Shown here piece after piece: positions 1-64,000 of a stretch of 64,000 nucleotides of DNA. The DNA is from an uncultured bacterium (GTDB lineage Bacteria; Patescibacteriota; JABMPQ01; CAVVCK01). A model generated the notes under the pieces. The model saw only the letters and a list, made by a program, of their open reading frames with translations, was not told the DNA's origin and made no database searches. A program made the translations under genes and the position numbers. How positions within the stretch are numbered: the first letter of the stretch is position 1; each line of letters opens with the position of its first letter. The stretch covers positions 232,978 through 296,977 of the forward strand of contig CAVVCK010000002.1 of assembly GCA_963746775.1 (NCBI GenBank). The letters run 5' to 3'.

Positions 1-143
1 ATTTTATAAGAAGGATTCGATACATCCCCGCCCATAAATCCAACTGCTGTTTCCTCTACTCCTTTCATTCCCATAAATTTGTCTTCCACATGCCAAAAAC
101 AGCCAGCACCAAAGGTAGCTTTCTTTAGATTTTGATTATTCAT
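1..143 (-). CDS. msrA: Peptide methionine sulfoxide reductase MsrA, N-terminal part (3' end cut by window edge)
   Basis: Minus-strand translation from ATG at 143: [47 protein letters not shown], matching the MsrA N-terminal GCFW active-site region. Not in ORF track because it is truncated. Confidence 0.55.
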
Positions 144-217
144 ATTTTTCCTTTCAAATAAATTAATTATTAAATAAATATTTATCTTCCATTTATTTAT
201 GCGTAATACCCTATATT

Positions 218-544
218 TTAATTAATCCTTTTCAAATCTTTCTTCGCCGGTCCTTCTAGAACTTTACCATTAATATCAAATCTAGATTCATGGCAAGGAC
301 AAAGCCAATTTTTATTTTCCTTATCCCATGAAACAATACAGCCCAGATGAGTGCAAACAGCTGATAATTTTATAATCTCCCCGGCTTCATTTTTATAGCA
401 AGCAATTTTCTTATTATTTTCTTTAATAATTTTCCCTTCATCTTTGGCTAGGCTTTCCAAATCGTTATTTGTCTCCATAGTTTTCCCTTTTATTAAATTA
501 GGTAAATAAAATATTCCCTGTTTTATAAATTTTAATATTTTCAT
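218..544 (-). CDS. Rieske [2Fe-2S] domain protein
   Basis: CTHLGC ... CPCHES motifs (CXH-X15-17-CXXH Rieske boxes) in 108-aa ORF. Confidence 0.7.
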
Positions 545-548
545 ATAT

Positions 549-1289
549 TTATCTTAATGTCCAGCCGCCATCTACAATTATAGTCTGGCCGGTTATATAA
601 TTTGATTTTTCAGATGCTAGAAATGAAACTACATTAGCAATATCTTTCGGCTGACCCATGCGAGCCAAAGGAATCATAGCTATGGTTTGTTTTTGCCTCT
701 CTTCATTACTACCCCGGCTTGCCCCCGGAGTATTAATCGCTCCTGGCGCTACAGCGTTAACCGTTATCTTTTGCGGAGCAAGCTCTAGAGCTAGAGCTCG
801 AATCATGCTGTTGATAGCTCCCTTAGAAGCGCAATAATGAACTAGTCCTTCGAAGCCTACAAAAGCGGCTACGGAAGACGTATTAATTATTCTTCCGCCC
901 TCGGACATAATTTTAGCTGCTTCCTGAGAACATAAAAAAACGCTTTTCAAATTAACATTTAGAACCTTATCCCAATCTTCCTCTTTCATATCTTTAAAAG
1001 GAACAAAAGGAAATATACCCGCATTGTTAGCTAAAATATCAAGCTTTTTAAATTTTTCCATCGTTTCTTTAAAAAGATTTTCTACTTCTGATTTTTTAGA
1101 TACATCACACTTAACTGCTAATGATTCTACGCTCATTCCTCTTATCTCTTCCGCAACTTTTTCACCATCTTCTTGATTAATGTCAGAAACAACCATGTTG
1201 CATCCTTCTTGAGCTAGGGCTAAAGCAATACCTCTGCCTATACCTCTGCCTGCTCCGGTAACTATAGCTATTTTGCTTTTTAGATTCAT
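549..1289 (-). CDS. Short-chain dehydrogenase/reductase (FabG-like 3-oxoacyl-ACP reductase family)
   Basis: N-terminal TGAGRGIGRGIA Rossmann motif, YxxxK-type SDR architecture, 246 aa. Confidence 0.8.
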   Translation of the reverse strand: MNLKSKIAIVTGAGRGIGRGIALALAQEGCNMVVSDINQEDGEKVAEEIRGMSVESLAVKCDVSKKSEVENLFKETMEKFKKLDILANNAGIFPFVPFKDMKEEDWDKVLNVNLKSVFLCSQEAAKIMSEGGRIINTSSVAAFVGFEGLVHYCASKGAINSMIRALALELAPQKITVNAVAPGAINTPGASRGSNEERQKQTIAMIPLARMGQPKDIANVVSFLASEKSNYITGQTIIVDGGWTLR

Positions 1290-1295
1290 ATTTTT

Positions 1296-1772
1296 TTATT
1301 TATTTATTATACTACTAATTTTTTGACCCCACTTAAAAGCTCGCTCCAGCTCTAATCTCCTTAATGGTCCCTCTTTATCCATTACTACAAAACCTTCAGG
1401 ATCTACTATTAAATTACCTTCTCTTCTCTGTAAAACTTTAGTAATGCGCCAAGCTGCATAGCCAATCAGATTTATAATAAAGCATATCCAGACAGGCTGT
1501 TCTTTTAGTGAAATCCTGGTATCAAAAGAAGTTACTTTTATATTTTTAAGTGCACCTCTGGGAATACTTTTTAAAAATCTTTGGATATTAGCAGTTGCTC
1601 TGCCAGCATGAGTAGGAGAACCCACTATAAGCAAACCAATATCTTTTAAATCAGAAAATCTTGTTTCTTTGGCTGACAAGATTTCTGCATCTTTAACTAT
1701 AGCACTATTTATAACTTGAGCCACTTTTCTAGTATTTCCATACAAGGAATCAAAAATTATATAAGTTTTCAT
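1296..1772 (-). CDS. Flavodoxin-like fold protein
   Basis: MKTYIIFDSLYGNTRKVA N-terminus typical of flavodoxin/WrbA-like FMN-binding proteins. Confidence 0.45.
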   Translation of the reverse strand: MKTYIIFDSLYGNTRKVAQVINSAIVKDAEILSAKETRFSDLKDIGLLIVGSPTHAGRATANIQRFLKSIPRGALKNIKVTSFDTRISLKEQPVWICFIINLIGYAAWRITKVLQRREGNLIVDPEGFVVMDKEGPLRRLELERAFKWGQKISSIINK

Positions 1773-2176
1773 TCTTTATTTTTACAATTTAAACAAAATC
1801 CTCTATGTACGCAAATAACTCCTCTACATTTTTCACATTTCCATCTCTTATTTTCAGCTTTAATAAACTTTCTAATTCCAAATTCTTTTATAAATTCAAG
1901 ATTTTCCAGCATACTTATATTATACCTTGTCTTATATCTTTTATCTAATTGTTTTAATCTTCGACATGGGTATTTTTCACACTTAAAACAATATTTAGAA
2001 TTTTTTTCTTTTAAATATTTACATTTTCTAATAATACATTTTTTACAATATTCATGATTAGTGTCTTTTCTGCAACTAGGACATTTATTTTTCTTGCGCA
2101 AATATCCTAAACATATGCCGCAATTCATACCACAGGGAGCTATATGATAAGATTTTATATTTGTTTTATTTTTCAT
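1769..2176 (-). CDS. Cysteine-rich hypothetical protein (DUF3795-like, many CxxC pairs)
   Basis: 135-aa ORF with >16 Cys in CxxC/CxC spacing; no confident family assignment. Confidence 0.3.
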   Translation of the reverse strand: MKNKTNIKSYHIAPCGMNCGICLGYLRKKNKCPSCRKDTNHEYCKKCIIRKCKYLKEKNSKYCFKCEKYPCRRLKQLDKRYKTRYNISMLENLEFIKEFGIRKFIKAENKRWKCEKCRGVICVHRGFCLNCKNKE

Positions 2177-3376
2177 TTATTTTAAAATAACAATTTTATT
2201 TTTCTTAAATACAAATGAAATACCAGCTATAGTAGCTAAGCTCGCTCCAAAAATAAAGACGGCAGAAGGTGAAATATATTTCCATAAAAAACCAGCTAGA
2301 ATGGAAGAAAACAAAATACAAATTCCATTAACCATTTGGTAAGCGCCAAAGGCTGTAGCTGATTTCTCTGTCTCTACATCCCGGGCAATATAGGCCCGAC
2401 TAATACCATCGCTTATGGCCATATAAATCCCGTACATGAAAAATAATACCCAAATTAAGACTGGCATTTTGAATAATCCCAAGCCCAAATAAATTAGGGC
2501 AAAAAGAAAGAAACTAACACTTAAAATTTTTTTAGGACCTATTTTATCACTTAAGATTCCTGCCGGGTAAGAAAAAAGCGAATAGCTTAAATTATAAACA
2601 ACATAAACAGCCACAGTCAAAACCAATCCCAATCCCAAATCCTGCGCTCTTAAAATTAAAAAGGCATCCGAGCTATTGCCTATAGCAAAAATAGCACTAA
2701 TGATTAAAAAATATTTAAAATTAGGATTAAATTCACTCCATTTGATTTTTAAATTTACTTTTTGTTTTTTTAGAATTTCTTGTCTATTTAATTCTTTTTT
2801 CTTTTCTTTAACAAAAACAGTTAAAATTAAAATTCCTAATACAGACGGCACAAAAGCCCAGAAAAATATTGGTCGATAACTCTCTTTAAAAATAGTTATC
2901 ATTACCAGAGCAAGCAAGGGTCCAATCATTGCTCCTAAACTATCAAGAGACCGATGCAAACCAAAAGCACGACCCTGGTTTTCTGATTTAACACTTTCTA
3001 AAATCAAAGCATCTCTGGCTGCCGTTCTTGTCCCTTTGCCAAAACGATCAATAAAACGTGCCAAAAATACAAAGGGCCAGCTATAGGCTAGGCCAATTAA
3101 TATTTTAGAAATACCCGATAAAAAATAGCCAAGGGTAACAAAAATTTTTCTTTTTCTCAGACGATCAGATATAAAGCCTGAAACAAGTTTCAATAAACTG
3201 GCTGTTGATTCAGCTATACCTTCAATAAGCCCAATAACAGTAGCCGGCGCGCCTAAAACATTTTTTAAAAACAAAGGGATAATCGGATAAACCATTTCTG
3301 AAGAAATATCATTGAGTAAGCTGACAAATCCCATTGCCCAAATATTTTTAGGTAATTTATTTTTATTTTTAACCAT
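2177..3376 (-). CDS. MFS transporter
   Basis: 399 aa, ~12 predicted TM helices, GxLxDRxGRR-like loop motif (SDRLRKRK). Confidence 0.7.
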   Translation of the reverse strand: MVKNKNKLPKNIWAMGFVSLLNDISSEMVYPIIPLFLKNVLGAPATVIGLIEGIAESTASLLKLVSGFISDRLRKRKIFVTLGYFLSGISKILIGLAYSWPFVFLARFIDRFGKGTRTAARDALILESVKSENQGRAFGLHRSLDSLGAMIGPLLALVMITIFKESYRPIFFWAFVPSVLGILILTVFVKEKKKELNRQEILKKQKVNLKIKWSEFNPNFKYFLIISAIFAIGNSSDAFLILRAQDLGLGLVLTVAVYVVYNLSYSLFSYPAGILSDKIGPKKILSVSFFLFALIYLGLGLFKMPVLIWVLFFMYGIYMAISDGISRAYIARDVETEKSATAFGAYQMVNGICILFSSILAGFLWKYISPSAVFIFGASLATIAGISFVFKKNKIVILK

Positions 3377-3481
3377 ATTTATTTCTAATCATCTTGGAAT
3401 AACACGGCTTTAGCCTATTATCTCAATACCTTAGAAACATGCAAAAGCTTATCATTACTTATTTTGTTCAAATATTTAACT

Positions 3482-4261
3482 TTAAATAACTTTGAATAAG
3501 AAAAGTATTAAAAATATTAATCCTAAAACAATTCTATAATAGCCAAAAAAATTAAAGCCATGTTTTTCTACAAATTTAATAAAAAATTTTACTGCCATAT
3601 ATGCAGCTACAAAAGCAACTAAACCTCCTAGCAATAAAAGAAATATTTCATAGCCACCTATATTGGCTGGAGTTTTTAATAAATCATAAGCTGTAGCCGC
3701 CAACATGGTAGGTACAGCTAATAAAAAAGAAAATTCCATAGCTTGTTTTTTATTAAAACCTCTGAATATGCCGCCAATAATAGTAGCGGCTGCCCTGGAT
3801 ACTCCGGGAACCATAGAAATGCTTTGAAAAAGTCCAATTAAAAAAGCGTTTTTATAACTAATATCTTCTAAGTCTTTATATTTAGAATCATTACTAACTA
3901 CTTTTTTATTAATTAAAATAAGTATTACACCACCTATAACCAGAGTTATAGATACAACTAGAGGACTAAATAAATACGTTTTTATAATTTTATAAAAAAG
4001 AAATCCTAAAATAGCTGTCGGGAAAAAGGCAACAAATAGTTTTTTATAAATAGTAAATGATTTTAAAAATCGACGAACATATAAAATTACTATCGCTAAA
4101 ATAGCTCCTATCTGAATTGCAATTTCAAAAGTTTTTAAAAAATCATCTTCTTTTAATCTTAATAAAGCCGAAGCTAAAATCATATGCCCTGTAGAAGAAA
4201 TAGGTAAGAATTCTGTTAAGCCTTCAACTATACCTAAAATTATGGTGTTGATAATGTTCAT
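3482..4261 (-). CDS. uppP: Undecaprenyl-diphosphatase UppP (BacA)
   Basis: N-terminal LGIVEGLTEFLPISSTGH motif, 259 aa polytopic membrane protein. Confidence 0.85.
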   Translation of the reverse strand: MNIINTIILGIVEGLTEFLPISSTGHMILASALLRLKEDDFLKTFEIAIQIGAILAIVILYVRRFLKSFTIYKKLFVAFFPTAILGFLFYKIIKTYLFSPLVVSITLVIGGVILILINKKVVSNDSKYKDLEDISYKNAFLIGLFQSISMVPGVSRAAATIIGGIFRGFNKKQAMEFSFLLAVPTMLAATAYDLLKTPANIGGYEIFLLLLGGLVAFVAAYMAVKFFIKFVEKHGFNFFGYYRIVLGLIFLILFLFKVI

Positions 4262-4268
4262 TGTTTTA

Positions 4269-4436
4269 TTATTTAATTTTTAAACCTCTTTTTTTTATTT
4301 CTTCTAAAATTTTTCCACCAAGTGGCCGGCATTGACAATTTTTAGCATGAGCCAGATGCCATTTAATCCTTTGATCAAGAGTTGGATTTTTGATCATTTT
4401 GTTAGCTAGGTGCCATTTTTTGTTTATTTTACCCAT
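4269..4436 (-). CDS. Small conserved-looking hypothetical protein (55 aa, below ORF-track cutoff)
   Basis: Minus-strand ORF MGKINKKWHLANKMIKNPTLDQRIKWHLAHAKNCQCRPLGGKILEEIKKRGLKIK; fills the uppP-tRNA gap; WH..HAKNCxCRP motif looks like a small metal-binding protein. Confidence 0.3.
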   Translation of the reverse strand: MGKINKKWHLANKMIKNPTLDQRIKWHLAHAKNCQCRPLGGKILEEIKKRGLKIK

Positions 4437-4588
4437 TTTATTATCTTAAAAATTAAAATTATTTATTTAAAAATATCAGATATAGAATTGCTTTCTGCCA
4501 CTTTGCCTGGATAGTTATGAATATTTAAACCATCCAATAAAGTTCTCAATAAATTTTGATGCTGATAAAAATAACTTAAAATCTTAAA

Positions 4589-4677
<89 letters not shown>

Positions 4678-4724
4678 ATTTACTCAATTTCCCTTATTAT
4701 ACCTTTATAAAACCAATAATTCAA

Positions 4725-4755
4725 CAAAAAAGGCTCTATATCAGAGCCTTTTTAT
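4725..4755. terminator. Bidirectional intrinsic terminator (A-run, GGCTCT/AGAGCC hairpin, T-run)
   Basis: aaaaaaGGCTCTatatcAGAGCCtttttatt downstream of the 947-aa minus-strand gene. Confidence 0.5.
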
Positions 4756-4791
4756 TCTTTATTCAAGATTCAAGATTCTAAATTCTATTCC

Positions 4792-7635
4792 CTAATTCAC
4801 TCCATGCCAATTTTCTATAACTGCTATATCTGCTCCGTTTCTTAAGGTTTCATCGCCAAAAGCAAAGAAATTAGGCCATGTCCTCCATTTTCCAGTGGGC
4901 TCAAAAGCTAGCACTTGCGGCCCATTAGAACCTATAGGGGAAATTAAAAGTTCATCTTTGCCATCAAGGTCAATATCACCTGGAATATTCTTAAAGTTTC
5001 CTCTGACATTCTGTTGGTAAACCCACCAGAAATTCTTTCTAGCACCATTCTTATCAAAAACATTAACTTGAGAAGAGCCATTATTGGGAGTAGTGTAAAT
5101 TCTATCTTCTATGCCGGCAGCAGTTAAACCCTGGTTTATAGGAGCATCATAAGCCCAAAAGTCTTTCTTAAGAGTCCCACCTACGGTATAGATCCAGACC
5201 TTGGGTTCAGCTACACCATGATTAGGGGTAACTAATAATTCTTCTGCCCCGTCATCATACTGGAATGTTCCTAAGTTGCAGCCATTAGCGCCATATGGAG
5301 CATCAAATTGATTAATTAATTCCCAGTTATCTACGCCAGTAGCATCTTTAAATATTTTAACGCGTGGACTGTAATCTCCTGTGAGACAAGCTGCTATGTC
5401 ATCTTGAAAACCATCATTATCAAAATCTCCGGAAACCATAGAAAGACCATCTCTAATAGAGCTGGTATTAGCTTTATCATCGGGTTTTTGGAAAAGGAAC
5501 ATTTGTCCTTTAAGTACTAGAGAACCATCTTCTCTGAGGCCCATAACTCTTGCTTGAGGACCACCATTATTAATCGCAAAGATTACAAACTGATCCTTTA
5601 CTCCATTATTGTTTTGATCAATGGACACTATGCCTGCTCCACCAAGATAAGAAGGTGGGAAAAGACCTTCGTTAATTTTAACATCCGTTGCATTACCATG
5701 TCTATCATAAGCCCAAAGACGAGTTGTCTCTCCTGGACCGGAGGTGGTGAGGATTTTGGGATTTTTTATTAATTCTATATCTCCCTCCTGATCAGACTGT
5801 TCTTCATCAGTACCTTCATCGGTACCTTCATCAGTATCATCTCCGTCTTGTTCTTCAGATTCTATCGTAAATGTCCAGGAAGAAGTAAGGGCATTATTAG
5901 AAACATCTTCCACACTAACATCAACAGTTACCGAAGCATCGTAGCTAAAATCTGAATCAGGATTAATAGTTATATCATATCCATCAAACCCGTCTGCTGT
6001 TATAGTACAAGAATAGCCTGCCTGGCAAGAGCCAGCAGATATAGCGGTATTACTTCCCACTGTAGCTGTCAAAGAGCTAGAATCTACACCAGAACTATCA
6101 TCATCTAATTCAAAATATATATTGGTATCTCTAGAAACGTCAGCAGCTAAATCAGCAGGACTACGACCAGAAATAGTGGGGCTAGTAGAATCACTACTCG
6201 GTCCTGACTCCATGGTAAATGTCCAAGAATCTGTTCCATTCTGACTAAGATAATCGTCAGCACTTACATTGACACTTATTGAGGCATCATAACTAAAATC
6301 TGTATCTGGGTTTATGGTTACATTATAACCAAAACCGTCTTGTGTAATCGTACAAGCATAACCTGCCTGGCAAGCACCAGCAGATATAGCAGAATCGCCT
6401 CCTACTGTAACTGTAAGAGAAGTTGAATCTACACCTAAATCATCATCTAATTCAAAATAAATATCAGAATCTAGAGCTATATCACTAGCAGCGCTAGCAG
6501 GATTTTGTCCGGTAACAGTTGGACCAGCATCATCAGCTAATTCCCATACTTCTGTACCACCCCAGTTATAAGTTCCAAAATATAATTTACCATCGTACCC
6601 GACTGATGAAAAAATACTCTCATTACCACCCCCAAATCCACCAGTATTCACTTGAGTCCAAGAAGAACCATCGTAAGCCCATACCTCCCCTCCATCACCA
6701 CCATAGCGTTGATCTGTACTGGCATATAATCCATTTCCATAAACAAGCAAGCTACTAATACCTACGTTGTCCCCATCACCAAAGCCATTATTAATATCTT
6801 CCTCTGACCAATCTGATCCATCAAAAGACCAAATTTGCCCTCTTTTACCCACGTAAGAACTAAAAGTTCCTACATATAATTTATTATTATAAACTACCGC
6901 AGAAACTGATGCTTCATTACTGCCATCTACCGCACCAAACGCATCAGTGTTTGACTGAGTCCAGGTAGAACCATCATAAACGTACACTTGAGTACCTACA
7001 AATGAATTGCTAGTGCCCGCGTAAAGATTACCATCGTAGGTAACTAAAAAAGGAATATTTACATTATGAGTATCTCCAAAACCATCACCAATAAGATTTG
7101 TTGACCAGCTAGTTCCATCATAAGAGAAAATTTGCGATCCACCAGAATTTGCACTACCAACATACAACACATTATCATATACTGCCATAGCTTTAAATTC
7201 GAGATTACCACTATCTCCAAAGCCATCAGCAGTCTCCTGGTTAAAAGTAGTTGAAACACCGTCGTATGTCCAAACTTCTCCACCGCTAACACTGAAATAT
7301 AATAAACCATCATATACTGCCATAGATTCTATCCAAGGATTATCGGTTGTAGTACTAAAATCGTAAATCATACTCCAAGAACCATCATATTCCCATAATT
7401 GTGCTCCACTACCATTGTATACTCCAGCATATAGTTTACTATTATAAGACGCTAGCGCATAAGTTGAATAACTACTGCTACTACCAAAACCAGCAGTATT
7501 AGACTGCGTCCAAACTAAACTAGCCTGACTGAAACCCAAAGGTAAAAATAGAAAAAATGAAAAAACTACTAACAAAGCAAACTTTTTTTTCATATTTATT
7601 TTTTTTATTTTTAAATTAATAAAATAATGATACAA
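4792..7635 (-). CDS. Large secreted surface protein: N-terminal beta-propeller repeats (LYxGT...W..DGSxW), Ig-like domains, acidic linker, C-terminal FG-GAP/VCBS-like repeats
   Basis: Signal peptide plus TM-like N-terminus; >10 repeats of YDGSxW/LYAGT; two ~100-aa Ig-like modules with CQAGY(A/S)CTIT; DEGTDEGTDEE linker; FDNDGFQDD repeats; paralogous to N-terminal part of ORF 20327..24433. Confidence 0.6.
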   Translation of the reverse strand: MYHYFINLKIKKINMKKKFALLVVFSFFLFLPLGFSQASLVWTQSNTAGFGSSSSYSTYALASYNSKLYAGVYNGSGAQLWEYDGSWSMIYDFSTTTDNPWIESMAVYDGLLYFSVSGGEVWTYDGVSTTFNQETADGFGDSGNLEFKAMAVYDNVLYVGSANSGGSQIFSYDGTSWSTNLIGDGFGDTHNVNIPFLVTYDGNLYAGTSNSFVGTQVYVYDGSTWTQSNTDAFGAVDGSNEASVSAVVYNNKLYVGTFSSYVGKRGQIWSFDGSDWSEEDINNGFGDGDNVGISSLLVYGNGLYASTDQRYGGDGGEVWAYDGSSWTQVNTGGFGGGNESIFSSVGYDGKLYFGTYNWGGTEVWELADDAGPTVTGQNPASAASDIALDSDIYFELDDDLGVDSTSLTVTVGGDSAISAGACQAGYACTITQDGFGYNVTINPDTDFSYDASISVNVSADDYLSQNGTDSWTFTMESGPSSDSTSPTISGRSPADLAADVSRDTNIYFELDDDSSGVDSSSLTATVGSNTAISAGSCQAGYSCTITADGFDGYDITINPDSDFSYDASVTVDVSVEDVSNNALTSSWTFTIESEEQDGDDTDEGTDEGTDEEQSDQEGDIELIKNPKILTTSGPGETTRLWAYDRHGNATDVKINEGLFPPSYLGGAGIVSIDQNNNGVKDQFVIFAINNGGPQARVMGLREDGSLVLKGQMFLFQKPDDKANTSSIRDGLSMVSGDFDNDGFQDDIAACLTGDYSPRVKIFKDATGVDNWELINQFDAPYGANGCNLGTFQYDDGAEELLVTPNHGVAEPKVWIYTVGGTLKKDFWAYDAPINQGLTAAGIEDRIYTTPNNGSSQVNVFDKNGARKNFWWVYQQNVRGNFKNIPGDIDLDGKDELLISPIGSNGPQVLAFEPTGKWRTWPNFFAFGDETLRNGADIAVIENWHGVN

Positions 7636-7737
7636 AAAATAACATTACTACTAATACATTCGTTTATTGTTTAAGTATAGCAAATATTTTTGTTTTTTTC
7701 AACAGCAGATGTTAATAAGTTTTTCTACTTATTAGTT

Positions 7738-10179
7738 CTAATGTTTTAATTTCTCTTCAGTTTCCGCAATTTTTATAGTAGTCTTAATCACTGAATCAGG
7801 ATTAAGCGCTATAGAATCTATGCCTTGCTCTACTAAAAATTGGGCAAATTCTGGAAAATCAGATGGTCCCTGTCCACAGATACCAATCTTCCTGCCTTTT
7901 TCATGTGCTACTTTAATAGCTTGAGCTATCATTTTCTTTACAGCTTCATTTCTTTCATCGGCAATACTGGAAATAAGTCCACCACCATCACGATCAAGTC
8001 CCATGGTAAGCTGAGTTAAATCATTTGACCCTATAGAGAATCCATCAAATATTTCAGCAAACTCTTCGGCCAACATGACATTAGAAGGAATTTCACACAT
8101 TACATATATTTCAAAGCCATCTTCACCTTGCTTCAACCCATTTTCAGCCATAATTTTTATAACCTTCCTGCCTTCTTCGGGAGTTCTGCAAAACGGAATC
8201 ATTGCCTTCATATTTTTTAATCCCATCTCTTCACGAACACGTTTCAAAGCTTTACATTCTAAAATAAAAGCTTCTTTGTAATTATCAGAATAATATCTAG
8301 ATGCTCCTCTCCAGCCTAACATGGGATTTTCTTCATGCGGTTCAAATTGCCTGCCACCTAATAGATTCACGTATTCATTAGATTTAAAATCAGACATTCT
8401 TACAATTACGTCATTAGGGTAAAAAGCTGACACAATCTTGCCTACTCCAGAAGCTAATTTATCAACAAAATAATCTATTTTATTTTCATAGCCTGCTGTC
8501 ATTTCTTCTATTTGTGCCCTAGCTTCCTGATCTTTTAATTCATCGAAATGAATTAAAGCCAGCGGATGTATTTTAATATGATTTAAAATAATAAGTTCCT
8601 CACGAGCCAAGCCTACACCTTTATTAGGAATTTGAGCAAAATCAAAAACACGTGAAGTATCTGCCACAATCATCATTATCTTTGTTTTTGGTTCCCTCAT
8701 ATCAGATAAATCAGTTTCATCTATTCTAAATTTTAATTTACCTTTATAAACAAACCCTCTCTCACCTTCAGCGCAACTAACAGTAACATCCTCCCCTGAT
8801 TTAATAACTGTGGTTGCATCGCCAGTTCCAACGATAGCTGGAATTCCTAATTCCCTAGAAACAATAGCTGCATGTGAAGTTCTTCCGCCAGAATTAGTAA
8901 CAATACCTGATGCAATCTTCATAATTGGTTCCCAATCAGGATCAGTAATTTCTGTAACTAATACTTCTCCTTTTTTAAATTTACTAATATCAGCCACTTG
9001 TTTAATAACATTAGCTTTGCCTGCACCAATCATTCCGCCTACAGATACTCCTTCAGTTAATAATTCTCCTTTTTCTTCTAAAACATACTCTTTTAACACT
9101 TTTTTATCGTTTTGCGATTGGACTGTCTCTGGTCTAGCTTGAACTATAAATAATTCACCCGTTTTACCATCTTTAGCCCATTCGATATCCATCGGTTTTT
9201 TATAATGATCTTCAATTAAAGTTACCCAGTAAGCCATTTTTAATATCTCATCATCATTCAAAATAAAGTTTTTTCTTCTATCCTTTGAAACAACTGTTTC
9301 CTTAGTTGATCCTTCTGGAGATACTGCACCATCACTAGTATAGACCATTTTTATTTTCTTTGATCCCAATTTCTTCTCAACAATTGGTCTATATTTAAAT
9401 TTTGGATTACCATTCTCCCCACTAATCCCTTCTTTTAAGGTTGGTTTGAATACTATAAATTCATCAGGATCAACTTTCCCTTGTACTACCATCTCACCCA
9501 ATCCCCAAGCGCCAGTGATAACAGCTGCATTTTGGAATCCTGATTCTGTATCTATTGAAAATGCTACACCGGCAGATTCTAAATCTGAACGCACCATTTT
9601 CTGCACACCCACAGAAAGTGAAACATTAAAATGATCAAAATCTTTGTCTACTCTGTATGAAATAGCTCTATTGGTAAACAATGATGCAAAGCATTTTCTA
9701 GTTGCTTCCAGCACAATAGACACACCTCGAACATTTAAATACGTTTCTTGCTGCCCGGCAAAAGAAGCGTCAGGTAAATCTTCTGCAGTAGCCGATGATC
9801 TTACTGCTGTATCAACATTGTCCTCACCATATTGTCTACTTAATTTTTTATAAGCTTCCACTATTTCATCTTCTAAATCTTTAGGAAAATCTGCCATTAA
9901 AATTGTTTCTCTGGTTTGATAACCTCTGGTTCTTAAATCTTCAATATTTGATGTATCTACACCATTTAAAATACTCCTAATTTTATCACCAATTCCTGCT
10001 TCTTTAATAAAATAATCATAAGCAGCAGAAGTTATAGCAAAACCATTAGGAACTTTGATACCTTTTTTAGACATTTTCTGATACATTTCACCTAATGATG
10101 CATTTTTACCACCCGCTAAGGCAACATCATTCATATCTAACTCATCAAACCATAAAATAAATTTTTCTTTTTTTGTCAT
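7738..10179 (-). CDS. ppsA: Phosphoenolpyruvate synthase (pyruvate, water dikinase)
   Basis: 813 aa; N-terminal ATP-grasp, central phosphohistidine domain (GGRTSHAAIVSRELGIPA), C-terminal PEP-utilising TIM barrel. Confidence 0.9.
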   Translation of the reverse strand: MTKKEKFILWFDELDMNDVALAGGKNASLGEMYQKMSKKGIKVPNGFAITSAAYDYFIKEAGIGDKIRSILNGVDTSNIEDLRTRGYQTRETILMADFPKDLEDEIVEAYKKLSRQYGEDNVDTAVRSSATAEDLPDASFAGQQETYLNVRGVSIVLEATRKCFASLFTNRAISYRVDKDFDHFNVSLSVGVQKMVRSDLESAGVAFSIDTESGFQNAAVITGAWGLGEMVVQGKVDPDEFIVFKPTLKEGISGENGNPKFKYRPIVEKKLGSKKIKMVYTSDGAVSPEGSTKETVVSKDRRKNFILNDDEILKMAYWVTLIEDHYKKPMDIEWAKDGKTGELFIVQARPETVQSQNDKKVLKEYVLEEKGELLTEGVSVGGMIGAGKANVIKQVADISKFKKGEVLVTEITDPDWEPIMKIASGIVTNSGGRTSHAAIVSRELGIPAIVGTGDATTVIKSGEDVTVSCAEGERGFVYKGKLKFRIDETDLSDMREPKTKIMMIVADTSRVFDFAQIPNKGVGLAREELIILNHIKIHPLALIHFDELKDQEARAQIEEMTAGYENKIDYFVDKLASGVGKIVSAFYPNDVIVRMSDFKSNEYVNLLGGRQFEPHEENPMLGWRGASRYYSDNYKEAFILECKALKRVREEMGLKNMKAMIPFCRTPEEGRKVIKIMAENGLKQGEDGFEIYVMCEIPSNVMLAEEFAEIFDGFSIGSNDLTQLTMGLDRDGGGLISSIADERNEAVKKMIAQAIKVAHEKGRKIGICGQGPSDFPEFAQFLVEQGIDSIALNPDSVIKTTIKIAETEEKLKH

Positions 10180-10262
10180 AAATTTTATTAATTAAAATTT
10201 AATACTTAAATATTTTTTATATAAAAATTAAATAAACCATAACTTTTTATATTATGGTTTAT

Positions 10263-11687
10263 TTATTTTACTTCATGTATCTTTATAAGGTTAGTATTTC
10301 CTTTTAAACCTACTGGCTGTCCGCCGATAATAATAATCTTATCTCCTTTTTTTACAATTTTTTTAGTTAGAGATAATTTTACTGCTTCTTCTATTAATTC
10401 ATCAACATTACTACATTGTGGTAAAACATAAGGCACTACCCCCCACGATAGAGCTAGTTGTCTTCTAATTTTTTCACTTTCAGCAGTTACAATAATGGGT
10501 AGTTCTGGCCTGTGCCTTGATACCATCCGAGCAGTATTACCCGATATAGTAGCCACTAAAATTGCTTTTGCTCTTACATCCCTGGCTAGCATAGAACCAG
10601 CCATGGAAACCGCAGCATTAATAGAAATTATTTTTTTTTCACGTTCGCTAGCAATTACATCATCATAATGAGACTCTTCTGTATTTTTAATAATATCTGA
10701 CATTGTTTGTACTGTTTCTACCGGATATTTTCCTACAGCTGATTCCTGTGATAACATAACTGCATCTGTATGATCTATAACTGCATTAGCCACATCTGAA
10801 ATCTCCGCTCTGGTCGGTTTAGGATTTTCTACCATAGAGAGTAACATTTGCGTAGCTGTAATAGCAGGCTTAGCTTTTTTTAAACACTTATATATTATAT
10901 CTTTTTGGATAATAGGTAATTTTTCCATCGGTGTTTCTATTCCTAGATCACCTCTAGCAATCATAATCCCATCAGATACTTCCAATATTTTATCAATATT
11001 TTTAACCGCTTCATGTTTTTCAATTTTAGCAATTACTTTTACTTTTTCCTTTATTTTATATTTTATTTCTAATTTTTTGATTCTTTCTTTTAAATCTAAT
11101 ATATCGTTTTCATCTTTTACAAAAGATAGGGCTACCCAATCTACATTGTTTTTAACAGCAAATTCTAAATCCTGAATATCTTTTTCGGTCGTTGCTGGAA
11201 TATGCAGTGTAGCTGTAGCTACATTAATGCTTTTATTAGAAAATATTTCTCCCCCTAATATAACTTTACATCTGATATCTCTTTCAATAACTTCTATTAC
11301 CTCTAGTTTTAATAAACCATCATTTAATAATAATATGTCATCTTTACCTACATCTTTATGTAAATTAGAATAGGTGACAGGAATCTTATCACTACTATCA
11401 TTACTAGTGGTTAATATCACTTCACTGCCCTCCTTTAATTCTATACCATCTTTTTTTAAAGCACCTATTCTTACTCTCGGCCCCTGCAGGTCAGCCAGAA
11501 ATGCTACAGGATGATCCATCTCTCTGGCAACTTGCCTAATAAATTTTATCAGCTCGGCATGTTCAGCATAGATTCCATGAGAAAAATTAAGCCTAGCACA
11601 ATCCATACCAGCTTTAATCATTTTCTTTAAAACTTCGGTATTACGAGAGGCAGGACCTATTGTACAAACTATTTTTGTTCTTTTCAC
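10263..11687 (-). CDS. pyk: Pyruvate kinase
   Basis: MKRTKIVCTIGPAS...ARLNFSHG; 474 aa with typical PK barrel and C-terminal domains. Confidence 0.9.
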   Translation of the reverse strand: MKRTKIVCTIGPASRNTEVLKKMIKAGMDCARLNFSHGIYAEHAELIKFIRQVAREMDHPVAFLADLQGPRVRIGALKKDGIELKEGSEVILTTSNDSSDKIPVTYSNLHKDVGKDDILLLNDGLLKLEVIEVIERDIRCKVILGGEIFSNKSINVATATLHIPATTEKDIQDLEFAVKNNVDWVALSFVKDENDILDLKERIKKLEIKYKIKEKVKVIAKIEKHEAVKNIDKILEVSDGIMIARGDLGIETPMEKLPIIQKDIIYKCLKKAKPAITATQMLLSMVENPKPTRAEISDVANAVIDHTDAVMLSQESAVGKYPVETVQTMSDIIKNTEESHYDDVIASEREKKIISINAAVSMAGSMLARDVRAKAILVATISGNTARMVSRHRPELPIIVTAESEKIRRQLALSWGVVPYVLPQCSNVDELIEEAVKLSLTKKIVKKGDKIIIIGGQPVGLKGNTNLIKIHEVK

Positions 11688-11841
11688 AATATTATTGATT
11701 AATATTTTCTTATACTATCATACAAAAAAAAGACTGTAAAATTACCTTGTGGGTAACTTTTATACATTATAACAAATATTAATAAAAACATAAAAAAGAA
11801 GCACATAATGCCTCTTTTTCACTCCTTATATTGATCAGATA

Positions 11842-12171
11842 TTAGAATTTAAATTTCTCTGATAAATCACCTATTATTGGTAATTTAGCATATTTACCTG
11901 TAGCAGCATTTACAATACCCCAAATACTAAAGACAATCATAACAATATCAAGAATAAATCCAATAAAAACAAAAGATAAAATCCAAGAAATAATCCATCC
12001 AACTAAAAGCACTAAGCCTTGTTTTGCATGGAACATAGCGAACTTACTTTCTTTTTTAGCTAGTAGTGGTACTAATACTAAAACACTTAGATAAGCTAAA
12101 ACAGCGAAAATTTTATTTTCTTCTACATCTTTTTTATCTTCAGGTGATAAATTCATATTTTCTTCTGGCAC
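11842..12171 (-). CDS. Small membrane protein, DUF4870-like
   Basis: FAVLAYLSVLVLVPLLAKKESKFAMFHAKQGLVL motif typical of DUF4870; 109 aa, 2-3 TM. Confidence 0.45.
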   Translation of the reverse strand: MPEENMNLSPEDKKDVEENKIFAVLAYLSVLVLVPLLAKKESKFAMFHAKQGLVLLVGWIISWILSFVFIGFILDIVMIVFSIWGIVNAATGKYAKLPIIGDLSEKFKF

Positions 12172-12365
12172 TTCACCTCACCCCCTTTCAATTTATTTTT
12201 TACGATTTCTTTAATTAGCATATCACTTATTAATGTTTCAATCAATTACTTTAAGTTTAACTTGGGGATAACTTAAAATATTATTTAAATTATTTTTTAT
12301 CCTTATAATTAATAATAATATTAAAAAATATAATTAAATAGCCGTTTTTTATTTTAAAATTTTAT

Positions 12366-13112
12366 TTATTCCTGCACGCAATTAATCTTTTCAATTTCCT
12401 CTTCTGTAATATCACTTATTGATTGTTCACCTTCTTTGGGATTTGTGTCATATTTAACTACCTTTTTCTCACTGCCTGTGAAATTAGAATTAGTATAATA
12501 CAAGAAAAAGAAATTATTGCCATCTATGCAATATCTTATATTGTCGCCTGTTATATCTTTCGGCACTTCATTCAACTCTCCTATTTGCTTTTTAACATCC
12601 TCGTCTTCAGAGTTGATTACTTCAACCATAGTTTTTGGATATTCTCCTGTCTTTTGATAAATAACATCAATACCAGCACCTAATTGAGCAGTTTGAGTTC
12701 CCATTATGTAGGCTATATATAAATTCTTACCAAAAGCATATCCATTCCTGCCTATCTGTATGCCTCCTAATAATAAAAATAAAATCATAATAGCTCCAAC
12801 AATGCCTCCGGCAATATTCCATTTTTTCTGCCTTGATTTAAATGTTTCTAAATTGTCAGTCTCTTTCTTTTTAAGCCAAGATGACAAATTACCCTTGGCA
12901 CCTAGTATAAAAGGTAAAATTAACTGGATAGGAAATATAGGCAAAAACATCAATAAACTCCACCAAACTCTATTTCCTAATCCCCAAATAAAAGTTAGAA
13001 AAAATGCTCCCCAGTTCCATTTTTTTAAAACTTTTAGTAATTCTTCCGTGTTAGGCTCTTTTCCTGGAATTGCTTCTTCCTGTATGCTTTTGTTTTCTTT
13101 TTTGTTTTCCAT
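12366..13112 (-). CDS. Hypothetical membrane protein
   Basis: 248 aa, N-terminal WNWGAFFLTFIWGLGNRVWW TM region and soluble C-terminal domain; no family recognised. Confidence 0.4.
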   Translation of the reverse strand: MENKKENKSIQEEAIPGKEPNTEELLKVLKKWNWGAFFLTFIWGLGNRVWWSLLMFLPIFPIQLILPFILGAKGNLSSWLKKKETDNLETFKSRQKKWNIAGGIVGAIMILFLLLGGIQIGRNGYAFGKNLYIAYIMGTQTAQLGAGIDVIYQKTGEYPKTMVEVINSEDEDVKKQIGELNEVPKDITGDNIRYCIDGNNFFFLYYTNSNFTGSEKKVVKYDTNPKEGEQSISDITEEEIEKINCVQE

Positions 13113-13175
13113 ATTTTTAATTAATTTTCTATTATATATATTATAATATATTTTATCATAAATTCTAAATTATTT

Positions 13176-13535
13176 TTAGTACTTTCTTTCATTGGTTTTA
13201 TATCCTGTATCCTCTGACCAATAAAGAAATAATTTTTTATTAAATCCTCCTTTTTTATTAAAAGCTTTTTTTCTGACAATTTTTATTTCATTTTCTCTAA
13301 TATTAAAAACTTTTTTAATTTCTTCAATAACGTCAACTACATCAGCTAATTCTGTCATAATTTCTTTTTTACTTTTAAGATTAGGTAAGGCGCTCGCCTC
13401 TTCTCCTACCTTTCTTAATAATTCTTTCTTAAAATTTTTATCAGATAGTTCTCTGACTTCATAAGCTCCACCAGATTTTTCAATTACTTGAGGAATTTTA
13501 TCTCTAATTAATTTATTGTAATATATTTTTTTCAT
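13176..13535 (-). CDS. MazG-like/HisE-like nucleoside triphosphate pyrophosphohydrolase (predicted)
   Basis: YNKLIRDKIPQVIEK...EEASAL...ELADVVDVIEEI pattern of all-alpha NTP pyrophosphatases. Confidence 0.45.
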   Translation of the reverse strand: MKKIYYNKLIRDKIPQVIEKSGGAYEVRELSDKNFKKELLRKVGEEASALPNLKSKKEIMTELADVVDVIEEIKKVFNIRENEIKIVRKKAFNKKGGFNKKLFLYWSEDTGYKTNERKY

Positions 13536-14310
13536 CTTTTTTATTAAATATTAAATAAACAAAATACCCTGTAGCAATTAAAATAGGTAAAATACTCAAT
13601 ATTTGTCCCATCGATAATGGAAAACTATCTGGAATAATATGCCTTTCCTTCCAAAATTCTACTATAAACCTGGTTATAAAATATAAAAATATATAGAGAA
13701 ATAAATTAAAATAAGTTGGCAGTTTTTTACTATATTTTTTGTAAATAATAAACAAAATAATAAAAATTATTAAAGACAAGCCCGATTCATATAATTGCGT
13801 TGGATGTCTGGGAAAATCTTCACCTAATTGCTGAAAAACAACTCCCCATTGACCATTAGTAGGTTGGCCAATAATTTCGGAATTAAAAAAATTAGCTAAA
13901 CGAACAAAAGTTGAGACAATGGGAAATCCTAAAATCAAATAATCAATATATTGGCTAAATTTTATTTTATAAACTTTCAACCAAATTAAATAAGCAAATA
14001 AAACTCCTATGGCTGCCCCGTGACTAGCTAGCCCTCCTTTCCAAACTTTTAAAATCTCAATAGGATTAGATAAATAATAGCCTGGCTCATAAAAAAACAC
14101 ATGCCCCAAGCGCGCACCAATAAACATGCCCACAAATAAATATAAAACTACAGTATCGAGGTGATTTAAATTTAATTTTTCCGATTTAAAAATGTGCCAT
14201 AAAAATAAATAAGCCAAAAGCAAGCCTATAGCAAAAAACAGTCCATACCAGCGTATAGTTAGTGGTCCTAATTTTATTAGAATTGGTAAAATGTTTTGGT
14301 AGAAAATCAT
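13513..14310 (-). CDS. lgt: Prolipoprotein diacylglyceryl transferase
   Basis: IRWYGLFFAIGLLLAY N-terminus, conserved Lgt signature region, 265 aa polytopic. Confidence 0.85.
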   Translation of the reverse strand: MIFYQNILPILIKLGPLTIRWYGLFFAIGLLLAYLFLWHIFKSEKLNLNHLDTVVLYLFVGMFIGARLGHVFFYEPGYYLSNPIEILKVWKGGLASHGAAIGVLFAYLIWLKVYKIKFSQYIDYLILGFPIVSTFVRLANFFNSEIIGQPTNGQWGVVFQQLGEDFPRHPTQLYESGLSLIIFIILFIIYKKYSKKLPTYFNLFLYIFLYFITRFIVEFWKERHIIPDSFPLSMGQILSILPILIATGYFVYLIFNKKDEKNILQ

Positions 14311-14321
14311 AATGTTTTTAT

Positions 14322-14462
14322 CCTTCTCCCCTCAGCTGACCACGTATGAAATTCCGTGAAATTTTATAAATTTATTCTTAATCCATAAATTTTATACGTG
14401 GTGAGGAGACAGGGGGGTGCTCCGATGTACATCGGAGCACCCCTCCTAAATTGAAGAGGGGA
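14322..14462. promoter_or_regulatory. Structured divergent intergenic region (lgt <-> udg): nested inverted repeats incl. 14-bp GC hairpin
   Basis: accacgtat...atacgtggt 9-bp arms ~54 nt apart; ggggtgctccgatg-tac-catcggagcacccc perfect hairpin; outer tccttctcccctc / gaggggaagaa arms; CACGTATGAAATT motif related to rpsB-upstream repeats. Confidence 0.4.
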
Positions 14463-14533
14463 AGAACTATTATTGAATTTGCTCAAAAATAACTTTATTT
14501 ATATAATAAACTAAATTAAACAATTTTAAAACT

Positions 14534-15115
14534 ATGAAAATAAAACCCAAGATGAAAAATGTTAGAGATAAGGTAGTAGAATGTAAACTTTGTTCTCTAG
14601 CTAAAACTAGAACTCTCCCTGTCATTGGTCAAGGCAGCCACGAGGCTAAAATAATGTTTGTAGGAGAAGCGCCTGGCGCTAATGAAGATAAAACAGGCCA
14701 ACCTTTTTGCGGAAGAGCTGGCAGTATATTGAGTGAACTATTAGAAAGTATTGGAATGAAAAGGGAAGAAGTTTATATCTGTAATATTCTAAAATGCCGT
14801 CCGCCAAATAATAGAGATCCTCTGAAAAGTGAAATAATTGCCTGCACTCCTTATTTATATGAACAAATAAAAATTATAAAACCTAAAATAATTTGTTGCT
14901 TGGGTAATTTTTCAGTCCGCTTTATTATGGAAAAGTTCGGATTAGAAAAAATGATTCAAGGAATATCTAAAATACACGGCCAAATGTACAATGGAAAAAA
15001 TGAAGAAGTAGGAGAAGTTAAAATAGTTCCTATGTATCACCCCGCTGTAGCTACTTATAATGCTAATATGAAAAGTACTTTAATGGAAGATTTTAAAGTT
15101 TTGAAGGATATATAG
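14534..15115 (+). CDS. udg: Uracil-DNA glycosylase, family 4
   Basis: GEAPGANEDKTGQPFCGRAG motif and C-terminal HPA motif region; 193 aa. Confidence 0.85.
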   Translation: MKIKPKMKNVRDKVVECKLCSLAKTRTLPVIGQGSHEAKIMFVGEAPGANEDKTGQPFCGRAGSILSELLESIGMKREEVYICNILKCRPPNNRDPLKSEIIACTPYLYEQIKIIKPKIICCLGNFSVRFIMEKFGLEKMIQGISKIHGQMYNGKNEEVGEVKIVPMYHPAVATYNANMKSTLMEDFKVLKDI

Positions 15116-15119
15116 TTTA

Positions 15120-15305
15120 TATTCTTCTACCTGGCTTTAGCCAAGGGTCTGGGAAGCTTTAGCTTCCTGTAAATATAGCGGCTAAAGCCTAGTAGTCTTC
15201 ACCTCCGATAACCCTCTGCTAAAGCAGAGTGGAAGAATATTTTTCTACCCACCTTTAGGTGAGGGGTTTGAAAGCTTTAGCTTCTCGAAAAATATATAAT
15301 AATTT
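15120..15305. repeat. Array of small hairpins with TTTA/TAAA tetraloops plus ~60-bp imperfect direct repeat, between convergent genes
   Basis: GGCTTTAGCC, GAAGCTTTAGCTTC, GGCTAAAGCC, CTCTGCTAAAGCAGAG, CACCTTTAGGTG, AAAGCTTTAGCTTC; the 14-mer CCTGGCTTTAGCCA recurs at 55088..55101. Confidence 0.4.
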
Positions 15306-15323
15306 TAAAGATAAAACTTTTTC

Positions 15324-16136
15324 TTATTTTTTATCATAAATTATTACTCTATTAAATAACAATACCCCCATATAAATTAGCGAAGCAATAAAAATTATTA
15401 CTGGCCCAGTAGGCCAATTAATATAATAAGATAAAAACAATCCAGAGGTTGATGATATTAGACTTATTAAAATAGACAAAAACATCATTCCTTTCAAAGT
15501 TTTACTCAATAAATTCGCACTAGCCGCCGGCAGGGTAAGCAGCGCAATCACTAAAATTATACCTACCACTTTTATTAAAATTACCACTGTTAAAGCTACT
15601 AAACTTAATAAAAGTAAATAAAAAGGTAACACTCTAATATTAGTTACTTCGGCAAATTCTTCATCAAATATAATAGCTAAAAATCTTTTAAAAAAAATAA
15701 ATACGCTTGATAAAACTATTACATCCAAAATGATAATTAATACTATATCTTGATTAGTAGTTAATAAAATATTGCCAAATAAATAGCTAAACAAATCACC
15801 TACATAACCTGGGGTTAAATAAACAAAGACCAAACCAATAGACATTCCCAAAGCCCACATTGCTCCTATCAAAGAATCTTCGTGGGTTTTTGATTTCTTG
15901 GAAATAATACCAATACCTAAAGCAGATAGAATACTAAAAATTGCTGCTCCGATAACCGGGTTAAATCCCAAAAAATAAGCTAACCCTAATCCTCCAAAAG
16001 AGGCATGGGCAATCGAGCCAGATATAAAAGAAAGTTTTTTGAGTACTATAAAACTTCCTATAATACCACAAGCAACACTAGCTAGTGTGCTAACAATTAA
16101 AGCGTTTTGGAAAAAATGATAAGTTAATATTTGCAT
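15324..16136 (-). CDS. znuB: Metal (Zn/Mn) ABC transporter permease
   Basis: 270 aa, 8-9 TM, ZnuB/MntB-like; operon with ATPase, SBP and Fur-family regulator. Confidence 0.75.
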   Translation of the reverse strand: MQILTYHFFQNALIVSTLASVACGIIGSFIVLKKLSFISGSIAHASFGGLGLAYFLGFNPVIGAAIFSILSALGIGIISKKSKTHEDSLIGAMWALGMSIGLVFVYLTPGYVGDLFSYLFGNILLTTNQDIVLIIILDVIVLSSVFIFFKRFLAIIFDEEFAEVTNIRVLPFYLLLLSLVALTVVILIKVVGIILVIALLTLPAASANLLSKTLKGMMFLSILISLISSTSGLFLSYYINWPTGPVIIFIASLIYMGVLLFNRVIIYDKK

Positions 16137-16143
16137 ATGTTAT

Positions 16144-16177
16144 TTATATCTGCAGGGAACAGGCATGCCTGTTCCCT
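16144..16177. repeat. Perfect 32-bp palindrome (intercistronic znuC-znuB), core ACAGGCATGCCTGT
   Basis: ctgcagggaacaggcatgcctgttccctgcag; same 14-nt core recurs inside prmC at 55756..55783; GGGAACA arms recur at 32780..32807. Confidence 0.5.
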
Positions 16178-16192
16178 GCAGAACATTATTTA

Positions 16193-16957
16193 TCAATGCT
16201 TGTGTTCAGGAAAAACACGATGAGGCATACCATGCCCGATAAGATCCATATCGCATTTATAACCAGCTTTTATTAATCCTTCATTGATCGTTCCTTCCCG
16301 ATGAAAAAACATAGTTTTATTCAAACAGCCAACTTGTTTAATAAAAGGAGAAATAGCTCCAATATCATGTGAAACAACGATAATAGCTGTCTTGCTACTG
16401 TTTATTTCTTTTAAATATTCAAACAAGTTTTTTTCTGAAGAAATATCAATATTTGAAGTTGGCTCATCTAAAATTAAAAGCTGTGGTTCTCGCACCAAAG
16501 CTCTGGCAATTAAAACTCTTTGTATTTGCCCGCCAGATAATTCCCCTATCTGTTTATTTTTCAAATTTTCTATACCAACTTTCTGCATAGCTGCCAAAGA
16601 TTTTTCTTTATCTATTTTAGAATATCTGCTAAACATTCTCTTTCTGCTCAAAATCCCAGTCAAAATAACATCTATTACTTTAATTGGAAAATCAAGTTCT
16701 ATTTTAGCGTATTGTGGAACATAGCCAATATCATTGCGCGCTTTTTTAGGACTTTTGCCAAATACTCTTACCTCTCCAAAATCAGGCTTTAGGATTCCTA
16801 TTAAAATCTTTAAAAAAGTTGTTTTGCCTCCACCATTGGGACCAATCAATCCGACAAAATCATCTTCCATCATTTCAAAATAAACTTTTTCCAAAACTTT
16901 GATGTTCTTGTTGTAGGAAAAATTTAAATTTTTTACTTCTATTATTTTATTTCTCAT
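16193..16957 (-). CDS. znuC: Metal ABC transporter ATP-binding protein
   Basis: Walker A GPNGGGKTT, LSGGQ signature, Walker B LLILDEPT. Confidence 0.85.
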   Translation of the reverse strand: MRNKIIEVKNLNFSYNKNIKVLEKVYFEMMEDDFVGLIGPNGGGKTTFLKILIGILKPDFGEVRVFGKSPKKARNDIGYVPQYAKIELDFPIKVIDVILTGILSRKRMFSRYSKIDKEKSLAAMQKVGIENLKNKQIGELSGGQIQRVLIARALVREPQLLILDEPTSNIDISSEKNLFEYLKEINSSKTAIIVVSHDIGAISPFIKQVGCLNKTMFFHREGTINEGLIKAGYKCDMDLIGHGMPHRVFPEHKH

Positions 16958-16961
16958 AATT

Positions 16962-17882
16962 CTATTCTAAATTATTGGCTATCGTTTTTCCAATATTTTT
17001 TAAATTATTAGCAAAGTCCTGGGCAAGAGGATCTATCTGTACTGTTATACCTCCTATTTCCGCGGCTATAGCTTCAGCGTTTTTAGTACTAAATTCTTTT
17101 TGAACAAAGATTACTTTAATATTTTCTGCTTTTGCTTCCTTAGTTAACTCTTCAATCTGGCTAGCCGTTGGTTCTTTGCCTTCTATTTCTATAGGAATTT
17201 GCTTTAATCCGTATTCATCTAATAAATATCCAAAAGCAGGGTGATAAACAATTATATTTTTATTTTCTATTTTCAATAAATTTTCTTTTAAATAATTATC
17301 CAATTTATCTAATTCACTTAAATAAGCTTCTTTGTTATTTTTATAATAATTCTCATTTTCTGGATTAAGCTCTACTAAAGCTTTGTAAATATTTTCTACG
17401 TATATCTTGGCATTATTAACCGAAAACCAAGTATGGGGATCTTTGCCTCCTTCAACTGACTCATCTTCTCCTTCTTTATTATTTAAATTATTTTCTAAAT
17501 TTCTTAAAATGATCCCTTCTGACCCATCTATAACTTTCATGCTTTTGTTTTGTTCTATTATTTTACTCATATTAGAATTTTCAAACTCTACATGACCAGC
17601 TTCTACATATAAATTTGCCTCAGAAATTTTAGTAAGCATATTAGCATTAAGTTCGTAAGAATGAGGTTCATACCCCGGAGGTATTACTTCGGAAACATCA
17701 ACCCTATCTCCACCAATTTTCTCTACAAATTCAATCAGAGGTAAAATAGTAACTACCACTTTTGTCTTTTTATTATCTGTTCCATTTTTTACTTCGTTGA
17801 TCTGATTTTTCAACGCACAACCCGTTATAATAAAGGCTGAAATTAGTAGTAGTAATCCTAATTTTAGAATATTATTTTTCAT
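16962..17882 (-). CDS. znuA: Metal ABC transporter substrate-binding lipoprotein (ZnuA/TroA family)
   Basis: Lipobox ITGC, cluster-9 SBP architecture with acidic His/Asp/Glu-rich loop (GEDESVEGGKDPH). Confidence 0.75.
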   Translation of the reverse strand: MKNNILKLGLLLLISAFIITGCALKNQINEVKNGTDNKKTKVVVTILPLIEFVEKIGGDRVDVSEVIPPGYEPHSYELNANMLTKISEANLYVEAGHVEFENSNMSKIIEQNKSMKVIDGSEGIILRNLENNLNNKEGEDESVEGGKDPHTWFSVNNAKIYVENIYKALVELNPENENYYKNNKEAYLSELDKLDNYLKENLLKIENKNIIVYHPAFGYLLDEYGLKQIPIEIEGKEPTASQIEELTKEAKAENIKVIFVQKEFSTKNAEAIAAEIGGITVQIDPLAQDFANNLKNIGKTIANNLE

Positions 17883-17903
17883 TATTTTTAAAATTTTATA
17901 TTT

Positions 17904-18287
17904 TTATTGTCCAGAACATTTTTCACAAAGCCCTTTCAAAGTCAGCCGATGGGATATTTCTGTAAAGCCTTCTACTTTAGGTATTTCCTGCTGGCAAGGA
18001 ATACATTTAATATAGCCACAGCTTCGACACATAATGTGGTGATGAGGGTGATCAGACAAGTAGTAAAAACTTTGTTCTCCAATTCTTTCTTCAAATACTA
18101 TTTTTAAACTTTTAAATAAATTTATAGTTCTATAAACAGAAGCTAAATCCATTCTGTTTTTTAATTTTAAATGTAATCTTTGAACAGTTAACAACTCTTC
18201 GTGTTTTATTAGTGCTCTTAAAATTTCCATCCTTTGATAAGTAATTTTATGACCAAACTTTTTTAATATATTAAGATATTTTTTCAT
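17904..18287 (-). CDS. zur: Fur-family transcriptional regulator (Zur-like)
   Basis: wHTH N-domain, HHHxxCxxCG...CxxC metal-binding C-terminus; first gene of znu operon. Confidence 0.75.
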   Translation of the reverse strand: MKKYLNILKKFGHKITYQRMEILRALIKHEELLTVQRLHLKLKNRMDLASVYRTINLFKSLKIVFEERIGEQSFYYLSDHPHHHIMCRSCGYIKCIPCQQEIPKVEGFTEISHRLTLKGLCEKCSGQ

Positions 18288-18317
18288 AGCGTTTTTATAT
18301 TAAACATACTAACACAG

Positions 18318-18334
18318 TTGCGAATCATTTGCAA
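18318..18334. promoter_or_regulatory. Candidate Zur/Fur box (17-bp near-palindrome) upstream of zur-znuACB
   Basis: TTGCGAATCATTTGCAA, 8/8 mirrored positions bar one, ~30-45 bp upstream of zur start. Confidence 0.4.
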
Positions 18335-18353
18335 TAATATTTATGTCAAAACT

Positions 18354-18386
18354 AAAATCACCTCGTATTTTGAGGTGATTTTACTG
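18354..18386. terminator. Intrinsic terminator hairpin for 537-aa FG-GAP gene
   Basis: aaAATCACCTCgtatttTGAGGTGATTtt with flanking A/T runs. Confidence 0.5.
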
Positions 18387-18405
18387 TCTGCATTTTTACT
18401 AAATC

Positions 18406-20019
18406 TTATTTAACTACTACTCCACTATTATTAAAATATTTCCAATTCTCCAAAAAATCTCTAGTTGTCCAATACTGTTCCCCGTAAATAGGATCATTAA
18501 CAATAATATGAGTTGGATTAAAAATGTGTCCTTGAAAACCTTTCACCACTCTAGTATGCTCACCATGTACAGCATATATAAGTCTGCCAAAGACTGTTCT
18601 CCAATACGTTGGCATATAATTATTAGTTGCAGATCCCCAAATTATTACGGGATTATCATCGCTTACTTCTTCCAGTAACTTTATTAAATTATAATTTTCA
18701 AAAAAATAAACAGGTCTTAATTCAGACGCAACATTATATATAGGTTTCCAATAAACTCCATACCCATTTACCATTTGCCTTCCATTTATATTACCCACAA
18801 AACCATATTGGGGATCGCCCCAGGTATCCCCTATTTTGGGAATTCTGTCAAAACCGATCCTATTAATTAACTCTTCTTCTGAAATATTTATTCCCTTATA
18901 GCTCAAAGCCATTCTAAGACTTGCAGCTTCACAAGATAAATTTTTCTCTTGTTTTATTAGTGGCACATCTAAGTTAACATCCCAACTTTTTAATGGTTTA
19001 GGATTACCGACTCCCGCTACCAGTTCTAATTTTTTGTTATTATTTAAATCACCCAAGGCCAAATTTACTCCATAACGTGAATTTTTATCAAAGGCCATAA
19101 TACCACCGCTATATATATTTATTTTATGATTAGAATATTTAAAATATCTTATTTGAGGTCCTCCTCCTGTCCCTGGACCGGTAATAATATCATCTCTTCC
19201 GTCATTATCTATGTCAGCTAGATAAAATTTTATACCTGATTCAATATTAGCCGGATACAGTCTTTCTTCTGCTAATATCTCCCCATTTGCTTTATAAATT
19301 TTCATCCAAGCTTCACCTTCTCCCGCCTGGCTTACTACAATTTCATTTTTATTATCACCATTTACATCACCTATTCCTACCCAGACACCGCCTCGAAAAT
19401 CAGGATGAAAAGGAAATAATTCTACACCTAAGGGCTTCCCTTGACCATCAAAAACTCGTACGTGTGGTCCTCCTTTTCTGCCTGCTCCAGTAATAATTTC
19501 ATCTTTACCATCACTATTAATGTCGCCCGCCGATATATTTACACCAAACTTGGCTGAAGCACCATAAGCTAAAAAATCAGCTAACACTTCTCCATTTAAT
19601 TTATATACTTTAACTCTAGCTTCACCTAGCGATGCTTGCCCAAAAATTAATTCATCGATACCATCACCATCCATATCTCCTGCAGCCACATTTACTCCCC
19701 CGCGATAATCTGAATGAAAAGGAAAAAAAGTATAGCCGGAATAATTTCCATCCTCTTCAAGCACCCTTACATGCGGTGTGGCACCTGGTCCTGCTCCAGT
19801 TATTATTTCATCTTTTCCATCTCCATCCACATCACCTAAAGCGATATTTACTCCCCCCTTAAAATTTTCGTCATAAGCTAAAAATTGATTTTGTTCTTCA
19901 AAATTTGCAGCATTATAAATTTTGACATAGGGTGGCAAATTATCCGAAGCAGATACTTTAGAAACAAAAAGAGAAAGTAAAACAAAAGTAAACAAAAATA
20001 TCCATTTGATACGTTTCAT
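18406..20019 (-). CDS. Secreted FG-GAP/VCBS-repeat protein with C-terminal C39-like papain-fold peptidase domain
   Basis: Signal peptide; five GD(V/M/I)(D/N)GDGxDE(I/L) integrin-alpha-like repeats; C-terminus QEKNLSCEAASLRMALSYKG ... HGEH...VNDP resembles Peptidase_C39-like (Cys/His) domain. Confidence 0.55.
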   Translation of the reverse strand: MKRIKWIFLFTFVLLSLFVSKVSASDNLPPYVKIYNAANFEEQNQFLAYDENFKGGVNIALGDVDGDGKDEIITGAGPGATPHVRVLEEDGNYSGYTFFPFHSDYRGGVNVAAGDMDGDGIDELIFGQASLGEARVKVYKLNGEVLADFLAYGASAKFGVNISAGDINSDGKDEIITGAGRKGGPHVRVFDGQGKPLGVELFPFHPDFRGGVWVGIGDVNGDNKNEIVVSQAGEGEAWMKIYKANGEILAEERLYPANIESGIKFYLADIDNDGRDDIITGPGTGGGPQIRYFKYSNHKINIYSGGIMAFDKNSRYGVNLALGDLNNNKKLELVAGVGNPKPLKSWDVNLDVPLIKQEKNLSCEAASLRMALSYKGINISEEELINRIGFDRIPKIGDTWGDPQYGFVGNINGRQMVNGYGVYWKPIYNVASELRPVYFFENYNLIKLLEEVSDDNPVIIWGSATNNYMPTYWRTVFGRLIYAVHGEHTRVVKGFQGHIFNPTHIIVNDPIYGEQYWTTRDFLENWKYFNNSGVVVK

Positions 20020-20132
20020 ATTTAAAATATTGTTTTATAAAATTATTTTCACCCAATCTTAAAGAGATCAAGTTACTAGCCTAAGACCCTCAGCTAATAG
20101 CCCTTTAGTTCGCTAGATAACCCTATTTCTTT

Positions 20133-20204
20133 TACCCTCAAGGGGAATCGAACCCCTGTTACCAGGATGAGAACCTGGCGTCCTAGCCGCTAGACGATGA
20201 GGGC
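20133..20204 (-). tRNA. tRNA-Glu(CTC)
   Basis: GCCCTCA...CCAGGTTCTCATCCTGG (anticodon CUC)...GGGGTTCGATTCCCC...TGAGGGTA; 72 nt. Confidence 0.75.
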
Positions 20205-20280
20205 ATAAGAAAAAAGACTACCTACCAAACAAGACCTTGATATATAAAAGTATATAATTTCTTTAATTTATGTCAAAAAT

Positions 20281-20312
20281 AAAATACTCCGCCAGATGCG
20301 AAGTATTTCAGA
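20281..20312. terminator. Terminator-like hairpin downstream of giant minus-strand gene
   Basis: aaaATACTCCGCcagaTGCGAAGTATtt; T-run on minus-strand reading. Confidence 0.4.
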
Positions 20313-20326
20313 TTTTAAAAAATAAC

Positions 20327-23300
20327 TTATTGTTCTTCTTTCATTCCTAAATTTTTCTTTATAATTCCCTGTTTCTCTCCCATTATTTCAATTTTTCCTT
20401 CAGGAAATACGAATCCTTCCTTAGTTGAATTTAACAAATATTTATTATCTCCTGCCAAGAAACCATAACGCCCGTCACTTTTAGAGACCGTCGTTGATAA
20501 AAGCCTGCCATATTTTGAATCAAATAATCTTACCACTGACTTAGATAATGAATTATTGTTATCCTTGTTATAAACTCGACCAAAAGGCTTTTCATCTTTT
20601 TTTCTGGCTAATACTATAAAGAAAAATAACATTGCCAAGTGTAATAAAAATAAAACAGATGTAATCCAAGAAGGAGCAAATATAAAACTTATTAACCCCA
20701 GCAACGGGCCAATGCATGCTAACACTATATGAATCTTAAAATTTCTAATAGCACCAAATATATTTTTATTATCTTTTAGCAACCTTGCATCAGATGCTCC
20801 GTCTAATTCTTTTATATTCCTAATACTAGTCTTGATCGGCTTATGCGGCACTTCGTTGCTATATACTACACCTTCTTTAATATCTAAGGGAACATTATAA
20901 GCAATATATCCTTGCTCCTTTTTCTTTGCATCAATACTATGATCTATTGATATTATTTCTCCGTGATATATATGGTCATAATTTTTATCAGATTGTATTG
21001 AAGCTAATATTCTCGAAGGAAAAGTGTATCCGGGCTTTAGAACTTCCAAATAATATTCTGCTCCACCTTCAATAATAAATATGTACCTGCCTTCAAAATC
21101 AGTTACTTTTGTTTCAATTAATTTCTTAGTTTTCTTGTTATAAAGCCGAACTAATGCCAAATCAATCGGCTTTTTAGTTTGAGAGTCATATACAACACCC
21201 CATCCTTTTCTTTTATCCTCGCCAAAATATAATAATGGTTCTGTAAATACCTGCCAGATATATCTTAAAAATGGAATAATATTCCCCAGTGAAAAAGTGC
21301 TAAATAAGTTTAACAAAGCTAATAAAACTAAGATAGGAGCTAGAGCAAATTTATTAATATTTACTAAATTATCCCATAGAGATGGTTTTGAAACTTCCTC
21401 GATAATACGCTCTGCTGATTGAACATCATTATCTACCTTATTTCCATTTCTATTTGTAAACGAATCGTTATCCGATGTCTCAGCAGTTAAATCATTGTCG
21501 CCATCATCTTCACCTGTACCTTCAGCTATTTCATCAGATGAACCTCCTCTGCTGCCTGAAGTAGTACCACCTTCGTCAATAGTCTCTACCTTTACACTAT
21601 TTGAAACAGTATTACTTTCAACTCTTATCGCTCCCGGATTATATCCGCCAACGGCTCTATTGGAAACTATGGCACCATCACTAGCAATATCAGATACTTT
21701 AACTTTAAAAGTTATGCTACCAGTAGCACCAACGGACAAGTTACCAATTCTATAATAGGTATGTCCCGGCCAAGTAATATTATAATCTGCTTGATCAATA
21801 TCAGCCGCATCAGTTACCACCACATCATTCATTTCCATAGACTCGCTAATATATTCTGTAAATAAAGGAATTGAATCTACAAAATAAAAATCTCTAACAT
21901 CATCACCACTTATATTTTGATAATTAATCTGATAAATTAAAACATCACCTCTCTCAACTTCCGCATCAGCAGCCGATAACATGTGTATGGCAATTATTGA
22001 TTCTGATATAGCAAATATTGATACAAAAATTACAAGACTAAAAAATAATTTTTTATTAAAAACAAAAGCAAGCTTAAAAATTTTTAAATAATTATTATTA
22101 AGGTTTTTATTTTTTATTTTCCTTAATGAAACCACAAATATGACAATACAAGTAGATACACATAGTAATATTAATATAATCTGAGCAATTTTATGATATG
22201 AATTAAAGTCTGGATATTTTATAAAATTAGCTGCCCTATAAATTACAGATTTTAAATTATTAAGCCCACTGCCGATAGTTGGCCTTATTAACCCGGAATA
22301 TTTAAACTCAAAAGGATAGGCAGCAGCTTCAGCACTCTCTATAGACACAGACTTAGTCAGTCTCACCGAAGCATCAATAAAAACATAAACTTCTTCATTT
22401 ATTGCTTCTTGATTACCAAGGCTATCTACTCCAAAAAATTTTAAAGTAGTGTTATTAGAAATTTCTAATGGATCAGAATAAATGTCTGAATCCAAATTAG
22501 GATCAGTACCATCATTTGTATAATAAATCGTTGTCCCCGCTTCGTCAGAACTAAGAGTAACTTCATCTAAAATACCAATATATGTCCCCCCAGGAGGATC
22601 TGCTTCGGTATTTGGTGCGGTTGTATCTAAGGTAATACTGCCTGTAGTTGCTGTACTTTCATTACCCTTATCATCTTTAGAAGTTAAACTAATGCTGTTT
22701 ACACCTTCTAATAAATCCATATCATAAGACCAAGCGGCAGAGGCATTTAGAGAAACTATTTCCGTATCACTTAATAAAACTGAAGTATTTGCATCTTTTC
22801 CGCCAGCAATTGTTTGAGTATCAATATTTGTTGGAGAAGTTACCGGATTTAAAGTCGGAGGATTAGGTGGTACATTATCTAAATCTAAAGTTGTTTCAAT
22901 CCAATCACTAGTTGAAATTCCATCGTTAAATCTTATTCTAATTTGAGCAGTAGCTACATCTGTGCTACTTTCATCTGTCTGTGAATTCCAGACAGTTGTC
23001 ACTGTGTTACTTGCTGCCGGAGTAGTAATATTTCTTATTTGATAGCTAGCACTATTATCGACGCTAGGATCTCCAAAAGTAGCAGTTGTTTCACTATCAT
23101 TTGTAGATATAGTTGGATCTTGCCAACCACTACCGACATTATATTGAATTTGAGCGTAAGTATTATCATTTTCTTCATCACTAATAGCAAAAGATATAGT
23201 TACTTTTCCATCTCCATCATCACTTTGTGCAGCAGTCAAGGCTGATCCTTCTGGAATATAGTTTAATTGCCATAATTCTCCACCATCTGTTGTATTATAA

Positions 23301-24433
23301 GTACCAGCATATAGATGACTATTAAATTCATTTAAAATTTGTATTCTATCATTATTTGCATCACTAAAACCATCAGTATTAGATTGAGTCCAGCTGGTAC
23401 CATTCCCACTTGACCATATCTCTGCTCCATTTAAATTAGTTGTTCCAAAATACAATTGATTATTAAAAGATGCAGCTGCATTCATATTACTATTATTAAC
23501 ATCTCCAAAACCTTTGCCTATAGTTGCTCCTGAACCAACTGCTACTTCCCAGGAACTTCCATCTAAACTACGGCGTATTTCACCACCACTTATTGAATTT
23601 TGAGTACCTGTATATAAATAACTGCCAAAATTTACTAATTTAGTTAAATTTTTAATAAGAGCACTACCAAAACTTGCTCCACCTCCCCTGGCTGGTGGAC
23701 CATCTCCAACCACATAATCCCAATCTCCACCATCGCATGTAGTACAATTCCAAATTTCAGCCCTAGGATCACCAGTAGCAGCATATAATTTTCCATCAAA
23801 ACTTTTTAGAGAATGTGCATATCCAGTAAACACCCCAAAACCATCCGCATTTATTTGCGACCAAACTGTTCCATTGCTTGTCCGCCAAACTTCTCCTCCA
23901 GTTTTAACATTCTGTATACCTATATATAAGTAACTATTATAAACTTCCATAGATAACACATCTTCATTAAAGTTATCTCCAAAACCATTAGTATAAAAGG
24001 CGCCTACCTCTCCAGTAGCTGCGATAGGACTCCAGTCAATTCCATTAACTGATCGCCATATTTCTATTCCCCCACCATGTTTTGTACCTGCATATAAGTA
24101 ACTTCCAAAAACAGAAAGGCTGGTTATCTTGCTATTTATAGCATCTCCAAAGCCATCACCAATTACCTCGCTCCAAGTACTTCCATCACTGCTTCTCCAT
24201 ATTTGTCCACCCGTTACTGTATTCTGTGTCCCAGCATATAAATATCCATTGAAGGTAACCAAACCATTAAGGTCTTCATTATTAATATCATTATCAAAAC
24301 CATTTGTATTAGCTTGATTCCATTCATAATCTTGCGCCTTTATATTATTTAATCCAAAAATAAATAATCCACAGATTATTATGGTAATAAATATTGCTAT
24401 ACTTTTAATTTTATTTTTTATTTTTATATCCAT
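20327..24433 (-). CDS. Giant (1368 aa) multidomain membrane-anchored surface protein: beta-propeller (Asp-box-like SxDGxTW) repeats, Ig-like/DUF11-like modules, multiple TM helices, two CarboxypepD_reg-like beta-sandwich domains
   Basis: Signal peptide; repeats LYAGT...GG(E/Q)IWRS.DGSTWS; internal TM segments; GDVLIYQINYQN...YFVDSIPLFTEY DUF11-like; C-terminal VVYDSQTKKPIDLALVRLY... and VVRLFDSKYGRLLSTTVSKSDGRY carboxypeptidase-regulatory-like. Confidence 0.6.
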   Translation of the reverse strand: MDIKIKNKIKSIAIFITIIICGLFIFGLNNIKAQDYEWNQANTNGFDNDINNEDLNGLVTFNGYLYAGTQNTVTGGQIWRSSDGSTWSEVIGDGFGDAINSKITSLSVFGSYLYAGTKHGGGIEIWRSVNGIDWSPIAATGEVGAFYTNGFGDNFNEDVLSMEVYNSYLYIGIQNVKTGGEVWRTSNGTVWSQINADGFGVFTGYAHSLKSFDGKLYAATGDPRAEIWNCTTCDGGDWDYVVGDGPPARGGGASFGSALIKNLTKLVNFGSYLYTGTQNSISGGEIRRSLDGSSWEVAVGSGATIGKGFGDVNNSNMNAAASFNNQLYFGTTNLNGAEIWSSGNGTSWTQSNTDGFSDANNDRIQILNEFNSHLYAGTYNTTDGGELWQLNYIPEGSALTAAQSDDGDGKVTISFAISDEENDNTYAQIQYNVGSGWQDPTISTNDSETTATFGDPSVDNSASYQIRNITTPAASNTVTTVWNSQTDESSTDVATAQIRIRFNDGISTSDWIETTLDLDNVPPNPPTLNPVTSPTNIDTQTIAGGKDANTSVLLSDTEIVSLNASAAWSYDMDLLEGVNSISLTSKDDKGNESTATTGSITLDTTAPNTEADPPGGTYIGILDEVTLSSDEAGTTIYYTNDGTDPNLDSDIYSDPLEISNNTTLKFFGVDSLGNQEAINEEVYVFIDASVRLTKSVSIESAEAAAYPFEFKYSGLIRPTIGSGLNNLKSVIYRAANFIKYPDFNSYHKIAQIILILLCVSTCIVIFVVSLRKIKNKNLNNNYLKIFKLAFVFNKKLFFSLVIFVSIFAISESIIAIHMLSAADAEVERGDVLIYQINYQNISGDDVRDFYFVDSIPLFTEYISESMEMNDVVVTDAADIDQADYNITWPGHTYYRIGNLSVGATGSITFKVKVSDIASDGAIVSNRAVGGYNPGAIRVESNTVSNSVKVETIDEGGTTSGSRGGSSDEIAEGTGEDDGDNDLTAETSDNDSFTNRNGNKVDNDVQSAERIIEEVSKPSLWDNLVNINKFALAPILVLLALLNLFSTFSLGNIIPFLRYIWQVFTEPLLYFGEDKRKGWGVVYDSQTKKPIDLALVRLYNKKTKKLIETKVTDFEGRYIFIIEGGAEYYLEVLKPGYTFPSRILASIQSDKNYDHIYHGEIISIDHSIDAKKKEQGYIAYNVPLDIKEGVVYSNEVPHKPIKTSIRNIKELDGASDARLLKDNKNIFGAIRNFKIHIVLACIGPLLGLISFIFAPSWITSVLFLLHLAMLFFFIVLARKKDEKPFGRVYNKDNNNSLSKSVVRLFDSKYGRLLSTTVSKSDGRYGFLAGDNKYLLNSTKEGFVFPEGKIEIMGEKQGIIKKNLGMKEEQ

Positions 24434-24451
24434 AATCTTGGATATTTTAAA

Positions 24452-25756
24452 CTAATTATTTCCCCACTCTGTCCCTTGTCTTACTAATAAATTAGGAGCT
24501 TTCATTGGTTCAGCCATTAATTCTTTGACAGCTTTCTCCATTCGCATCGCTTGTGAACCTTTGATTAAAACTAGATCTCCTTCTCTCAATATTTTATTTT
24601 GTACAAATTTTGCTGCTTTTATTGTTTCATTACTATTGTATTGATAGATCATATTTTCTGGCAAACCATTCTTTTTCGCTTCATCTGCTATATACTTTGA
24701 CGATTCACCAACTAAGACTAAGATATCACAAATTTTAGCCGCTTTTTCTCCTACCTTTCTATGTCCTTCCTCATTTTTTTGTCCTAATTCAAGCATATCT
24801 CCTAAAATAGCAATTTTCTTACCCTGAGGTTTTAATTCTGATAAAGTTTCCAGAACTGCAATTGTGGAATCTGGAGAAGCATTATAACTATCATCAATAA
24901 TGTGTGTATATTTAATACCTCTTAAAAGATTCATTCGTCCCTTTGGTGATTTTAAATTATAGATACTTTGTGATATCTCAACTAAATTCATTCCTAGAGC
25001 AATTCCACAAGAAGCTGCTGCTAATGATGCATATATTTGATGTTTACCTAATAAATAAGGCATTCGCACTGGTACGACATTTTGACGCCAACTAAGTTTG
25101 TAATTTAGATTTAGAAGTTTTTCTTGACCATAATTTAAATTATCTTGCGAACGTATAATATTTAAGGCTCTGACTTCTGCTATTTTACCCTGGCCATAAG
25201 TAATCACTTCAGCTTTAGTATTATCCCTGCCTAACCTTGCCAGACGATTGTCATAATTTAGGATTACTTTCTTGTCTTTAGATAAATATTTTACAAGTTT
25301 TAGCTTTTCAGAAACAAGCTCTTCAATACTCTTAAAATTTTTAAGATGAACGGGTATTTCAGAAATAGCTGTAATACAAGCTATATCTGGCTTAATAAAA
25401 CTCAGTAAATAATCCATATCCCCCGGTTTGTCTACCCCTAATTCCAAAACTAATATTTGAGGATATTCCTTATTTTTAAATAAAGCTAAATTTATTCCTT
25501 TTAATAATATTTTACACCATTTTAATATGTTTCTTCCCCCACTATCTTGCCCTAATATTGTTAATGGAACTCCTAATTCATTATTATAGCTCCCCTTACT
25601 AGCTCTCACCCTAAATTTACTTTCTAAAACACAATAAATAGCATCTTTGGTACTGGTTTTACCCATACTACCAGTTACGGTAATTATTTTAGATTTCTGT
25701 TTTTCTAAAATAGCTTTAGAAATAATTTTTAAACACTTTTTTATTATATTTTTCAT
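24452..25756 (-). CDS. murF: UDP-N-acetylmuramoyl-tripeptide--D-alanyl-D-alanine ligase (short N-domain)
   Basis: TVTGSMGKTSTKD P-loop, GSYNNELGVPLTILG, C-terminal KGSQAMRMEK typical of MurF; position after ftsI in dcw cluster. Confidence 0.75.
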   Translation of the reverse strand: MKNIIKKCLKIISKAILEKQKSKIITVTGSMGKTSTKDAIYCVLESKFRVRASKGSYNNELGVPLTILGQDSGGRNILKWCKILLKGINLALFKNKEYPQILVLELGVDKPGDMDYLLSFIKPDIACITAISEIPVHLKNFKSIEELVSEKLKLVKYLSKDKKVILNYDNRLARLGRDNTKAEVITYGQGKIAEVRALNIIRSQDNLNYGQEKLLNLNYKLSWRQNVVPVRMPYLLGKHQIYASLAAASCGIALGMNLVEISQSIYNLKSPKGRMNLLRGIKYTHIIDDSYNASPDSTIAVLETLSELKPQGKKIAILGDMLELGQKNEEGHRKVGEKAAKICDILVLVGESSKYIADEAKKNGLPENMIYQYNSNETIKAAKFVQNKILREGDLVLIKGSQAMRMEKAVKELMAEPMKAPNLLVRQGTEWGNN

Positions 25757-25764
25757 TTGTTGTT

Positions 25765-27522
25765 TTAATCTATTATTTCTGTAGGCGGAATTTGATAATA
25801 TTGAAATAATTCGCGAGCTATGCGTCCAAACATCACCCCAGCTGTACTTGCACCCCAGGCATCTCCACCAGGATTATCCAACTTAACTAACATTAAAAAT
25901 TTGGGATCATCTATAGGACCAAACCCAATAAATGATGTGATCCTTTTATTAGGATCATAACCAACCTTATCTTTACTTGGCACTTGGGCAGTTCCGGATT
26001 TACCAGCAATTTTATAACCAGGAACTCTAGCAGCACCTGCTTGTCCATTTTCTATTACACTTGTCAGCATGGCTGATAAAGTTCCAGCTACACCAGGAGA
26101 CAATACTTCCTTTACCTCTTTGGGTCCTATAATTTCTTCCGTCCCATCTGCCTTAATTATTTTTTTAACAATGTGTGGCTGCATCAATTTTCCATCATTA
26201 GCTATCGCAGTATAGGCTGTCACCAATCTTAGGGGTGTAATAGAAAATCCCTGTCCGAAGGAAGCTGTAGCTAAATCTGCGTTAGTCCATTTATTTGGTG
26301 ATTTAATAGAAGTAGATGCTTCTACATCCAAATCTACTCCAGTCATATCTGTAAAACCAAATTGATTCATATACGAAAATGTTCTATCATCACCTAAAAG
26401 TTGTGCTATTTGTACCATACCTACATTAATAGATTTTTCTAAAATATTGGTAACTGTAACATTGCCATTGGCCCGACTATCAGAATTTTTGATAGTAAAC
26501 TCATCAACCTTAATAGCACCATTATCTTGGAAAATAGTACCTGGGCTTATTAATCCAAGATTCATAGCAGCTGCTACCACAATAGGTTTAAACACTGATC
26601 CAGGTTCATATAAATCATAGATTACTGAATTTTTGAAATAATCAACATTTTCAACCTCTGAATAATTATTAGGATCAAAATCTGGATATGAAGCCATGGC
26701 AATAATTTCACCAGTTTTTGGATCAACAATAGTAATACTTCCGCTCTCTGCTCCAAATTCGGCTACTCCTTCTTCTAAATATTTTTCTATCTTAAATTGG
26801 ATAAGCCGATCAATAGTTAAAACTAAATCCGAACCATCTTCAGCTTCTTCTAAGAATTTATTACCTACAGATACCAAGCGACCCAAGGCATCTTTTTCTG
26901 TCTCTAAATAACCTTCCTTGCCAGCTAATTGTTCATCATAATATCCTTCTACTCCATATAACCCTCTTTTATCATTACCTACAAAACCTACAAAACCAAG
27001 TAGTTGTGAAGCCAGTGAATGATCGGGATAATATCTCAGACTCTCGGGTTGAAAATAAATACCTTTTAACTCCATATTTTCTATTTCCTCAACTTGTTCA
27101 TCTTCTAATTTATGTTTTAGAGGTTCATACAAATCTTCTTTTTTTGACAATTTTGTTACTAAATCTTCTTTCTCTATGTCTAATATCGGAGCCAACTTTT
27201 CAGCAACATTTTCAGGATCTTCTATTTTTTTAGGTACCGCATAAATTAAATTCATTTTCTTATTAATCGCCAAGGGATATAAATCTTTAGAAAATTTATC
27301 CTCAACATATATTTGTCCTCTCTCAGGTACTAAATTCTCAAAAATATTATGTTGACCTGACGCTAAGGCTGTATAATATCCATTTTTTAAAATCTGTAAA
27401 TCAAAAAGTCTGACAATTGTAGCCACAGTAATAAATACAATAATTACTAATAAAGTATTTATTCTAAAATTATTATTTTCTGAATTTTCTTTCTTTCCTC
27501 TATTTTTTTTAATAGCTATCAT
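25765..27522 (-). CDS. ftsI: Penicillin-binding protein 2/FtsI-type transpeptidase
   Basis: N-terminal TM, dimerisation domain, transpeptidase motifs SVFK...SxN...KSGT. Confidence 0.85.
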   Translation of the reverse strand: MIAIKKNRGKKENSENNNFRINTLLVIIVFITVATIVRLFDLQILKNGYYTALASGQHNIFENLVPERGQIYVEDKFSKDLYPLAINKKMNLIYAVPKKIEDPENVAEKLAPILDIEKEDLVTKLSKKEDLYEPLKHKLEDEQVEEIENMELKGIYFQPESLRYYPDHSLASQLLGFVGFVGNDKRGLYGVEGYYDEQLAGKEGYLETEKDALGRLVSVGNKFLEEAEDGSDLVLTIDRLIQFKIEKYLEEGVAEFGAESGSITIVDPKTGEIIAMASYPDFDPNNYSEVENVDYFKNSVIYDLYEPGSVFKPIVVAAAMNLGLISPGTIFQDNGAIKVDEFTIKNSDSRANGNVTVTNILEKSINVGMVQIAQLLGDDRTFSYMNQFGFTDMTGVDLDVEASTSIKSPNKWTNADLATASFGQGFSITPLRLVTAYTAIANDGKLMQPHIVKKIIKADGTEEIIGPKEVKEVLSPGVAGTLSAMLTSVIENGQAGAARVPGYKIAGKSGTAQVPSKDKVGYDPNKRITSFIGFGPIDDPKFLMLVKLDNPGGDAWGASTAGVMFGRIARELFQYYQIPPTEIID

Positions 27523-27612
27523 AATAATAAATGGCTAGATTGTTAAAATGGCTAAATTGTTATTTATTCAACCATTTGACAATATAGCCATTTAGTAATT
27601 AATTCTCTTTTG

Positions 27613-27975
27613 TTATTTAGCTACAGCCACTGATGTCCCGCTTTTTTTGAGATATACAATTTTCTCAGTAGGAACCATATTTAGTGTAGTCGCTTCGTCT
27701 CGTAGATTTTCAAACGATTTCAATTCGGCTGCTTTGATTTCCAATGATTTATTTTGTTCTTTTAATTCTTTAACCTGACTTTGTAAATCGGTTATTTCAT
27801 ATCCCTTAGTAGAAGATTGAAAAACTTGTGCTAAGAAGAAAAGACTTAAAACACAAATTAAAAAGATGACTACCATAACCATTGTTACTGGTCCAGACTT
27901 GAGACGACTAGAAAATCCTTGTCTTCTTTTACCAAAAGATATGTTTCTTGACTTAGTCATTGTTAAACTTCCCAT
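27613..27975 (-). CDS. ftsL: Cell-division protein FtsL/septum-formation-initiator-like
   Basis: 120 aa, single TM followed by coiled coil; located between rsmH and ftsI. Confidence 0.5.
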   Translation of the reverse strand: MGSLTMTKSRNISFGKRRQGFSSRLKSGPVTMVMVVIFLICVLSLFFLAQVFQSSTKGYEITDLQSQVKELKEQNKSLEIKAAELKSFENLRDEATTLNMVPTEKIVYLKKSGTSVAVAK

Positions 27976-27986
27976 TTTTTTTATTT

Positions 27987-28934
27987 TTATATTTTTTCCA
28001 TCACCCTCATTTTAGCGCTCCTACTTCTTACATTTATCTTTATTTCTTCCATTTGAGGCGTAATTGGCTTTTTATTTATTAATTTAATTTTAGCTTGATG
28101 ATTACATCGGCAAACTGGTATTTCATCGGGACAAATACAACCCTTTGCTTCATTTCTGAAAATATTTTTTACAATTCTATCCTCCAGGGAATGATAAGAA
28201 ATACATATTATTCTACCCCCTGAATCTATAGCCTTAATAGCTCCTAATAACCCTTTTTCTATCCCTTTTAATTCATCGTTCGTTTCAATTCTTATTGCTT
28301 GAAATACTTTTGATAAAATTGATTCTTTTTTATAATTTAGGGGTATTGTTTTTAAAACTAATCTTTTTAAATCTCCGGCTGTTTTAATTTCTTCTATTTT
28401 TCTTGTTTCTACTATCCCTTCGGCTAATCTTCTAGCTTGAAAATTATTTAACTCTCCGTATTTTTTAAATATATCTATTAATTCATCTTTTTTCGAAAAA
28501 TTTATTATATTGTAGGTTGATTTGCCTGTTGCTTTTTCTCCAAAGCTCATGTCAAGTTTGCCTCCCTTTTGATATGAAAATCCCCTCTCTTCATCTTCTA
28601 ATTGAAATGAAGAAATACCAAAATCAAATAAAATTCCCTTAACCAAACTAAAATTTCTTTCTTTTATTATTTGCTCTATATTAGAATAATTATCTTCTAC
28701 AAATTCACATCTTTCCCCATACTTTGCTAAATCTTTTTTGCTTTGTTCTAAAGCTTTCTTGTCTAAATCAATAGCTAATAATTTTCCCAAAGGACTTGTT
28801 CTTTTTAAAATTTCTCTAGAATGCCCAGAAAAACCTATTGTGCAATCTATAAAATTTTGATTTTTGCTAGGATTAAAATATTCTATTACTTCATTTAAAA
28901 GGACTGGCACATGAAAAACTTTTTTATTATCCAT
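27987..28934 (-). CDS. rsmH: 16S rRNA (cytosine1402-N4)-methyltransferase RsmH (MraW)
   Basis: HVPVLLNEV...DCTIGFSGHS...GILFDFGISS motifs. Confidence 0.9.
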   Translation of the reverse strand: MDNKKVFHVPVLLNEVIEYFNPSKNQNFIDCTIGFSGHSREILKRTSPLGKLLAIDLDKKALEQSKKDLAKYGERCEFVEDNYSNIEQIIKERNFSLVKGILFDFGISSFQLEDEERGFSYQKGGKLDMSFGEKATGKSTYNIINFSKKDELIDIFKKYGELNNFQARRLAEGIVETRKIEEIKTAGDLKRLVLKTIPLNYKKESILSKVFQAIRIETNDELKGIEKGLLGAIKAIDSGGRIICISYHSLEDRIVKNIFRNEAKGCICPDEIPVCRCNHQAKIKLINKKPITPQMEEIKINVRSRSAKMRVMEKI

Positions 28935-28935
28935 T

Positions 28936-29367
28936 TTATACTCCTATCTCACCTAAGGCTTCGGCAATCTCATTACTAGATTTTTCAGTTCCTTCTTTAT
29001 ACTTATTCCATTTATCAACATCCCAAATTTCTAAACGATTAAATAATCCAGCAATTACTGTCTTTTTGTTCAATAAAGCATATTTCCTTAAATAATCAGG
29101 AACTACTACTCTGCCTTGTTTATCTAGTGATACATCCCAAGCACCAGCCAACATTAACCTGGTAAAAGCTCTATTATTAGCCTGACTAATTGATAATTGA
29201 CTTAATTTTGTAGCTAGTTTCTTCCATTCAGATTTAGGATATAAAAAAAGACAACTGTCTAATCCTCTAGTTATTACTACACCTTCTTTTAATTCTCGGC
29301 GAAACTTAGAAGGAATCGACAATCTTCCTTTACTATCTACTGTATGATTGTATTCTCCGATAAACAT
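28936..29367 (-). CDS. mraZ: Transcriptional regulator MraZ
   Basis: Duplicated SpoVT/AbrB-like halves, MFIGEYNHTVDSKGRLSIPSKFR. Confidence 0.85.
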   Translation of the reverse strand: MFIGEYNHTVDSKGRLSIPSKFRRELKEGVVITRGLDSCLFLYPKSEWKKLATKLSQLSISQANNRAFTRLMLAGAWDVSLDKQGRVVVPDYLRKYALLNKKTVIAGLFNRLEIWDVDKWNKYKEGTEKSSNEIAEALGEIGV

Positions 29368-29385
29368 TGTCTTTGTTCTTAATAT

Positions 29386-29440
29386 TTACCACTTTCCCCC
29401 ACTTTTTTCCATCTATTACCATTGTACTCCACTTTTATAT
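29386..29440. promoter_or_regulatory. Candidate MraZ operator: three GTGG(N) direct repeats upstream of mraZ
   Basis: Minus-strand AAGTGGAG ... AAGTGGGGG-AAGTGGTAA (plus-strand CCAC boxes at ~29389, 29399, 29430); 10-bp spacing of two boxes as in known MraZ sites. Confidence 0.35.
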
Positions 29441-29537
29441 CACGGTCAAGAAAAAATAAGGAACAAAAAAACTATGCCAAACAGCACAGTTTAATTTATT
29501 TTAAGCCTAATTACTAAATATTGATTATAATCTATTG

Positions 29538-30122
29538 TTAGTTATCAACAGAAGCAACTTTATTTATTTTATTTATTAAAATTAAATGCTCATTATCTAA
29601 TATTGATTTTAAGAAACCGTCCCCTAAGTCTTTTCTGTAATCAAATTCTTTTTTGCTCATTATAGTATAATCTATTTCTTTACCTTTTTCTTTCTCTAGC
29701 TTTTTTAAAAAATATGCTAATTTTGTCCTATCCACTTCACCAACTAATAATAAATCAACTCTACTAGAAGAATTTGTGAAAAAACCTGACAAACAAGCAA
29801 ACTTTAAATCACCTATATTTTCTATCCCATCTGTTAATTTCTTTCCAGGAGCACTTGAGATCTTAACAATTAAACTTTTTAATTCATCAAAAGCTAGAAA
29901 TTTTTTATTGACTGAATAATATTTTTTTCTATCTTTTTCTTCACTAACTAACAAACCTATACCTTCTAAATTAGATAACTCTCTTCTGACTGAATTAATA
30001 CGCTCATCTAACTTTCTAGTTAATTCTCTTACAAAAAACTCCTTGTTTGAATTTTGTAAAAACAAGGTTAACATTTTTGTTCGTGTTTTCGAACTTAACA
30101 TACTCTCAAGTGCATTCTTCAT
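29538..30122 (-). CDS. Winged-HTH domain fused to minimal nucleotidyltransferase (MNT)-like domain
   Basis: N-terminal MarR/ArsR-like wHTH (FVRELTRKLDERINSVRRELSNLEGIGLL); C-terminal GFFTNSSSRVDLLLVG NTase-like motif. Confidence 0.45.
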   Translation of the reverse strand: MKNALESMLSSKTRTKMLTLFLQNSNKEFFVRELTRKLDERINSVRRELSNLEGIGLLVSEEKDRKKYYSVNKKFLAFDELKSLIVKISSAPGKKLTDGIENIGDLKFACLSGFFTNSSSRVDLLLVGEVDRTKLAYFLKKLEKEKGKEIDYTIMSKKEFDYRKDLGDGFLKSILDNEHLILINKINKVASVDN

Positions 30123-30180
30123 TTTGGCTTTATATAAGTTAATAGTAAGCTTTTTTGGTTCTATTGCTAAATTAATAACA

Positions 30181-30212
30181 TTATCACAATTATAAATTTA
30201 TATTTGTGATAA
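30181..30212. promoter_or_regulatory. Operator-like palindrome TTATCACAA-N14-TTGTGATAA in 460-bp AT-rich divergent region
   Basis: Perfect 9-bp inverted arms; third TTATCACAG copy ~45 bp downstream; lies between the wHTH-NTase gene and the 723-aa ORF. Confidence 0.35.
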
Positions 30213-30581
30213 TGCTATGACATAATTATTTATTCAAGATAAATTATTTTATCACAGTATTAAAAAAGATCAACTGATAATTATTATTTTACTAAAAAAC
30301 AGAGTATTTTTTTTATTCATTTAAATTATAAAATATAGTGAAATATTTTTAAGTTTAATAATCTAATTATTTTAATATTAGAAAACAAAAGATGTTATTT
30401 CCAAAATATAAATTAGAATCATAAAGACAAAATTATATAAATATATAATATAAGAATTATTTTTAATTATAATAAAAACCTTGATAATTATTACTCTTCA
30501 ACTCAAAATTATATATAATAAAATTTGGCTTTATTAAAAAAATAAAATACTATATAATGTTGAGGAACCATAAAATAACTT

Positions 30582-32753
30582 ATGTTTAAACTTGATTATC
30601 AAAATTTAAATTTTTACAATCCTGTCGGAAATAAAATCTATTGTAAATCTTTTGTCTTAAACGATGATAGATGCTCTGAATTAGGTTCCTTGTTTTTAAC
30701 TATTAGTATTGGTGGAGGAATTCACAAGGGTTCCAAGATTGCTGATATCTTACAAGAAGTATCTAGGCTCGAATATTTCAATATAACTCCAGACAAAAAA
30801 ACAGACCCGGTCAAAAATTTTGAAAAGACAATAAACAAAATAAATCAAACTTTTACAAGCCTAATAGAATCTAACCATATCGAATGGCTAGATAATTTGA
30901 ATTTAGCTATTGCTTCTTTGTTCCAAAATAAAATTCAATTGGTTTGTACTGGAAATATTAAAATATATTTATTCAGAGAAAATTCTCTAATGTCTCTTAA
31001 TAATTATAAAGGGAAATCAAAATCAGCTCCGACAAAAATCTTTAGTGATATTGTGTCAGGTACTATTCAGAAAAAAGATAAATTATTTTTTAGCACCAAA
31101 GAATTATTAGATTATTTCACTGAAGATAATATAAAAAGTATAGTAACTAATAATTCTCCCAGAGAAGCTTCTTTCCAATTGCAAACTGCCTTATCTAAAA
31201 ACCAAAGCAATGTTGATCCTATCGCTTCTATTTTTATTGAAGCTATCTCAGAATCAGAAAAAAGTATAGAAGAAAAATTAAAATTACCAAAGTTAGAAAA
31301 TATGTCTCAGTTAGATGAATTGGAAACACTTGATAAGAAAAAAAATATCATAAAAGATATCAGGGAAAATCCCAAAGTAATTTTAGAAATAATCAAAAAT
31401 TATTCTTTATTTCTTTTTGCTTCAGTAAAAAAAATAGTTAGTAGCTTATCCTCTAAAATAAATATTCATAAAAATACATCATCTAAAGATAAAAATATTC
31501 AAAAAGTTTCAGATAAAAATTATACTACTAGCTACAAAAGTAAATATTCAGCCAAACCAAATGATATTCCTGGTAAATTTTTATATTATTTAAAGAGTAT
31601 TTATAAAAAATATCAAACTCTGCCGATAACTTCTAAAATTTTTTCTATTACCTCTATTGTCTTTGCCATAGCTTTTTTAACAAGTATCGGTTTACAAGCA
31701 GGTAATAAAAATAATCAGGAACAAAGCGGCTTTGTAGCACAACAATTAATAAAAGCTACCGAGGATGAAAAATCAGCAGCCGACGCTTTAATTTACAGTG
31801 ATTTTGAAAAAGCTAAAAAATTACTTTTTGAAGCACAAGAAATTATAAATAGCAGTGATGTTAAAAATTCTGAATCAAGCGAAACTAAAACTGAGACAGA
31901 AGAATTAAGCAAAAAAATAAACAGTCATTTTGATAAAATCGATAAAACTATTAGACTTGATGATCCTTTGTTAGTAGTAGATATACCTGGTAATATCGAA
32001 ACTAATAGAATATTAGGTATTGATGATTCTCTTTATACTTACAGTCCCAAAACAAATGCTATCTATAAAATAGAAGAAAGCACAAAAAAACTTAGTACTC
32101 TCTTTGATAATTCAACCGATTTAGATTTTTTCAATAAATCAAATTCTAACTCGGCTAAAAATTCACTCATCTTTATAACCGATTCAAACCAAGCTGCCGA
32201 ATTTAATATAAGCACAAAAGAAATGGATAAAGTTGATATTGCCCTAAGTAAAACTGACCAAGAGATAACAGATTTAGTATTATATAATGATCGACTTTAC
32301 ATTTTAGATAGTAAAAATAATCAGATCTATAAACATACCAGAACTATTAGTGGATATTCTAAAGGACTTACCTGGGTAAAAGAAGATCAATTTGATTTAA
32401 GTAATGCCATATCTATAGCCATTGATGGAGAAATATATATTTTGAATAAAGATGGTGGCGTTATCAAATTCTTAAATGGCTATTTTAAAGACTTTACTCT
32501 ACAGCAACCGACTAAACCGGCAACCTCTCCTTCAAAATTATTTACCTTAGTTGATTATAAATTTCTATATATTCTAGACCCACAAAATCATAGATTACTT
32601 GTCTTTGATAAGCAGTCAGGAGAATTTATTAATCAATACATATCAGATAAATTTACCGACATGAAAGATATTTATGTTGATGAAGTAAATAAAAAAATAT
32701 TCTTGCTTTGTGGTAATGAAATATATGGAATTGTTTTAGAAGATAATGAATAA
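30582..32753 (+). CDS. Large hypothetical membrane protein: cytoplasmic N-domain (~340 aa), one TM helix, C-terminal beta-propeller-like (NHL/YVTN-like) repeat domain
   Basis: TM LPITSKIFSITSIVFAIAFLTSIGL; C-terminal repeats LYILDSKNNQIYK / IYILNKDGGVIKF / LYILDPQNHRLLVFD; only plus-strand gene in a long minus-strand run. Confidence 0.4.
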   Translation: MFKLDYQNLNFYNPVGNKIYCKSFVLNDDRCSELGSLFLTISIGGGIHKGSKIADILQEVSRLEYFNITPDKKTDPVKNFEKTINKINQTFTSLIESNHIEWLDNLNLAIASLFQNKIQLVCTGNIKIYLFRENSLMSLNNYKGKSKSAPTKIFSDIVSGTIQKKDKLFFSTKELLDYFTEDNIKSIVTNNSPREASFQLQTALSKNQSNVDPIASIFIEAISESEKSIEEKLKLPKLENMSQLDELETLDKKKNIIKDIRENPKVILEIIKNYSLFLFASVKKIVSSLSSKINIHKNTSSKDKNIQKVSDKNYTTSYKSKYSAKPNDIPGKFLYYLKSIYKKYQTLPITSKIFSITSIVFAIAFLTSIGLQAGNKNNQEQSGFVAQQLIKATEDEKSAADALIYSDFEKAKKLLFEAQEIINSSDVKNSESSETKTETEELSKKINSHFDKIDKTIRLDDPLLVVDIPGNIETNRILGIDDSLYTYSPKTNAIYKIEESTKKLSTLFDNSTDLDFFNKSNSNSAKNSLIFITDSNQAAEFNISTKEMDKVDIALSKTDQEITDLVLYNDRLYILDSKNNQIYKHTRTISGYSKGLTWVKEDQFDLSNAISIAIDGEIYILNKDGGVIKFLNGYFKDFTLQQPTKPATSPSKLFTLVDYKFLYILDPQNHRLLVFDKQSGEFINQYISDKFTDMKDIYVDEVNKKIFLLCGNEIYGIVLEDNE

Positions 32754-32775
32754 TAGTATTTTAAAATATAATTAT

Positions 32776-32848
32776 CTTCGTAGGGAACAAATATTTTTGT
32801 TCCCTACATTCAAATAAAAAACAACGAGTTAATCGTTGTTTTTTTTAT
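32776..32848. terminator. Two consecutive hairpins; second is a canonical bidirectional intrinsic terminator
   Basis: GTAGGGAACAaatatttTTGTTCCCTAC then aaaACAACGAgttaaTCGTTGTtttttttt between convergent 723-aa ORF and rplL. Confidence 0.55.
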
Positions 32849-32892
32849 ATCCGCATTAATCCGCGTTATTATCCGCGTATTTCCGCTTATAT

Positions 32893-33237
32893 TTACTTTA
32901 ATTCTACAGTTGCACCAGCATCTTCTAATTTCTTTTTTAATTCTTCTGCTTCAGCCTTAGCTACATTTTCTTTAATTACTGTTGGAGCTTTATCAACTAG
33001 ATCCTTAGCATCTTTTAATCCCTTACCCGTTACCTCTTTAACTACTTTAATAACTGCAATTTTTTGACCACCAGCATCTTTTAATTCAACATTAAAAGCT
33101 GATTTTTCTTCTGCAGCAGCACCAGCTTCACCACCCGCACCGGGAGCAGCCATCATAGCCGCTACTGGAGCAGAAGCAGACACACCAAATTTTTCTTCTA
33201 AAACTTTTACTAACTCGGCCAAATCTAGTACGCTCAT
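32893..33237 (-). CDS. rplL: 50S ribosomal protein L7/L12 (annotated ORF is N-terminally short; conserved N-domain continues upstream in frame without a start codon)
   Basis: [19 protein letters not shown]... hinge [15 protein letters not shown] ... C-terminal domain; in-frame upstream codons encode ...[13 protein letters not shown] (L12 N-helix) but no ATG/GTG/TTG; out-of-frame ATG at 33380 next to an A7 run. Confidence 0.8.
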
Positions 33238-33479
33238 TTTTTCAATTTCTTCTACTAAGCTTTTAAATTTAGCAGGAACTTCAACATCCTTGTCCGCCGT
33301 AGATTTATCAGAAGCGGGCTTTTTTTCTTCTTTTTCAGAAGTTTTTTCTTCCTTCTTTTCTTCTTTTTTTCTTCGGTCATAATTTTATAATTATTTAGTT
33401 ATTTAATAATATTTCCACATCAATCCGCGCTTGCCCGCCGATGAGGCAGGTTGCTATCCGCGAATATCCGCTTGTATTT

Positions 33480-34004
33480 TTAACTTTTTGCTTCTTTTAT
33501 ATTATTCAAAACAGAAACCAAGCCTCGCAAATTTCCAGCTAATACATTAACAAAGCCAGATACAGGAGCATTAATACTACCAACTACTTTGGCTAATAAT
33601 TCTTCCTTAGACGGTAATTTTGCTAAAGCAGTAACTTCATTTTCATCTAAATATTTTCCTTCTAGAATTCCCCCAGACATTTTTGGCACTTCTTTGCCTT
33701 TAGCAAATGTATAAATCTCTTTAGCAGCTACTACCTCATCAGCAAAACCAAAGCCTAGAGCAAGGGGTCCTTTCATTTCCCCTATTTCAATTCCTTTCAG
33801 TTCTGATTGATCTAGCGCTTTTTGGAATAAGCTGTTTTTAATAACTTTATAATCCCCTTCTTTCTCTTGGATCTTATTTCTTAGCTCCTGAATATCACCA
33901 ACAGTTAAGCCTTGATAATTAGTAAAAACTAAAGATTTAGATTTATTTAAATCTTCTACTAAATCTTGCACTATTTTTTCTTTCTCTTTTCTTGTTTTTG
34001 GCAT
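33480..34004 (-). CDS. rplJ: 50S ribosomal protein L10
   Basis: MPKTRKEKEKIVQDLVEDL...VFTNYQGLTVGDIQELR typical L10 N-terminus. Confidence 0.9.
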   Translation of the reverse strand: MPKTRKEKEKIVQDLVEDLNKSKSLVFTNYQGLTVGDIQELRNKIQEKEGDYKVIKNSLFQKALDQSELKGIEIGEMKGPLALGFGFADEVVAAKEIYTFAKGKEVPKMSGGILEGKYLDENEVTALAKLPSKEELLAKVVGSINAPVSGFVNVLAGNLRGLVSVLNNIKEAKS

Positions 34005-34019
34005 AATTTTCGATGCTAA

Positions 34020-34330
34020 TATACGAATTGATACTAATTATACTAATAATATTCGTATCATTCATATTAATTAGTATATTTGTATCGATTTAATAAAAAA
34101 ATCCCTGTTACCACAGAGACACATATCACGCTATTTGCGCTTTTCTACCTCAGTGAGATTTTAATTCCTTTTTATGTGGAAACTCACTATCTGTGGTAAT
34201 GTAATTAGTATATATTATTGAATTTTGATGTCAAGAATATTTGCTAAAAATATTAAAAAACAGGATGCAATCCTGCTCTGCAGCTCTAGACTAAAACTAT
34301 ACATCTTAAACATCTCCAACATTTTCAACA
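34020..34330 (-). promoter_or_regulatory. Structured rplJ leader region (candidate L10 autoregulatory leader)
   Basis: Inverted repeats gttaccacag/ctgtggtaa, ctcagtgag/ctcact, caggatgcaatcctg within 300 nt upstream of rplJ. Confidence 0.35.
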
Positions 34331-34340
34331 ACTAGAACAT

Positions 34341-35435
34341 TTATTTAAGATACTTCTCCTTATTCGCCTCATGTTCATACCCATGCACACTAAATATTGC
34401 CTCCCCCGTATCTAGCCTTGTTAAGAAATAATAATAGTCATGTTCTGCTGGAAATATTGTGGCTCGAATAGCCATTAGCCCAGGATTTGAAACCGGCCCG
34501 GGCGGCAAACCTTCGTGCTGATAAGTATTGTATAAAGATTCTGCATCCGTATCTGCATAGGAAGGCGTCGGATCATTTTTACCAGTTACATAATTTACTG
34601 TTACATCAGATTCCAGGTTCCTGCCAATAGTTAAGCGGTTATAATAGACACCAGCCACTCCTTTCATATCCTCTTCTGTTTTTACCTCCTTCTGCACTAT
34701 CGAAGCTAGGGTTATAATATCAAATAAAGTCTCTTTACTATCTTCTATCCCCTTTTTTAATTCAGTATCATCTAATTTATTATTAAAATTATCCAACATT
34801 TTTACTATTAAATCTTGTGGAGTAGCGTCCTGATATAATTCATAAGTATCCGGAAATAAAAATCCTTCTAAAGTTGCTCCTTTAGGAATATTTTTTAAAA
34901 ATTCATAATCATTATAATCCGAAGCCTTGCTAGCTGCTTGAGCAAATTCATTTTTTAATTCTTCTGTAGACTTTTCTGATTTACCAAAGTCCTTCATAAA
35001 ACTAGCATATTTATCACCTATTTGATTAATATTCCAACCTTCGATAATTGTAATTTCATTATCTTCGGTACCCTCTTCAGATAATAATACGTTAGCAATC
35101 TCTTTAACTGACAATGATGGTGATAGTTTATATAAATCTGCTTTGATAGTATCCCCCGAATTTTTAAACCGCATATAAAGACTAAAATATAATTTTTTAT
35201 TAATTAAACCTTGATTCTCTAAATTCTGAGCAATCTTTCCTAAGTTATCACCATTTTTAACAGCAAAATATACATCTGATTTATCTTCCAAATTTTTTAT
35301 TTCGCTAAATTTACCATTAACAAAAGATACTAATCCAAAGCACAACAAAACAATAATCACTAATAAAAAAATTGTCGCAGGTCCAGATAAACTGCTTCTT
35401 CTCTTATGTGGGCTATAAATATCTCTGTTCATCAT
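34341..35435 (-). CDS. mltG: Endolytic murein transglycosylase MltG (YceG-like)
   Basis: N-terminal TM, LysM-like segment, YNTYQHEGLPPGPVSNPG catalytic motif. Confidence 0.8.
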   Translation of the reverse strand: MMNRDIYSPHKRRSSLSGPATIFLLVIIVLLCFGLVSFVNGKFSEIKNLEDKSDVYFAVKNGDNLGKIAQNLENQGLINKKLYFSLYMRFKNSGDTIKADLYKLSPSLSVKEIANVLLSEEGTEDNEITIIEGWNINQIGDKYASFMKDFGKSEKSTEELKNEFAQAASKASDYNDYEFLKNIPKGATLEGFLFPDTYELYQDATPQDLIVKMLDNFNNKLDDTELKKGIEDSKETLFDIITLASIVQKEVKTEEDMKGVAGVYYNRLTIGRNLESDVTVNYVTGKNDPTPSYADTDAESLYNTYQHEGLPPGPVSNPGLMAIRATIFPAEHDYYYFLTRLDTGEAIFSVHGYEHEANKEKYLK

Positions 35436-36489
35436 TTTTTTCTAATTTATCAACTATTTTTTTAACTTCCTGCGCTTTGTTTTTATCACAAACTAAAAGC
35501 GCATTCTTAGTATCAACTATAATTAAATTCTCTATACCAATAGTGGCTATTATTTTTTCCTTATAACCATAAACTAAGGTATTCTCTGTATTAATCCCTA
35601 TGTGTTTAGCATTAATTAAATTATTTTCTCCTTTTACTAATTCATCTTTCAAGGTGGACCAATCACCAATATCACTCCAGCCCGCTTCCAGAGAAACGGC
35701 AGCTACTTTTTTAGCTTTTTCCATTATGGCATAATCTATGGGTATTTTTTCTAATTTTGTATATTTTTCAGCTAATACCCTACTTTCATTTTTTGTCCCA
35801 ATAGATTTTTCTATTAGCAATAAATCTTTATACATCTTAGGCAATAACTTCTTATAATATTCTAATATTGTTTCAGCTTTCCACATAAACATATTGCCAT
35901 TCCATAAATAGTTGCCAGCCATAATATATTCCCTAGCCTTAGTTGCATTAGGCTTTTCTATAAATTTATCCACTCTATATAATTCTTTATGATTTTCTTC
36001 ATCAATAATTCCATCTAATTTTATATAACCATAGCCAGTATCAGGATAAGTTGGATAAACAGCAATGCAAGTTAGACATTCAGGATGCCTATTAACTAAT
36101 TTATAAGTATTTTTTAGAGTTTCTTGAAAATTTTTCTTTGATCTGATTAAATGGTCTGAACCTAGACTCGCAATTATAGCTTTAGGATATTTTTTTTTAA
36201 TATAAATTGTCTCTAGACCAATAGCTGCTGCCGTATCCCTTTTAGCTGGCTCTACAATAATGTTTCTTAAAGGCACCTTGGGCACCTGTCTTCTTACTTC
36301 CTTAACTAAATTTTTATTAGTAGAGATATATATATCATCATATTTTGCTACACCTAAAACACGACTGACAGTTTCTTGTAACATAGTTTTACTGCCAATT
36401 AATTTAGAAAGCTGTTTGGGATTGCTTTTTCTTGATAATGGCCAAAGACGCGTACCAGTGCCACCAGCACGAATTACTATTTTTAACAT
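35413..36489 (-). CDS. Mannose-1-phosphate guanylyltransferase-type sugar-phosphate nucleotidyltransferase
   Basis: IRAGGTGTRLWPLSR N-terminal motif; 358 aa with left-handed beta-helix-free C-terminus. Confidence 0.7.
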   Translation of the reverse strand: MLKIVIRAGGTGTRLWPLSRKSNPKQLSKLIGSKTMLQETVSRVLGVAKYDDIYISTNKNLVKEVRRQVPKVPLRNIIVEPAKRDTAAAIGLETIYIKKKYPKAIIASLGSDHLIRSKKNFQETLKNTYKLVNRHPECLTCIAVYPTYPDTGYGYIKLDGIIDEENHKELYRVDKFIEKPNATKAREYIMAGNYLWNGNMFMWKAETILEYYKKLLPKMYKDLLLIEKSIGTKNESRVLAEKYTKLEKIPIDYAIMEKAKKVAAVSLEAGWSDIGDWSTLKDELVKGENNLINAKHIGINTENTLVYGYKEKIIATIGIENLIIVDTKNALLVCDKNKAQEVKKIVDKLEKNDEQRYL

Positions 36490-36694
36490 TACTGTATATT
36501 ATTTATACATTAATTTTTCTAAAATTTACCTTTTCAATAATTTAAGGCCTATAATTATTAAAATATTAAAAATTCCTAACATCCAATTCCTAATTACTAA
36601 TAAAATGTCTAATTTATAATTTTTTAAAAAATAATTATATTATTAAACATTTTAATTTTTATTGAAAATTAGAAATTAGTAATTGGAAATTTTC

Positions 36695-37396
36695 TTATTG
36701 TCCTCCAAATCTTCTCTGCCTACCATTATATTCGGCAATCGCATTATCTAATTCCACCTCATCAAATTCCGGCCAAAAAACTTGAGGGAAATAAAATTCT
36801 GAATAAGCTGCTTGCCAAATTAAAAAATTACTAATCCTTTTTTCATTACCTGTTCTAATAATCATGTCAGGATCTGGCATGTTTTTAGTATCTAAATATT
36901 TACCCACTATTTCTTCACTCACTTCCTCTATGTCTATTCCTTCCTTTAACATTTTCTTCATTGCTCTAATAATTTCTCCCCTTCCACCATAATTAATAGC
37001 AATATTAAAAACAAACTTCTTATTTTTGCTTAACATATTAACAGTTTCCTTAATAACTTTTTTTAGGCTTTCTGGAAAAACTGAGGTGTCACCTAAAATA
37101 TTTATGCTTATACCTTCAGCATCCATTTTTTTTCTCTCTTTAATCATAAATTCTCTCAATAATCTCATTAAGCCATTAAGCTCGCTCTTAGACCTACGCA
37201 ACCAATTCTCAGTAGATAGAGCATAGACTGTTAAAATTTTAATGCCTTTTCTAGTGCAAAGCTTTAAAATTTTTTTTACATTTTCAGAACCTGAACGATG
37301 ACCCCTGAAGGTCGAAAAACCATTTTCCTCCGCCCACCTTCTATTACCATCCATTATTATTCCTAAATGATTCAATGTTTTTTCTATATTAGACAT
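36695..37396 (-). CDS. uppS: Undecaprenyl diphosphate synthase (cis-prenyltransferase)
   Basis: HLGIIMDGNRRWA ... ALSTENW ... RTGNEKRISNFLIWQ motifs. Confidence 0.9.
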   Translation of the reverse strand: MSNIEKTLNHLGIIMDGNRRWAEENGFSTFRGHRSGSENVKKILKLCTRKGIKILTVYALSTENWLRRSKSELNGLMRLLREFMIKERKKMDAEGISINILGDTSVFPESLKKVIKETVNMLSKNKKFVFNIAINYGGRGEIIRAMKKMLKEGIDIEEVSEEIVGKYLDTKNMPDPDMIIRTGNEKRISNFLIWQAAYSEFYFPQVFWPEFDEVELDNAIAEYNGRQRRFGGQ

Positions 37397-37562
37397 AAAT
37401 TATAACTTAAAATAAATTTTATATTAAAGACAAAAAATGAATAATTACTACTTTCCAATTACTAATGATGATTTGTCATTAAACATTTCATTAGAAATTA
37501 GATATTAGTTATTGGATATTTTAACTACCATACAAGAATTCTATGGTTTATTACTGTTCTTG

Positions 37563-38079
37563 TCAATTATCCTCGACCTCTGTAATTACCCTATTTAAGC
37601 ATATTTTAAGCCAATGTGTATAATTTTTTGGGTTTAGGGCTATATCTTGTTTTAAATCATCTAATTTTACCCATTTCCAATCAGATGCTTCTCTTGAATT
37701 AATCCCAGGATTTTCATTGTAATAACCAATAAATACATGGTCAAATTCATTTTCTGTCAAATTATTGCTAAATTTAACCTCATACATAAAACTAAAAATC
37801 TCCTTCAAATCACATCTAAAACCCATTTCTTCTTCCAATCTTTTTTCCGCTCCATTTAAGATTTCTTCTCCAGGCTTTGGATGACTGCAACACGTATTAG
37901 AACCATAAGCTAGGGCTATGATATTTACTTGCTGCCCGTTTCTGCAACATTAATTCATTTTTGTCATTAAAAATAAATACAGAAAAAGCACGATGTAGTT
38001 GACCTGCCTTATGCACTGCCATTTTCTCACCCTCTCCAATTTCATTATCATCTTTATCTACTAAAATAATTTTGTCCAT
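37563..38079 (-). pseudogene. idi: Isopentenyl-diphosphate delta-isomerase (type 1, Nudix) split by a +1 frameshift
   Basis: ORF 37897..38079 ends ...LHRAFSVFIFN...LQKRAASKYHSPSLWF*; shifting one base at tggttctaat gives W-S-N-T-C-C-S-H-P-K-P-G-E (conserved IDI TNxCCSHP Cys motif) continuing into ORF 37563..37838. Confidence 0.7.
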
Positions 38080-38134
38080 TTTTATTGTTTGAATTTTGGA
38101 ATTTGTTTGGTATTTGGATCTCGCTATTTGAAAT

Positions 38135-38926
38135 TTATTTGGTTATTTTAGTTCCTATAAACTTCTTACCTTTTATAGCATTTAAAAGATTGCCACTTTC
38201 CCTTCCATTAATTATATAGCTTTCAATATTTTTGCTAGCTAGTTTTAGAGATTGTTTCACCTTATGCAACATCCCACCCGTAACATCTATATTAGTTGAA
38301 CCTTTTATATCTTTTTTAAATTTTTTAAAGTTTTCTAAATTAATTTCTTCAATAATATTCTTTTTAGAATCAAGCACTCCGTCAACATCAGTGCAATAAA
38401 TTATTTTATCTATTTTATATTTTCTCTGTAATTTCAAAGCTATATTATTTAAAACTTGTTCAGCTGAAAAAATTGTGCAGCCTATTTTTTTATCTACAAT
38501 TTGGTCTCCATAGAGCACAGGAACCAAATTATTTTTTAATAGTTGTTCTATACTATCTGTGAATATATTTTCTAAATTATGATTATTAGATATTATTATG
38601 CTTGATGGATTTATAGAAAATGCATTCACCCCTCTCTGTAATAAATTATCAGTTACAATACGATTTAATTGAGATGCCTTGCTTGCTACCTCACAAATTC
38701 CTTGATAACTTTCTTTATTAATAATACCTTTATTAGTTTGATATTTTTGAGCTGGAATATGAGCAAAAGATCCCTGACCATGAGCAATAATTAATTTATA
38801 GCCTAAATCTTGAGCTTTTTTTATCTGTTCTCCTAAAATTTTTAGGTTCTTTTTGTTTATACTATCTCTTTTAGATTTATTCGTAATTATTGACCCACCT
38901 AATTTTATTAGTATTAAAGATTTCAT
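38135..38926 (-). CDS. Isopentenyl phosphate kinase (amino-acid-kinase fold)
   Basis: LIKLGGSIITNK ... AHGQGSFAH motifs; adjacent to idi and MVD-family gene. Confidence 0.65.
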   Translation of the reverse strand: MKSLILIKLGGSIITNKSKRDSINKKNLKILGEQIKKAQDLGYKLIIAHGQGSFAHIPAQKYQTNKGIINKESYQGICEVASKASQLNRIVTDNLLQRGVNAFSINPSSIIISNNHNLENIFTDSIEQLLKNNLVPVLYGDQIVDKKIGCTIFSAEQVLNNIALKLQRKYKIDKIIYCTDVDGVLDSKKNIIEEINLENFKKFKKDIKGSTNIDVTGGMLHKVKQSLKLASKNIESYIINGRESGNLLNAIKGKKFIGTKITK

Positions 38927-38929
38927 ATT

Positions 38930-39928
38930 TTAAAATAAATGCTCTTTAATGATTTCAGCACCCCTGCCTACTTTATTTTCGATAATAAATTTTAAACCAG
39001 AAAATTTATTAAACTCTTCTTTTAATTTATCTTTAAATTTCTTTTCACAAATTAAATGAACATTGGGACCGGCATCAATAGTAAAGTACCCTACTATACC
39101 TTTTTTTCTGAGATCTAAAATTTTAAAAATAGCAGCCCATGTTTTATCATTTAAATAAAAAATAGGAGGTTTACTATTCATAGCCACCGTATGCAAACTT
39201 ACTGCATCAGCTTCAATTACCTCTCCTAATTTTTCAATATCTCTGTCAATTATAGATTGCTCTATCTGTTTTATCCTTTGATCAATATTTTCTAGCCTGG
39301 CTTGTAAAAATTCATTATGAGCTCTTTTGTGACCCTCAAAAGAACCAACTGTTTTTTCTTTCGTATCAATAATTAATATTAGATCATAAAGCTCCCAATA
39401 ACTACTATCTGCTATAGAATATGCATAAGAACTATTGCTTTGACCATTGCCCTTAAGCCATTTAGTAAAACCTTCTGGAATAGATCTAGTGGCTGAACCA
39501 CTGCCAGCTAGTCTTGTTTCGATAGTTAAATTTTTTTCAGAAATATTTATTTCTAAAGCTTCATAAAGTGCTTTTACTAAAGCAGAAAATGCACTTGCAC
39601 TAGAAGCTATGCCACAACTATCTGGAAAATTATTTTCAGAGTATATTTTTACAGATTTATTTATTTTATATATTTTTCTAATCCTATTTATTTGATCTAG
39701 GATTCTTTTTAACTTTCTATCTTCAAGCTTTTTATAATCAGATTCAAAAAATTTAACTTTTATTTCATCATGTTCTACTTTCCCAAATTCAACTGTAGTC
39801 TTAGTAAAACAATTATTCAAATTCATGGATATAGAATCATTTAAGGGTAATATTAAATTATCATCAATCCTTCCCCAATATTTTACAAAAGCAATATTAG
39901 CTGGTGATTTTACAGTTGCCTTTTTCAT
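38930..39928 (-). CDS. GHMP-kinase-family mevalonate (di)phosphate decarboxylase
   Basis: SPANIAFVKYWGR...LPLNDSISMNL...DSCGIASSASAF motifs of diphosphomevalonate decarboxylase family. Confidence 0.65.
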   Translation of the reverse strand: MKKATVKSPANIAFVKYWGRIDDNLILPLNDSISMNLNNCFTKTTVEFGKVEHDEIKVKFFESDYKKLEDRKLKRILDQINRIRKIYKINKSVKIYSENNFPDSCGIASSASAFSALVKALYEALEINISEKNLTIETRLAGSGSATRSIPEGFTKWLKGNGQSNSSYAYSIADSSYWELYDLILIIDTKEKTVGSFEGHKRAHNEFLQARLENIDQRIKQIEQSIIDRDIEKLGEVIEADAVSLHTVAMNSKPPIFYLNDKTWAAIFKILDLRKKGIVGYFTIDAGPNVHLICEKKFKDKLKEEFNKFSGLKFIIENKVGRGAEIIKEHLF

Positions 39929-39932
39929 GAAC

Positions 39933-40871
39933 TTATCTATTATTTTTTTTAAGCCATTGGAAAGCAGCTGTAGCTGTCACTGCTCCTGAAGCAGCAGCTG
40001 TTATAACTTGTTTCATATTACCAAAGCCATTAGTAACATCACCTGCAGCATAAATCCCTTCCACGTTAGTCTCTCCTCTACCACCAACTTTTATCAAATC
40101 ATTTTTATCCACTTCTACTCCTAGGTTAGATGCTAATCCCATAGCAGGATAAGATCCTATTTCAATAAATATACCATCAACATTTAATTCTTTTTTATCT
40201 TGGAAAGGTTTGTCTAGTTCAATCGATTTTACTATATTTTCTCCTTTTATTTTTAAAACATTAGTACTTAAAATTTCCGTAATTTTTTTATTATTTTGCA
40301 TTCTCTCTATCCAAACAGGTTCTGCTTTATCATAATTATCTTTTCTATAAATTAAATATACTTGCTTTCCTTGCTCTGCTAAAAGTAGAGCGGCTGTCAC
40401 AGCAGAATTACTTCCTCCAACTACTGCCACTGTCTTATCTCGGAAAAAAGCAGCATCACAAGTAGCACAATAACTCACTCCTTTGCCTAAAAATTCCTTT
40501 TCCCCTTCTATGTTTAATTTTCTCCTTTGCGTGCCTGAAGATAATATTACGCTTTTTGCTCTATATTCACCCTTCTCTGTTACTAAAACAAATATATCAC
40601 CTTCTCTTTTTGCGCCTTGTACTTCTTCTTGTCTAAATTCAACCTGTTCTTTATATTCTTCCAAATGCTCTTTGAACTTCATCATCAAATCAAAGCCATT
40701 AATAGATTTATAACCTGGATAATTTTCTACTAGATGAGCTGTAATACAAGTACCACCAATGTCTTTTGATAAAATCAGAGCCTTCATACGATAACGACCG
40801 GCATAAATACCAGCCGACATCCCAGCTGGGCCAGCTCCTATTATTACTAAATCATATGTTTCTTTTTCCAT
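39933..40871 (-). CDS. trxB: Thioredoxin-disulfide reductase
   Basis: YDLVIIGAGPAGMSAG FAD motif, CATCDA redox-active disulfide, second GG NAD(P) motif. Confidence 0.85.
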   Translation of the reverse strand: MEKETYDLVIIGAGPAGMSAGIYAGRYRMKALILSKDIGGTCITAHLVENYPGYKSINGFDLMMKFKEHLEEYKEQVEFRQEEVQGAKREGDIFVLVTEKGEYRAKSVILSSGTQRRKLNIEGEKEFLGKGVSYCATCDAAFFRDKTVAVVGGSNSAVTAALLLAEQGKQVYLIYRKDNYDKAEPVWIERMQNNKKITEILSTNVLKIKGENIVKSIELDKPFQDKKELNVDGIFIEIGSYPAMGLASNLGVEVDKNDLIKVGGRGETNVEGIYAAGDVTNGFGNMKQVITAAASGAVTATAAFQWLKKNNR

Positions 40872-41187
40872 TTTTTTAGAAATTAATTAAAAACAACCCT
40901 ATATTAGAGGATCGTTAAATTTTTACTTATAAATAATAACAAATTATAGAAAATACATCAATACACTTATTTTCTCTAAAAAATAATCAAAAAGCCGCAA
41001 GTTAGATTCACCACAGAAGACTTATTCGAATAGCAATATAGAATTGAGGAGAGAGATTTTTTCCTTTTTACAGGAAAAATTCTGTATATACTATTTGATC
41101 TACTGTAATAGAATTTTCTACTAACTTGCGACTTTCTGAAAAGAATTTTTCTTTCTATTTAAATTATACAATAATATTGATTTTATG

Positions 41188-42384
41188 TCAAAATACAGGG
41201 GTAGGTTTCATAGTTTCTGTAGCTCTTTCTTTGCTATTGCTACTAGAATGCCTGGGGAAAATTATTAAAAGATCAGCTTCTTCTAAAGTATACATAAAAT
41301 CATTATTACCTACCCAACTTATTGTACGACCTTCTATATTGTCTTCCTGATCATATTCGTATTTGACAACTGCCGCATCTCCGTATTTATTTCTATAATC
41401 AATCAAACTTGCCTCCATATTACCTTCATTTCCCCTGTATATCGGCCAAATATATGCTACCCCATCTTTTTTTAATAATCTATCAATTTCATCCCAATAA
41501 ACATCAAATTCTCTTTTTTCCATAACTGGAAACATATGAGTGGAAATAGACCAAGAAGCAATTAATCTATCAAATTGCTTATCTTCAAAAGGCATATCTG
41601 GAAAAGCAGCTTTTACCATTTCCGCTTGCTTATATTTTTTAATAAATCTGTATTCTTGTACTAAATTCTTTATTATTCTTTCTTTTTGCTCTTCAGTAAT
41701 TCCTCTATTTTTAATCATTTCTTCTTCAATCGCTGGCTCAATTACTTTTTTTACTAGATATATATCAGCAAAACCTCTTTGTAATTTATTCACATCATAC
41801 CATAAATTTTTTAAATCATTTTCAGAATCACCCATATCACTGCTATGTTCTTTTTTCTCTTTATTAATTAGTTCTACTATATAACCAGAAAGTTCAGAAA
41901 GCTTTGGATAATTTTCAATTTCTAAATTTGTCATTAACTCTTTCAGTTGTTCTTGCGCCAAATTTATTGCAGTAACTAAACCTTTTCTATTATTAATAAG
42001 TCTATTGCAGAATACTTCAATATTTTTAATATAATCTTCTGCTTTTTTTAAAAATTCCTCTTCATTATACTGAAATTCAGCTTCTTCTCCTAATTCATAA
42101 TCTACATTCGTAACACCCTCTAAATCAAGTGTTTGCCAGGGATCACCAATATTTAATATTTTTCCATCTTCTGGAAATAATTCTTCACGAGCTACTCCTG
42201 ATTCTAAGACATAATCTTCTACCTTTCTACCAGTTAATGCTTTTTGTTCCTTATCTACAATTTCTATTGATCTTATTATTCTTTTTTTTATTCTATCCAA
42301 AATATCTTTATCAGCCTCTTCTATCTGATTGTTAATATCTCTTCTAACATCTTTTTCTGGAACTTTTCTTCCAAATCCTTCCAT
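41188..42384 (-). CDS. Hypothetical protein (398 aa, acidic, no family recognised)
   Basis: Long ORF with consistent local codon usage; coiled-coil-rich N-half, globular C-half. Confidence 0.4.
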   Translation of the reverse strand: MEGFGRKVPEKDVRRDINNQIEEADKDILDRIKKRIIRSIEIVDKEQKALTGRKVEDYVLESGVAREELFPEDGKILNIGDPWQTLDLEGVTNVDYELGEEAEFQYNEEEFLKKAEDYIKNIEVFCNRLINNRKGLVTAINLAQEQLKELMTNLEIENYPKLSELSGYIVELINKEKKEHSSDMGDSENDLKNLWYDVNKLQRGFADIYLVKKVIEPAIEEEMIKNRGITEEQKERIIKNLVQEYRFIKKYKQAEMVKAAFPDMPFEDKQFDRLIASWSISTHMFPVMEKREFDVYWDEIDRLLKKDGVAYIWPIYRGNEGNMEASLIDYRNKYGDAAVVKYEYDQEDNIEGRTISWVGNNDFMYTLEEADLLIIFPRHSSSNSKERATETMKPTPVF

Positions 42385-42465
42385 TTATTTTATTAAATTA
42401 ATAAATATTAAAAAATAATTTCTATGGAATTATTATATTAAAAAATACAATTTGATATTAACATA

Positions 42466-42507
42466 CAGGGGCGGTAGGAATCGAACCTACGTCGCTGGTT
42501 TTGGAGA
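42466..42507 (-). tRNA. 3' portion (nt 31-73) of a split tRNA-Trp(CCA)
   Basis: Minus strand TCTC-CAAA-ACCAG-CGAC-GTAGG-TTCGATT-CCTAC-CGCCCCT-G; anticodon-stem 3' strand ACCAG and acceptor 3' strand CGCCCCT complement the 5' portion at 42978..43010. Confidence 0.6.
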
Positions 42508-42562
42508 CATCTGCCTAGAGCACTAGGCAGATGAGCCATCTGCCTAGAGCACTAGGCAGATG
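42508..42562. repeat. Two tandem copies of a 26-bp perfect palindrome CATCTGCCTAGAGCACTAGGCAGATG
   Basis: 11-bp arms plus 4-nt centre; copies at 42508..42533 and 42537..42562 separated by AGC; directly abut anticodon nt TCTC of the tRNA fragment. Confidence 0.8.
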
Positions 42563-42584
42563 AGACCAGCATCACATTATTAAA

Positions 42585-42854
42585 CTATTTTTTATCTTTT
42601 AATTCCAACCTCTTCATTAAACCGTAATATGCAGAACCGCTATTCTTTAATGATTTCTCTCGTTTTAAAGCTAAGTATTTATCATTAAATGATTCATAAT
42701 AAATAAGCTTAATTGGCAAATATTTTTTAGTACTTTTTACCATCCCTTTCTGATGGCTATCAATTCTTTTCTTTAAGTCACTAGAATATCCGATATAGTA
42801 TTTTCTATTTGGCCTTTTTATTTTAAGAATATATACATAAAACATAATCTTCAT
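42585..42854 (-). CDS. GIY-YIG nuclease-domain protein (UPF0213/YhbQ-like, 89 aa)
   Basis: FYVYILKIKRPNRKYYIGYSSDLKKRIDSHQKG...IKLIYYESFNDKYLALKREKSLK; start codon 1 nt after the 3' end of tRNA-Trp. Confidence 0.75.
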   Translation of the reverse strand: MKIMFYVYILKIKRPNRKYYIGYSSDLKKRIDSHQKGMVKSTKKYLPIKLIYYESFNDKYLALKREKSLKNSGSAYYGLMKRLELKDKK

Positions 42855-42855
42855 A

Positions 42856-42926
42856 CAGGAGCGGTAGGAATCGAACCTACACCTCCGGTTTTGGAGACCG
42901 GAATTCTACCACTAAACTACGCTCCC
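42856..42926 (-). tRNA. tRNA-Trp(CCA), intact
   Basis: GGGAGCG-TA-GTTT-AGTGGTA-GAAT-T-CCGGT-CTCCAAA-ACCGG-AGGT-GTAGG-TTCGATT-CCTAC-CGCTCCT-G. Confidence 0.8.
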
Positions 42927-42952
42927 CTTTTAATAATTTTTAGTTTTGGAGC

Positions 42953-42978
42953 CATCTGCCTAGGGCACTAGGCAGATG
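42953..42978. repeat. Third copy of the 26-bp palindrome (CATCTGCCTAGGGCACTAGGCAGATG)
   Basis: One centre substitution relative to the tandem pair; again inserted after anticodon nt 34 of a tRNA-Trp 5' portion. Confidence 0.8.
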
Positions 42979-43010
42979 AGACCAGCATTCTACCACTAGA
43001 CCACGCCCCC
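42978..43010 (-). tRNA. 5' portion (nt 1-34) of the split tRNA-Trp(CCA)
   Basis: Minus strand GGGGGCG-TG-GTCT-AGTGGTA-GAAT-G-CTGGT-CTC; complements the 3' portion at 42466..42507 in acceptor and anticodon stems. Confidence 0.6.
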
Positions 43011-43192
43011 ATGCACTAAATACCAAAATACAAAAAACAAACTACAAAAATATATTATTGATTTTTATAATTTCTAATTTAGAATTTGTAATTTGTTTGG
43101 AAATTGATTATTGAAAATTGGAAATTTTTAACCAATTTCCTTATATGTACATTTAAAATAAATTGAAGCTTGGCTAGTGCGTCTATTTCGTT

Positions 43193-43348
43193 TCCTTATG
43201 TACCGTATGTTTCTTACAAAACTTGCAATATTTCTTTAATTCCAGCCTTTCTTTCAAAATCTTTTTATTTTTATGAGAATGATAGTTGATATTATGACAT
43301 TCCGTACATTCAAATTTTATCAGATTGTCTTGTGACATATTTTTTTAA
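43193..43348 (-). CDS. rpmG: 50S ribosomal protein L33
   Basis: Minus-strand [54 protein letters not shown] (51 aa; CxxC...CxxC zinc ribbon); below the ORF-track size cutoff. Confidence 0.75.
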
Positions 43349-43530
43349 CTTATTAAATAATTTTATTAATACTATAACTAAAATCCCTATTTAGCAACCT
43401 TATTTCAGAACATATGAAAAATTTTACTTTAGAATATTTATAGAAAAATTTTTCGAACGTTCCAAGACTCAGATATTAAACAAAATCACCTGATTTAAAC
43501 ACTTTTAAATAGAAATCCTAATATAACAAG

Positions 43531-44427
43531 TCATTTCACAAACTTCAAATATTGTATTATCCATATCCCGCCTTCTCCTTCTTTAACTGGCTGTCTTAAA
43601 TAAACCTTATATTCAGAATTCAGATGATTAACTTTCATATAAACTTCGCTATTATTTTTAGATACTATTACACTTTTTATATCTTCCAGATCATATCTAA
43701 ACATATTAGCAATATCATGATTCGTCGTCTCTATGGGATCAAGCCGCCATAAATCATTTCCATTATCAATTGATTGCTGCATACCCTGCATTGTATCCTT
43801 GCTTACTGGAAAATAAAATATTTCAGTGGATTTAAAAGTTTTCTGCCATTCACCATCTTTATTCTTCTCATAGTATTGCAAGGGTCTATCTATAAATGGA
43901 TCATTGCCTTCATTCAATTCCCATATAAAATTATTGGGAGTAAAATCAGCAATTCTTGAACAATTAACAGTTTCGCTTGATTTGACACAATAAACTAAAA
44001 TACGACCCAAGGCATGATCATCGTTATATTCAACATAGAAATTACTATTATTTACAAAAGAAAATTTATTAATGGTCCACTCTGGATCATTGTTAGATAA
44101 AAATGGAGTTAATTGATTTATGTTGTTTTCTGTATAATCAATAAATTCTTTTCTTAAATTATCATCTACGGTTTCAACTTCTCCCTCTCGGTTATAAATA
44201 TCAGAATTTAAAACATTTTCTTTGTTTAAATCTAAATATTTTTGATTAGTATTAATAATATTTTTAGATTTTTCTTGATAAATTTTTAATGAAAAATAAA
44301 ATAAAATACCTAAAATTATGAGGCACAAAATAACTATTAATATTTTACCTGCTTTTTTCATCTTGATCTTATTTATAAATACGAACCACAAAATTAAACA
44401 ACTATCTACAGTGACCACTAAATCCAC
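43531..44427 (-). CDS. Hypothetical membrane-anchored/secreted protein
   Basis: Probable true start at MKKAGKILIVILCLIILGILF signal-anchor; no family recognised. Confidence 0.4.
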   Translation of the reverse strand: MDLVVTVDSCLILWFVFINKIKMKKAGKILIVILCLIILGILFYFSLKIYQEKSKNIINTNQKYLDLNKENVLNSDIYNREGEVETVDDNLRKEFIDYTENNINQLTPFLSNNDPEWTINKFSFVNNSNFYVEYNDDHALGRILVYCVKSSETVNCSRIADFTPNNFIWELNEGNDPFIDRPLQYYEKNKDGEWQKTFKSTEIFYFPVSKDTMQGMQQSIDNGNDLWRLDPIETTNHDIANMFRYDLEDIKSVIVSKNNSEVYMKVNHLNSEYKVYLRQPVKEGEGGIWIIQYLKFVK

Positions 44428-44482
44428 TCCATCCGTAACATTAAAAATAGCGGATAAGGCGGATTGTTGCGGATAGGCGGAA
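44421..44482. repeat. Array of GCGGAT hexamers (8-10-bp spacing) preceded by inverted ATCCAC/ATCCGT
   Basis: aatccactccatccgtaac ... aGCGGATaagGCGGATtgttGCGGATagGCGGAaaaa; same motif (as ATCCGC) clustered at 32849..32886 and 33411..33471. Confidence 0.6.
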
Positions 44483-44571
44483 AAAATATAAAGAATCTTG
44501 TAATCAGCATTTACAATGAAATTCTATCATAATAAAAAAATGTAAACAATCATTTTGTTTACATTTTTTTA

Positions 44572-44643
44572 AGCCACCCGTCGGATTCGGACCGACGACC
44601 TACTGTTTACAAAACAGTTGCTCTACCACTGAGCTAGGGTGGC
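44572..44643 (-). tRNA. tRNA-Thr(TGT)
   Basis: GCCACCC...ACTGTTTTGTAAACAGT (anticodon UGU)...GGTCCGAATCC...GGGTGGCT. Confidence 0.8.
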
Positions 44644-44729
44644 GAATTGCTAAAAATATAAAATATTAAAAAAATAAAAATTTATTTCTTTTCATTTTTT
44701 ATATTATTTTATTTTTATATTTTTACTAT

Positions 44730-44812
44730 TGGGCCGGGCAGGATTTGCACCTGCGTAGACCGAAGCCAGCAGATTTACAGTCTGCCCCATTTGACTACTT
44801 TGGTACCGACCC
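44730..44812 (-). tRNA. tRNA-Tyr(GTA) with long variable arm
   Basis: GGGTCGG...GCAGACTGTAAATCTGC (anticodon GUA)...long variable arm...GCAGGTGCAAATCCTGC-CCGGCCC-A. Confidence 0.7.
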
Positions 44813-44824
44813 ATATTTTTAAAA

Positions 44825-44897
44825 AGCCCACCATCGGATTTGAACCGACGACCTACTCCTTACCATGGAGTTGCTCTACCAACTGAGCTAAGTGGGC
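44825..44897 (-). tRNA. tRNA-Thr(GGT)
   Basis: GCCCACT...ACTCCATGGTAAGGAGT (anticodon GGU)...GGTTCAAATCC...GGTGGGCT. Confidence 0.8.
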
Positions 44898-44919
44898 CTA
44901 GACAACAGCAGTAGCTATA

Positions 44920-45564
44920 CTACCCTTTTAAGAAATTTAACTTATCTAATTCTTCAATAGCTTCACTATCATTAGGATCTATTTTTAAAACCTGTTCATA
45001 AGAAGCTATGGCATCTTTTTTATTGTATTGTTTGGCATATAATCTACCCAATCCTTTGTAAGCTCTTATATTTTTAGAGTCCACTTTTACTACCTCTATA
45101 TAATTACTTTCTGCTTCTTTGTAATTACCGCTGCCTAATTTCTCAGCCGCCTCTTCTAATAAATCAATGACCTTCTTTTCTTCTTCACTTTCTTTTTTAA
45201 TTTCATCGCTAGGCTCATTTTCAGTTTTTTCTTTAACTGTTTTACCCTGATTCAAATCAAGCTTATCTTTAACCAATCCTGACAATAAATCATTTTCATC
45301 TTTTTTATTAATTTTAGTCTTTTCTTTTCTGGCTTTTTTAATACCTGAAAAAATACCTTTAACTATAGACACACTAAATATTCTCAAACGTTTTCCAATA
45401 TATTTTAAAACAGATAATATTCTAGCACCTATAGTCTCTTCTTTATTTCCTTTATCTAGTTCTTTTTGGCTATATTTCGAAGCTTCAGGAAATTTCTTAA
45501 TAATTATGACAATAATAATAACAATAGCAACTAAAATTATAATCTGTGGAATAAAACTAAACAT
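44920..45564 (-). CDS. TPR-repeat protein with N-terminal TM anchor
   Basis: N-terminal hydrophobic segment; C-terminal YIEVVKVDSKNIRAYKGLGRLYAKQYNKKDAIASYEQVLKIDPNDSEA TPR units. Confidence 0.5.
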   Translation of the reverse strand: MFSFIPQIIILVAIVIIIVIIIKKFPEASKYSQKELDKGNKEETIGARILSVLKYIGKRLRIFSVSIVKGIFSGIKKARKEKTKINKKDENDLLSGLVKDKLDLNQGKTVKEKTENEPSDEIKKESEEEKKVIDLLEEAAEKLGSGNYKEAESNYIEVVKVDSKNIRAYKGLGRLYAKQYNKKDAIASYEQVLKIDPNDSEAIEELDKLNFLKG

Positions 45565-45578
45565 ATATTACTTATTAT

Positions 45579-46391
45579 TTAAGCTTTTTTCTTATTTTTC
45601 CAATTAATTTCATCTATTTTAAAATTTTCTCTTTTATCTTCTTTATCTAATCTCACTTGTACTTCTTGTTTCAAAATATTTCGAGATATTACTCGTCCTC
45701 GTCCACTCTTAGTAATAACATCCTCTCCCATCTCTGGCATCCCCACAGCTAGTGCCTTATAGGTTTTTGCTTCATAGGAGAGACAGCACATTAAACGGCC
45801 GCAACAACCTGACAATCTATCACTACCCCGATGTTCCATTTGCTGAACTCTGGCAGTATCTAGTGTAATACTTTCAAATTCTTTTAAAAATTTAGCACAG
45901 CATAATTTCCGACCGCAAATGCCATAATCACCTATTTTAGCGGCTGCATCACGAGAACCAATTTGTTGTAATCTGACTGACTTTTGAAAATTTCTGGTTA
46001 AATCTTTAACTAGTTCCCGAAAATCAATTCTAGCATCAGCTGTGAAATAGAAAGTAACTCTCGATCCATCAAAGGCAAAATGTGCATCAACTAATTTCAT
46101 TACCAACCCTAATCGGCTGACTGACTGACGACAATAATTTACCGCTTCTTCAACTTTTTTATCATATTTTTCAATCTTTTCCAGATCAGTTGTGGTAGCT
46201 ACCCGTAAAACTGGTTTTATTTTTTCACTACTTTCTTCTTCATCCTTTTTCTCAATAGAGGCAACAACACCCGACTCTGTACCCATTTCAGTATCTACTA
46301 TTACAATATCCCCCAATTTTAAATCTAGGCCTGCCGCATCAAAATCATAATTCTTGTCTTGATTATGGAAACGAACACCAGCAACTATCAT
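45579..46391 (-). CDS. ricT: PSP1 C-terminal-domain protein (RicT/YaaT family)
   Basis: VAGVRFHNQDKNYDFDAAGLDLKLGDIVIVDTEMGTESGVV N-terminal motif and Cys-rich GICGRKLCCAKF...SGCCGRLMCCLSYE. Confidence 0.7.
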   Translation of the reverse strand: MIVAGVRFHNQDKNYDFDAAGLDLKLGDIVIVDTEMGTESGVVASIEKKDEEESSEKIKPVLRVATTTDLEKIEKYDKKVEEAVNYCRQSVSRLGLVMKLVDAHFAFDGSRVTFYFTADARIDFRELVKDLTRNFQKSVRLQQIGSRDAAAKIGDYGICGRKLCCAKFLKEFESITLDTARVQQMEHRGSDRLSGCCGRLMCCLSYEAKTYKALAVGMPEMGEDVITKSGRGRVISRNILKQEVQVRLDKEDKRENFKIDEINWKNKKKA

Positions 46392-46410
46392 ATATTAAAT
46401 TTGCTAATAA

Positions 46411-47115
46411 TTAAATTTGAACTTTAGTTCCTATTGTTTCATCTTTAGTAGCTTGCACTATACTTCCTTCTTTTGTCACATTAAATACTATAATTGGTAA
46501 ACTATTTTCTTCAGCCAAGGAAAAAGCTGTCATATCCATTACCCCTAATTTTTTCGATATTGCTTCCTTAAAAGTTAGCTTATCGTATTTTTTAGCGTCC
46601 TTGTTTTTACTTGGATCATCATTATACACCCCGTCTACATTAGTTCCTTTTAAAACTATTTCACACTCGTTTTGCAAGGCGTGCAGGACTGCTCCGGTAT
46701 CAGTTGTAAAATATTGATTACCTGTACCACCACCAATTATTATGATATTATCTTTTATACATTCAGCTACTTTTCTAGGACTGTAATAATCAAGCATAGC
46801 TGGAATTTTAACTGGACTGAATGCTCTAGCCATCCCCTTATTATTATTAATTGCTTCTTCTAGATTTATCGCATTCATTACTGAGCCAAGCATCCCCATT
46901 GAATCAGCTACGTTTCTATTAATTCCAGGCTGCGCAGATTTCCAGCGATAAATATTGCCGCCGCCAATTTCTACAATAATTTCCACACCAAAATTTTTAA
47001 CTTCAACCAATTCTTGAGCTATTCTTTTTAAAACCCTTGAATCAACACCAAAATCATATTGACCCATCAGTATTTCTCCAGAGAGTTTTAGAAGAATACG
47101 CTTGTATGTAGACAT
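46411..47115 (-). CDS. pyrH: UMP kinase
   Basis: YKRILLKLSGE...GGGNIYRW...amino-acid-kinase fold; 234 aa. Confidence 0.9.
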   Translation of the reverse strand: MSTYKRILLKLSGEILMGQYDFGVDSRVLKRIAQELVEVKNFGVEIIVEIGGGNIYRWKSAQPGINRNVADSMGMLGSVMNAINLEEAINNNKGMARAFSPVKIPAMLDYYSPRKVAECIKDNIIIIGGGTGNQYFTTDTGAVLHALQNECEIVLKGTNVDGVYNDDPSKNKDAKKYDKLTFKEAISKKLGVMDMTAFSLAEENSLPIIVFNVTKEGSIVQATKDETIGTKVQI

Positions 47116-47417
47116 TTTTTAATATAATAATTTATATAAAAGCTTGAGAACAATTAATAGTTGGGTATTAGAAGGTAGAATATCGTATGGAACCAAAGAC
47201 CTTTACTTTTTAATAAAATTGAAATTAGCTGTTTAGAAATAGGAAAATGGTAATGGAAATTGGAATTTAGAAATTAGTTTATTGTCTTAATTAAACTATA
47301 TTATAACGATTTTCAATTTTCTAATTTCTATTACTAATTTCTATTCTCAATACAACCAATTTCTCTGATTATCTAAACAAAACTCCTTAGTTTTATTTGA
47401 TAAATAATCGTTAATCT

Positions 47418-48005
47418 TTATATTTCATATCTCACAAATCTGCGTATTTCCATTTTTTCTCCAAATTTTGCCGATTCCTCGGTTATTAAATCTTCAATAG
47501 TTCTATCTGGATCTTTTACTAAAGATTGTTTCATTAAACTTATCTCTTCACCATGTTTCTTTAGTTTTCCTTCAATTATTTTAGCTAATATTTCTTTAGG
47601 CTTTTTTTCATCTTTTATACTCTCAGCTATTTCTTCTTTTTCTTTCTCTATCTCTTCTTCAGGAATATTATCAGGTGATACAAATTTAGGATCAGAAGCG
47701 GCTACTTGCATAGCTATTTCATGAGCTAATTTTTTAAAATCATCATTTTTTGCCACAAAATCTGTCTCACATCCCAATTCTAGTAAAACTCCAATTTTAC
47801 TATTAGTATGTATGTAAGCTTCAATAATTCCTTCCCGAGCTTCACGTCCTGCTCTCTTAGAAGCTTTAGCTACACCTTTTTTCCTTAATACTTCCATAGC
47901 TTTATCAAAATCTCCATTCGCTTCATTTAAAGCTTCTTTACAATCCATAATACCAGCACCTGTTTTTTCTCTTAACTCTTTTATGTCTAATGGTTTTATA
48001 GTCAT
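47418..48005 (-). CDS. tsf: Elongation factor Ts
   Basis: LREKTGAGIMDCKEAL UBA-like N-terminus; follows rpsB. Confidence 0.9.
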   Translation of the reverse strand: MTIKPLDIKELREKTGAGIMDCKEALNEANGDFDKAMEVLRKKGVAKASKRAGREAREGIIEAYIHTNSKIGVLLELGCETDFVAKNDDFKKLAHEIAMQVAASDPKFVSPDNIPEEEIEKEKEEIAESIKDEKKPKEILAKIIEGKLKKHGEEISLMKQSLVKDPDRTIEDLITEESAKFGEKMEIRRFVRYEI

Positions 48006-48025
48006 TTTTTATTATTAATTTGATT

Positions 48026-48757
48026 TTATTTTTTTGTCGGATGAATATTTCTATTATCAACAGACTTTATTACTCTTTCTCTATAATTATTCTTAATTGT
48101 ATCTGATAATAAATTACACATTAGTTCTATTGATTTGATAGCATCATCGTTAGAAGGAATAGGATAATCTATTATTTCAGGATTAGCATTGGTATCAACC
48201 AAAGATATAACTGGAATACCCATTTTCCTAGCTTCATTTAAAGGAATAAAATCGTGCACACAATTTACAATGAAAATAGCACTTGGCAGCTCATCCATAG
48301 TAACTAGTCCGCCAAAGAGCCTTTCTAGTCTTTCTATCTCGTCTTTTAATAAAATCTGCTCTTTCTTGGTATACTTTTCAAATTCCCCAGCATCATTTTT
48401 AGTTTTTAAATTTATTAATTTCTGTATTTGCTTTTTTATAGTCTTAAAATTAGTAAAAGCTCCACCCGACCATCTTTCAACGATGTAAGGCATTTTGCAT
48501 TCAATAGCTGCTTTTTTCACTAAATCCTTGGCTTGTTTCTTGGTGCCAATAAATAAAATTTTCTTACCTTCTGAAGCTAGGCTGGCAGCATAATTTAGAG
48601 CTTCTTCTAACTTTACTTGAGTTTTCTGCAAATCAATAATGTGAATTCCTTCTTTTTTCGTAAAAATAAAAGGAGACATCTTGGGATTCCATTTAGATGT
48701 TCGGTGGCCAAAGTGAACTCCGGCCTTTAATAAGTCATTAAGGTCAATTTTTTGCAT
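48026..48757 (-). CDS. rpsB: 30S ribosomal protein S2
   Basis: LLKAGVHFGHRTSKWNPKM N-terminus; 243 aa. Confidence 0.9.
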   Translation of the reverse strand: MQKIDLNDLLKAGVHFGHRTSKWNPKMSPFIFTKKEGIHIIDLQKTQVKLEEALNYAASLASEGKKILFIGTKKQAKDLVKKAAIECKMPYIVERWSGGAFTNFKTIKKQIQKLINLKTKNDAGEFEKYTKKEQILLKDEIERLERLFGGLVTMDELPSAIFIVNCVHDFIPLNEARKMGIPVISLVDTNANPEIIDYPIPSNDDAIKSIELMCNLLSDTIKNNYRERVIKSVDNRNIHPTKK

Positions 48758-48769
48758 GTTTTTTCCTTT

Positions 48770-48952
48770 TTATCACGTACGAAATTTTGATGCTTACATC
48801 ACGTACGAAATTTCAACGCATATATTATAGTTGTAAATAAAGCGCCAAAATTTCGTACGTGATACAATAAAACTTTTTTCTATTGAATAAAATTGTTCAA
48901 AAAGAAAATAATAATATTATACACTCGAAATTTCGTACGTGGTTTAATCCTC
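48770..48952. promoter_or_regulatory. Four copies (two direct, two inverted) of 14-16-bp motif ATCACGTACGAAATTT upstream of rpsB-tsf-pyrH
   Basis: Copies at ~48772, ~48798 (plus orientation) and ~48848, ~48935 (reverse complement); palindromic CGTACG core. Confidence 0.5.
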
Positions 48953-49072
48953 CGCCTTTATCATTTTATCTTTTTACCCATTTTAGGGCAAGGAAAAGAT
49001 AATCAAAAAGCGTGTGTTTTTTAATAAATAATTCACTTAGAAATATAACATAACTGAAAAATATATCAAGGT

Positions 49073-49831
49073 TTATTGTCTATTTTTCGCAACAGTACAA
49101 ATATTATATCCCTCATTTACATCACTCCTCTTCCCTTTCTTAACATAATATATATCTGCAATTTTGAATCCTGCTTTTTTCAATAAATTCTCAATTTCTT
49201 TCTTGGTAAAAGCATGATAATATCTTTCTATTTTTTTATTATTTATTTTTTCTTTCCCATGATGAGTATTTCCAAATTCTTTCCAAGAAATTAAAGTATC
49301 ATTTTCACTCAACTCAAATTTTCCCTCTAAACGTAGCCTGTTATATTTATTTACATATTCTATTTTGTCTTTCTGAAATAAATTCCAGTTCAACATTATT
49401 AGATAGCCGCCTGGCTTTAGTGCTTTTTTAATTTTTTTCAAAACCCTAAGTCTTAATTCCTCTGATGGAATATGTTGTAAAACAGCAATTATAAAAATTA
49501 AATCAAATTCTTTGTCAAAACTCATTTCTAGTAAATCTTCTACTGCAAATTTACCCTTATCAAAATTCTTGTATTTTTCTTTGGCAATATCAATCAGCTC
49601 CTGGCAATTATCTATACCTAAATAATTGATGTTTTTATCTTTTAAAATCGAAAATAGTCTTCCGTTGCCACAACCAATATCTAAAATTTTTTGATCATCT
49701 TTTGCATATTTTTCTACTAAAATGTTTAGCTCATTCCATATTCTTTCCCTGGTAATAGAAAATTCGCAAGCAATAACGCTATAATCTTTTTTTACCTTCT
49801 TTAATATTTTTTGGATAGTCTTCGAGTCCAT
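49073..49831 (-). CDS. Class I SAM-dependent methyltransferase
   Basis: ILDIGCGNGRL motif I, acidic motif II, 252 aa. Confidence 0.6.
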   Translation of the reverse strand: MDSKTIQKILKKVKKDYSVIACEFSITRERIWNELNILVEKYAKDDQKILDIGCGNGRLFSILKDKNINYLGIDNCQELIDIAKEKYKNFDKGKFAVEDLLEMSFDKEFDLIFIIAVLQHIPSEELRLRVLKKIKKALKPGGYLIMLNWNLFQKDKIEYVNKYNRLRLEGKFELSENDTLISWKEFGNTHHGKEKINNKKIERYYHAFTKKEIENLLKKAGFKIADIYYVKKGKRSDVNEGYNICTVAKNRQ

Positions 49832-49835
49832 ATCA

Positions 49836-50411
49836 TTACTTATCTTTTTTTAAACCCTTGTACCATTCATTCCTATCCATGCTCTCAATTTCTTCCAATA
49901 ATTCTTTGGCCGAATCGGTCATTAAGGCTTTTTTAATATTTATAATCCAGTCCATACAACCTTTATAACCAATATCAACATATTCTTTGGCAGCAATAGC
50001 CTGTTCTAAATAATCTGCATCTTTAGCACACTGGGCTTCAATAGTTTTTCTCTCTTCAAATTCTTCATATATTTCCCTAAAATCTTTTTCTATATCATCT
50101 GGCAATCGTTTAAATTGATCCAAAGCCGCCTCCCTTTCTCCTTTGTCCGTATCAATATAGCGGGTAACAATACGATGGGCATCATTAATCCTTGCTTCCC
50201 CATTATCATGGATTAAGACCATAAATGAAGTTTTAAAGGGATCCGCTTTCTCCATCTTAGCTAATATAAAAGCTATTTGGGCTGCTCGATGAGAATGCTC
50301 AGCAATACTCTCTGGATTAGAAACTCCAGCAACCGTCCAGCCACAATGTTTTACCCGCCACATCTGCCCTAATTCAAATAAAAGTTTAGTTAATTCTTTT
50401 TTGTCTGACAT
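49836..50411 (-). CDS. HD-domain phosphohydrolase (YfbR/5'-deoxynucleotidase-like)
   Basis: ESIAEHSHRAAQIAFILA ... LIHDNGEARINDAHR HD motif. Confidence 0.6.
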   Translation of the reverse strand: MSDKKELTKLLFELGQMWRVKHCGWTVAGVSNPESIAEHSHRAAQIAFILAKMEKADPFKTSFMVLIHDNGEARINDAHRIVTRYIDTDKGEREAALDQFKRLPDDIEKDFREIYEEFEERKTIEAQCAKDADYLEQAIAAKEYVDIGYKGCMDWIINIKKALMTDSAKELLEEIESMDRNEWYKGLKKDK

Positions 50412-50512
50412 ATTTTTTTCTTGTAGAAAGCCTTGATTTAGGCTTTATTTTTAATTAATTAAAATATATAATTATAATTCATAAAAAGCTTTAAAATTTA
50501 TAAGCTTTACTC

Positions 50513-50575
50513 GCATAGCAGCTGGACTCCAGTTCAGCCTGGAACGCAGGGCAGACTGGGGTCTAGCCGCTACAC
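50513..50575 (+). repeat. GC-rich ~63-nt structured element, copy 1 (16 nt upstream of elp3 start)
   Basis: GCATAGCAGCTGGACTCCAGTTCAGCCTGGAACGCAGGGCAGACTGGGGTCTAGCCGCTACAC; aligns with reverse complement of 52674..52739 with compensatory stem changes. Confidence 0.6.
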
Positions 50576-50595
50576 AATATAATATACAACTGTAA

Positions 50596-52236
50596 ATGCA
50601 ACAAACCATCATAAAAAATTTAATCCTTGATCTGCTTAAATTAAATAATCCAAATCTACCCAAACTTGAAAAGATAAAGAAATTATACGCTAAAAAATAC
50701 AAAATTAGCGTTATTCCTAATACCTCAATAATAGAGACTTATCAAGGTTTAGTCAAAAATAATAAAATTAAAAGTAACAAAAAATTTGAAGAATTTTTGA
50801 AAACTAAAAAAACCAGATCGCTATCTGGAATTGTCTCGGTTGCCATTTTCACCAAACCAACTCCCTGCCCTGGTAGATGTATTTACTGCCCAGATCAAAA
50901 AGATATGCCCAAAAGTTATTTAGATAATGAACCAGCCGTTATGCGCGCCATACTTTGCAATTATGATCCCGCAAAACAGATCCAAGCTAGAATTAAAGCT
51001 TTAGAAATTAACGGACATCCTACCGATAAAATTGAATTAATTGTTATGGGAGGTACGTGGAGCGTACATCCTAAAAGATACCAAAATAATTTTATTAAAA
51101 AATGTTTTCAGACTTGTAATGCTAAGGAGTCCCAGCGAAAGCTGGAGAAGATCAACACTCCAAGCGTTAAAATCTCTGACTATCGTCAGGACTCCGAATT
51201 AAAATCTGAACAAAAGAAAAATGAAAAAGCCAAGCACAGAATTATTGGCCTAACTCTAGAAACCCGTCCTGATTATATTAATCAAAAAGAAATATTGCAC
51301 ATGAGAGAATTAGGCGCAACTCGCGTCGAATTAGGGGTACAAAGCATCTATGATGATATTTTAAAATTTTGTAATAGAGGGCACTTAGTAGATCAAACTA
51401 TCAAGGCAACAAAACTTTTAAAAGATGCTGGCTTTAAAATTAATTACCACATGATGCCTAATCTGCCCGGAAGCTCTAGAGAAAAAGATTTAAAGATGTT
51501 TGAAGATTTATTCTCCAGAGAAGAATTCCAACCAGATATGTTAAAAATTTATCCTTGCGTCTTAACCAAATATTCTGAACTTTATAATTTATGGAAGAAT
51601 GGAAAATATAAACCTTACACTGATCAGGAAATTATAAACTTGTTAATTAAAATAAAACAAAAAATCCCTAAATATGTTCGCATAATGAGATTAGGCCGTG
51701 ATATCCCGGCTAATAATATTATCGCTGGTAATAAAATTTCCAATATTAGGCAAGAGATAAAAAGAATATTTGAAAAAGAAGATTTAAAATGTAAATGTAT
51801 TAGATGTCGAGAAGTTAGAGATATAGAATTTAAAATGAATAATGTAGAATTAAAGAGATATGATTACAAAGCATCCGGAGGAAAAGAGATATTTCTATCT
51901 TTCGAAGATAAGAAAAATGATAAATTGTTGGCCTTTTTGCGCCTACGTATCCCCTCTCAATATTTCACTAAAGAATCTCATTTTATAAAAAGCTTAAATA
52001 ATTCTTCTATAATTCGCGAACTGCATACTTATGGTGAATTAATTCCCATTAGCAGCAAAGGTAAAATACAACATTTTGGTTTTGGTAAAAAATTAATCAA
52101 AGAGGCTGAAAAAATTACTAAAAAAGAATTCAAATTAAATAAAATTACTGTTATTTCTGGAGTGGGAGTTAGGGGGTATTATAGAAAGCAAGGATATAAA
52201 CTAAAAGATAGTTACATGATTAAAAACTTAAAATAG
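50596..52236 (+). CDS. elp3: Elp3-family radical-SAM/GNAT tRNA carboxymethyluridine synthase homolog
   Basis: Radical-SAM CPGRCIYCP cluster motif, central Elp3 domain, C-terminal GNAT motif IRELHTYGELIPISS...QHFGFGKKLIKEAE...ISGVGVRGYYRKQGY. Confidence 0.8.
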   Translation: MQQTIIKNLILDLLKLNNPNLPKLEKIKKLYAKKYKISVIPNTSIIETYQGLVKNNKIKSNKKFEEFLKTKKTRSLSGIVSVAIFTKPTPCPGRCIYCPDQKDMPKSYLDNEPAVMRAILCNYDPAKQIQARIKALEINGHPTDKIELIVMGGTWSVHPKRYQNNFIKKCFQTCNAKESQRKLEKINTPSVKISDYRQDSELKSEQKKNEKAKHRIIGLTLETRPDYINQKEILHMRELGATRVELGVQSIYDDILKFCNRGHLVDQTIKATKLLKDAGFKINYHMMPNLPGSSREKDLKMFEDLFSREEFQPDMLKIYPCVLTKYSELYNLWKNGKYKPYTDQEIINLLIKIKQKIPKYVRIMRLGRDIPANNIIAGNKISNIRQEIKRIFEKEDLKCKCIRCREVRDIEFKMNNVELKRYDYKASGGKEIFLSFEDKKNDKLLAFLRLRIPSQYFTKESHFIKSLNNSSIIRELHTYGELIPISSKGKIQHFGFGKKLIKEAEKITKKEFKLNKITVISGVGVRGYYRKQGYKLKDSYMIKNLK

Positions 52237-52296
52237 TATTGATATATTAAAGAAATTCAGTATACTATCTATTATATACAAATTATAATTATTATT

Positions 52297-52575
52297 ATGA
52301 AAGACAAAATTCATCCAAAATACGTCAATTGCACAATCACTTGCGGTTGTGGAAACACTATTAAAACTAAATCCATAAAGCCAGAAATGAGAATAGAAAT
52401 CTGCTCTGCCTGTCATCCTTTCTATACTGGCCAAGAAAGATTAGTTGACACAGCTGGCCGTGTTGATAAATTCAAAGAAAGACTAGCCAAAGCTAAAAAA
52501 ATACAAGCTAAACCAAAAAAGACTAAAGACCAAAAGAAAGCAACCAAAGCCAAAAAAGCTAAATCTAAAAGATAG
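52297..52575 (+). CDS. rpmE: 50S ribosomal protein L31 with lysine-rich C-terminal tail
   Basis: [20 protein letters not shown]...[11 protein letters not shown] zinc-ribbon L31; KAKKxQAKPKK tail. Confidence 0.85.
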
Positions 52576-52597
52576 CTAAAATAATTTTTAAATACTA

Positions 52598-52626
52598 TAA
52601 TCAGAGGATAATCCTCTGATTTTATG
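52598..52626 (+). terminator. Intrinsic terminator after rpmE
   Basis: aatCAGAGGAtaaTCCTCTGatttt. Confidence 0.55.
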
Positions 52627-52673
52627 TTATAATAATATTAAATTTATTCTTTTATAATTTACACATTTATATC

Positions 52674-52739
52674 GCGTAGTCGGCGGACCCTTGTCCGCCC
52701 TGTATTTTAAACTGGACTGGGATCCAGCTACTACGCAAA
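52674..52739 (-). repeat. GC-rich ~66-nt structured element, copy 2 (inverted; 12 nt upstream of prfA start)
   Basis: Reverse complement GCGTAGTAGCTGGATCCCAGTCCAGTTTAAAATACAGGGCGGACAAGGGTCCGCCGACTACGC; P1 GCGTAGT/ACTACGC, hairpins CTGG-ATC-CCAG and GGCGGAC-AAGG-GTCCGCC. Confidence 0.6.
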
Positions 52740-52751
52740 ACCTCTAAACTT

Positions 52752-53822
52752 ATGATCTTAAATAAAACAAAAAAAATAGAAGATGAGTATAAACAAATTG
52801 CAGATGATCTAGCTAACCCTGCTGTTACTTCCGATCATCAAAAATTACAAAAATTATCTAAAAGACAAGCGGAATTAGAAGATATTATTCAAAAAATAAA
52901 CAAGCTTAAGAAAATAAAAGAAGATATAAAACAATCTCAAGATATGGTTGAAAATGAGCAGGATCAGGAATTAATAGCTCTAGCCGAAGAAGATATAAAT
53001 AATTTAAAATCAGAAGAGAGTAAATTAAACCAGGAACTAGAAATAGAATTATTGCCCCGAGATCCTAATGATGCCAATAACGCTATTATAGAAATTAGAG
53101 CTGGCGTTGGCGGCGATGAAGCTGAGCTTTTTGCAGCCAATTTATATCGTATGTATAATCGCTACGCAGCCAGCAAGGGTTTTAGTGTTGAAGTCCTAAA
53201 TTCCAACCGATCAGAGTTAGGAGGATTCAAAGAAATAGTTTTTCAGATTAAAGGTACTAACGCTTATGGTATTTTTAAATACGAGAGTGGAGTTCATCGT
53301 GTGCAGAGAGTTCCAGAAACAGAAAAAGCTGGACGTATCCATACCTCAACTGCCACCGTCGCTGTACTGCCGGAAATAAAAGAAATTGATATAGATATCA
53401 AGCCAGAAGATATTAGAGTAGATGTTTTCCATGCTTCTGGTCATGGAGGACAGGGAGTAAATACTACTGATTCAGCTGTCCGAATTACCCACCTTCCTTC
53501 TGGCATAGTTGTTACCTGCCAGGACGAGAGATCACAAATCAAAAACCGCGCCAAGGCTATGAAGGTTTTACAATCAAAATTATTTATGAATAAAGAAGAA
53601 GAAGAAGCCAACAGAAGAGATAAAGCCAGACGCATTCAAATAGGTTCGGGTATGCGCAGTGAAAAAATAAGAACCTACAATTATCCTCAGGATAGAATTA
53701 CGGATCATAGGATAAAATTAAGCTTAAATAATATTGAAGAAGTCCTAAACGGCAATATAGATAAATTAATATCAAAATTAAAAGAAGAAGATCAGAAATT
53801 AAAAATGGAGAATTTAAAATAA
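52752..53822 (+). CDS. prfA: Peptide chain release factor 1
   Basis: GGQ motif ([28 protein letters not shown]), PxT-type decoding region; 356 aa. Confidence 0.9.
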
Positions 53823-53843
53823 CATTTATAGGGGTTCAAAATT

Positions 53844-55043
53844 TTGAACCCCTACAAAAAACTTATGAAAAACAAAAACACTAACAAAACAAAAACATCC
53901 ATTAAAGAAATATTTTCTATTCTAGGCCTATTTTTAATTTGGCGAATTATTTTGCAATTTATCGCTTTCCTAAGTAAAAACAGATTTTCACTAAATCCTG
54001 ATACTGGCTATGGCAATATTGAATCTTGGGAAGCACCTATTGCCAATTTTTTTAAATATTGGATCAGATGGGATTCTGGATTTTATTTGCAAATTGCGGA
54101 ACACGGCTACTATTTTGACCAAGCAAACAACTTATCTAATACACCCTTTTTTCCCCTATATCCCCTCTTGATTAATACCTTAGGAATTGTATTCGGAAAT
54201 TTATATGCTGGACTAGCCATCTCCTTCATATCAACTTTCTTGGCTTGTTTCTATTTGTACAAATTAGCCAAAACCCATCTTAAAGAAAGAGCGGCTATAA
54301 GATCAGTTTTTTATTTTCTAATTTTTCCTACAGCTATATTCTTATCTGCTATATATACTGAATCCTTATTTATGGCTTTATCTATCGCCTCTTTTTATTA
54401 TGCTAGACGCAACCAGTGGCTATATTCAGGTATATTTGGCTTTCTGGCAGCACTAACAAGGCCTCAAGGTATTTTATTATTTCCCGTACTGCTATTCGAA
54501 TACTTGGAACAAAAGAAATTTAATATTAAAAAGATAAGACTAAATACTCTCTGGACATTATTAGTACCTGCTGGACTTTTTGTTTATATGTATTATTTAA
54601 AAATAAAGTTTGGAAGTTTTTTCTTATTCATTTCCGCCCAAAATAGCTGGGGCAGAAGTACAAATTTTTCTGCTAAGTCCGTTTATGATACCTTTTCTAA
54701 TTATTTTCATGACCTTTTCTTTCCTGGAGTTGAAAGCTTCACTTATTATTTAGTAAAAGACTTAGATTTATTTTTCTTTTTATCATTTTTGGTGCTTTCA
54801 ATAATTGTATTTGTAAAATTTAGAATGTCCTACGGTTTCTATATGGTTCTAAGCTTAATGATACCTCTGATGACTTCTTCTTTAATGAGTATTAATAGAT
54901 TCGTTTTGCTTCTATTCCCCACTTATATTTATTTAGCCAAGATCAGCAAAAATCAAATTATCCAATACAGCATAATATTGCTTTTCTCTTCTCTTTTTGT
55001 AATATATACTATTCTATTCACCAATTGGTATTGGGCAGGGTAA
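53844..55043 (+). CDS. Polytopic membrane protein, GT-C/PIG-V-like mannosyltransferase family (putative)
   Basis: ~11 TM helices; WDSGFYLQIAEHGYY motif resembling PIG-V/DUF2029-type glycosyltransferases. Confidence 0.4.
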   Translation: MNPYKKLMKNKNTNKTKTSIKEIFSILGLFLIWRIILQFIAFLSKNRFSLNPDTGYGNIESWEAPIANFFKYWIRWDSGFYLQIAEHGYYFDQANNLSNTPFFPLYPLLINTLGIVFGNLYAGLAISFISTFLACFYLYKLAKTHLKERAAIRSVFYFLIFPTAIFLSAIYTESLFMALSIASFYYARRNQWLYSGIFGFLAALTRPQGILLFPVLLFEYLEQKKFNIKKIRLNTLWTLLVPAGLFVYMYYLKIKFGSFFLFISAQNSWGRSTNFSAKSVYDTFSNYFHDLFFPGVESFTYYLVKDLDLFFFLSFLVLSIIVFVKFRMSYGFYMVLSLMIPLMTSSLMSINRFVLLLFPTYIYLAKISKNQIIQYSIILLFSSLFVIYTILFTNWYWAG

Positions 55044-55116
55044 AATAATAAATAATACAAAAAATAAAAATAGAAAAAATAATTTTCCTGGCTTTAGCCA
55101 GCTAATTAATAATTCC

Positions 55117-56019
55117 ATGAAATTTAATAAATCGATGTTTATAAAAGAAGTACTAAAATTATCCTTCCAAAAACTTAAAAATATATCTACTACTCCTGAT
55201 CTAGATTCAGAAATATTATTATCACACGTCTTAAAAAATGATCGCGCTTTTCTATTAGCCAATTTAGATAAAAAAATAACTTCCAGCCATTATAAAACTT
55301 TTCAGAAATTAATAACTCGACGCGCTAAACATGAACCTATTGCCTATATTACAAATAATAAGGAATTTTATGGACTTAATTTTTATGTAAATCACGATGT
55401 ATTAATTCCCCGCCCCGAAACTGAATTAATCGTTGAAAATGTTATAAACGTTGTAAACAATCGATCTCAACGCGCAAAGCAATCGAACGTTTTAAACATT
55501 TGCGACGTTGGCACCGGTTCCGGCTGCATCGCTATTGCTCTTGCTAAAAATATCCCTCAAGCCAAAATTTACGCTGCCGATATTTCCAAGAAAGCGCTAG
55601 ATGTAGCTAAATTTAACGCTAAAAGACATAAAGTTTTAAGTAAAATAAAATTCTATAATGGAAATTTATTAGAACCAATTCCTAAAAAAATAAAGTTTAA
55701 TATCATAATTGCTAATCTTCCCTATCTCTCAGAAAAACAATATATAAATATTGTAGAGGACAGGCATGCCTGTCCTCTACAATACGAACCCAAATCAGCC
55801 CTCATAGCAAAAAATCATGGTATGGAATTTTATATAAAATTATTAAAACAAGTTCCAAAATATATTAAAAAAGAAGGCTATATATTATTGGAAATAGATC
55901 CTTCTTTTGAGAATAAAATTATTTTTGAGACCATAAATATTTTAAAAATTAAAAGAAATCAAATAAATATAAAACCCGATCTGCAAGGATTGAGTCGGGT
56001 TTTAACAATTAATATTTAA
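55117..56019 (+). CDS. prmC: Release-factor glutamine N5-methyltransferase PrmC (HemK)
   Basis: CDVGTGSGCIAIALA motif I and IIANLPYL (NPPY-type) motif; follows prfA; contains an in-frame 28-bp perfect palindrome at 55756..55783. Confidence 0.8.
   Translation: MKFNKSMFIKEVLKLSFQKLKNISTTPDLDSEILLSHVLKNDRAFLLANLDKKITSSHYKTFQKLITRRAKHEPIAYITNNKEFYGLNFYVNHDVLIPRPETELIVENVINVVNNRSQRAKQSNVLNICDVGTGSGCIAIALAKNIPQAKIYAADISKKALDVAKFNAKRHKVLSKIKFYNGNLLEPIPKKIKFNIIIANLPYLSEKQYINIVEDRHACPLQYEPKSALIAKNHGMEFYIKLLKQVPKYIKKEGYILLEIDPSFENKIIFETINILKIKRNQINIKPDLQGLSRVLTINI
55756..55783. repeat. 28-bp perfect palindrome GTAGAGGACAGGCATGCCTGTCCTCTAC inside prmC coding sequence
   Basis: Encodes VEDRHACPLQ segment; shares 14-nt core ACAGGCATGCCTGT with the znuC-znuB intercistronic palindrome. 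Confidence 0.6.
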
Positions 56020-56050
56020 ATTAATTTTATATTCTAGGCTTTATTATTCA

Positions 56051-56455
56051 CTAATCACCTTCATAGCCTTCATATCTATATCGTTCTTCTGGATGTTTTT
56101 TTCTTCTTCTTTCTTCTGCGCTTTCTACTCTTATTAGCTCATCTCCCATAGCAGAACGTGACTCTAAAGACTCTTCACTTCCTTCACGCATACGCTGAAT
56201 CCCAAATCTAGGTTTAGATCCATATTCATATTGTTTTCTAACTACAAATTTCCCTTCTTCTCCTTTTACCAAACAAATATCGCCTGTATGTAAAGGTTCT
56301 AATTTATCCTTCTCCTCCCCAGAAGGCTTTTTTTCTAATTCTTCCTGTTCTTCTTCTATCCCTGCTCGCCTTCCAACTTCTGCTGCGTTAGAAATTCCAG
56401 CATCATATTTACCCATATTCTTGTTTTTATTTATTAAAATTTTATATAATTCCAT
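56051..56455 (-). CDS. Hypothetical charged protein (134 aa)
   Basis: ORF only; Glu/Lys/Arg-rich with central GDICLVKGEEGKFVVRKQYEYGSKPRFG segment. Confidence 0.3.
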   Translation of the reverse strand: MELYKILINKNKNMGKYDAGISNAAEVGRRAGIEEEQEELEKKPSGEEKDKLEPLHTGDICLVKGEEGKFVVRKQYEYGSKPRFGIQRMREGSEESLESRSAMGDELIRVESAEERRRKKHPEERYRYEGYEGD

Positions 56456-56480
56456 AAAAATTAAACACTAAGTTTAATTT

Positions 56481-56759
56481 TTATGTTTTTTCTACTTTTT
56501 TAGTACCTTCTCCTTCTACGTATTGGGGTTCATTCGGGTCTGTAGGTTTTTGATCTCTGTTTTTTGCTTCCTTAAATTGTTTTTCTAATTTTTTAATACC
56601 TTCTCCTTCTACATATTGGGGTTCATTCGGGTCTGTAGGTTTTTGATCTCTGTTTTTTGCTTCCTTAAATTGTTTTTCTAATTTTTTAATACCTTCTCCT
56701 TCTACATATTGGGGTTCATTTGGAGAAACCGGGGAAAAACCTTCGGGATTTTTATTCAT
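56481..56759 (-). CDS. Tandem-repeat protein (three 31-aa repeats PNEPQYVEGEGIKKLEKQFKEAKNRDQKPTD)
   Basis: Underlying 93-bp DNA tandem repeat x ~2.8 at 56500..56760, nearly identical copies. Confidence 0.4.
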   Translation of the reverse strand: MNKNPEGFSPVSPNEPQYVEGEGIKKLEKQFKEAKNRDQKPTDPNEPQYVEGEGIKKLEKQFKEAKNRDQKPTDPNEPQYVEGEGTKKVEKT

Positions 56760-57081
56760 GTGTTTTTGTTATTTATTAAAATTTTACACTTATGTTATTT
56801 CATAAAAATTAATTAAAAATTTAATTCTTATGAATGCTAACATTTAAGCCTCTATTTCTTCTTTTTCCTTATTTTTAGACATTTTTTCTTCTGCAAGTCT
56901 TTCTTTTTTGGCTATTTCTTGCAGATATAGTTTCATTTCAAAATCTACTTCGATATTCATTTTTTTGTTTTTATTTTTTATTTTTTTTAACCCCGTAGGA
57001 TTATTTTATCTTCATCTATATTATAGCATAAAATTAAAAAAGAGTCTATAGTAGACTCTTTTTTACACCTTATTATTTAAT

Positions 57082-58170
57082 TTAATTATATTCATATCCC
57101 TTATCCTCAGGTATAACATCTACCCAAGTCTGACCTCTATTAAATTCATATTCTTTACCATTCTCATCATAAAATAAAGTTCTATCAGTCCTTGAAGTTT
57201 TCTTCCAAGTACCTTTAGTAGCTTGTCCATTTGAAAACATAGTAGCTTCTCCCTCACCAATTACATCTAACTCTAATCTACCATGATCATCTATTACTCT
57301 GGTAGGCAATTTATAAACAACGACATTTTTAGGTGCAAGTTGTTCCCCTGTATTTCTATCAGTATGCGCCGCCCCTGCATTAAATCTTAAATAAGTATTT
57401 GATTCCCTATTATATTTATATTCAACGCTATAGGCTGAACCAGAGAAATCGATTGAAATGGTTTTTACATCAGTTGGTCTATCTTCTAGAGCTGCTTCAT
57501 CCTTAAATTTCCAAGCTCTGAATTTAGCTGTTCCCTCTAATCCTTTATCTCTAACAGCATAACCTAACTTTTCTGAACTAGTAAACATATTATGTGGCGC
57601 TTCAGTAGAATTATCTCTCCAATAATATTTTGAACCCTCATACATAGCATTTATATTTTTAATATCTAGTCCTGAAACTTCAGCTAATACTGGGGGGTAA
57701 GCACCAGAAAAAGCATAAAGCGCATCATACTCTGATACCCACTCAATATAGTATGACCTGGCTGATCTAACTGGACCAATATTTTTAGCAACGTTTTTAT
57801 CTCCAGGAAAAACTAACATAAAACGAGTAATTCCCCCTTCAGCTAAGGCCTCATATACTATGCTAGCGCTAGATATACCTGATTGTGGTCTAACTGTACT
57901 CATATTCTCTACCATAACAGCCACTGGATATGGATTTGTTTCCTCTTCAGTGTTTACTATTACCCCATCAAGTTTTCTGGCTAAAACTGTTTCTACTGGC
58001 ACTTCTTTATCTGGCTTATTAATTTCTGAAATACTAAAATCCCCTCCTGTGACTAAATAATATCCCCAAACACTGCCAGCAGCTAAAATTGCTACAACTA
58101 CGATAACAGCAATTTGATATTTTTTATTTTCCTTTAGCAATGTAACCATTTTAGAAAAAAATTCTTTCAT
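57082..58170 (-). CDS. DUF3048-domain (YerB-like) membrane-anchored protein
   Basis: N-terminal TM; RPQSGISSASIVYEALAEGGITRFMLVF motif characteristic of DUF3048. Confidence 0.55.
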   Translation of the reverse strand: MKEFFSKMVTLLKENKKYQIAVIVVVAILAAGSVWGYYLVTGGDFSISEINKPDKEVPVETVLARKLDGVIVNTEEETNPYPVAVMVENMSTVRPQSGISSASIVYEALAEGGITRFMLVFPGDKNVAKNIGPVRSARSYYIEWVSEYDALYAFSGAYPPVLAEVSGLDIKNINAMYEGSKYYWRDNSTEAPHNMFTSSEKLGYAVRDKGLEGTAKFRAWKFKDEAALEDRPTDVKTISIDFSGSAYSVEYKYNRESNTYLRFNAGAAHTDRNTGEQLAPKNVVVYKLPTRVIDDHGRLELDVIGEGEATMFSNGQATKGTWKKTSRTDRTLFYDENGKEYEFNRGQTWVDVIPEDKGYEYN

Positions 58171-58288
58171 ATTTTTTGTTAATTAATACTGCTCCAATTA
58201 TTTTAATTGGAATCTTTTTTAAATTTTTAACTCTTGTATTATAACACTATTATCTTTTATTATTAGAACTCCCTTGTGGATAAATATT

Positions 58289-58729
58289 TTATACTTTTTC
58301 AAATACAATCCTTTGCTGAATTAAGTCTGCATAGACTAAAACAATTTCTTTTTCTGGATATTTATTATTTAAAATTTCTTTGCTCTCTATAAGATTTTTT
58401 ACATGGGCATCTTTCTCTTCTTCTACGCTGTTAAATGCTGCTCTTCCACCATAAGCTCCACAATCAGCATGATCAATGATGATTATTTTATCTATTTTAT
58501 GAAGATTTGCCGAGAGATCTATTTGATTCATAACCACCTCATAATCTGCCTTGTTCTTTGGATTAGCAATATTAAGTGATGCTCCAGCTAAAGATATTAC
58601 ATCTAAATCATTCATTCCTAATTTATTTTTTAAATATTCCAATGTCTCTTCTTTAAATCTAAAATCCATACAAAACAAAGCACAAGCCTGGGCTTTATGC
58701 TGATTGCTATATTTAAAAAGATATTTCAT
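58289..58729 (-). CDS. Beta-carbonic-anhydrase-like protein (short form)
   Basis: CMDFR (CxDxR) and HADCGAYGG (HxxCG) zinc-ligand motifs in a 146-aa ORF. Confidence 0.4.
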   Translation of the reverse strand: MKYLFKYSNQHKAQACALFCMDFRFKEETLEYLKNKLGMNDLDVISLAGASLNIANPKNKADYEVVMNQIDLSANLHKIDKIIIIDHADCGAYGGRAAFNSVEEEKDAHVKNLIESKEILNNKYPEKEIVLVYADLIQQRIVFEKV

Positions 58730-58754
58730 AACAAAATATTTTATTTTTATAATC

Positions 58755-59189
58755 TTATTCTGTCCTCGTCATGCCTCTTTTTCTCGTCCTTTTTCCAGCT
58801 ACTTTTATACGTAATAATGATCTACGCAAGGCAGCAGCTGCTTCTTCATATTGTGGTTCTGCTAATCCTTTTTTCTTCATTGTTTCTTCTGCTTTTTTCT
58901 TAGCTTCTTCTGCTCGCCTAATATCAATTTCCTCAGCGTGTTCAGCTGCATCAGTTAAAATTATAACTTTATTAGGATTTATTTGAGCAAAACCGCCTGT
59001 GCAAGCTATATATATAGTTTCTTTATTTTTTTCAATTTTAATTTCACCCTCTGCTAAATTAGTAACAAGGGGTACATGATGAGGCAAAATGCCAATTTCC
59101 CCCATTTGTGTAGGCAAATAAACTGCTTCTACTTCTTCATCAAAAATTTTCTTCTCTATGGTAACAATTTGTAATTCTAATTCCTTCAT
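58755..59189 (-). CDS. atpC: F0F1 ATP synthase subunit epsilon
   Basis: MKELELQIVT...beta-sandwich plus C-terminal helical hairpin; follows atpD. Confidence 0.85.
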   Translation of the reverse strand: MKELELQIVTIEKKIFDEEVEAVYLPTQMGEIGILPHHVPLVTNLAEGEIKIEKNKETIYIACTGGFAQINPNKVIILTDAAEHAEEIDIRRAEEAKKKAEETMKKKGLAEPQYEEAAAALRRSLLRIKVAGKRTRKRGMTRTE

Positions 59190-59195
59190 AGTTTA

Positions 59196-60565
<1,370 letters not shown>

Positions 60566-60696
60566 TTATATATTGTTTAAATTTTAATTTATTAATTTTT
60601 ATAATTTTGGCTTATTTTAGCCTAATATATATTATTAGTCAATAAAATATTGACTTATTTATCATTTTATGATTTAATATATGCAGGAGGCTCGAC

Positions 60697-61047
60697 ATAA
60701 AGTTTGCATCTTGTTTTTTTTCCGCTATTTTTTTTACCTTTTTTGCTGGCTGTGACCAGCAGCAGGAGGGACAACAACGGTCTCCTCAAGAAGATATTGT
60801 CGAAAATGTTGCTCCGACACCGGCTCCCCGGTGTGAAAATATTTCTTCGGCCGAAGTACCTGAATGTCCCGAGCTGACTTATGAAGCTACGCGTGGTAGC
60901 TGTCAAATCGGCAGCTGCTATTTTGCAGCCTTAAAAGCAGGTCGGAGACAGGACCGAGTCGAAGCCCTGTGTATTTCTATGAAGTTAGCAAGACTTCAAA
61001 GCAAAATTATGTATATTGATGAATTTGCCTGCCTTCAAAACCCATGA
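60697..61047 (+). CDS. Candidate small Cys-rich lipoprotein ORF in GC-rich island (no in-frame ATG)
   Basis: Frame-1 ORF ...(I)KFASCFFSAIFFTFFAGC|DQQQEGQQRSPQEDIVENVAPTPAPRCENISSAEVPECPELTYEATRGSCQIGSCYFAALKAGRRQDRVEALC...; AGGAGG RBS at 60685-60690 six nt before ATA at 60697; ATG at 60681 is out of frame across a T8 run; GC and codon usage unlike the rest of the window. Confidence 0.3.
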   Translation: MKFASCFFSAIFFTFFAGCDQQQEGQQRSPQEDIVENVAPTPAPRCENISSAEVPECPELTYEATRGSCQIGSCYFAALKAGRRQDRVEALCISMKLARLQSKIMYIDEFACLQNP

Positions 61048-61097
61048 GAACATAGCCAGTATCCTCTCTGGCTTTCAAATTTCATCGCTCATTTCTT

Positions 61098-61258
61098 TAA
61101 GGGGATTCAACCAAAAAACATTATTATAAAAAGTGTTTTGTGGTTAAATTATTTCTGGAGTCCCAGCAATAGTCGAAGATTTGAACATATTAAGTGTTTT
61201 TTGTCTTCAGCTTTTGTTGGAACTCCTTTTTTTTATTTGGAAATGTTCAATCCCCTTA
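61098..61258. repeat. 14-bp inverted repeat pair (TAAGGGGATTCAAC / GTTCAATCCCCTTA) bracketing ~130 bp just downstream of atpG
   Basis: 13/14 complementary; interior has direct repeat AAGTGTTTT x2; possible MITE-like element or long terminator hairpin. Confidence 0.4.
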
Positions 61259-61264
61259 TTAATT

Positions 61265-62230
61265 CTATCCTTCCAATGCTGCCTTCCCCGCACTAATTTC
61301 CGTAATTTCTTTTGTAATAACTGCCTGTCTAGCTTTATTAAATGTTAGAGTCAAATCATCAATCATATCACTCGCTGCATCATTAGCACTCTTCATAGCA
61401 ACCATGCGAGCCGAATGTTCAGAGGCATTAGACTCTAGGGCTCCTTGATATATTTGCATTTCAATTAATCTGGGTAACATAGTTTTCAATACTTCACCTG
61501 GTGATGGCTCAAAAATGTATTCTGTTCCTTCAGTCTTTTCTGTATTGTCAGTTCCTTCTGTGCTCTCTGTGGTTGCATTCTTCTCGTCTTCATCCCTCCC
61601 CACTGTCGCCAAATCAATAATATTTTCTTTAGTTATTGGAAGTAGTGTATTAATAACCGGTAGCTGTGTCATAGTATTTACAAAATTACTATAAATTAAA
61701 ACCACTTTATTGTATTTTTTTTCAACCCAATCATCCAAAGGAATTTGAGCAATTGGTGTAATATCATTGATACCAAATTTATCACCAATATTTAAAAATT
61801 CAGCCGATATATTAAATCCATTACGCTTTAGAAAATCTCTGCCCTTCTTACCAACAGCAATAAAATCAACTTTAGATTTATCTTCATGATCTTTCATAAA
61901 ATCTAGGGTCTTCTTTAAAACATTAGCATTTAGCGCTCCGCATAAACCCTTATTAGTAGTCATCAATACAACCAATATTCTATCAGATTTAACATCAAAT
62001 AATAAAGGATGCATTTTCCTATCAACCCTTCCAGATAACTCTGACAGCAATTTTAAAGAAGCTATGGCATATTCTTTGGTTTGCATAGCTGCATCTTGAG
62101 CTCGCTTCATCTTAACAGAGGCTACCATTTCCATAGCCTTAGTTATTTGCTTGGTATTTTTAATTGAGGTGATACGACGTCTAATGTCGCGTGTACTGGG
62201 CATAATTATTTTATAATAAACTCTAAACAC
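61265..62230 (-). CDS. atpG: F0F1 ATP synthase subunit gamma (with acidic Thr/Glu-rich insertion)
   Basis: N- and C-terminal coiled-coil helices (…ITKEITEISAGKAALEG C-terminus), central Rossmann-like domain; insertion EDEKNATTESTEGTDNTEKTEGTE. Confidence 0.85.
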   Translation of the reverse strand: MFRVYYKIIMPSTRDIRRRITSIKNTKQITKAMEMVASVKMKRAQDAAMQTKEYAIASLKLLSELSGRVDRKMHPLLFDVKSDRILVVLMTTNKGLCGALNANVLKKTLDFMKDHEDKSKVDFIAVGKKGRDFLKRNGFNISAEFLNIGDKFGINDITPIAQIPLDDWVEKKYNKVVLIYSNFVNTMTQLPVINTLLPITKENIIDLATVGRDEDEKNATTESTEGTDNTEKTEGTEYIFEPSPGEVLKTMLPRLIEMQIYQGALESNASEHSARMVAMKSANDAASDMIDDLTLTFNKARQAVITKEITEISAGKAALEG

Positions 62231-62347
62231 TAAATACTAAACTCTAAACAAATTCTAATAACCAAAATTATAAATTCAAAATTGTTTTAATAATTTGGTC
62301 ATTTGTATTTTAAATTTGTTTAGGATTTCGATATTCGGATTTAGGAT

Positions 62348-63871
62348 TTAACTTTTCACAAACCATTCCTTATCCACTGTCCCTTTAAATTCCTCTACCG
62401 CTTCCTTCAACCCACCCTCAATCTCTTCATCCAATTCTTTCTTTTCAGCAATCTTGCTCATTAACTTACCTTGCGAATCTTTTAAGTATTTATGGAATTT
62501 CTCTTCAAATTCTTTTATTTTATCTTCTTTAATATCATCCAATAAACCATTAATAGCCGCATAAATAATGGCTACCTGGTTCTCAACTGCCATAGGTTTG
62601 TATTGGTCCTGTTTTAGAATTTCTGTTACTCTTTTACCTCTCTCAAGCTTTTGTTTGGTTTCCTTATCTAAATCAGATCCGAACTGAGCAAAAGCGGCTA
62701 ACTCTCGGAATTGAGCTAAGTCTAATCTTAACTGTCCAGCAACGGCCTTCATAGCCTTAGTCTGAGCTGCTGACCCTACACGAGAAACTGATAAACCAAC
62801 ATTCAAAGCAGGCTTTATACCAGCGTAAAATAAATCTGATTCTAGATATATTTGACCGTCAGTAATAGAAATAACATTAGTAGGAATATAGGCAGAAACG
62901 TCGCCAGCCTGAGTTTCAATAATAGGTAGAGCGGTAATGCTTCCTCCGCCATAGTCTTCTGATACCTTGCAGGCTCTCTCTAATAATTTGGAATGCAAAT
63001 AGAAAATATCACCAGGATAAGCTTCACGGCCTGGAGGTCTTTTTAATAACAATGACATTTCACGATAAGCCCAAGCATGTTTAGATAAATCATCATACAC
63101 TATTAATGCTTCTTTGCCTTGTTTCATAAAATACTCGGCCATAGCACAACCAGCATAGGGAGCAATATAGGCTTGAGAAGCTGGATCAGAAGCACCAGCC
63201 ATTACTACTATAGTATGTTCCATAGCTCCATGTGCTTCTAAGTCTGCTACTATTCTAGCTATTTTTGATTCTTTCTGACCAATAGCTACATATATACAAA
63301 TTAAATCTTTTCCTTTTTGATTAATTATAGTATCAAGAGCTATAGCAGTTTTACCGGTCTGCCTGTCGCCAATGATTAGTTCTCTCTGTCCACGACCAAT
63401 AGGAATAGTAGCATCAATAGCTTTTACACCAGTTTGTACCGGAGTATCAACTCCTTTTCTCTCAATAACACCTGGAGCAATTTTCTCAATAGGCATGAAC
63501 TCTTCACTCTCTAAATCTCCTTTGCCATCAATAGTTTCACCTAAAGCATTTACCACTCTGCCTATCAAACTATTTGACACCGGTACACTTAAAATTTTAC
63601 CAGTAGATTTAACCGTATCACCTTCTTTAATTTTTAAATAATCACCCAAAATAATAGCACCCACCGTATACTCTTCTAAATTTAGGGCTACACCAAATAC
63701 ACCTCCTGGAAATTCCAACATTTCCGAAGACATACAATCGGTAAGGCCATGAATTTGAGCAATACCATCACCTACTTTCGTAACTGTACCCACTTTCTCT
63801 AAAGATGATTTTGCTTCAAAACCCTTTATTTTATTTTTTAGTTCTTCAACAATTTGGTTATTATCTGACAT
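62348..63871 (-). CDS. atpA: F0F1 ATP synthase subunit alpha
   Basis: Walker [10 protein letters not shown], 507 aa, typical alpha N-terminal beta-barrel and C-terminal helical domain. Confidence 0.9.
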
Positions 63872-64000
63872 GTTTTTTAAATATTATTTTGAATTTATTA
63901 TTAATAGATATATTTTAGATTGACGAATCGAGTGAAACAAAACTTGTTATTCCATAAATTTATCCTACTATTTCCTGCCGCAAAGAATCTAGCTTCCCCC

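Follow-up and report, generated by a model that had tools for sequence, protein, structure and literature searches.

The rplL gene in the 64-kb stretch of DNA analyzed here (the window; ~31% GC, with the majority of its genes on the - strand) lies between two phased arrays of a GC-rich hexamer, which raises the question of what such arrays do beside a core ribosomal protein gene: do they act as binding sites for a regulator, or did they arrive by another route? The L10 protein encoded by the adjacent rplJ gene has its best matches in Magasanikbacteria-like Patescibacteria MAGs (50-54% identity among species-representative genomes). It had been proposed that the ATCCGC arrays, spaced by about one helical turn, bind a protein cooperatively on one DNA face in an OmpR/PhoB-like or DnaA-like mode. 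Below we describe the arrays and their operon, their relatives in other genomes and metagenomes, the gene family that they enclose elsewhere, and the readings that have to be weighed.

Phased GCGGAT arrays in the window

The rplJ-rplL pair (Table 1) is preceded on its 5' side by mltG/yceG, a mannose-1-phosphate guanylyltransferase gene and uppS, and is followed on its 3' side by a 723-aa ORF in convergent orientation, beyond which lies the mraZ-mraW-ftsL-PBP-mur cluster. A promoter and a match to the L10 leader lie ahead of rplJ, so the operon is already equipped with its usual control element. In an Rfam scan, only tRNAs and this L10 leader were matched, and the GCGGAT arrays corresponded to no family. 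The reading frame of rplL is itself apparently frameshifted: the ATG at 33380 and the remainder of the gene are in different frames, with the shift located in an A-run among the first codons (33340-33380, - strand), and the sequence is the same in a nearly identical Logan contig. In relatives the gene is intact, encodes 150-154 aa and has the same lysine- and glutamate-rich N-terminal extension. Elsewhere in the window, a one-base frameshift near 60025 (...GGTTACTCGTATTTGCTGGAGTAGGTGAA...) divides the ATP synthase beta subunit (59196-60556, - strand) between two ORFs, and a NUDIX ORF (37563-37838) is truncated relative to its counterparts in relatives; this suggests that the split and truncated genes are either assembly indel errors or real pseudogenes.

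Table 1. Arrays, operon elements and mraZ repeats in the window.
Feature	Position	Strand	Description
Array 1	32847-32891	-	Four direct GCGGA(T/A) cores, spacing 10-12-10 nt; intact solo copy
Array 2	33411-33476	-	In the rplJ-rplL spacer; four-unit block as in array 1, interrupted by a 21-nt insertion
Insertion in array 2	33429-33449	-	21 nt, GC-rich, ctgcctcatcggcgggcaagc; 6-bp hairpin possible
Array 3	44450-44481	+	Four GCGGA cores at 44450, 44459, 44469 and 44477; spacing 9-10-8 nt
rplJ	33480-34004		Forms a two-gene unit with rplL
rplL	32893 to ~33380	-	Stop codon 32893-32895
rplJ-rplL spacer			99 nt
rplJ promoter	34234-34207		Near-consensus sigma-70-like, TTGACA-16-TATACT
L10 leader match	34086-34214		5' of rplJ; 41.6 bits (gathering score 44), E = 7e-5
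Bidirectional terminator hairpin	~32817-32846		After rplL
mraZ repeats	29385-29440	-	(A)AAGTGG / ATGG direct repeats ~10-11 nt apart, just 5' of the mraZ start; typical MraZ-binding type

The arrays on either side of rplL are real, with their cores where the original prediction had placed them, and on the rplJL transcript they read as GCGGAU, as it had also anticipated. Array 1, which in the rplL sense reads taaatataaGCGGAaatacGCGGAtaataacGCGGAttaatGCGGAtat, fills the gap between the rplL stop codon and the terminator hairpin that immediately follows; on the + strand its TCCGC cores begin at 32850, 32860, 32872 and 32882. Array 2 reads caaGCGGAtattcGCGGAtagcaac[ctgcctcatcggcgggcaagc]GCGGAttgatGTGGAaat, with the insertion in brackets. 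Three of its cores are TCCGC on the + strand (33424, 33457 and 33467), and the fourth, at 33414-33418, is TCCAC as a result of a GCGGA to GTGGA mutation; judging from the insertion and this mutated core, array 2 is a decaying copy. The hairpin of the insertion is present in the minimum-free-energy fold, and the insertion is unique in the window and all fetched loci save one (L037) on a contig nearly identical to the window. Two positions in the earlier description need amendment: ATTTCCAC starts at 33411 and not at 33413, and the CCCGCC at 33434 that had been counted as a repeat unit falls within the 21-nt insertion, which is missing from the closest relative (L043-L046).

A third cluster had been mentioned without a position. 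It does exist, at 44450-44481, in an orientation opposite to that of the other two, with GCGGA on the + strand (GCGGAtaagGCGGAttgttGCGGAtagGCGGA), antisense to the neighboring genes. On one side of the site is the tRNA-Thr terminator (44533-44571), and on the other the start of a membrane-protein gene (ORF 43531-44427, probable ATG 44362). Array 3 is divergent and lacks the AC flanks; two nearby sequences, at 44422-44427 (ATCCAC) and 44431-44436 (ATCCGT), may be degenerate inverted units, and in the fold positions 44431-44440 pair with 44466-44476. When the feature is defined as at least four direct GCGGA(T) cores at 9-12 nt, arrays 1 and 3 have four cores each, and array 2 has four once its insertion is removed. 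The three window copies have diverged from each other, and the mean core spacing in arrays 1 and 2 is 10.7 nt.

The clustering had been thought too improbable to arise by chance. This holds for the phased clusters: none of 100 first-order Markov simulations contained an array of at least three GCGGA at 8-13 nt, against two four-copy arrays observed, the analytic expectation for such arrays is ~5e-7, and GCGGA is the only GC-rich 5-mer with phased arrays of at least four copies in the 64-kb window. It does not extend to the hexamer as such, which is not enriched overall (13 copies in the window against 9.98 +/- 3.29 expected), although 9 of these 13 copies fall within the three clusters. A hexamer at its expected frequency, in clusters confined to this window, had been named as the outcome that would speak against binding arrays; the frequency is indeed as expected, but phased arrays are not unique to the window and recur in many phyla.

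The arrays belong to a cross-phylum repeat family

Close relatives of the operon were recovered by an L10 protein search at 92, 89, 87 and 86% identity. In the 92% relative, a clean four-unit array with 10-12-10 nt spacing is present at both rplL sites; the block of array 1 is nearly identical there (L043), and the spacer array of this relative is uninterrupted (caaGCGGAtatacGCGGAtaacaacGCGGAttgatGCGGAaata), which indicates that array 2 of the window gained its 21-nt insertion and core mutation. The 87-89% relatives have a 28-nt rplJ-rplL spacer without an array and none after rplL either, with the terminator conserved, and the 86% relative (L038, on the 1.05-Mb contig ERZ1757541 contig_6554) has a different spacer of 194 nt, again without an array. 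The presence of both arrays in the 92% relative and of neither at 86-89% identity points to a lineage-specific gain at two sites. Conservation of both arrays between the window and the 92% relative could reflect function instead of recent common ancestry. In 36 loci from species-representative genomes (L10 identity 36-54%), which are too distant to inform on this point, no TCCGC array was found. Within ~700 nt of the window arrays there is no inverted partner: arrays 1 and 2 point in the same direction, and beside array 3 no more than two degenerate units (44422-44436) are inverted. The arrays of the window thus stand alone, are specific to this lineage and have decayed in part.

Two further observations were made at these sites. 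The L038 spacer (10526-10719) is full of other short direct and inverted repeats (AGTTGAT / ATCAACT), and small repeats seem to have landed more than once in the rplJ-rplL spacer. Separately, L043, L045 and L046 encode the same L10, and L046 departs from the other two after rplL precisely where the downstream array has its outer edge; its divergent sequence (1136-1205) matches nothing else fetched, and the divergence reflects either rearrangement at the array or chimeric assembly.

The family extends well beyond these relatives. A metagenome scan with the pattern GCGGAW-N3-5-GCGGAT-N4-7-GCGGAT-N4-GCGGA returned at least 120 loci with blocks of (AC)GCGGAT decamers, on contigs of 33-73% GC. Among the loci listed, arrays stand alone, occur as inverted pairs, lie inside 16S or 23S rRNA genes, or flank a GxxExxY gene as inverted pairs. 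The 8-mer ACGCGGAT is conserved over this whole range of base composition, with free variation in the 2-4 nt that separate the cores. The layout of the window, namely 10-12-10 nt spacing, a T after the core, an AC before it and a TAGAA-like outer edge, recurs in low-GC, CPR-like contigs, and the consensus of 27 distinct low-GC metagenome arrays is ttaTAGAcGCGGATttACGCGGATtaatACGCGGATttACGCGGATA. Arrays 1 and 2, with outer edges ATATAA and ATACAA, have the layout of this low-GC subfamily, and array 3 does not. When an HMM built from the metagenome arrays only was used to search the window with nhmmer, it returned exactly the three arrays and nothing more: array 1 with E = 8.5e-12, array 2 with E = 2.1e-5, and array 3 as a partial match with E = 0.012, a poor fit to the family given its 9-10-8 spacing and missing AC. 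The arrays are members of a cross-phylum repeat family.

Members of this family occur in varied arrangements. Of the neighboring arrays no more than 160 nt apart among the loci listed, 34 pairs are convergent and 8 divergent, and some pairs form perfect palindromes (e.g. L109 and L149). Low-GC contigs frequently contain solo arrays, many of them only a few bases from the end of an ORF, and these are sense and antisense to neighboring genes about equally often. Two arrays inside rRNA genes can be placed more closely: one lies in a ~160-nt insertion in a 23S rRNA gene near Rfam LSU model positions 1495-1505 (L170), and the other in a 16S rRNA gene that also holds a group I intron and a LAGLIDADG ORF (L143). 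In the same 23S rRNA gene, the classical helix-45 IVS site holds a separate ~140-nt insertion with TCAAT/TTTCAA repeats (L170, ~3470-3620), upstream of the insertion with the GCGGA array. One array is apparently in frame within a Mur-ligase-like ORF (L171, 6666-6701). GCGGAU also matches the 5' end of some tRNA acceptor stems. A loose four-core pattern gave 35 matches in viral contigs that were mostly GC-rich coding repeats or unrelated tandem repeats, and these do not count as evidence for a link to phages. The decamer strings of the arrays were found in no searchable paper.

Complete members of the family bracket a GxxExxY gene

Clustering of the ORFs near the arrays revealed one recurrent family, PF13366 PDDEXK_3 / TIGR04256 'GxxExxY protein', of ~135 aa. 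Five loci (L135, L136, L168, L191 and L195) have a single gene of this family fitted tightly between convergent arrays that are 402-685 nt apart, with few bases to spare at either end, and at four further loci the gene adjoins an array. Among the matches listed, the gene occurs at only 11 of 120 array loci, most of these contigs being short. As a reverse test against circularity, GxxExxY genes from four lineages were picked by protein similarity alone, and all four proved to be flanked by inverted GCNGAT arrays (L210, Liptonbacteria; L214, Omnitrophica; L215, Elusimicrobia; L217) that carry the TAGAA outer edge. A tblastn search of plasmids found only five GxxExxY genes, and their arm motifs were varied: a GCGGAT hairpin adjoins the gene in Gemmatirosa, two Bacteroidota genes lie between inverted CACAGAG arrays, and the motif in Treponema is CACGGATTCG. 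In its complete form, the GCGGAT family brackets a GxxExxY gene.

The two arms of a GxxExxY cassette have the 8-mer in common and differ in the 2-4 bases between units, which points to recognition of the core rather than to simple arm-to-arm pairing. Together with the conservation of the 8-mer on contigs of 33-73% GC, this makes a sequence-specific partner for the arrays plausible. The AlphaFold model of the GxxExxY protein (pLDDT 93) resembles lambda exonuclease, Cas4, MGME1 and Hjc, and residues E35, D74, E84 and K86 are invariant in 42 homologues, as expected of an active PD-(D/E)XK enzyme; as modeled, the protein looks like an active nuclease of this type. A PDB sequence search returned no solved relatives, and the papers found under GxxExxY, PDDEXK_3 and the TIGR numbers contain catalogue mentions only and assign no function. 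In the window and in relatives L001-L049, a local HMM search of the six-frame translation gave no match to a GxxExxY gene. Evidence for recent transposition was sought in an identical GxxExxY protein present on 24 contigs, and this candidate was rejected because the protein always has the same neighbors. No target-site duplication was recognizable in the AT-rich cassette flanks, and no identical array copies were seen at different sites.

A second gene family is housed in a similar manner. Genes of the PF05635 four-helix-bundle family ('23S rRNA IVS protein') are likewise flanked by inverted arms of tandem repeats, with motifs that vary case by case (CAAAT, TTTTCAAT, TCGGC, CGTGAAA, CTAAAC and AAGTGG). 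Several of these genes are located on contigs with GxxExxY genes or GCGGAT arrays, and another is found in relatives of the window organism; as the PF05635 arms differ from GCGGAT on shared contigs, the arm motif goes with the gene family between the arms rather than with the host. The window holds a gene-less inverted-array hairpin of the TTCCAAT/CAAAT type in the uppS-manC gap (36570-36690), and in L039 and L041 this gap contains a PF05635 gene between similar arms, exactly at the site of the hairpin.

A second gene-less inverted-array hairpin of the TTCCAAT/CAAAT type lies at ~43030-43150. Next to it, a tRNA-Trp(CCA) gene is split (42466-43010, - strand), with its 5' half running from 43010 to ~42978 and its 3' half from ~42506 to 42466; joined, the halves form a canonical tRNA-Trp. 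The insert of ~470 nt contains three copies of a 26-nt palindrome, CATCTGCCTAG(T)GC(C/T)CTAGGCAGATG, an intact second tRNA-Trp (42856-42926) and an 89-aa GIY-YIG ORF (42585-42854), and direct repeats of an anticodon-stem segment together with the palindrome flank it. The insert has the appearance of an insertion that carries a nuclease and supplies a tRNA in place of the interrupted one.

Since the GCGGAT family has a complete form that brackets a GxxExxY gene, the window arrays are most likely orphan arms. Our preferred answer to the question posed by rplL is that they are probably the solo arms of an IVS-like or MITE-like selfish cassette, carried as passengers at this gene. The repeat is a ~45-bp block of four direct decamers, each composed of (AC)GCGGAT and 2-4 variable bases, and the complete form has two inverted blocks with a short loop or one GxxExxY nuclease gene (~135 aa) between them. 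Two such blocks would have landed on either side of rplL in a common ancestor with the closest known relative, and would now be passengers on the rplJL transcript, the spacer copy already decaying. Recurring at intervals of roughly one helical turn, the conserved 8-mer may serve as a binding platform for the cassette nuclease, which would mobilize or maintain the cassette. On a transcript, paired arms could form an interrupted stem and be processed in the manner of an rRNA IVS; orphan arms are unable to form this stem and probably have little effect on rplJL expression. From the sequences we infer that the nuclease may bind the arrays and that the cassette is, or was, mobile.

A broader proposal can be advanced only tentatively. 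GCNGAT arrays may be the recognition platform of the GxxExxY nuclease in an undescribed class of nuclease-driven selfish cassettes, distributed from Patescibacteria to high-GC soil bacteria, that settles in operon spacers, coding regions and rRNA genes and whose orphan arms, bound or cut in trans, would be recombination hot spots; one contig with the same L10 loses synteny exactly at the array edge. The combination of repeat and nuclease gene in one cassette is apparently undescribed so far. For annotation, the lesson is that phased GC-rich hexamer arrays beside core genes of AT-rich Patescibacteria should not be read as operators or origins, as they can be repeat debris. GxxExxY (TIGR04256 / PF13366) is moreover a widespread family, and the phased 8-mer arrays that flank its genes in four lineages give it a concrete candidate nucleic-acid substrate.

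Alternative readings and comparison with known systems

The arrays could instead act at the RNA level, the GCGGAU repeats either binding a CsrA-like (GGA-type) protein or protecting or processing rplL so as to raise L7/L12 relative to L10, with array 3 specifying a sponge RNA from the + strand that ends at the bidirectional terminator. Arrays 1 and 2 do bracket rplL exactly and in the appropriate sense, the GCGGAU of array 3 is on the + strand ~50 nt ahead of a bidirectional terminator, some partner arms in paired members read ATCTGC and would be compatible with G-U pairing, and similar IVS arms are cut by RNase III in Coxiella (PMC4990558). Nevertheless, this reading is unlikely. The two orientations of solo arrays are about equally common in other CPR-like contigs, the spacer folds no better than shuffled sequence (z = -1.2), G-to-A variants in L136 are on the arm that would give an A-C mismatch in the gene-sense RNA, and close relatives that need the same L12:L10 ratio are without arrays. 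There is also no convincing + strand promoter just 5' of array 3; the nearest consensus matches (44275-44316) are ~135 nt away, and a promoter scan near the array gave no more sites than shuffled sequence.

That the arrays are operators for a host transcription factor (OmpR/PhoB-like or other), bound cooperatively on one DNA face and controlling rplJL and the neighbor of array 3, is improbable. The geometry is suitable, as direct repeats averaging 10.7 bp would place all four sites of arrays 1 and 2 on one helical face, and both the conservation of the core and the retention of the two rplL arrays in the closest relative would be expected of operators. However, relatives whose L10 is 86-89% identical do without the arrays, and arrays 1 and 2 are situated within and after the operon, whose promoter and L10 leader are upstream at 34086-34234. 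Members of the family elsewhere are found by unrelated genes, in both orientations, in rRNA genes and around a nuclease gene, and the window encodes no response regulator. Of the cooperative binding that was originally proposed, the non-random clustering and a plausible sequence-specific partner survive, whereas neither the OmpR/PhoB-like nor the DnaA-like mode is supported. A regulatory reading of the arrays is most likely wrong.

It is very unlikely that the arrays are local minisatellites generated by replication slippage independently at each site, with neither common origin nor partner. Unit number does vary widely in some metagenome loci (from 5 to 16), but a single window has the same core at three sites apart from each other, the 27 distinct metagenome arrays repeat the fixed layout of four units at 10-12-10 along with its edge motif, and inverted pairing and the link to one gene family are not expected of slippage.

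The idea of a DnaA-box cluster (oriC-like, or a datA/DARS-like titration site) or of low-affinity MraZ sites, for which it can be said that CGCGGATAA is two transitions from the DnaA-box reverse complement TGTGGATAA, that one unit of array 2 reads TGTGGAAAT and that MraZ, encoded 3.5 kb away, also uses direct repeats ~10 nt apart, can be set aside as exceedingly improbable: no array unit is within one mismatch of TTATCCACA, the family consensus has a G where the DnaA box has an A across phyla, the window has no dnaA gene and a GC skew that is monotonic and negative throughout, with no change of sign, and the arrays track the nuclease gene and not dnaA or mraZ. Specifically, the 27 DnaA-box-like 9-mers in the window (at most one mismatch) are unclustered and at chance frequency, and none is in an array. 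The repeats that precede mraZ itself have a different core, (A)AAGTGG and not GCGGAT, and MraZ sites were rejected as a candidate.

The window arrays, as probable orphan arms of a selfish cassette, can be compared with four kinds of known systems. They are reminiscent of the low-affinity, same-orientation DnaA arrays in oriC, in that direct sites are about one helical turn apart and the core is two transitions off; unlike DnaA-box clusters, they fail the one-mismatch test, are without an origin context and have a distribution of the mobile-element type. Pho boxes (OmpR/PhoB) and MraZ repeats likewise have a 5-7-bp core that recurs in direct orientation two to five times at 10-11 bp, but the GCGGAT arrays have another core, are situated outside promoters, lack conservation at orthologous positions and have no cognate regulator encoded in the window. 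There is also a similarity to MITEs and to REP/REPIN elements (with their RAYT transposases): all are short, non-coding, multi-copy intergenic repeats, often in inverted pairs and associated with one protein family, and solo and paired forms coexist. The GCGGAT family differs from these in that its arms are composed of tandem decamers and not of a single terminal inverted repeat or palindrome, its protein is a minimal PD-(D/E)XK nuclease and not a Y1 or DDE transposase, and neither target-site duplications nor identical copies at different sites were seen.

The remaining comparison is with rRNA IVS. The Coxiella IVS has been described as a selfish element with an S23p ORF; tandem GACAGAT heptamers, whose number is strain-variable, lie 5' of this ORF, the first of them being the site of RNase III cleavage (PMC4990558). 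For CPR rRNA genes, a survey of insertions lists many that are short and ORF-less, probably IVS, together with PF05635 ORFs, and does not describe GCGGAT arrays (PMC11270868). Unlike rRNA IVS, the window copies are outside rRNA and unpaired, in an mRNA spacer and a 3' UTR, and as single arms they leave no RNase III stem possible. The GCGGAT cassette gene also encodes a PD-(D/E)XK GxxExxY nuclease and not S23p, and in contrast to four-helix-bundle cassettes, each with its own motif, the GxxExxY arm core ACGCGGAT is conserved across phyla. Nevertheless, in the GCGGAT family as in the rRNA IVS of Coxiella and Leptospira, a small ORF or none is placed between inverted arms containing short tandem repeats, the elements are sporadic among relatives, and some members of the GCGGAT family are inside rRNA genes. 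GxxExxY genes are thereby tied to the long-unexplained ORF-bearing rRNA IVS through one design, a small gene between inverted tandem-repeat arms.

What the first reader, a model, noticed from the sequence alone, without database searches (positions are those of the whole stretch)
42466..43010. tRNA-Trp(CCA) gene split at anticodon nt 34/35 by a ~470-bp insert carrying an intact tRNA-Trp(CCA), a GIY-YIG nuclease ORF and palindromes
Seen directly. On the minus strand, 43010..42978 is a tRNA 5' portion (acceptor GGGGGCG, D-arm, anticodon stem CTGGT, loop CTC). On the minus strand, 42507..42466 is the matching 3' portion (TCTC-CAAA, stem ACCAG complementary to CTGGT, T-arm, acceptor CGCCCCT complementary to GGGGGCG). 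Joined, they give a canonical 73-nt tRNA-Trp(CCA), more E. coli-like than the intact copy.

Between them lie a 26-bp palindrome, a complete second tRNA-Trp(CCA) at 42856..42926, and a GIY-YIG ORF whose ATG is 1 nt after that tRNA. Then come the 10-nt duplicate AGACCAGCAT (tRNA nt 24-34) and two more palindrome copies.

The 4-nt TCTC (nt 31-34) is present at both junctions, like a target-site duplication. This is not a classical group I intron (too small, and it contains a whole tRNA). It also does not resemble a BHB intron.

Three plausible models:
- A mobile tRNA-plus-GIY-YIG cassette that disrupts one tRNA-Trp and brings its own replacement. This is analogous to seg-type GIY-YIG genes in the T4 tRNA cluster, or to islands that restore a tRNA.
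- A recombination/duplication product between two tRNA-Trp copies that both carried a palindromic anticodon-loop insert.
- A genuinely split or permuted tRNA joined in trans.

I do not recall any of these being described for CPR-like bacteria.
Basis: seen in the sequence. Interest (0 to 1): 0.85.

Follow-up and report, generated by a model that had tools for sequence, protein, structure and literature searches.

The report
tRNA-Trp split by nuclease–palindrome cassette
The resident tryptophan tRNA gene of this small-genome (CPR-type) bacterium has been split in its anticodon loop by a ~470-bp selfish cassette that brings a replacement tRNA, a tiny GIY-YIG nuclease gene and matching palindromes, and the same kind of cassette recurs at tRNA genes in many related bacteria without, as far as I could find, having been described.

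Summary
On the minus strand, 43010..42978 and 42507..42466 are the two halves of a tRNA-Trp(CCA); joined, ARAGORN calls them a canonical tRNA. Between them lie a 25/26-nt palindrome, an intact but different tRNA-Trp, an 86-89-aa GIY-YIG ORF and two more palindromes.

It is not a one-off. All 8 closest ORF homologues whose contigs I read sit at a tRNA-Trp gene. Each locus has truncated tRNA copies carrying a GC-rich palindrome, usually exactly after C34. A DNA-only scan for "tRNA-Trp anticodon loop + 25-nt insert" found 11 species, and all 11 have the ORF within 100 nt. Of 41 plain tRNA-Trp loci, 3 have one within 1.5 kb (p = 6e-9).

- ORF clades and palindrome families co-vary.
- Palindrome arms show compensatory changes.
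- The ORFs are under purifying selection.
- Their fold is SLX1/UPF0213-like (structure-specific nucleases), not I-TevI-like.

Best reading: a selfish, homing-type cassette with tRNA-derived homology arms that disrupted the resident gene and supplies its replacement. The halves are relics. What the nuclease cuts is inferred, not shown. A split or trans-joined tRNA is unsupported. I found no published description.

The parts
43183..43338 (-). rpmG (ribosomal protein L33). It marks the conserved rpmG-tRNA-Trp locus.
   Evidence: Pfam Ribosomal_L33, E = 7.8e-18. The same neighbour is seen in L001, L004, L006, L008, L030, L063 and L065.
42978..43010 (-). F5: resident tRNA-Trp 5' part (nt 1-34), ending in anticodon-loop CTC.
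   Evidence: It differs from contiguous tRNA-Trp genes at 2 of 33 positions (L030) and 3 of 33 (L001), and from the cassette tRNA at 5 of 33. The D-stem GTCT/GAAT gives a C12.A23 mismatch.
42953..42977 (-). Palindrome A, ATCTGCCTAGTGCCCTAGGCAGATG. With C34 and the following G it forms a 26-nt palindrome with 11-bp arms.
   Evidence: I15; DNA hairpin -12.4 kcal/mol, z = -5.5.
42943..42952 (-). GCTCCAAAAC: the anticodon-loop remainder (nt 31-40) on the cargo side of palindrome A.
   Evidence: The same short flank follows the palindrome in all family I/II loci.
42856..42926 (-). Live tRNA-Trp(CCA) carried by the cassette. It is the GGGAGCG...CGCTCCT type, with compensatory differences from the resident type.
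   Evidence: ARAGORN; Rfam RF00005, 70.5 bits; comparison.
42585..42854 (-). GIY-YIG nuclease ORF (89 aa as listed). The likely true start is 42845 (86 aa).
   Evidence: PF01541, E = 3.6e-14. Closest solved sequence is UPF0213 BH0048, E = 3e-4. AF2 pLDDT 94. Fold matches SLX1, At-HIGLE and UPF0213. Y8, Y20, G22, R30, H34 and E66 are invariant in 48 homologues. pN is far below pS.
42562..42587 (-). F5*: a degenerate tRNA copy (nt 8-34) overlapping the ORF stop codon. It ends in ATGCTGGTCTC.
   Evidence: (D1). This junction is shared with L001-L003.
42508..42561 (-). Tandem palindromes B and C (25 nt each) separated by GCTC.
   Evidence: -27.1 kcal/mol, z = -8.6. Tandem arrays also occur in L004 (2+2) and L062 (4).
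42466..42507 (-). Resident tRNA-Trp 3' part (nt 31-73). Its acceptor strand CGCCCCT is complementary to F5's GGGGGCG.
   Evidence: (blastn versus the live tRNA, E = 5e-8).

Best explanation
The rpmG-linked resident tRNA-Trp gene was invaded at anticodon position 34/35 by a selfish cassette. The cassette consists of a replacement tRNA-Trp, a small stand-alone GIY-YIG nuclease gene (SLX1/UPF0213-like) and the nuclease clade's own 24-26-bp palindrome at both junctions.

Shown:
- The architecture in the window.
- Its recurrence at tRNA-Trp, and in variant form at Tyr, Thr and Ala tRNA genes, in many CPR bacteria.
- The tight palindrome-ORF linkage and co-variation.
- Purifying selection on the ORF.
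- Plain sites without the cassette.
- Cases where the live tRNA is foreign to the flanking halves.

Inferred:
- The cassette spreads by break-induced, homology-templated copying (intron-less homing). The tRNA-derived pieces act as portable homology arms: nt 1-34 on the left and nt 35-73 on the right.
- Because this splits the target, the cassette must carry a whole tRNA to keep the cell alive.
- The palindrome is the nuclease's cognate DNA structure or site (a cruciform or dimer site). It also destroys the anticodon-loop sequence in the leftover copies.
- The two halves in the window are non-functional relics. The cassette tRNA is the working tRNA-Trp.
For: 1. The halves join into a canonical tRNA. 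The insert is flanked by a 40-nt direct repeat.

2. Eight of eight closest ORF homologues chosen by protein similarity alone lie at tRNA-Trp with truncated tRNA copies carrying a GC-rich palindrome. These are P0020, P0002, P0008, P0013, P0001, P0005, P0003 and P0025.

3. Eleven of eleven species hit by a DNA-only pattern for a 25-nt insert after C34 have the ORF within 100 nt. Of 41 plain tRNA-Trp loci, 3 have a GIY-YIG ORF within 1.5 kb. Fisher p = 6e-9.

4. The three ORF clades map one-to-one onto palindrome family I, family II and type B.

5. Across 19 palindromes, 98% of cells are paired and 6 of 11 pairs show double-sided changes; 0 of 500 shuffles reach this. All 26 family I/II copies in 434 kb of fetched DNA lie in a tRNA-Trp anticodon-loop context.

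6. Foreign live tRNA. In the window, F5 and the 3' half match each other and the contiguous genes of L030 and L001, while the live tRNA is another lineage. The same is seen in L014, L009 and L065.

7. L030 is a plain rpmG-tRNA-Trp site whose 5' half is 31 of 33 identical to F5.

8. ORFs have pN 0.07-0.23 against pS 0.63-0.97. Degenerate copies also exist: L001-3 are frameshifted and L017 is truncated.

9. F5 copies are identical to the local live tRNA in 6 loci although ORF synonymous sites are saturated between lineages. So the fragments are renewed or maintained, not old debris.

10. The fold is nearest to SLX1-SLX4, At-HIGLE and UPF0213.

11. Precedent: T4 SegB, a GIY-YIG homing enzyme that targets a conserved tRNA motif and spreads itself together with tRNA genes (PMC2330249).
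Against: - No cleavage site is known.
- If the nuclease cuts the naive anticodon loop, the live tRNA inside each cassette carries the same sequence, so no sequence-based immunity is visible.
- The protein is only 83-89 aa and has no DNA-binding domain. It falls below the NCBIfam group I intron endonuclease cut-off (20 versus 56 bits).
- The clean 29-nt insertion with a G(T/G)CTC duplication holds only for families I/II. In other families the palindrome replaces 10-18 nt of the tRNA copy.
- No empty site was found in a close relative of this genome; L030's L33 is only about 55% identical by eye.
- No relative of the ORF was found in viral contigs, and the anticodon-loop-plus-palindrome DNA pattern had no match there either.
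- More distant homologues P0073 and P0088 are not next to tRNAs.
- Strong purifying selection would also fit a domesticated host function.
Confidence: 0.6

Rival explanations
1. This is an in-situ product without horizontal mobility. The tRNA-Trp region duplicated locally, and redundant copies decayed. They were hit by a general class of GC-rich palindromic mini-insertions, like Rickettsia palindromic elements or yeast mitochondrial GC clusters, which are tolerated only in dead copies. The GIY-YIG gene is a resident or domesticated gene that happens to sit there.
For: - The window holds four other perfect 24-26-nt GC-rich palindromes. One is in frame inside a PrmC-like ORF.
- Other palindromes sit in the D-loops of dead copies (L006, L019, L063).
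- F5 equals the local live tRNA in 6 loci.
- Purifying selection acts on the ORF.
Against: - The palindrome family tracks the ORF clade rather than the genome.
- Family I/II palindromes were seen only in tRNA-Trp anticodon loops.
- The live tRNA is foreign to the flanking halves in the window, L014, L009 and L065.
- The distribution is sporadic, with 38 of 41 plain loci lacking the ORF.
- The four other window palindromes have unrelated sequences.
Confidence: 0.2
2. The palindrome is chiefly an expression element. It would be an operator bound by the nuclease for autorepression, as I-TevI does, or a 5' RNA hairpin that stabilises or processes the ORF mRNA, which is read through from the tRNA promoter. 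On this view the tRNA fragments are by-products.
For: - In most loci a GC-rich palindrome lies 10-50 nt upstream of the ATG.
- ORF-palindrome co-variation fits a repressor-operator pair.
- Symmetric half-sites CA.C.G.C are invariant.
Against: - In the window and in L001 the ORF is preceded by a tRNA, not by the palindrome. The palindromes there lie upstream of the tRNA or downstream of the ORF.
- Palindromes also sit in 3' fragments with no ORF after them (L006, L009, L012, L065).
- This role does not explain the exact 34/35 position or the tandem arrays.
Confidence: 0.12
3. This is a genuinely split tRNA-Trp. The two halves, or a read-through transcript, are joined at the RNA level, with the palindromes pairing as in Nanoarchaeum split tRNAs or serving as a protein-spliced mini-intron.
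For: - The halves are co-oriented and complementary in the acceptor stem.
- Palindrome copies can pair with each other.
- ARAGORN accepts the one-palindrome version as an intron-containing tRNA.
Against: - An intact tRNA-Trp lies inside the insert here, and next to the fragments at every related locus whose contig extends far enough.
- No genome in the scan had only a palindrome-bearing full-length gene.
- There is no BHB motif.
- F5 has a C12.A23 mismatch that contiguous relatives lack.
- In most loci only one truncated half is present.
Confidence: 0.03
4. The arrangement is an assembly chimera created by the repeated tRNA and palindrome segments.
For: - The locus holds 26-47-nt repeats.
- Many homologous contigs are short, about 1 kb, which suggests assemblers break here.
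Against: - The repeats are shorter than normal reads.
- The ORF-F5*-palindrome-3'-half junctions are reproduced in three independent samples (L001-L003).
- Analogous F5...F3 architectures are reproduced in independent assemblies: L004/L005 and L006/L007/L013.
Confidence: 0.03

Closest known systems
Free-standing GIY-YIG homing endonucleases of T-even phages (SegB in the T4 tRNA cluster; intron-less homing)
   Same: It is a GIY-YIG nuclease gene lodged among or next to tRNA genes. SegB's target includes a conserved tRNA motif, and its homing co-converts neighbouring tRNA genes (PMC2330249). Presence/absence polymorphism is also shared.
   Different: - From general knowledge, Seg and I-TevI enzymes are about 200-250 aa with a C-terminal DNA-binding domain. 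This protein is 83-89 aa, catalytic domain only, and SLX1/UPF0213-like.
- Seg elements are not described as having a cognate palindrome, a split target with a replacement gene, or fragment arrays.
- The host here is a CPR chromosome, not a phage.
Integrase-borne genomic islands and prophages that insert into tRNA genes and restore them
   Same: The insertion lies within a tRNA gene. A displaced tRNA fragment is left as a direct repeat, and the element supplies sequence that keeps a working tRNA.
   Different: - There is no integrase or any recombinase in the roughly 470-bp insert.
- A whole tRNA is supplied rather than the 3' end only.
- The junction is in the anticodon loop and is marked by palindromes.
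REP/REPIN sequences and their RAYT transposases
   Same: The nuclease gene is flanked by short palindromes. Each nuclease clade has its own palindrome family, and palindromes occur singly or in clusters.
   Different: - RAYTs are HUH/Y1 enzymes, not GIY-YIG.
- From general knowledge, REPs are dispersed in hundreds of intergenic copies. Here the family I/II palindromes were seen only inside tRNA-Trp anticodon loops.
Mobile G+C-rich palindromic clusters of yeast mitochondria and Rickettsia palindromic elements
   Same: These are short GC-rich palindromes in an AT-rich genome, with short flanking duplications and single or tandem copies. They are tolerated inside genes and often lie beside mobile endonuclease ORFs. 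This comparison rests on my own knowledge and was not checked in a paper.
   Different: Here the palindrome shows one-to-one co-variation with a specific nuclease clade and a single specific target site, which is not a feature I know of for those elements.
SLX1 / At-HIGLE / bacterial UPF0213 (YhbQ) structure-specific GIY-YIG nucleases
   Same: They are the best sequence and fold matches. From general knowledge, these enzymes cut branched DNA such as Holliday junctions, which is what an extruded palindrome resembles.
   Different: They are not known as mobile-element genes or as linked to tRNA genes. SLX1 needs SLX4 and has a RING domain that is absent here.

Membership tests
GIY-YIG nuclease superfamily (PF01541) | Profile match above the curated cut-off | tested here: met
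   53.3 bits against a cut-off of 22.6, E = 3.6e-14.
GIY-YIG nuclease superfamily (PF01541) | Conserved catalytic residues (GIY Tyr, YIG Tyr/Gly, Arg, His, Glu) and the beta-beta-alpha-beta-alpha core | tested here: met
   Y8, Y20, G22, R30, H34 and E66 are invariant in 48 homologues. The AF2 model has pLDDT 94 with E-E-H-E-H-H topology.
UPF0213 / SLX1-like stand-alone URI domain | Closest sequence and fold relatives are UPF0213 and SLX1, and no extra domain is present | tested here: met
   1zg2 at E = 3e-4 and 1ywl at E = 0.045. Foldseek top hits are 1zg2, Slx1-Slx4 and At-HIGLE with probability 1.0. Length is 83-89 aa.
Seg / I-TevI-type GIY-YIG homing endonucleases | Two-domain protein: N-terminal GIY-YIG plus linker and C-terminal DNA-binding domain | tested here: not met
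   Only 86-89 aa. TIGR01453 scores 20.1 bits against a cut-off of 56 and covers profile positions 4-79 of 215.
Seg / I-TevI-type GIY-YIG homing endonucleases | Site-specific cleavage of the element-free allele and biased inheritance | not testable with these tools
   This needs enzyme assays or crosses. Only indirect support exists: plain sites and foreign live tRNAs.
Group I intron in a tRNA anticodon loop | Group I ribozyme core detectable between the exons | tested here: not met
   An Rfam scan at E <= 1 over 42000-45200 gives only tRNAs and two chance-level hits. The insert contains a whole tRNA and an ORF.
Archaeal-type BHB intron / split tRNA | Bulge-helix-bulge motif at the exon junctions, and no intact copy of the same tRNA | tested here: not met
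   The junctions sit at the base of a perfect 11-bp hairpin with no 3-nt bulges. An intact tRNA-Trp is present here and at every related locus whose contig extends far enough.
tRNA-targeting integrative island | Tyrosine or serine recombinase gene in the element | tested here: not met
   The only ORF of at least 40 aa within the insert is the GIY-YIG gene.
Transposon / MITE | Terminal inverted repeats plus target-site duplication | tested here: inconclusive
   Families I/II read as a 24-nt perfect palindrome flanked by G(T/G)CTC on both sides. In other cassette families the palindrome replaces tRNA sequence with no duplication. No transposase is present.
REP/RAYT-like system | HUH (Y1) transposase, and dispersed intergenic palindromes | tested here: not met
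   The enzyme is GIY-YIG. The palindrome is found only at this locus in 64 kb and only in tRNA-Trp loops across 434 kb.

The most novel reading that the evidence does not exclude
The small SLX1-like GIY-YIG protein and its cognate perfect palindrome would form a new kind of mobile unit.

- The nuclease recognises the extruded palindrome (a cruciform, equivalent to a Holliday junction) and resolves it into recombinogenic, possibly hairpin-capped, ends.
- This lets a palindrome-bounded cargo (nuclease gene plus a spare tRNA) move into the loop regions of tRNA genes.
- It regenerates a full palindrome at both junctions and leaves tandem palindromes as footprints when cargo is lost.

The system would be the GIY-YIG counterpart of REP/RAYT or of hairpin-dependent transposons, specialised on tRNA genes of CPR bacteria.
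Probability: 0.17. Interest if true: 0.9.

Novelty: new variant of a known kind. Interest (0 to 1): 0.72.

Why it matters
- **A new solution to the selfish-element problem.** The cassette parasitises an essential, apparently single-copy gene in very small genomes. It does so without an intron ribozyme or an integrase, by carrying a spare copy of its target.
- **A tractable nuclease-site pair.** It links an uncharacterised but widespread protein family (UPF0213/YhbQ-like, SLX1-like) to a concrete DNA partner. That partner is a clade-specific palindrome that can be tested in vitro.
- **Practical consequences for annotation and assembly.** The cassette explains tRNA fragments and assembly breaks at tRNA loci in CPR metagenome bins. 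It also warns annotators that tRNA-Trp calls there may be cassette-borne, horizontally imported copies.
- **A possible new mobility mechanism.** If the cruciform-resolution idea holds, it would be a new mechanism of DNA mobility.

Tried and rejected
- **ARAGORN with intron options on the native locus.** It finds only the intact tRNA, because the 470-nt insert is beyond its model.
- **Rfam at a permissive threshold.** No intron, ribozyme or other RNA family was found.
- **Exact-product lookup of the window ORF.** It is not on record, so the source genome is not in that collection.
- **Viral contigs.** No relative of the ORF was found, and the anticodon-loop-plus-palindrome DNA pattern had no match. 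The phage collection gives only weak (33-37% identical) generic GIY-YIG hits. A phage vector is therefore unsupported.
- **Promoter and terminator scan.** Nothing rose above shuffled expectation; the -35/-10-like site at 43076..43049 upstream of F5 is only a lead.
- **Literature.** Six full-text searches found no description of tRNA-linked GIY-YIG/palindrome cassettes. The Patescibacteria tRNA-intron papers mention neither Trp, GIY-YIG nor palindromes.
- **Site-specific recombination between palindromes (Campbell-type integration).** It reproduces the layout, but there is no recombinase, and excision would leave a dead tRNA.
- **RNA hairpin under selection.** This is not favoured as the sole role. 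Family II palindromes are perfect through the centre, with no loop. Mismatches show no strand bias: 2 U:G against 4 other.
- **Palindrome as immunity for the element.** This is rejected as sufficient, because the live tRNA keeps the intact site.
Full report
**1. The observation**

- After rpmG (43338..43183; Pfam L33) comes a tRNA-Trp 5' part, GGGGGCGTGGTCTAGTGGTAGAATGCTGGTCTC (43010..42978).
- Next is a 25-nt palindrome (42977..42953), then GCTCCAAAAC and a 16-nt AT-rich spacer.
- An intact tRNA-Trp(CCA) follows at 42926..42856 (ARAGORN; Rfam 70.5 bits).
- One base later an ORF runs to 42585. It matches Pfam GIY-YIG at E = 3.6e-14.
- Then comes TAGTTTAATAATGTG-ATGCTGGTCTC, two more palindromes separated by GCTC, and the tRNA 3' part TCTCCAAAACCAG...CGCCCCTG (42507..42466).

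Joined, the two outer pieces are called a canonical tRNA-Trp(CCA) by ARAGORN. With one palindrome retained they are called a tRNA-Trp with a 29-nt intron.

The palindrome occurs three times in 64 kb, all here, with none expected by chance. A 40-nt direct repeat at 98% identity brackets the insert.

The resident (split) and inserted tRNAs differ at about 10 positions. The acceptor and anticodon stems carry compensatory changes. They are therefore two tRNA-Trp lineages, not a fresh duplication.

**2. The same thing elsewhere**

The ORF has 124 detectable homologues. The few that carry a source name are all from CPR bacteria: Pace-, Collier-, Moran- and Vogelbacteria.

I read the contigs of the eight closest ones that could be looked up, chosen by protein similarity alone. 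All eight lie at a tRNA-Trp gene, mostly just after rpmG. All carry truncated tRNA-Trp copies interrupted by a GC-rich palindrome.

The commonest layout runs in this order:
- a tRNA 5' fragment (nt 1-34);
- a 25-nt palindrome;
- (G/T)CTCCAAAAC;
- 0-60 nt;
- the ORF;
- 1-40 nt;
- an intact tRNA-Trp.

This is often followed by a 3' fragment that again carries the palindrome (L004, L006, L009, L010, L012, L065).

L001-L003 are the closest relatives (ORF 92% identical over 50 aa). They are collinear with the window at about 90% identity from the tRNA 3' end through the ORF, the degenerate tRNA nt 8-34, the palindrome and the 3' half. They lack the upstream 5' fragment and have a frameshifted ORF.

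**3. A test that does not use the protein**

I scanned one genome per species (GTDB) for the DNA pattern GGTCTCAYC-N17-19-GRTG-NCTCCAAAAC. That pattern is a tRNA-Trp anticodon loop with a 25-nt insert after C34.

- It gave 11 loci. Every one has a GIY-YIG ORF within 100 nt.
- A metagenome scan for the window's tRNA-Trp nt 14-40, with or without an insert, gave 41 real tRNA-Trp genes, all contiguous.
- Of these, 38 have no GIY-YIG ORF within 1.5 kb. Fisher p = 6e-9.

L030 is a plain rpmG-tRNA-Trp-next gene site. Its tRNA 5' half is 31 of 33 identical to the window's split 5' half. Contiguous versions of the split gene therefore exist, although not in a demonstrably close relative.

**4. Palindrome and nuclease are a matched pair**

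The palindromes fall into types:
- **Family I:** CATC-N-GCC-N-AG NNNN CT-N-GGC-N-GATG (window, L001, L004, L016, L062).
- **Family II:** CACC-N-GTC-NNN-CGCG-NNN-GAC-N-GGTG (13 loci).
- **Type B:** CCCCGC...GCGGGG, placed after CTCCAA (L028, and the middle copy in L010).

The ORFs cluster into exactly the same three groups.

Across 19 distinct palindromes:
- 98% of arm positions pair;
- 6 of 11 pairs show changes on both sides;
- four positions per half-site (CA.C.G.C) never vary;
- no shuffle or slid register comes close.

In 434 kb of fetched DNA plus the window, all 26 family I/II copies sit in a tRNA-Trp anticodon-loop context.

In families I/II the insert can be read as a 24-nt perfect palindrome flanked by a 5-nt duplication G(T/G)CTC. 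Tandem arrays occur: 2 in the window, 2+2 in L004, 4 in L062.

Variant cassettes with more distant ORFs sit at tRNA-Tyr, Thr(GGT) and Ala genes and at a Collierbacteria tRNA-Trp. In most of them the palindrome replaces 10-18 nt around the anticodon arm of the dead copy; in the L004 tRNA-Tyr copy it is inserted after nt 34. Still more distant homologues (P0073, P0088) are not next to tRNAs.

**5. What the protein is**

- It is 83-89 aa, essentially one GIY-YIG domain. Y8, Y20, G22, R30, H34 and E66 are invariant among 48 homologues.
- The nearest solved sequences are the UPF0213 proteins BH0048 and EF2693.
- A confident model (pLDDT 94) matches UPF0213, Slx1-Slx4 and the plant Holliday-junction nuclease At-HIGLE.
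- It falls far below the NCBIfam cut-off for group I intron (I-TevI-type) endonucleases and covers only their catalytic third.
- Between lineages, non-synonymous differences are 0.07-0.23 per site while synonymous sites are near saturation at 0.63-0.97. The protein is therefore kept by selection.
- Degenerate copies also exist (L001-3, L017, and a tRNA-Thr-linked copy in L016).

**6. Evidence on mobility**

In six loci the 5' fragment is identical over 33 nt to the local live tRNA (L008, L011, L012, L015, L016, L018). L010 has one mismatch and L062 is nearly identical.

The adjacent ORFs are saturated at synonymous sites between lineages, and the fragments follow lineage-specific tRNA differences (L016 versus L062). 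The fragments therefore cannot be old neutral debris. They are remade (re-insertion), homogenised (gene conversion) or selected.

In the window, L014, L009 and L065 the flanking fragment or fragments belong to a different tRNA-Trp lineage from the live copy. In the window:
- the two halves pair with each other in the acceptor stem;
- F5 is 2-3 mismatches from the contiguous genes of L030 and L001;
- the live tRNA is 7-8 mismatches from those genes.

That is what import of a whole foreign tRNA together with the cassette would look like.

The window's 5' half also has a C12.A23 D-stem mismatch. Its nt 22-23 match the cassette tRNA, not the contiguous relatives. This suggests partial conversion and argues against a functional half.

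**7. Most likely mechanism**

Shown: the architecture, its recurrence, the nuclease-palindrome linkage and co-variation, selection on the ORF, plain sites, and foreign live tRNAs.

Inferred: the cassette behaves like an intron-less homing element whose only reliable homology with a new genome is the tRNA itself.
- A cassette bounded on the left by tRNA nt 1-34 and on the right by nt 35-73 can be copied into any broken tRNA-Trp gene.
- Because this splits the target, it must carry an intact tRNA-Trp as cargo.
- This reproduces the window, L065, L006, L004 and the tRNA-Thr cassette of L015.
- T4 SegB is the precedent for a GIY-YIG enzyme that targets a conserved tRNA motif and spreads with tRNA genes.

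What the enzyme cuts is open. A cut in the naive anticodon loop fits the position of the palindromes, but it leaves the live tRNA unprotected.

The SLX1/HIGLE-like fold and the clade-specific perfect palindromes make the palindrome itself, extruded as a cruciform, an attractive substrate. Single-strand hairpins are stable (-12 to -13 kcal/mol; -27 for the tandem pair).

Tandem palindrome-GCTC-palindrome arrays could be re-insertions. They could also be footprints of cargo loss by CTC microhomology. I could not distinguish these.

**8. Rivals**

- **Purely local duplication plus a genome-wide habit of palindromic insertions.** It is supported by four other perfect GC-rich palindromes in the window, one in frame in a PrmC-like gene. 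It does not explain the ORF-palindrome co-variation, the single target site or the foreign tRNAs.
- **Operator or 5'-hairpin role.** This fits most loci but not the window or L001, where the ORF follows a tRNA.
- **RNA-level joining of the halves.** Nothing favours it beyond complementarity.
- **Misassembly.** This is unlikely, given short repeats and independent assemblies with the same junction types.

**9. Novelty**

Six full-text searches and two targeted readings found no description of tRNA-linked GIY-YIG/palindrome cassettes. The recent surveys of tRNA introns in Patescibacteria do not mention them.

The library lacks most subscription journals, so prior description cannot be excluded.

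I rate it a new variant of a known kind: a free-standing homing-type selfish gene at tRNA loci. It has two unusual traits, a minimal SLX1-like nuclease and a co-evolving palindrome. If the cruciform model holds, these could amount to a new mobility mechanism.

Noticed in passing
window 55755-55778 (within ORF 55117-56019, + strand): A perfect 24-nt GC-rich palindrome, AGAGGACAGGCATGCCTGTCCTCT, lies in frame inside a PrmC/HemK-like methyltransferase ORF. It adds about 8 residues (EDRHACPL) between the NLPY and QYEP motifs, like Rickettsia palindromic elements inside genes.
   Followed up: partly
window 14416-14441, 16153-16178, 53829-53854: Three more perfect 26-nt palindromes occur in a 31.5% GC sequence. 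The one at 16153 shares its core (GGAACAGGCATGCCTGTTCC) with the one at 55755, which suggests a second palindrome family unrelated in sequence to the tRNA-Trp one.
   Followed up: partly
window 42845 vs 42854: All homologues start MYYVY/MFYVY. The window ORF therefore probably starts at the second ATG (42845), 10 nt after the live tRNA. Processing of the tRNA 3' end would leave a nearly leaderless mRNA.
   Followed up: partly
window 42978-43010: The 5' half has a D-stem of GTCT/GAAT, giving a C12.A23 mismatch. Contiguous relatives (L030, L001) have TGAT. GAAT is the cassette tRNA's sequence, which suggests a short gene-conversion tract.
   Followed up: partly
L006 1100-1580; L004 270-670; L015 5350-5880; L041 2050-2460: More distant GIY-YIG ORFs sit immediately upstream of tRNA-Tyr, tRNA-Thr(GGT) and tRNA-Ala genes. 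Each is preceded by a 5' fragment of that same tRNA, in which a GC-rich palindrome replaces or interrupts the anticodon arm.
   Followed up: partly
L018 3486-3750: A tRNA-Thr(GGT) gene is interrupted after the anticodon loop by about 230 nt. This may be one of the group I introns reported for Patescibacteria tRNAs.
   Followed up: no
L074 900-1500: A GIY-YIG ORF lies about 150 nt downstream of smpB and a tmRNA-like 3' end that ARAGORN did not call. GC-rich palindromes flank that region.
   Followed up: no
L006 2945-2970 vs 3358-3383: The upstream and downstream palindromes of this cassette are reverse complements of each other (1 mismatch) rather than direct copies (at least 4 mismatches). In the window the copies are closer in direct orientation.
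   Followed up: partly
L014, L015 (record titles): Contigs carrying typical CPR cassettes are labelled 'uncultured Gammaproteobacteria' and 'Thermodesulfovibrionia'. These are probably binning errors in the source MAGs.
   Followed up: no
L018 3990-4060: Two family II-like palindromes stand directly after rpmG and before the ORF without any recognisable tRNA fragment around them. The tRNA context can therefore be lost while the palindromes stay.
   Followed up: no

What the first reader, a model, noticed from the sequence alone, without database searches (positions are those of the whole stretch)
42508..42978. 26-bp perfect palindrome (CATCTGCCTAG-RGCM-CTAGGCAGATG) present three times, each exactly at an anticodon-loop junction
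Three copies, tandem at 42508..42562 and single at 42953..42978, are inserted at the identical position. Each sits after C34 within TCTC^CAAA of a tRNA-Trp anticodon loop. They are flanked by the same sequences (TTTTGGAG(A) on one side, AGACCAGCAT on the other).

An 11-bp GC-rich stem in a 30%-GC genome is a strong hairpin. Candidate roles are a target-specific miniature hairpin element, an IS200/IS605-like subterminal hairpin without TnpA, a cleavage or recognition site for the adjacent GIY-YIG nuclease, or an RNA processing signal. No other copies occur in this window.
Basis: seen in the sequence. Interest (0 to 1): 0.6.

Follow-up and report, generated by a model that had tools for sequence, protein, structure and literature searches.

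The report
Hairpin-capped relics of a broken tRNA-Trp
The three GC-rich hairpins sit at the break point of a tRNA-Trp gene split by a small selfish cassette, which carries a tiny GIY-YIG nuclease and a replacement tRNA-Trp; the same design recurs in many ultra-small (CPR) bacteria and seems undescribed.

Summary
The 26-nt element (11-bp arms, 4-nt centre) occurs three times and nowhere else in the window, with 0 copies expected by chance.

The copies do not lie in the working tRNA-Trp. They cap the two halves of a second tRNA-Trp, split at U33/C34 by a 474-bp insert. That insert holds an intact tRNA-Trp (42856-42926) and an 89-aa GIY-YIG gene.

Ten independent CPR loci, found through GIY-YIG homologues, show the same design. 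All 14 relic anticodon arms carry a hairpin at this position. None of the 10 intact tRNAs does.

- The hairpins fall into two main sequence families. They covary strongly (97.7% paired; 7 of 11 pairs with double changes), track the nuclease clade, and occur as 1, 2 or 4 tandem 29-nt units.
- The nuclease is a stand-alone Slx1/UPF0213-type catalytic domain.

Best reading: the palindrome is the conserved junction element of a tRNA-Trp-targeting, homing-type GIY-YIG cassette that brings its own replacement tRNA. Cleavage and mobility are inferred, not shown.

Rejected: group I intron, BHB intron, IS200/IS605, intrinsic terminator. I found no paper describing this arrangement. I rate it a new variant of a known kind.

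The parts
43183..43338 (-). rpmG (ribosomal protein L33). This is the conserved upstream neighbour of the tRNA-Trp site and serves as a context marker.
   Evidence: Pfam Ribosomal_L33, E = 7.8e-18. rpmG also precedes the tRNA-Trp/GIY-YIG locus in L001, L004, L006, L007, L014 and L021.
42979..43010 (-). 5' half of the split tRNA-Trp#1 (positions 1-33; GGGGGCGTGGTCTAGTGGTAGAATGCTGGTCT). It ends at U33.
   Evidence: Read directly. It is 85% identical to the 5' half of the intact tRNA (family D3). It joins with 42466-42504 into a valid tRNA-Trp. It is positionally orthologous to the 5' half of L001's intact tRNA.
42953..42978 (.). PAL-A, the 26-nt hairpin at the left junction (CATCTGCCTAG-TGCC-CTAGGCAGATG on the tRNA-sense strand).
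42943..42952 (-). Left arm mimic: GCT + CCAAAAC. It repeats tRNA positions 31-40 inside the insert.
   Evidence: The same (T/G)CT-CCAAAAC follows the hairpin in every related locus.
42856..42926 (-). Intact tRNA-Trp#2 (CCA), carried inside the insert. It is the only hairpin-free, uninterrupted tRNA-Trp in the window.
   Evidence: ARAGORN and Rfam tRNA at 70.5 bits. It differs from tRNA-Trp#1 at 10 positions, with compensatory stem changes.
42585..42854 (-). GIY-YIG nuclease gene (89 aa as listed). The start is probably the second ATG at 42845, which gives MFYVYIL as in the homologues. The ORF begins 1-10 nt after the tRNA#2 discriminator base.
   Evidence: Pfam GIY-YIG, E = 3.6e-14. Y8, Y20, G22, R30, H34 and E66 are invariant in 43 homologues. 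The model has pLDDT 93, and its best fold matches are UPF0213 and Slx1. PDB 1zg2 matches by sequence.
42563..42572 (-). Right arm mimic: ATGCTGGTCT. It repeats tRNA positions 24-33 inside the insert.
   Evidence: It is identical to the end of the 5' half (family D1). The same piece occurs in L001.
42508..42562 (.). PAL-B (42537-42562), GCT (42534-42536) and PAL-C (42508-42533): two tandem 29-nt units at the right junction.
   Evidence: Together they can also fold into one long hairpin (-51 kcal/mol with the flanking arm).
42505..42507 (-). TCT. This is the 3-nt repeat of positions 31-33 that follows the last unit.
   Evidence: It reads TCT in all PAL2 loci and mostly GCT in PAL1 loci.
42466..42504 (-). 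3' half of the split tRNA-Trp#1 (positions 34-73; CCAAAACCAGCGACGTAGGTTCGATTCCTACCGCCCCTG).
   Evidence: It is 89% identical to the 3' half of the intact tRNA (family D2). A T-loop motif lies at 42477-42487 outside any called tRNA. The joined product is a valid tRNA-Trp.

Best explanation
**What is shown**
- The palindrome is the conserved junction element of a small selfish cassette that has split the resident tRNA-Trp gene in its anticodon loop.
- The resident gene lies downstream of rpmG and is broken at U33/C34.
- The 474-bp insert begins and ends with the hairpin. At each end the hairpin is embedded in a short copy of the anticodon arm.
- The insert carries an intact tRNA-Trp, the only hairpin-free copy in the window, and an Slx1/UPF0213-type stand-alone GIY-YIG nuclease gene.
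- The nuclease gene is packed directly against the tRNA. It is probably co-transcribed and released by tRNA processing; this last point is inferred.

**How it most likely works (inferred)**
- The nuclease breaks tRNA-Trp anticodon-arm DNA at about position 33/34.
- Repair from a cassette-bearing copy, using the tRNA halves as homology arms, installs the cassette.
- The cell survives because the cassette supplies a working tRNA-Trp.
- The 29-nt unit (a 26-nt palindrome plus KCT) interrupts every redundant copy of the target arm exactly at the break point. Relic arms are therefore no longer substrates.
- Alternatively, or in addition, the extruded hairpin or cruciform is itself the structure that this Slx1-like enzyme recognises.
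- Units are added or copied at the regenerated CT|CC site, which gives tandem arrays.
- Insertions into the one functional tRNA-Trp would be lethal, so they are never seen.
For: **Architecture in the window**
- The order on the minus strand is: 5' half, PAL, GCT-CCAAAAC, intact tRNA, GIY-YIG, ATGCTGGTCT, PAL-GCT-PAL-TCT, 3' half.
- The two halves fit each other and make a valid tRNA-Trp. They differ from the inner tRNA by compensatory changes.

**Recurrence in related loci**
- Ten independent loci were found only through GIY-YIG homologues. All place the gene beside an intact tRNA-Trp, mostly right after rpmG.
- Relic arms are broken at GGTCT|...|KCT-CCAAAAC and carry a 26-nt hairpin there. 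One locus (L022) carries a 24-nt hairpin instead.
- All 14 relic arms have the hairpin. None of the 10 intact tRNAs does.
- L021 repeats the window's design: two pristine, mutually matching halves around a different inner tRNA.

**The hairpin**
- Palindromy is conserved while the sequence changes. Across 16 distinct units, 97.7% of cells are paired, 7 of 11 pairs show double changes, and 0 of 500 shuffles reach this.
- Hairpin family PAL1 or PAL2 tracks the nuclease clade.
- Tandem arrays hold 1, 2 or 4 units, each followed by KCT.

**The nuclease**
- Catalytic residues are invariant.
- The fold is closest to UPF0213 and to the structure-selective Slx1.

**Signs of turnover**
- Close relatives differ in state. 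L001 is syntenic with the window but has a hybrid intact tRNA, a decayed GIY-YIG gene and only the 3' relic.
- Homologues also sit in tRNA-Tyr, with a relic and a hairpin (L004), and in 23S rRNA, with inverted-repeat ends (L018).

**Precedent**
- Endonuclease ORFs that carry a replacement piece of their target gene and displace the native piece are known in fungal mitochondria (PMC3630166).
- tDNA islands regenerate the split tRNA in the same way (PMC4383910).
Against: - No cleavage, mobility or transcript data exist for this system.
- An 83-89-aa protein with no DNA-binding domain is very small for a sequence-specific homing endonuclease.
- In several loci (L004, L006, L007, L014, L016) the intact tRNA has the same anticodon arm as the relic. 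How the working gene escapes cleavage is therefore unexplained. Only the window and L021 have an inner tRNA with a different anticodon stem.
- The short arm copies inside the insert (CCAAAAC; ATGCTGGTCT) are not required by a simple homing model.
- Compensatory changes in a palindrome can also arise without selection, through intra-strand template switching.
- The source genome outside the window could not be scanned for further copies.
- One possible hairpin-less relic (GGGGTCT-AGAGAG) lies upstream of the first GIY-YIG gene in L007.
Confidence: 0.5

Rival explanations
1. PAL is an independent miniature mobile palindrome, comparable to a GC cluster, MITE or REP element. It inserts at TCT with a 3-bp target duplication and is moved by an enzyme other than the GIY-YIG. 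It persists only where insertion is harmless, in dead tRNA relics.
For: - Each 29-nt unit is followed by a repeat of TCT/KCT, and tandem arrays hold 1-4 non-identical units.
- PAL2-like hairpins also sit in the D-loops of 5' relics, and other hairpins sit in a T-loop.
- The window holds other, unrelated GC-rich perfect palindromes, one of them in frame within prmC.
- Yeast mitochondrial GC clusters show target duplications and tandem arrays (PMC4478555).
Against: - No PAL copy lies anywhere else in 64 kb or away from tRNA-Trp relics in 10 related loci.
- The hairpin family co-varies with the GIY-YIG clade, which indicates linkage to the nuclease.
- The order of units within arrays is shared between L007 and L020. 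This suggests inheritance rather than repeated independent insertion.
Confidence: 0.15
2. PAL acts at the RNA level. It would be a stabilising or processing hairpin (an exonuclease block or an RNase III site) for the tRNA-punctuated GIY-YIG and rpmG transcripts. Its position in the anticodon-arm relic would then be historical.
For: - The RNA hairpin is very stable (-17.4 kcal/mol).
- The GIY-YIG ORF lies 1-28 nt from flanking tRNAs or arm mimics, and in most loci without an evident Shine-Dalgarno sequence.
- Four wobble events are T.G on the tRNA-sense strand.
- The PAL2 centre is CACG on the sense strand in 4 of 6 distinct units.
Against: - Two mismatch events are C.A on the sense strand. These would be wobbles only on the antisense strand, so there is no clear strand bias.
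- Centres tend to be self-complementary (AGCT, CGCG). That points to a DNA palindrome rather than a selected RNA loop.
- No U-tract follows the hairpin.
- An RNA role does not explain why the hairpin always sits exactly at 33/34 inside an arm copy.
Confidence: 0.15
3. The PAL-flanked insert is a giant tRNA intron, or a cis form of a split tRNA. PAL-A would pair with PAL-B or PAL-C to bring the halves together. An endonuclease plus an RNA ligase would then regenerate tRNA-Trp#1.
For: - Both halves are pristine and complementary in the window and in L021.
- Because PAL is self-complementary, the left and right copies can form a helix of about 26 bp.
- This resembles the leader/trailer pairing of Nanoarchaeum split tRNAs (comparison from my own knowledge).
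Against: - Six of the 10 loci keep only one half (L001, L006, L014, L016, L020, L022).
- Relics decay or acquire further insertions (L001, L004, L007).
- An intact tRNA-Trp is always present.
- The exon-intron junctions form no bulge-helix-bulge.
- No group I ribozyme is detected.
- The organism is bacterial: the tRNA-Trp discriminator is G73 and the gene lies in the rpmG context.
Confidence: 0.04
4. PAL is the core site of a site-specific recombinase (dif-, lox- or attC-like). The cassette would integrate and excise by recombination between PAL copies.
For: - Two 11-bp inverted arms surround a short centre.
- The cassette is bounded by direct repeats of arm+PAL+arm (40 nt at 98% identity, family D1).
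- tDNA islands typically integrate in the anticodon loop and regenerate the tRNA (PMC4383910).
Against: - The 474-bp cassette holds no recombinase gene; its only ORF is the GIY-YIG.
- Arm sequences vary freely, even within one genome (L007 has four variants). That is unlike a protein-specific core site.
- Excision would leave a PAL-interrupted, dead tRNA-Trp.
Confidence: 0.05

Closest known systems
Mobile endonuclease ORFs (mORFs) of fungal mitochondria that carry a duplicated piece of their target gene (Allomyces atp6; Glomus atp6, atp9, cox2 and nad3; PMC3630166)
   Same: - An endonuclease ORF (LAGLIDADG, or GIY-YIG in atp9) is inserted in an essential gene together with a foreign copy of part of that gene.
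- The foreign copy restores function, and the native piece is displaced and left as a relic.
- The state is polymorphic among close relatives.
   Different: - Here the target is a tRNA gene in a bacterium.
- The cassette can carry a whole replacement gene, leaving relics on both sides.
- The nuclease is a bare Slx1/UPF0213-type domain of about 85 aa.
- Every relic is capped by a conserved, covarying palindrome at the break point.
Phage T4 SegB and other free-standing GIY-YIG homing endonucleases (PMC2330249)
   Same: A GIY-YIG gene lies among tRNA genes. In T4 it cleaves the tRNA gene region of a related genome and drives its own inheritance together with the flanking tRNA genes.
   Different: - By size, the window protein lacks the DNA-binding domain that typical homing endonucleases carry (my own knowledge); its best fold matches are Slx1/UPF0213 and no I-TevI-type structure was returned.
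- As far as I know (not checked in the paper), no target-gene relics or junction palindromes are described for SegB.
Mobile GC-rich palindromic clusters of yeast mitochondria (PMC4478555) and similar hairpin elements
   Same: - These are short GC-rich hairpins in a very AT-rich genome.
- They have short flanking direct repeats and form tandem arrays.
- The hairpin is conserved while loops vary.
- Mobilisation by resident endonucleases has been proposed but not proven.
   Different: - GC clusters are dispersed at many sites, mainly in intergenic regions.
- PAL is confined to one target, the tRNA-Trp anticodon arm at position 33/34.
- PAL is co-inherited with one nuclease gene.
tRNA-gene-integrating genomic islands (Islander; PMC4383910)
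   Same: Integration splits a tRNA gene. The element restores the gene, and the displaced fragment marks the far end of the element.
   Different: - These islands are kilobases long and use tyrosine integrases.
- Here the element is under 0.5 kb and encodes no integrase.
- The displaced fragments carry a palindrome inserted in the anticodon loop.
REP elements and their RAYT transposases
   Same: A nuclease gene is flanked by copies of a short palindromic element whose structure, rather than exact sequence, is conserved.
   Different: - RAYTs are HUH/Y1 enzymes.
- REPs are dispersed in tens to hundreds of intergenic copies with a conserved GTAG head.
- Neither feature applies here.

Membership tests
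Free-standing homing-endonuclease cassette with target-gene duplication (mORF-like) | An endonuclease ORF with an intact active site lies next to or inside the target gene. | tested here: met
   Pfam GIY-YIG, E = 3.6e-14. Y8, Y20, G22, R30, H34 and E66 are invariant in 43 homologues.
Free-standing homing-endonuclease cassette with target-gene duplication (mORF-like) | A functional copy of the target gene is regenerated or supplied, and the native piece or pieces are displaced as relics. | tested here: met
   The window has an intact tRNA-Trp#2 between the two halves of tRNA-Trp#1. The same holds in 10 related loci.
Free-standing homing-endonuclease cassette with target-gene duplication (mORF-like) | Close relatives differ in presence or absence, or in the state of the element (invasion, decay, loss). 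| tested here: inconclusive
   The syntenic relative L001 has a different architecture and a decayed nuclease gene. L007 has two nuclease genes. No empty site was recovered from a close relative (one search gave non-syntenic loci).
Free-standing homing-endonuclease cassette with target-gene duplication (mORF-like) | The enzyme cleaves the element-free allele at or near the insertion site. | not testable with these tools
   This needs a biochemical assay.
Slx1 / UPF0213 (YhbQ-like) lineage of GIY-YIG nucleases (for the protein) | Sequence and fold are closest to UPF0213 and Slx1 catalytic domains, and the protein is a stand-alone domain. | tested here: met
   PDB 1zg2 matches at E = 3.4e-4. The Foldseek top hits are 1zg2, Slx1 (7cq2, 6sei, 4xm5) and At-HIGLE, ahead of UvrC. 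The protein is 83-89 aa long.
Group I intron in a tRNA anticodon loop (known in Patescibacteria, PMC13011429) | The insert contains a group I ribozyme core. | tested here: not met
   A permissive Rfam scan (E up to 1) of 40000-46000 found no intron family. The insert is filled by a tRNA and an ORF.
Archaeal-type BHB intron / split tRNA | A bulge-helix-bulge forms at the exon-intron junctions, both halves are always retained, and no intact gene copy exists. | tested here: not met
   The fold shows the hairpin emerging from the loop with 2-nt and 8-nt linkers and no BHB. Six of the 10 loci keep only one half, and an intact tRNA-Trp is always present.
IS200/IS605 (and IStron / TnpB elements) | TnpA (Y1) and/or TnpB is present, the left and right ends have distinct subterminal hairpins, and there is no target duplication. 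| tested here: not met
   The only ORF in the insert is the GIY-YIG. The same palindrome sits at both ends, and a (T/G)CT repeat follows each unit. The rest of the genome was not searched for TnpA.
REP / RAYT | Many dispersed intergenic copies exist, and the associated gene is an HUH Y1 transposase. | tested here: not met
   There are three copies in 64 kb, all at one locus, and the associated gene is a GIY-YIG. The genome-wide count is not testable.
Mobile GC-rich palindromic clusters / MITE-like hairpins | GC-rich hairpins in an AT-rich genome, with short flanking direct repeats and tandem arrays. | tested here: met
   The window is 31.5% GC while the PAL arms are 55% GC. A KCT repeat follows each unit, and arrays hold 1, 2 or 4 units.
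Mobile GC-rich palindromic clusters / MITE-like hairpins | Copies occur at many unrelated sites. | tested here: not met
   Every copy in the window and in 10 related loci lies in a tRNA-Trp relic.
Intrinsic transcription terminator | A GC-rich stem is followed by a U-tract. | tested here: not met
   No terminator-like sites were found in 42300-43500. PAL is followed by GCTCCAAAAC on one strand and AGACCAGCAT on the other.
tDNA-integrating genomic island | The element carries a tyrosine or serine integrase gene. | tested here: not met
   The 474-bp insert holds only tRNA-Trp and the GIY-YIG gene.

The most novel reading that the evidence does not exclude
This would be a natural 'cleave-and-rescue' element of CPR bacteria. 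A minimal Slx1-like GIY-YIG nuclease would use a structure-specific cis site (the PAL hairpin or cruciform set in an anticodon-arm mimic) to break the cell's only tRNA-Trp gene. It would install a cassette that carries the replacement tRNA, so the host becomes dependent on it.

PAL would then be the first defined substrate and end structure of a GIY-YIG-driven, palindrome-ended mobile element. It would also give a function to the large stand-alone UPF0213-type family (7,464 cluster representatives at E <= 1e-10).
Probability: 0.2. Interest if true: 0.85.

Novelty: new variant of a known kind. Interest (0 to 1): 0.66.

Why it matters
- **A very small self-contained selfish element.** At under 0.5 kb, it would combine a bare nuclease domain of about 85 aa, a replacement copy of the essential gene it disrupts, and a conserved palindrome at each junction.
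- **A testable role for orphan nucleases.** Stand-alone Slx1/UPF0213-type GIY-YIG proteins are numerous and have no established function that I know of. This locus suggests a role in targeting structured-RNA genes: tRNA-Trp, tRNA-Tyr and 23S rRNA in these loci.
- **A handle on an old question.** How short GC-rich palindromes move in AT-rich genomes has been open since the yeast mitochondrial GC clusters were described. Here one nuclease, one palindrome and one defined target could be tested together.
- **A practical annotation issue.** Such loci create tRNA halves and pseudo-tRNAs that confuse tRNA annotation. They also break metagenome assemblies: most homologue-bearing contigs are only 1-2 kb.

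Tried and rejected
**Collection scans that led nowhere**
- The exact PAL pattern in genome contigs gave 0 hits.
- The degenerate pattern gave 2 hits in genome contigs and 3 in metagenome contigs. The three metagenome hits read lie in high-GC sequence; none of the five loci holds a tRNA. I treat all five as chance matches.
- Viral contigs gave nothing, by protein or by DNA pattern.

**Empty-site search**
- I looked for an empty site in a close relative through the neighbouring 398-aa gene.
- The 100%-identical protein P0121 sits on a 547-kb contig, presumably the source genome. The next relatives (46-48% identity) are not syntenic.

**Readings rejected**
- Group I intron: no Rfam match.
- Intrinsic terminator: no U-tract.
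- BHB intron or split tRNA: see the membership tests.
- IS200/IS605 and REP/RAYT: see the membership tests.
- Defence system: only a PADLOC match at E = 0.0026, and nothing in PHROGs.
- Assembly artefact: the same design appears in independent ENA, JGI, Logan and NCBI assemblies.

**RNA versus DNA selection**
- Wobble bias did not settle this. There are four T.G events and two C.A events on the sense strand.

**Literature**
- Searches for GIY-YIG with tRNA, Patescibacteria or YhbQ found no description of this arrangement.
Full report
**1. The observation**

The pattern CATCTGCCTAG-N4-CTAGGCAGATG occurs at 42508-42533, 42537-42562 and 42953-42978. It occurs nowhere else in the window, even with three mismatches allowed, and none is expected in 100 shuffles.

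Each copy is a perfect 11-bp inverted repeat around a 4-nt centre. The centre reads AGCA, AGCA and GGCA on the + strand, so the 26-mer as a whole is not a perfect palindrome.

The hairpin is very stable for a genome of 31.5% GC. It folds at -17.4 kcal/mol as RNA (z = -5.1) and at about -11 kcal/mol as DNA on either strand.

**2. What surrounds it**

All genes in this region lie on the minus strand. Reading that strand, the order is as follows.

| Element | Window coordinates | Note |
|---|---|---|
| rpmG | 43338..43183 | Pfam L33, |
| 5' half of tRNA-Trp#1 | 43010..42979 | ends at U33 |
| PAL-A | 42978..42953 | |
| GCT-CCAAAAC | 42952..42943 | arm mimic |
| spacer | 42942..42927 | 16 nt |
| intact tRNA-Trp#2 | 42926..42856 | ARAGORN and Rfam, |
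| GIY-YIG ORF | 42854..42585 | starts one base after tRNA#2; |
| spacer | 42584..42573 | 12 nt |
| ATGCTGGTCT | 42572..42563 | arm mimic |
| PAL-B, GCT, PAL-C, TCT | 42562..42505 | |
| 3' half of tRNA-Trp#1 | 42504..42466 | CCAAAACCAGC... onward |

Neither tRNA finder reports the split gene. Its T-loop motif does stand out at 42477-42487. The two halves joined in silico give a 71-nt tRNA-Trp(CCA) that ARAGORN accepts.

Compared with tRNA#2, the joined tRNA#1 differs at 10 positions. The changes in the acceptor and anticodon stems are compensatory. Both are therefore, or recently were, real tRNAs.

The three hairpins thus mark the two edges of a 474-bp insert that splits tRNA-Trp#1 between U33 and C34. 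Each unit is followed by (T/G)CT, a repeat of positions 31-33.

**3. Related loci**

DNA pattern scans of the public collections were uninformative. Homologues of the GIY-YIG protein were informative. There are 124 hits, best identity 75%, named where named at all from Pacebacteria, Collierbacteria, Moranbacteria and Vogelbacteria (all CPR/Patescibacteria). Most lie on contigs of 1-2 kb.

Fetching their contigs gave ten independent tRNA-Trp loci:

- L001 (identical to L002 and L003)
- L004 (identical to L005)
- L006
- L007 (identical to L008)
- L014 (identical to L015)
- L016 (identical to L017)
- L020
- L021
- L022 (identical to L023-L025)
- the window itself

Every one has the nuclease gene beside an intact tRNA-Trp, usually just after rpmG. 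Every one also has one or two tRNA-Trp relics.

In nine of the ten, the relic anticodon arm reads GGTCT-[26-nt hairpin]-(T/G)CT-CCAAAAC. In L022, whose nuclease is more distant, a 24-nt hairpin (CCCCGCTG-CTCACGAA-CAGCGGGG) joins the D-arm to TCCAAAACC.

Counting arms, 14 of 14 relic arms carry a hairpin at this position and none of the 10 intact tRNAs does. One possible hairpin-less scrap lies upstream of the first GIY-YIG gene in L007.

Three architectures occur.

| Type | Order | Loci |
|---|---|---|
| a | 5' relic, hairpin, arm piece, GIY-YIG, intact tRNA | L006, L014, L016, L020, L022 |
| b | intact tRNA, GIY-YIG, arm piece, hairpin, 3' relic | L001 |
| c | relics on both sides | window, L004, L007, L021 |

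In L021, as in the window, the two outer halves fit each other and the inner tRNA is different. The simplest reading is that a cassette consisting of a tRNA plus a nuclease gene was inserted into a resident tRNA-Trp.

**4. The hairpin itself**

Two main sequence families share the size (11 + 4 + 11) and the outer bases CAYC...GRTG.

- PAL1 is CATCNGCCYAG-N4-CTRGGCNGATG. It occurs in the window, L001, L007 and L020.
- PAL2 is CACCYGTCRCT-CACG-AGYGACRGGTG. It occurs in L004, L006, L014, L016 and L021, with further arm variants in L021.

On 16 distinct units, 97.7% of cells are paired. Seven of the 11 pairs show changes on both sides, in 37 cells. No shuffle out of 500 reaches these values, and slid registers drop to about 35% paired.

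One genome (L007) carries four different but internally complementary variants. The palindromy is therefore maintained as such, not a fixed protein-binding sequence.

Two caveats apply:

- Quasi-palindromes can be 'corrected' by intra-strand template switching without any selection.
- The evidence does not say whether DNA or RNA is the relevant form. Wobbles are T.G on the sense strand in four events and C.A in two. The centres tend to be self-complementary (AGCT, CGCG), which looks more like a DNA palindrome than a selected RNA loop.

Units occur singly, in pairs (the right side of the window, both sides of L007) or as four in a row (L020). The period is always 29 nt.

The hairpin family follows the nuclease clade. 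PAL1-associated proteins are 69-78% identical to one another and PAL2-associated proteins 69-83%. Between the groups identity is 55-72%. Hairpin and nuclease are therefore inherited together.

**5. The nuclease**

The ORF is a bare GIY-YIG catalytic domain. Pfam matches residues 4-73, and Y8, Y20, G22, R30, H34 and E66 are invariant in 43 homologues.

By sequence its nearest solved relatives are the UPF0213 proteins BH0048 and EF2693. A confident model (pLDDT 93.4) matches BH0048 best. Several Slx1 structures and the plant SLX1-lineage enzyme At-HIGLE follow, and UvrC comes after them. No I-TevI-type homing enzyme appears among the matches.

Slx1 is a structure-selective nuclease for branched DNA (PMC6902002, PMC9071465). 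Prokaryotic Slx1-like stand-alone proteins were noted in 2006 as associated or fused with methyltransferases, one of them a tRNA methyltransferase (TrmH) orthologue (PMC1564403).

The family is large: 7,464 cluster representatives at E <= 1e-10, most of them 80-130 aa.

The genes are squeezed between tRNA structures. They start 1-25 nt after a tRNA or arm mimic and stop 1-28 nt before the next tRNA, and in most loci I see no evident ribosome-binding site. This suggests co-transcription with the tRNA and release by tRNA processing, which is an inference.

**6. Dynamics**

L001 is syntenic with the window. The upstream gene is 74% identical, rpmG 85%, and the block of tRNA, GIY-YIG and right junction 85%. 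Its state differs, however:

- It has one intact tRNA whose 5' half corresponds in position to the window's split 5' half.
- Its GIY-YIG gene is frame-broken (a 50-aa remnant, 92% identical to the window protein).
- It keeps only the 3' relic, with one PAL.

L007 carries two nuclease genes. Relics decay and collect further GC-rich hairpins in their D- and T-loops.

Homologues also lie next to tRNA-Tyr, with a 5' relic and the hairpin TCCCGCCTTGGCGGGA (L004). Others lie inside a 23S rRNA gene, flanked by a 16-nt inverted repeat and a short target repeat (L018).

This is the pattern expected of homing-type selfish genes that invade, decay and re-invade structured-RNA genes.

**7. Most likely mechanism**

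*Shown:* the architecture, its recurrence, the exact position of the hairpin, its covariation, its linkage to the nuclease clade, and the Slx1-like nature of the protein.

*Inferred:*
- The nuclease breaks tRNA-Trp anticodon-arm DNA near 33/34.
- Repair from a cassette-bearing copy installs the cassette, with the tRNA halves serving as homology arms.
- The cassette-borne tRNA rescues the cell.
- The 29-nt unit interrupts every redundant arm copy at the break point.
- The KCT repeat and the tandem arrays are what repeated insertion or copying at the regenerated CT|CC site would leave.
- Because the enzyme has no DNA-binding domain and resembles Slx1, the hairpin or cruciform may itself be what it recognises.

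*Weak points:*
- The protein is very small for a homing enzyme.
- In several loci the working tRNA has the same arm as the relic, so its immunity is unexplained.
- The short arm copies inside the insert are not needed by a simple homing model.

I put 0.5 on this explanation as a whole. The descriptive core, that these are junction hairpins of a tRNA-Trp/GIY-YIG cassette, is much firmer.

**8. Rivals**

- An autonomous miniature palindrome (0.15) fits the short repeat and the arrays. It also fits the presence of other palindrome families in the window. It does not fit the single target or the linkage to the nuclease clade.
- An RNA stabiliser or processing signal (0.15) is compatible with the packed gene layout. 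It does not explain the exact position.
- A recombinase core site (0.05) lacks a recombinase.
- A giant intron or split tRNA (0.04) is contradicted by loci with only one half, by decaying relics, by the ever-present intact tRNA, and by the absence of a BHB or ribozyme.

**9. Comparison with what is known**

The closest analogues are the mitochondrial 'mobile ORF' elements. In these, an endonuclease gene arrives with a replacement piece of its target gene and displaces the native piece (PMC3630166). Phage T4 SegB is a related case: a GIY-YIG homing enzyme acting in a tRNA gene region (PMC2330249).

The palindromes recall yeast mitochondrial GC clusters, which show target duplications and tandem arrays and move by an unknown mechanism (PMC4478555). 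They also recall the REP/RAYT logic of a nuclease gene flanked by its palindromes.

tDNA islands share the 'split and regenerate the tRNA' outcome but use integrases (PMC4383910). The tRNA group I introns recently described in Patescibacteria are a different thing: there is no ribozyme here, and that paper mentions neither Trp nor GIY-YIG (PMC13011429).

I found no paper describing this arrangement.

**10. Verdict**

The finding is real and site-specific, and it recurs across CPR lineages. It is best filed as a new variant of a known kind: a homing-type endonuclease cassette with target-gene replacement. Two features set it apart, the conserved covarying junction palindrome and the minimal Slx1-like nuclease. 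Interest 0.66.

Noticed in passing
window 55749-55784: A 36-bp perfect palindrome (TATTGTAGAGGACAGGCATGCCTGTCCTCTACAATA, 12 codons) lies in frame inside the prmC gene (55117-56019), between the NLPY motif and the YEP motif. The protein aligns to the PrmC profile with about 15 extra residues. This is consistent with an in-frame palindrome insertion, as seen with Rickettsia palindromic elements.
   Followed up: partly
window 16149-16182: A 34-bp perfect palindrome (TCTGCAGGGAACAGGCATGCCTGTTCCCTGCAGA) lies between two minus-strand ORFs. It shares the core ACAGGCATGCCTGT with the prmC palindrome. TTATTTAT occurs on both sides and may be a target duplication. This would be a second palindrome family in the genome.
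   Followed up: no
window 14414-14443: A 30-bp GC-rich perfect palindrome (GGGGTGCTCCGATGTACATCGGAGCACCCC) lies in the divergent intergenic region between ORFs 13513-14310 (-) and 14534-15115 (+). It is unrelated in sequence to PAL.
   Followed up: no
L004 1100-1580 and 740-930: In another CPR genome, a more distant GIY-YIG (38% identity) sits just upstream of tRNA-Tyr. It is preceded by 5' tRNA-Tyr relics joined to GC-rich hairpins (TCCCGCCTTGGCGGGA; TCCCGCGGCCGCGGGA). tRNA-Thr(GGT) there is followed by a partial 3' duplicate that starts in the anticodon loop. The phenomenon is therefore not limited to tRNA-Trp.
   Followed up: partly
L018 2430-2800 (and L019): A GIY-YIG homologue (56% identity) is inserted inside a 23S rRNA gene. 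The insert is flanked by a 16-nt inverted repeat (CCCCGCCCTAAATAAT / ATTATTTAGGGCGGGG) and by a short repeat of the rRNA target (GCTTAACC).
   Followed up: partly
L007 3040-3150; L004 2870-2930; L014 470-520; L016 1290-1340: tRNA-Trp relics carry further GC-rich hairpin insertions in their T-loop (L007: TCCCGCC...GGCGGGA and TCCGCCACAGGCGGA) and in their D-loop (L004, L014, L016; several share the centre CTCACGA). All three loops of dead tRNA copies seem to attract hairpins.
   Followed up: no
window 42585-42854: The exact GIY-YIG protein of the window is not among the 124 hits in the 5.8-billion-protein collection (best 75% identity). The neighbouring 398-aa protein is present at 100% identity on a 547-kb contig (P0121). 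The nuclease gene was probably never called in the source genome. Homologues start MYYVY/MFYVY, so the true start is probably the second ATG at 42845.
   Followed up: partly
window 41188-42384: The 398-aa ORF just downstream of the split tRNA has only a weak class I methyltransferase match (Methyltransf_11, E = 4.7e-5). Its homologues are confined to CPR-like contigs. In its nearest relatives (46-48% identity) it is not next to tRNA-Trp.
   Followed up: partly
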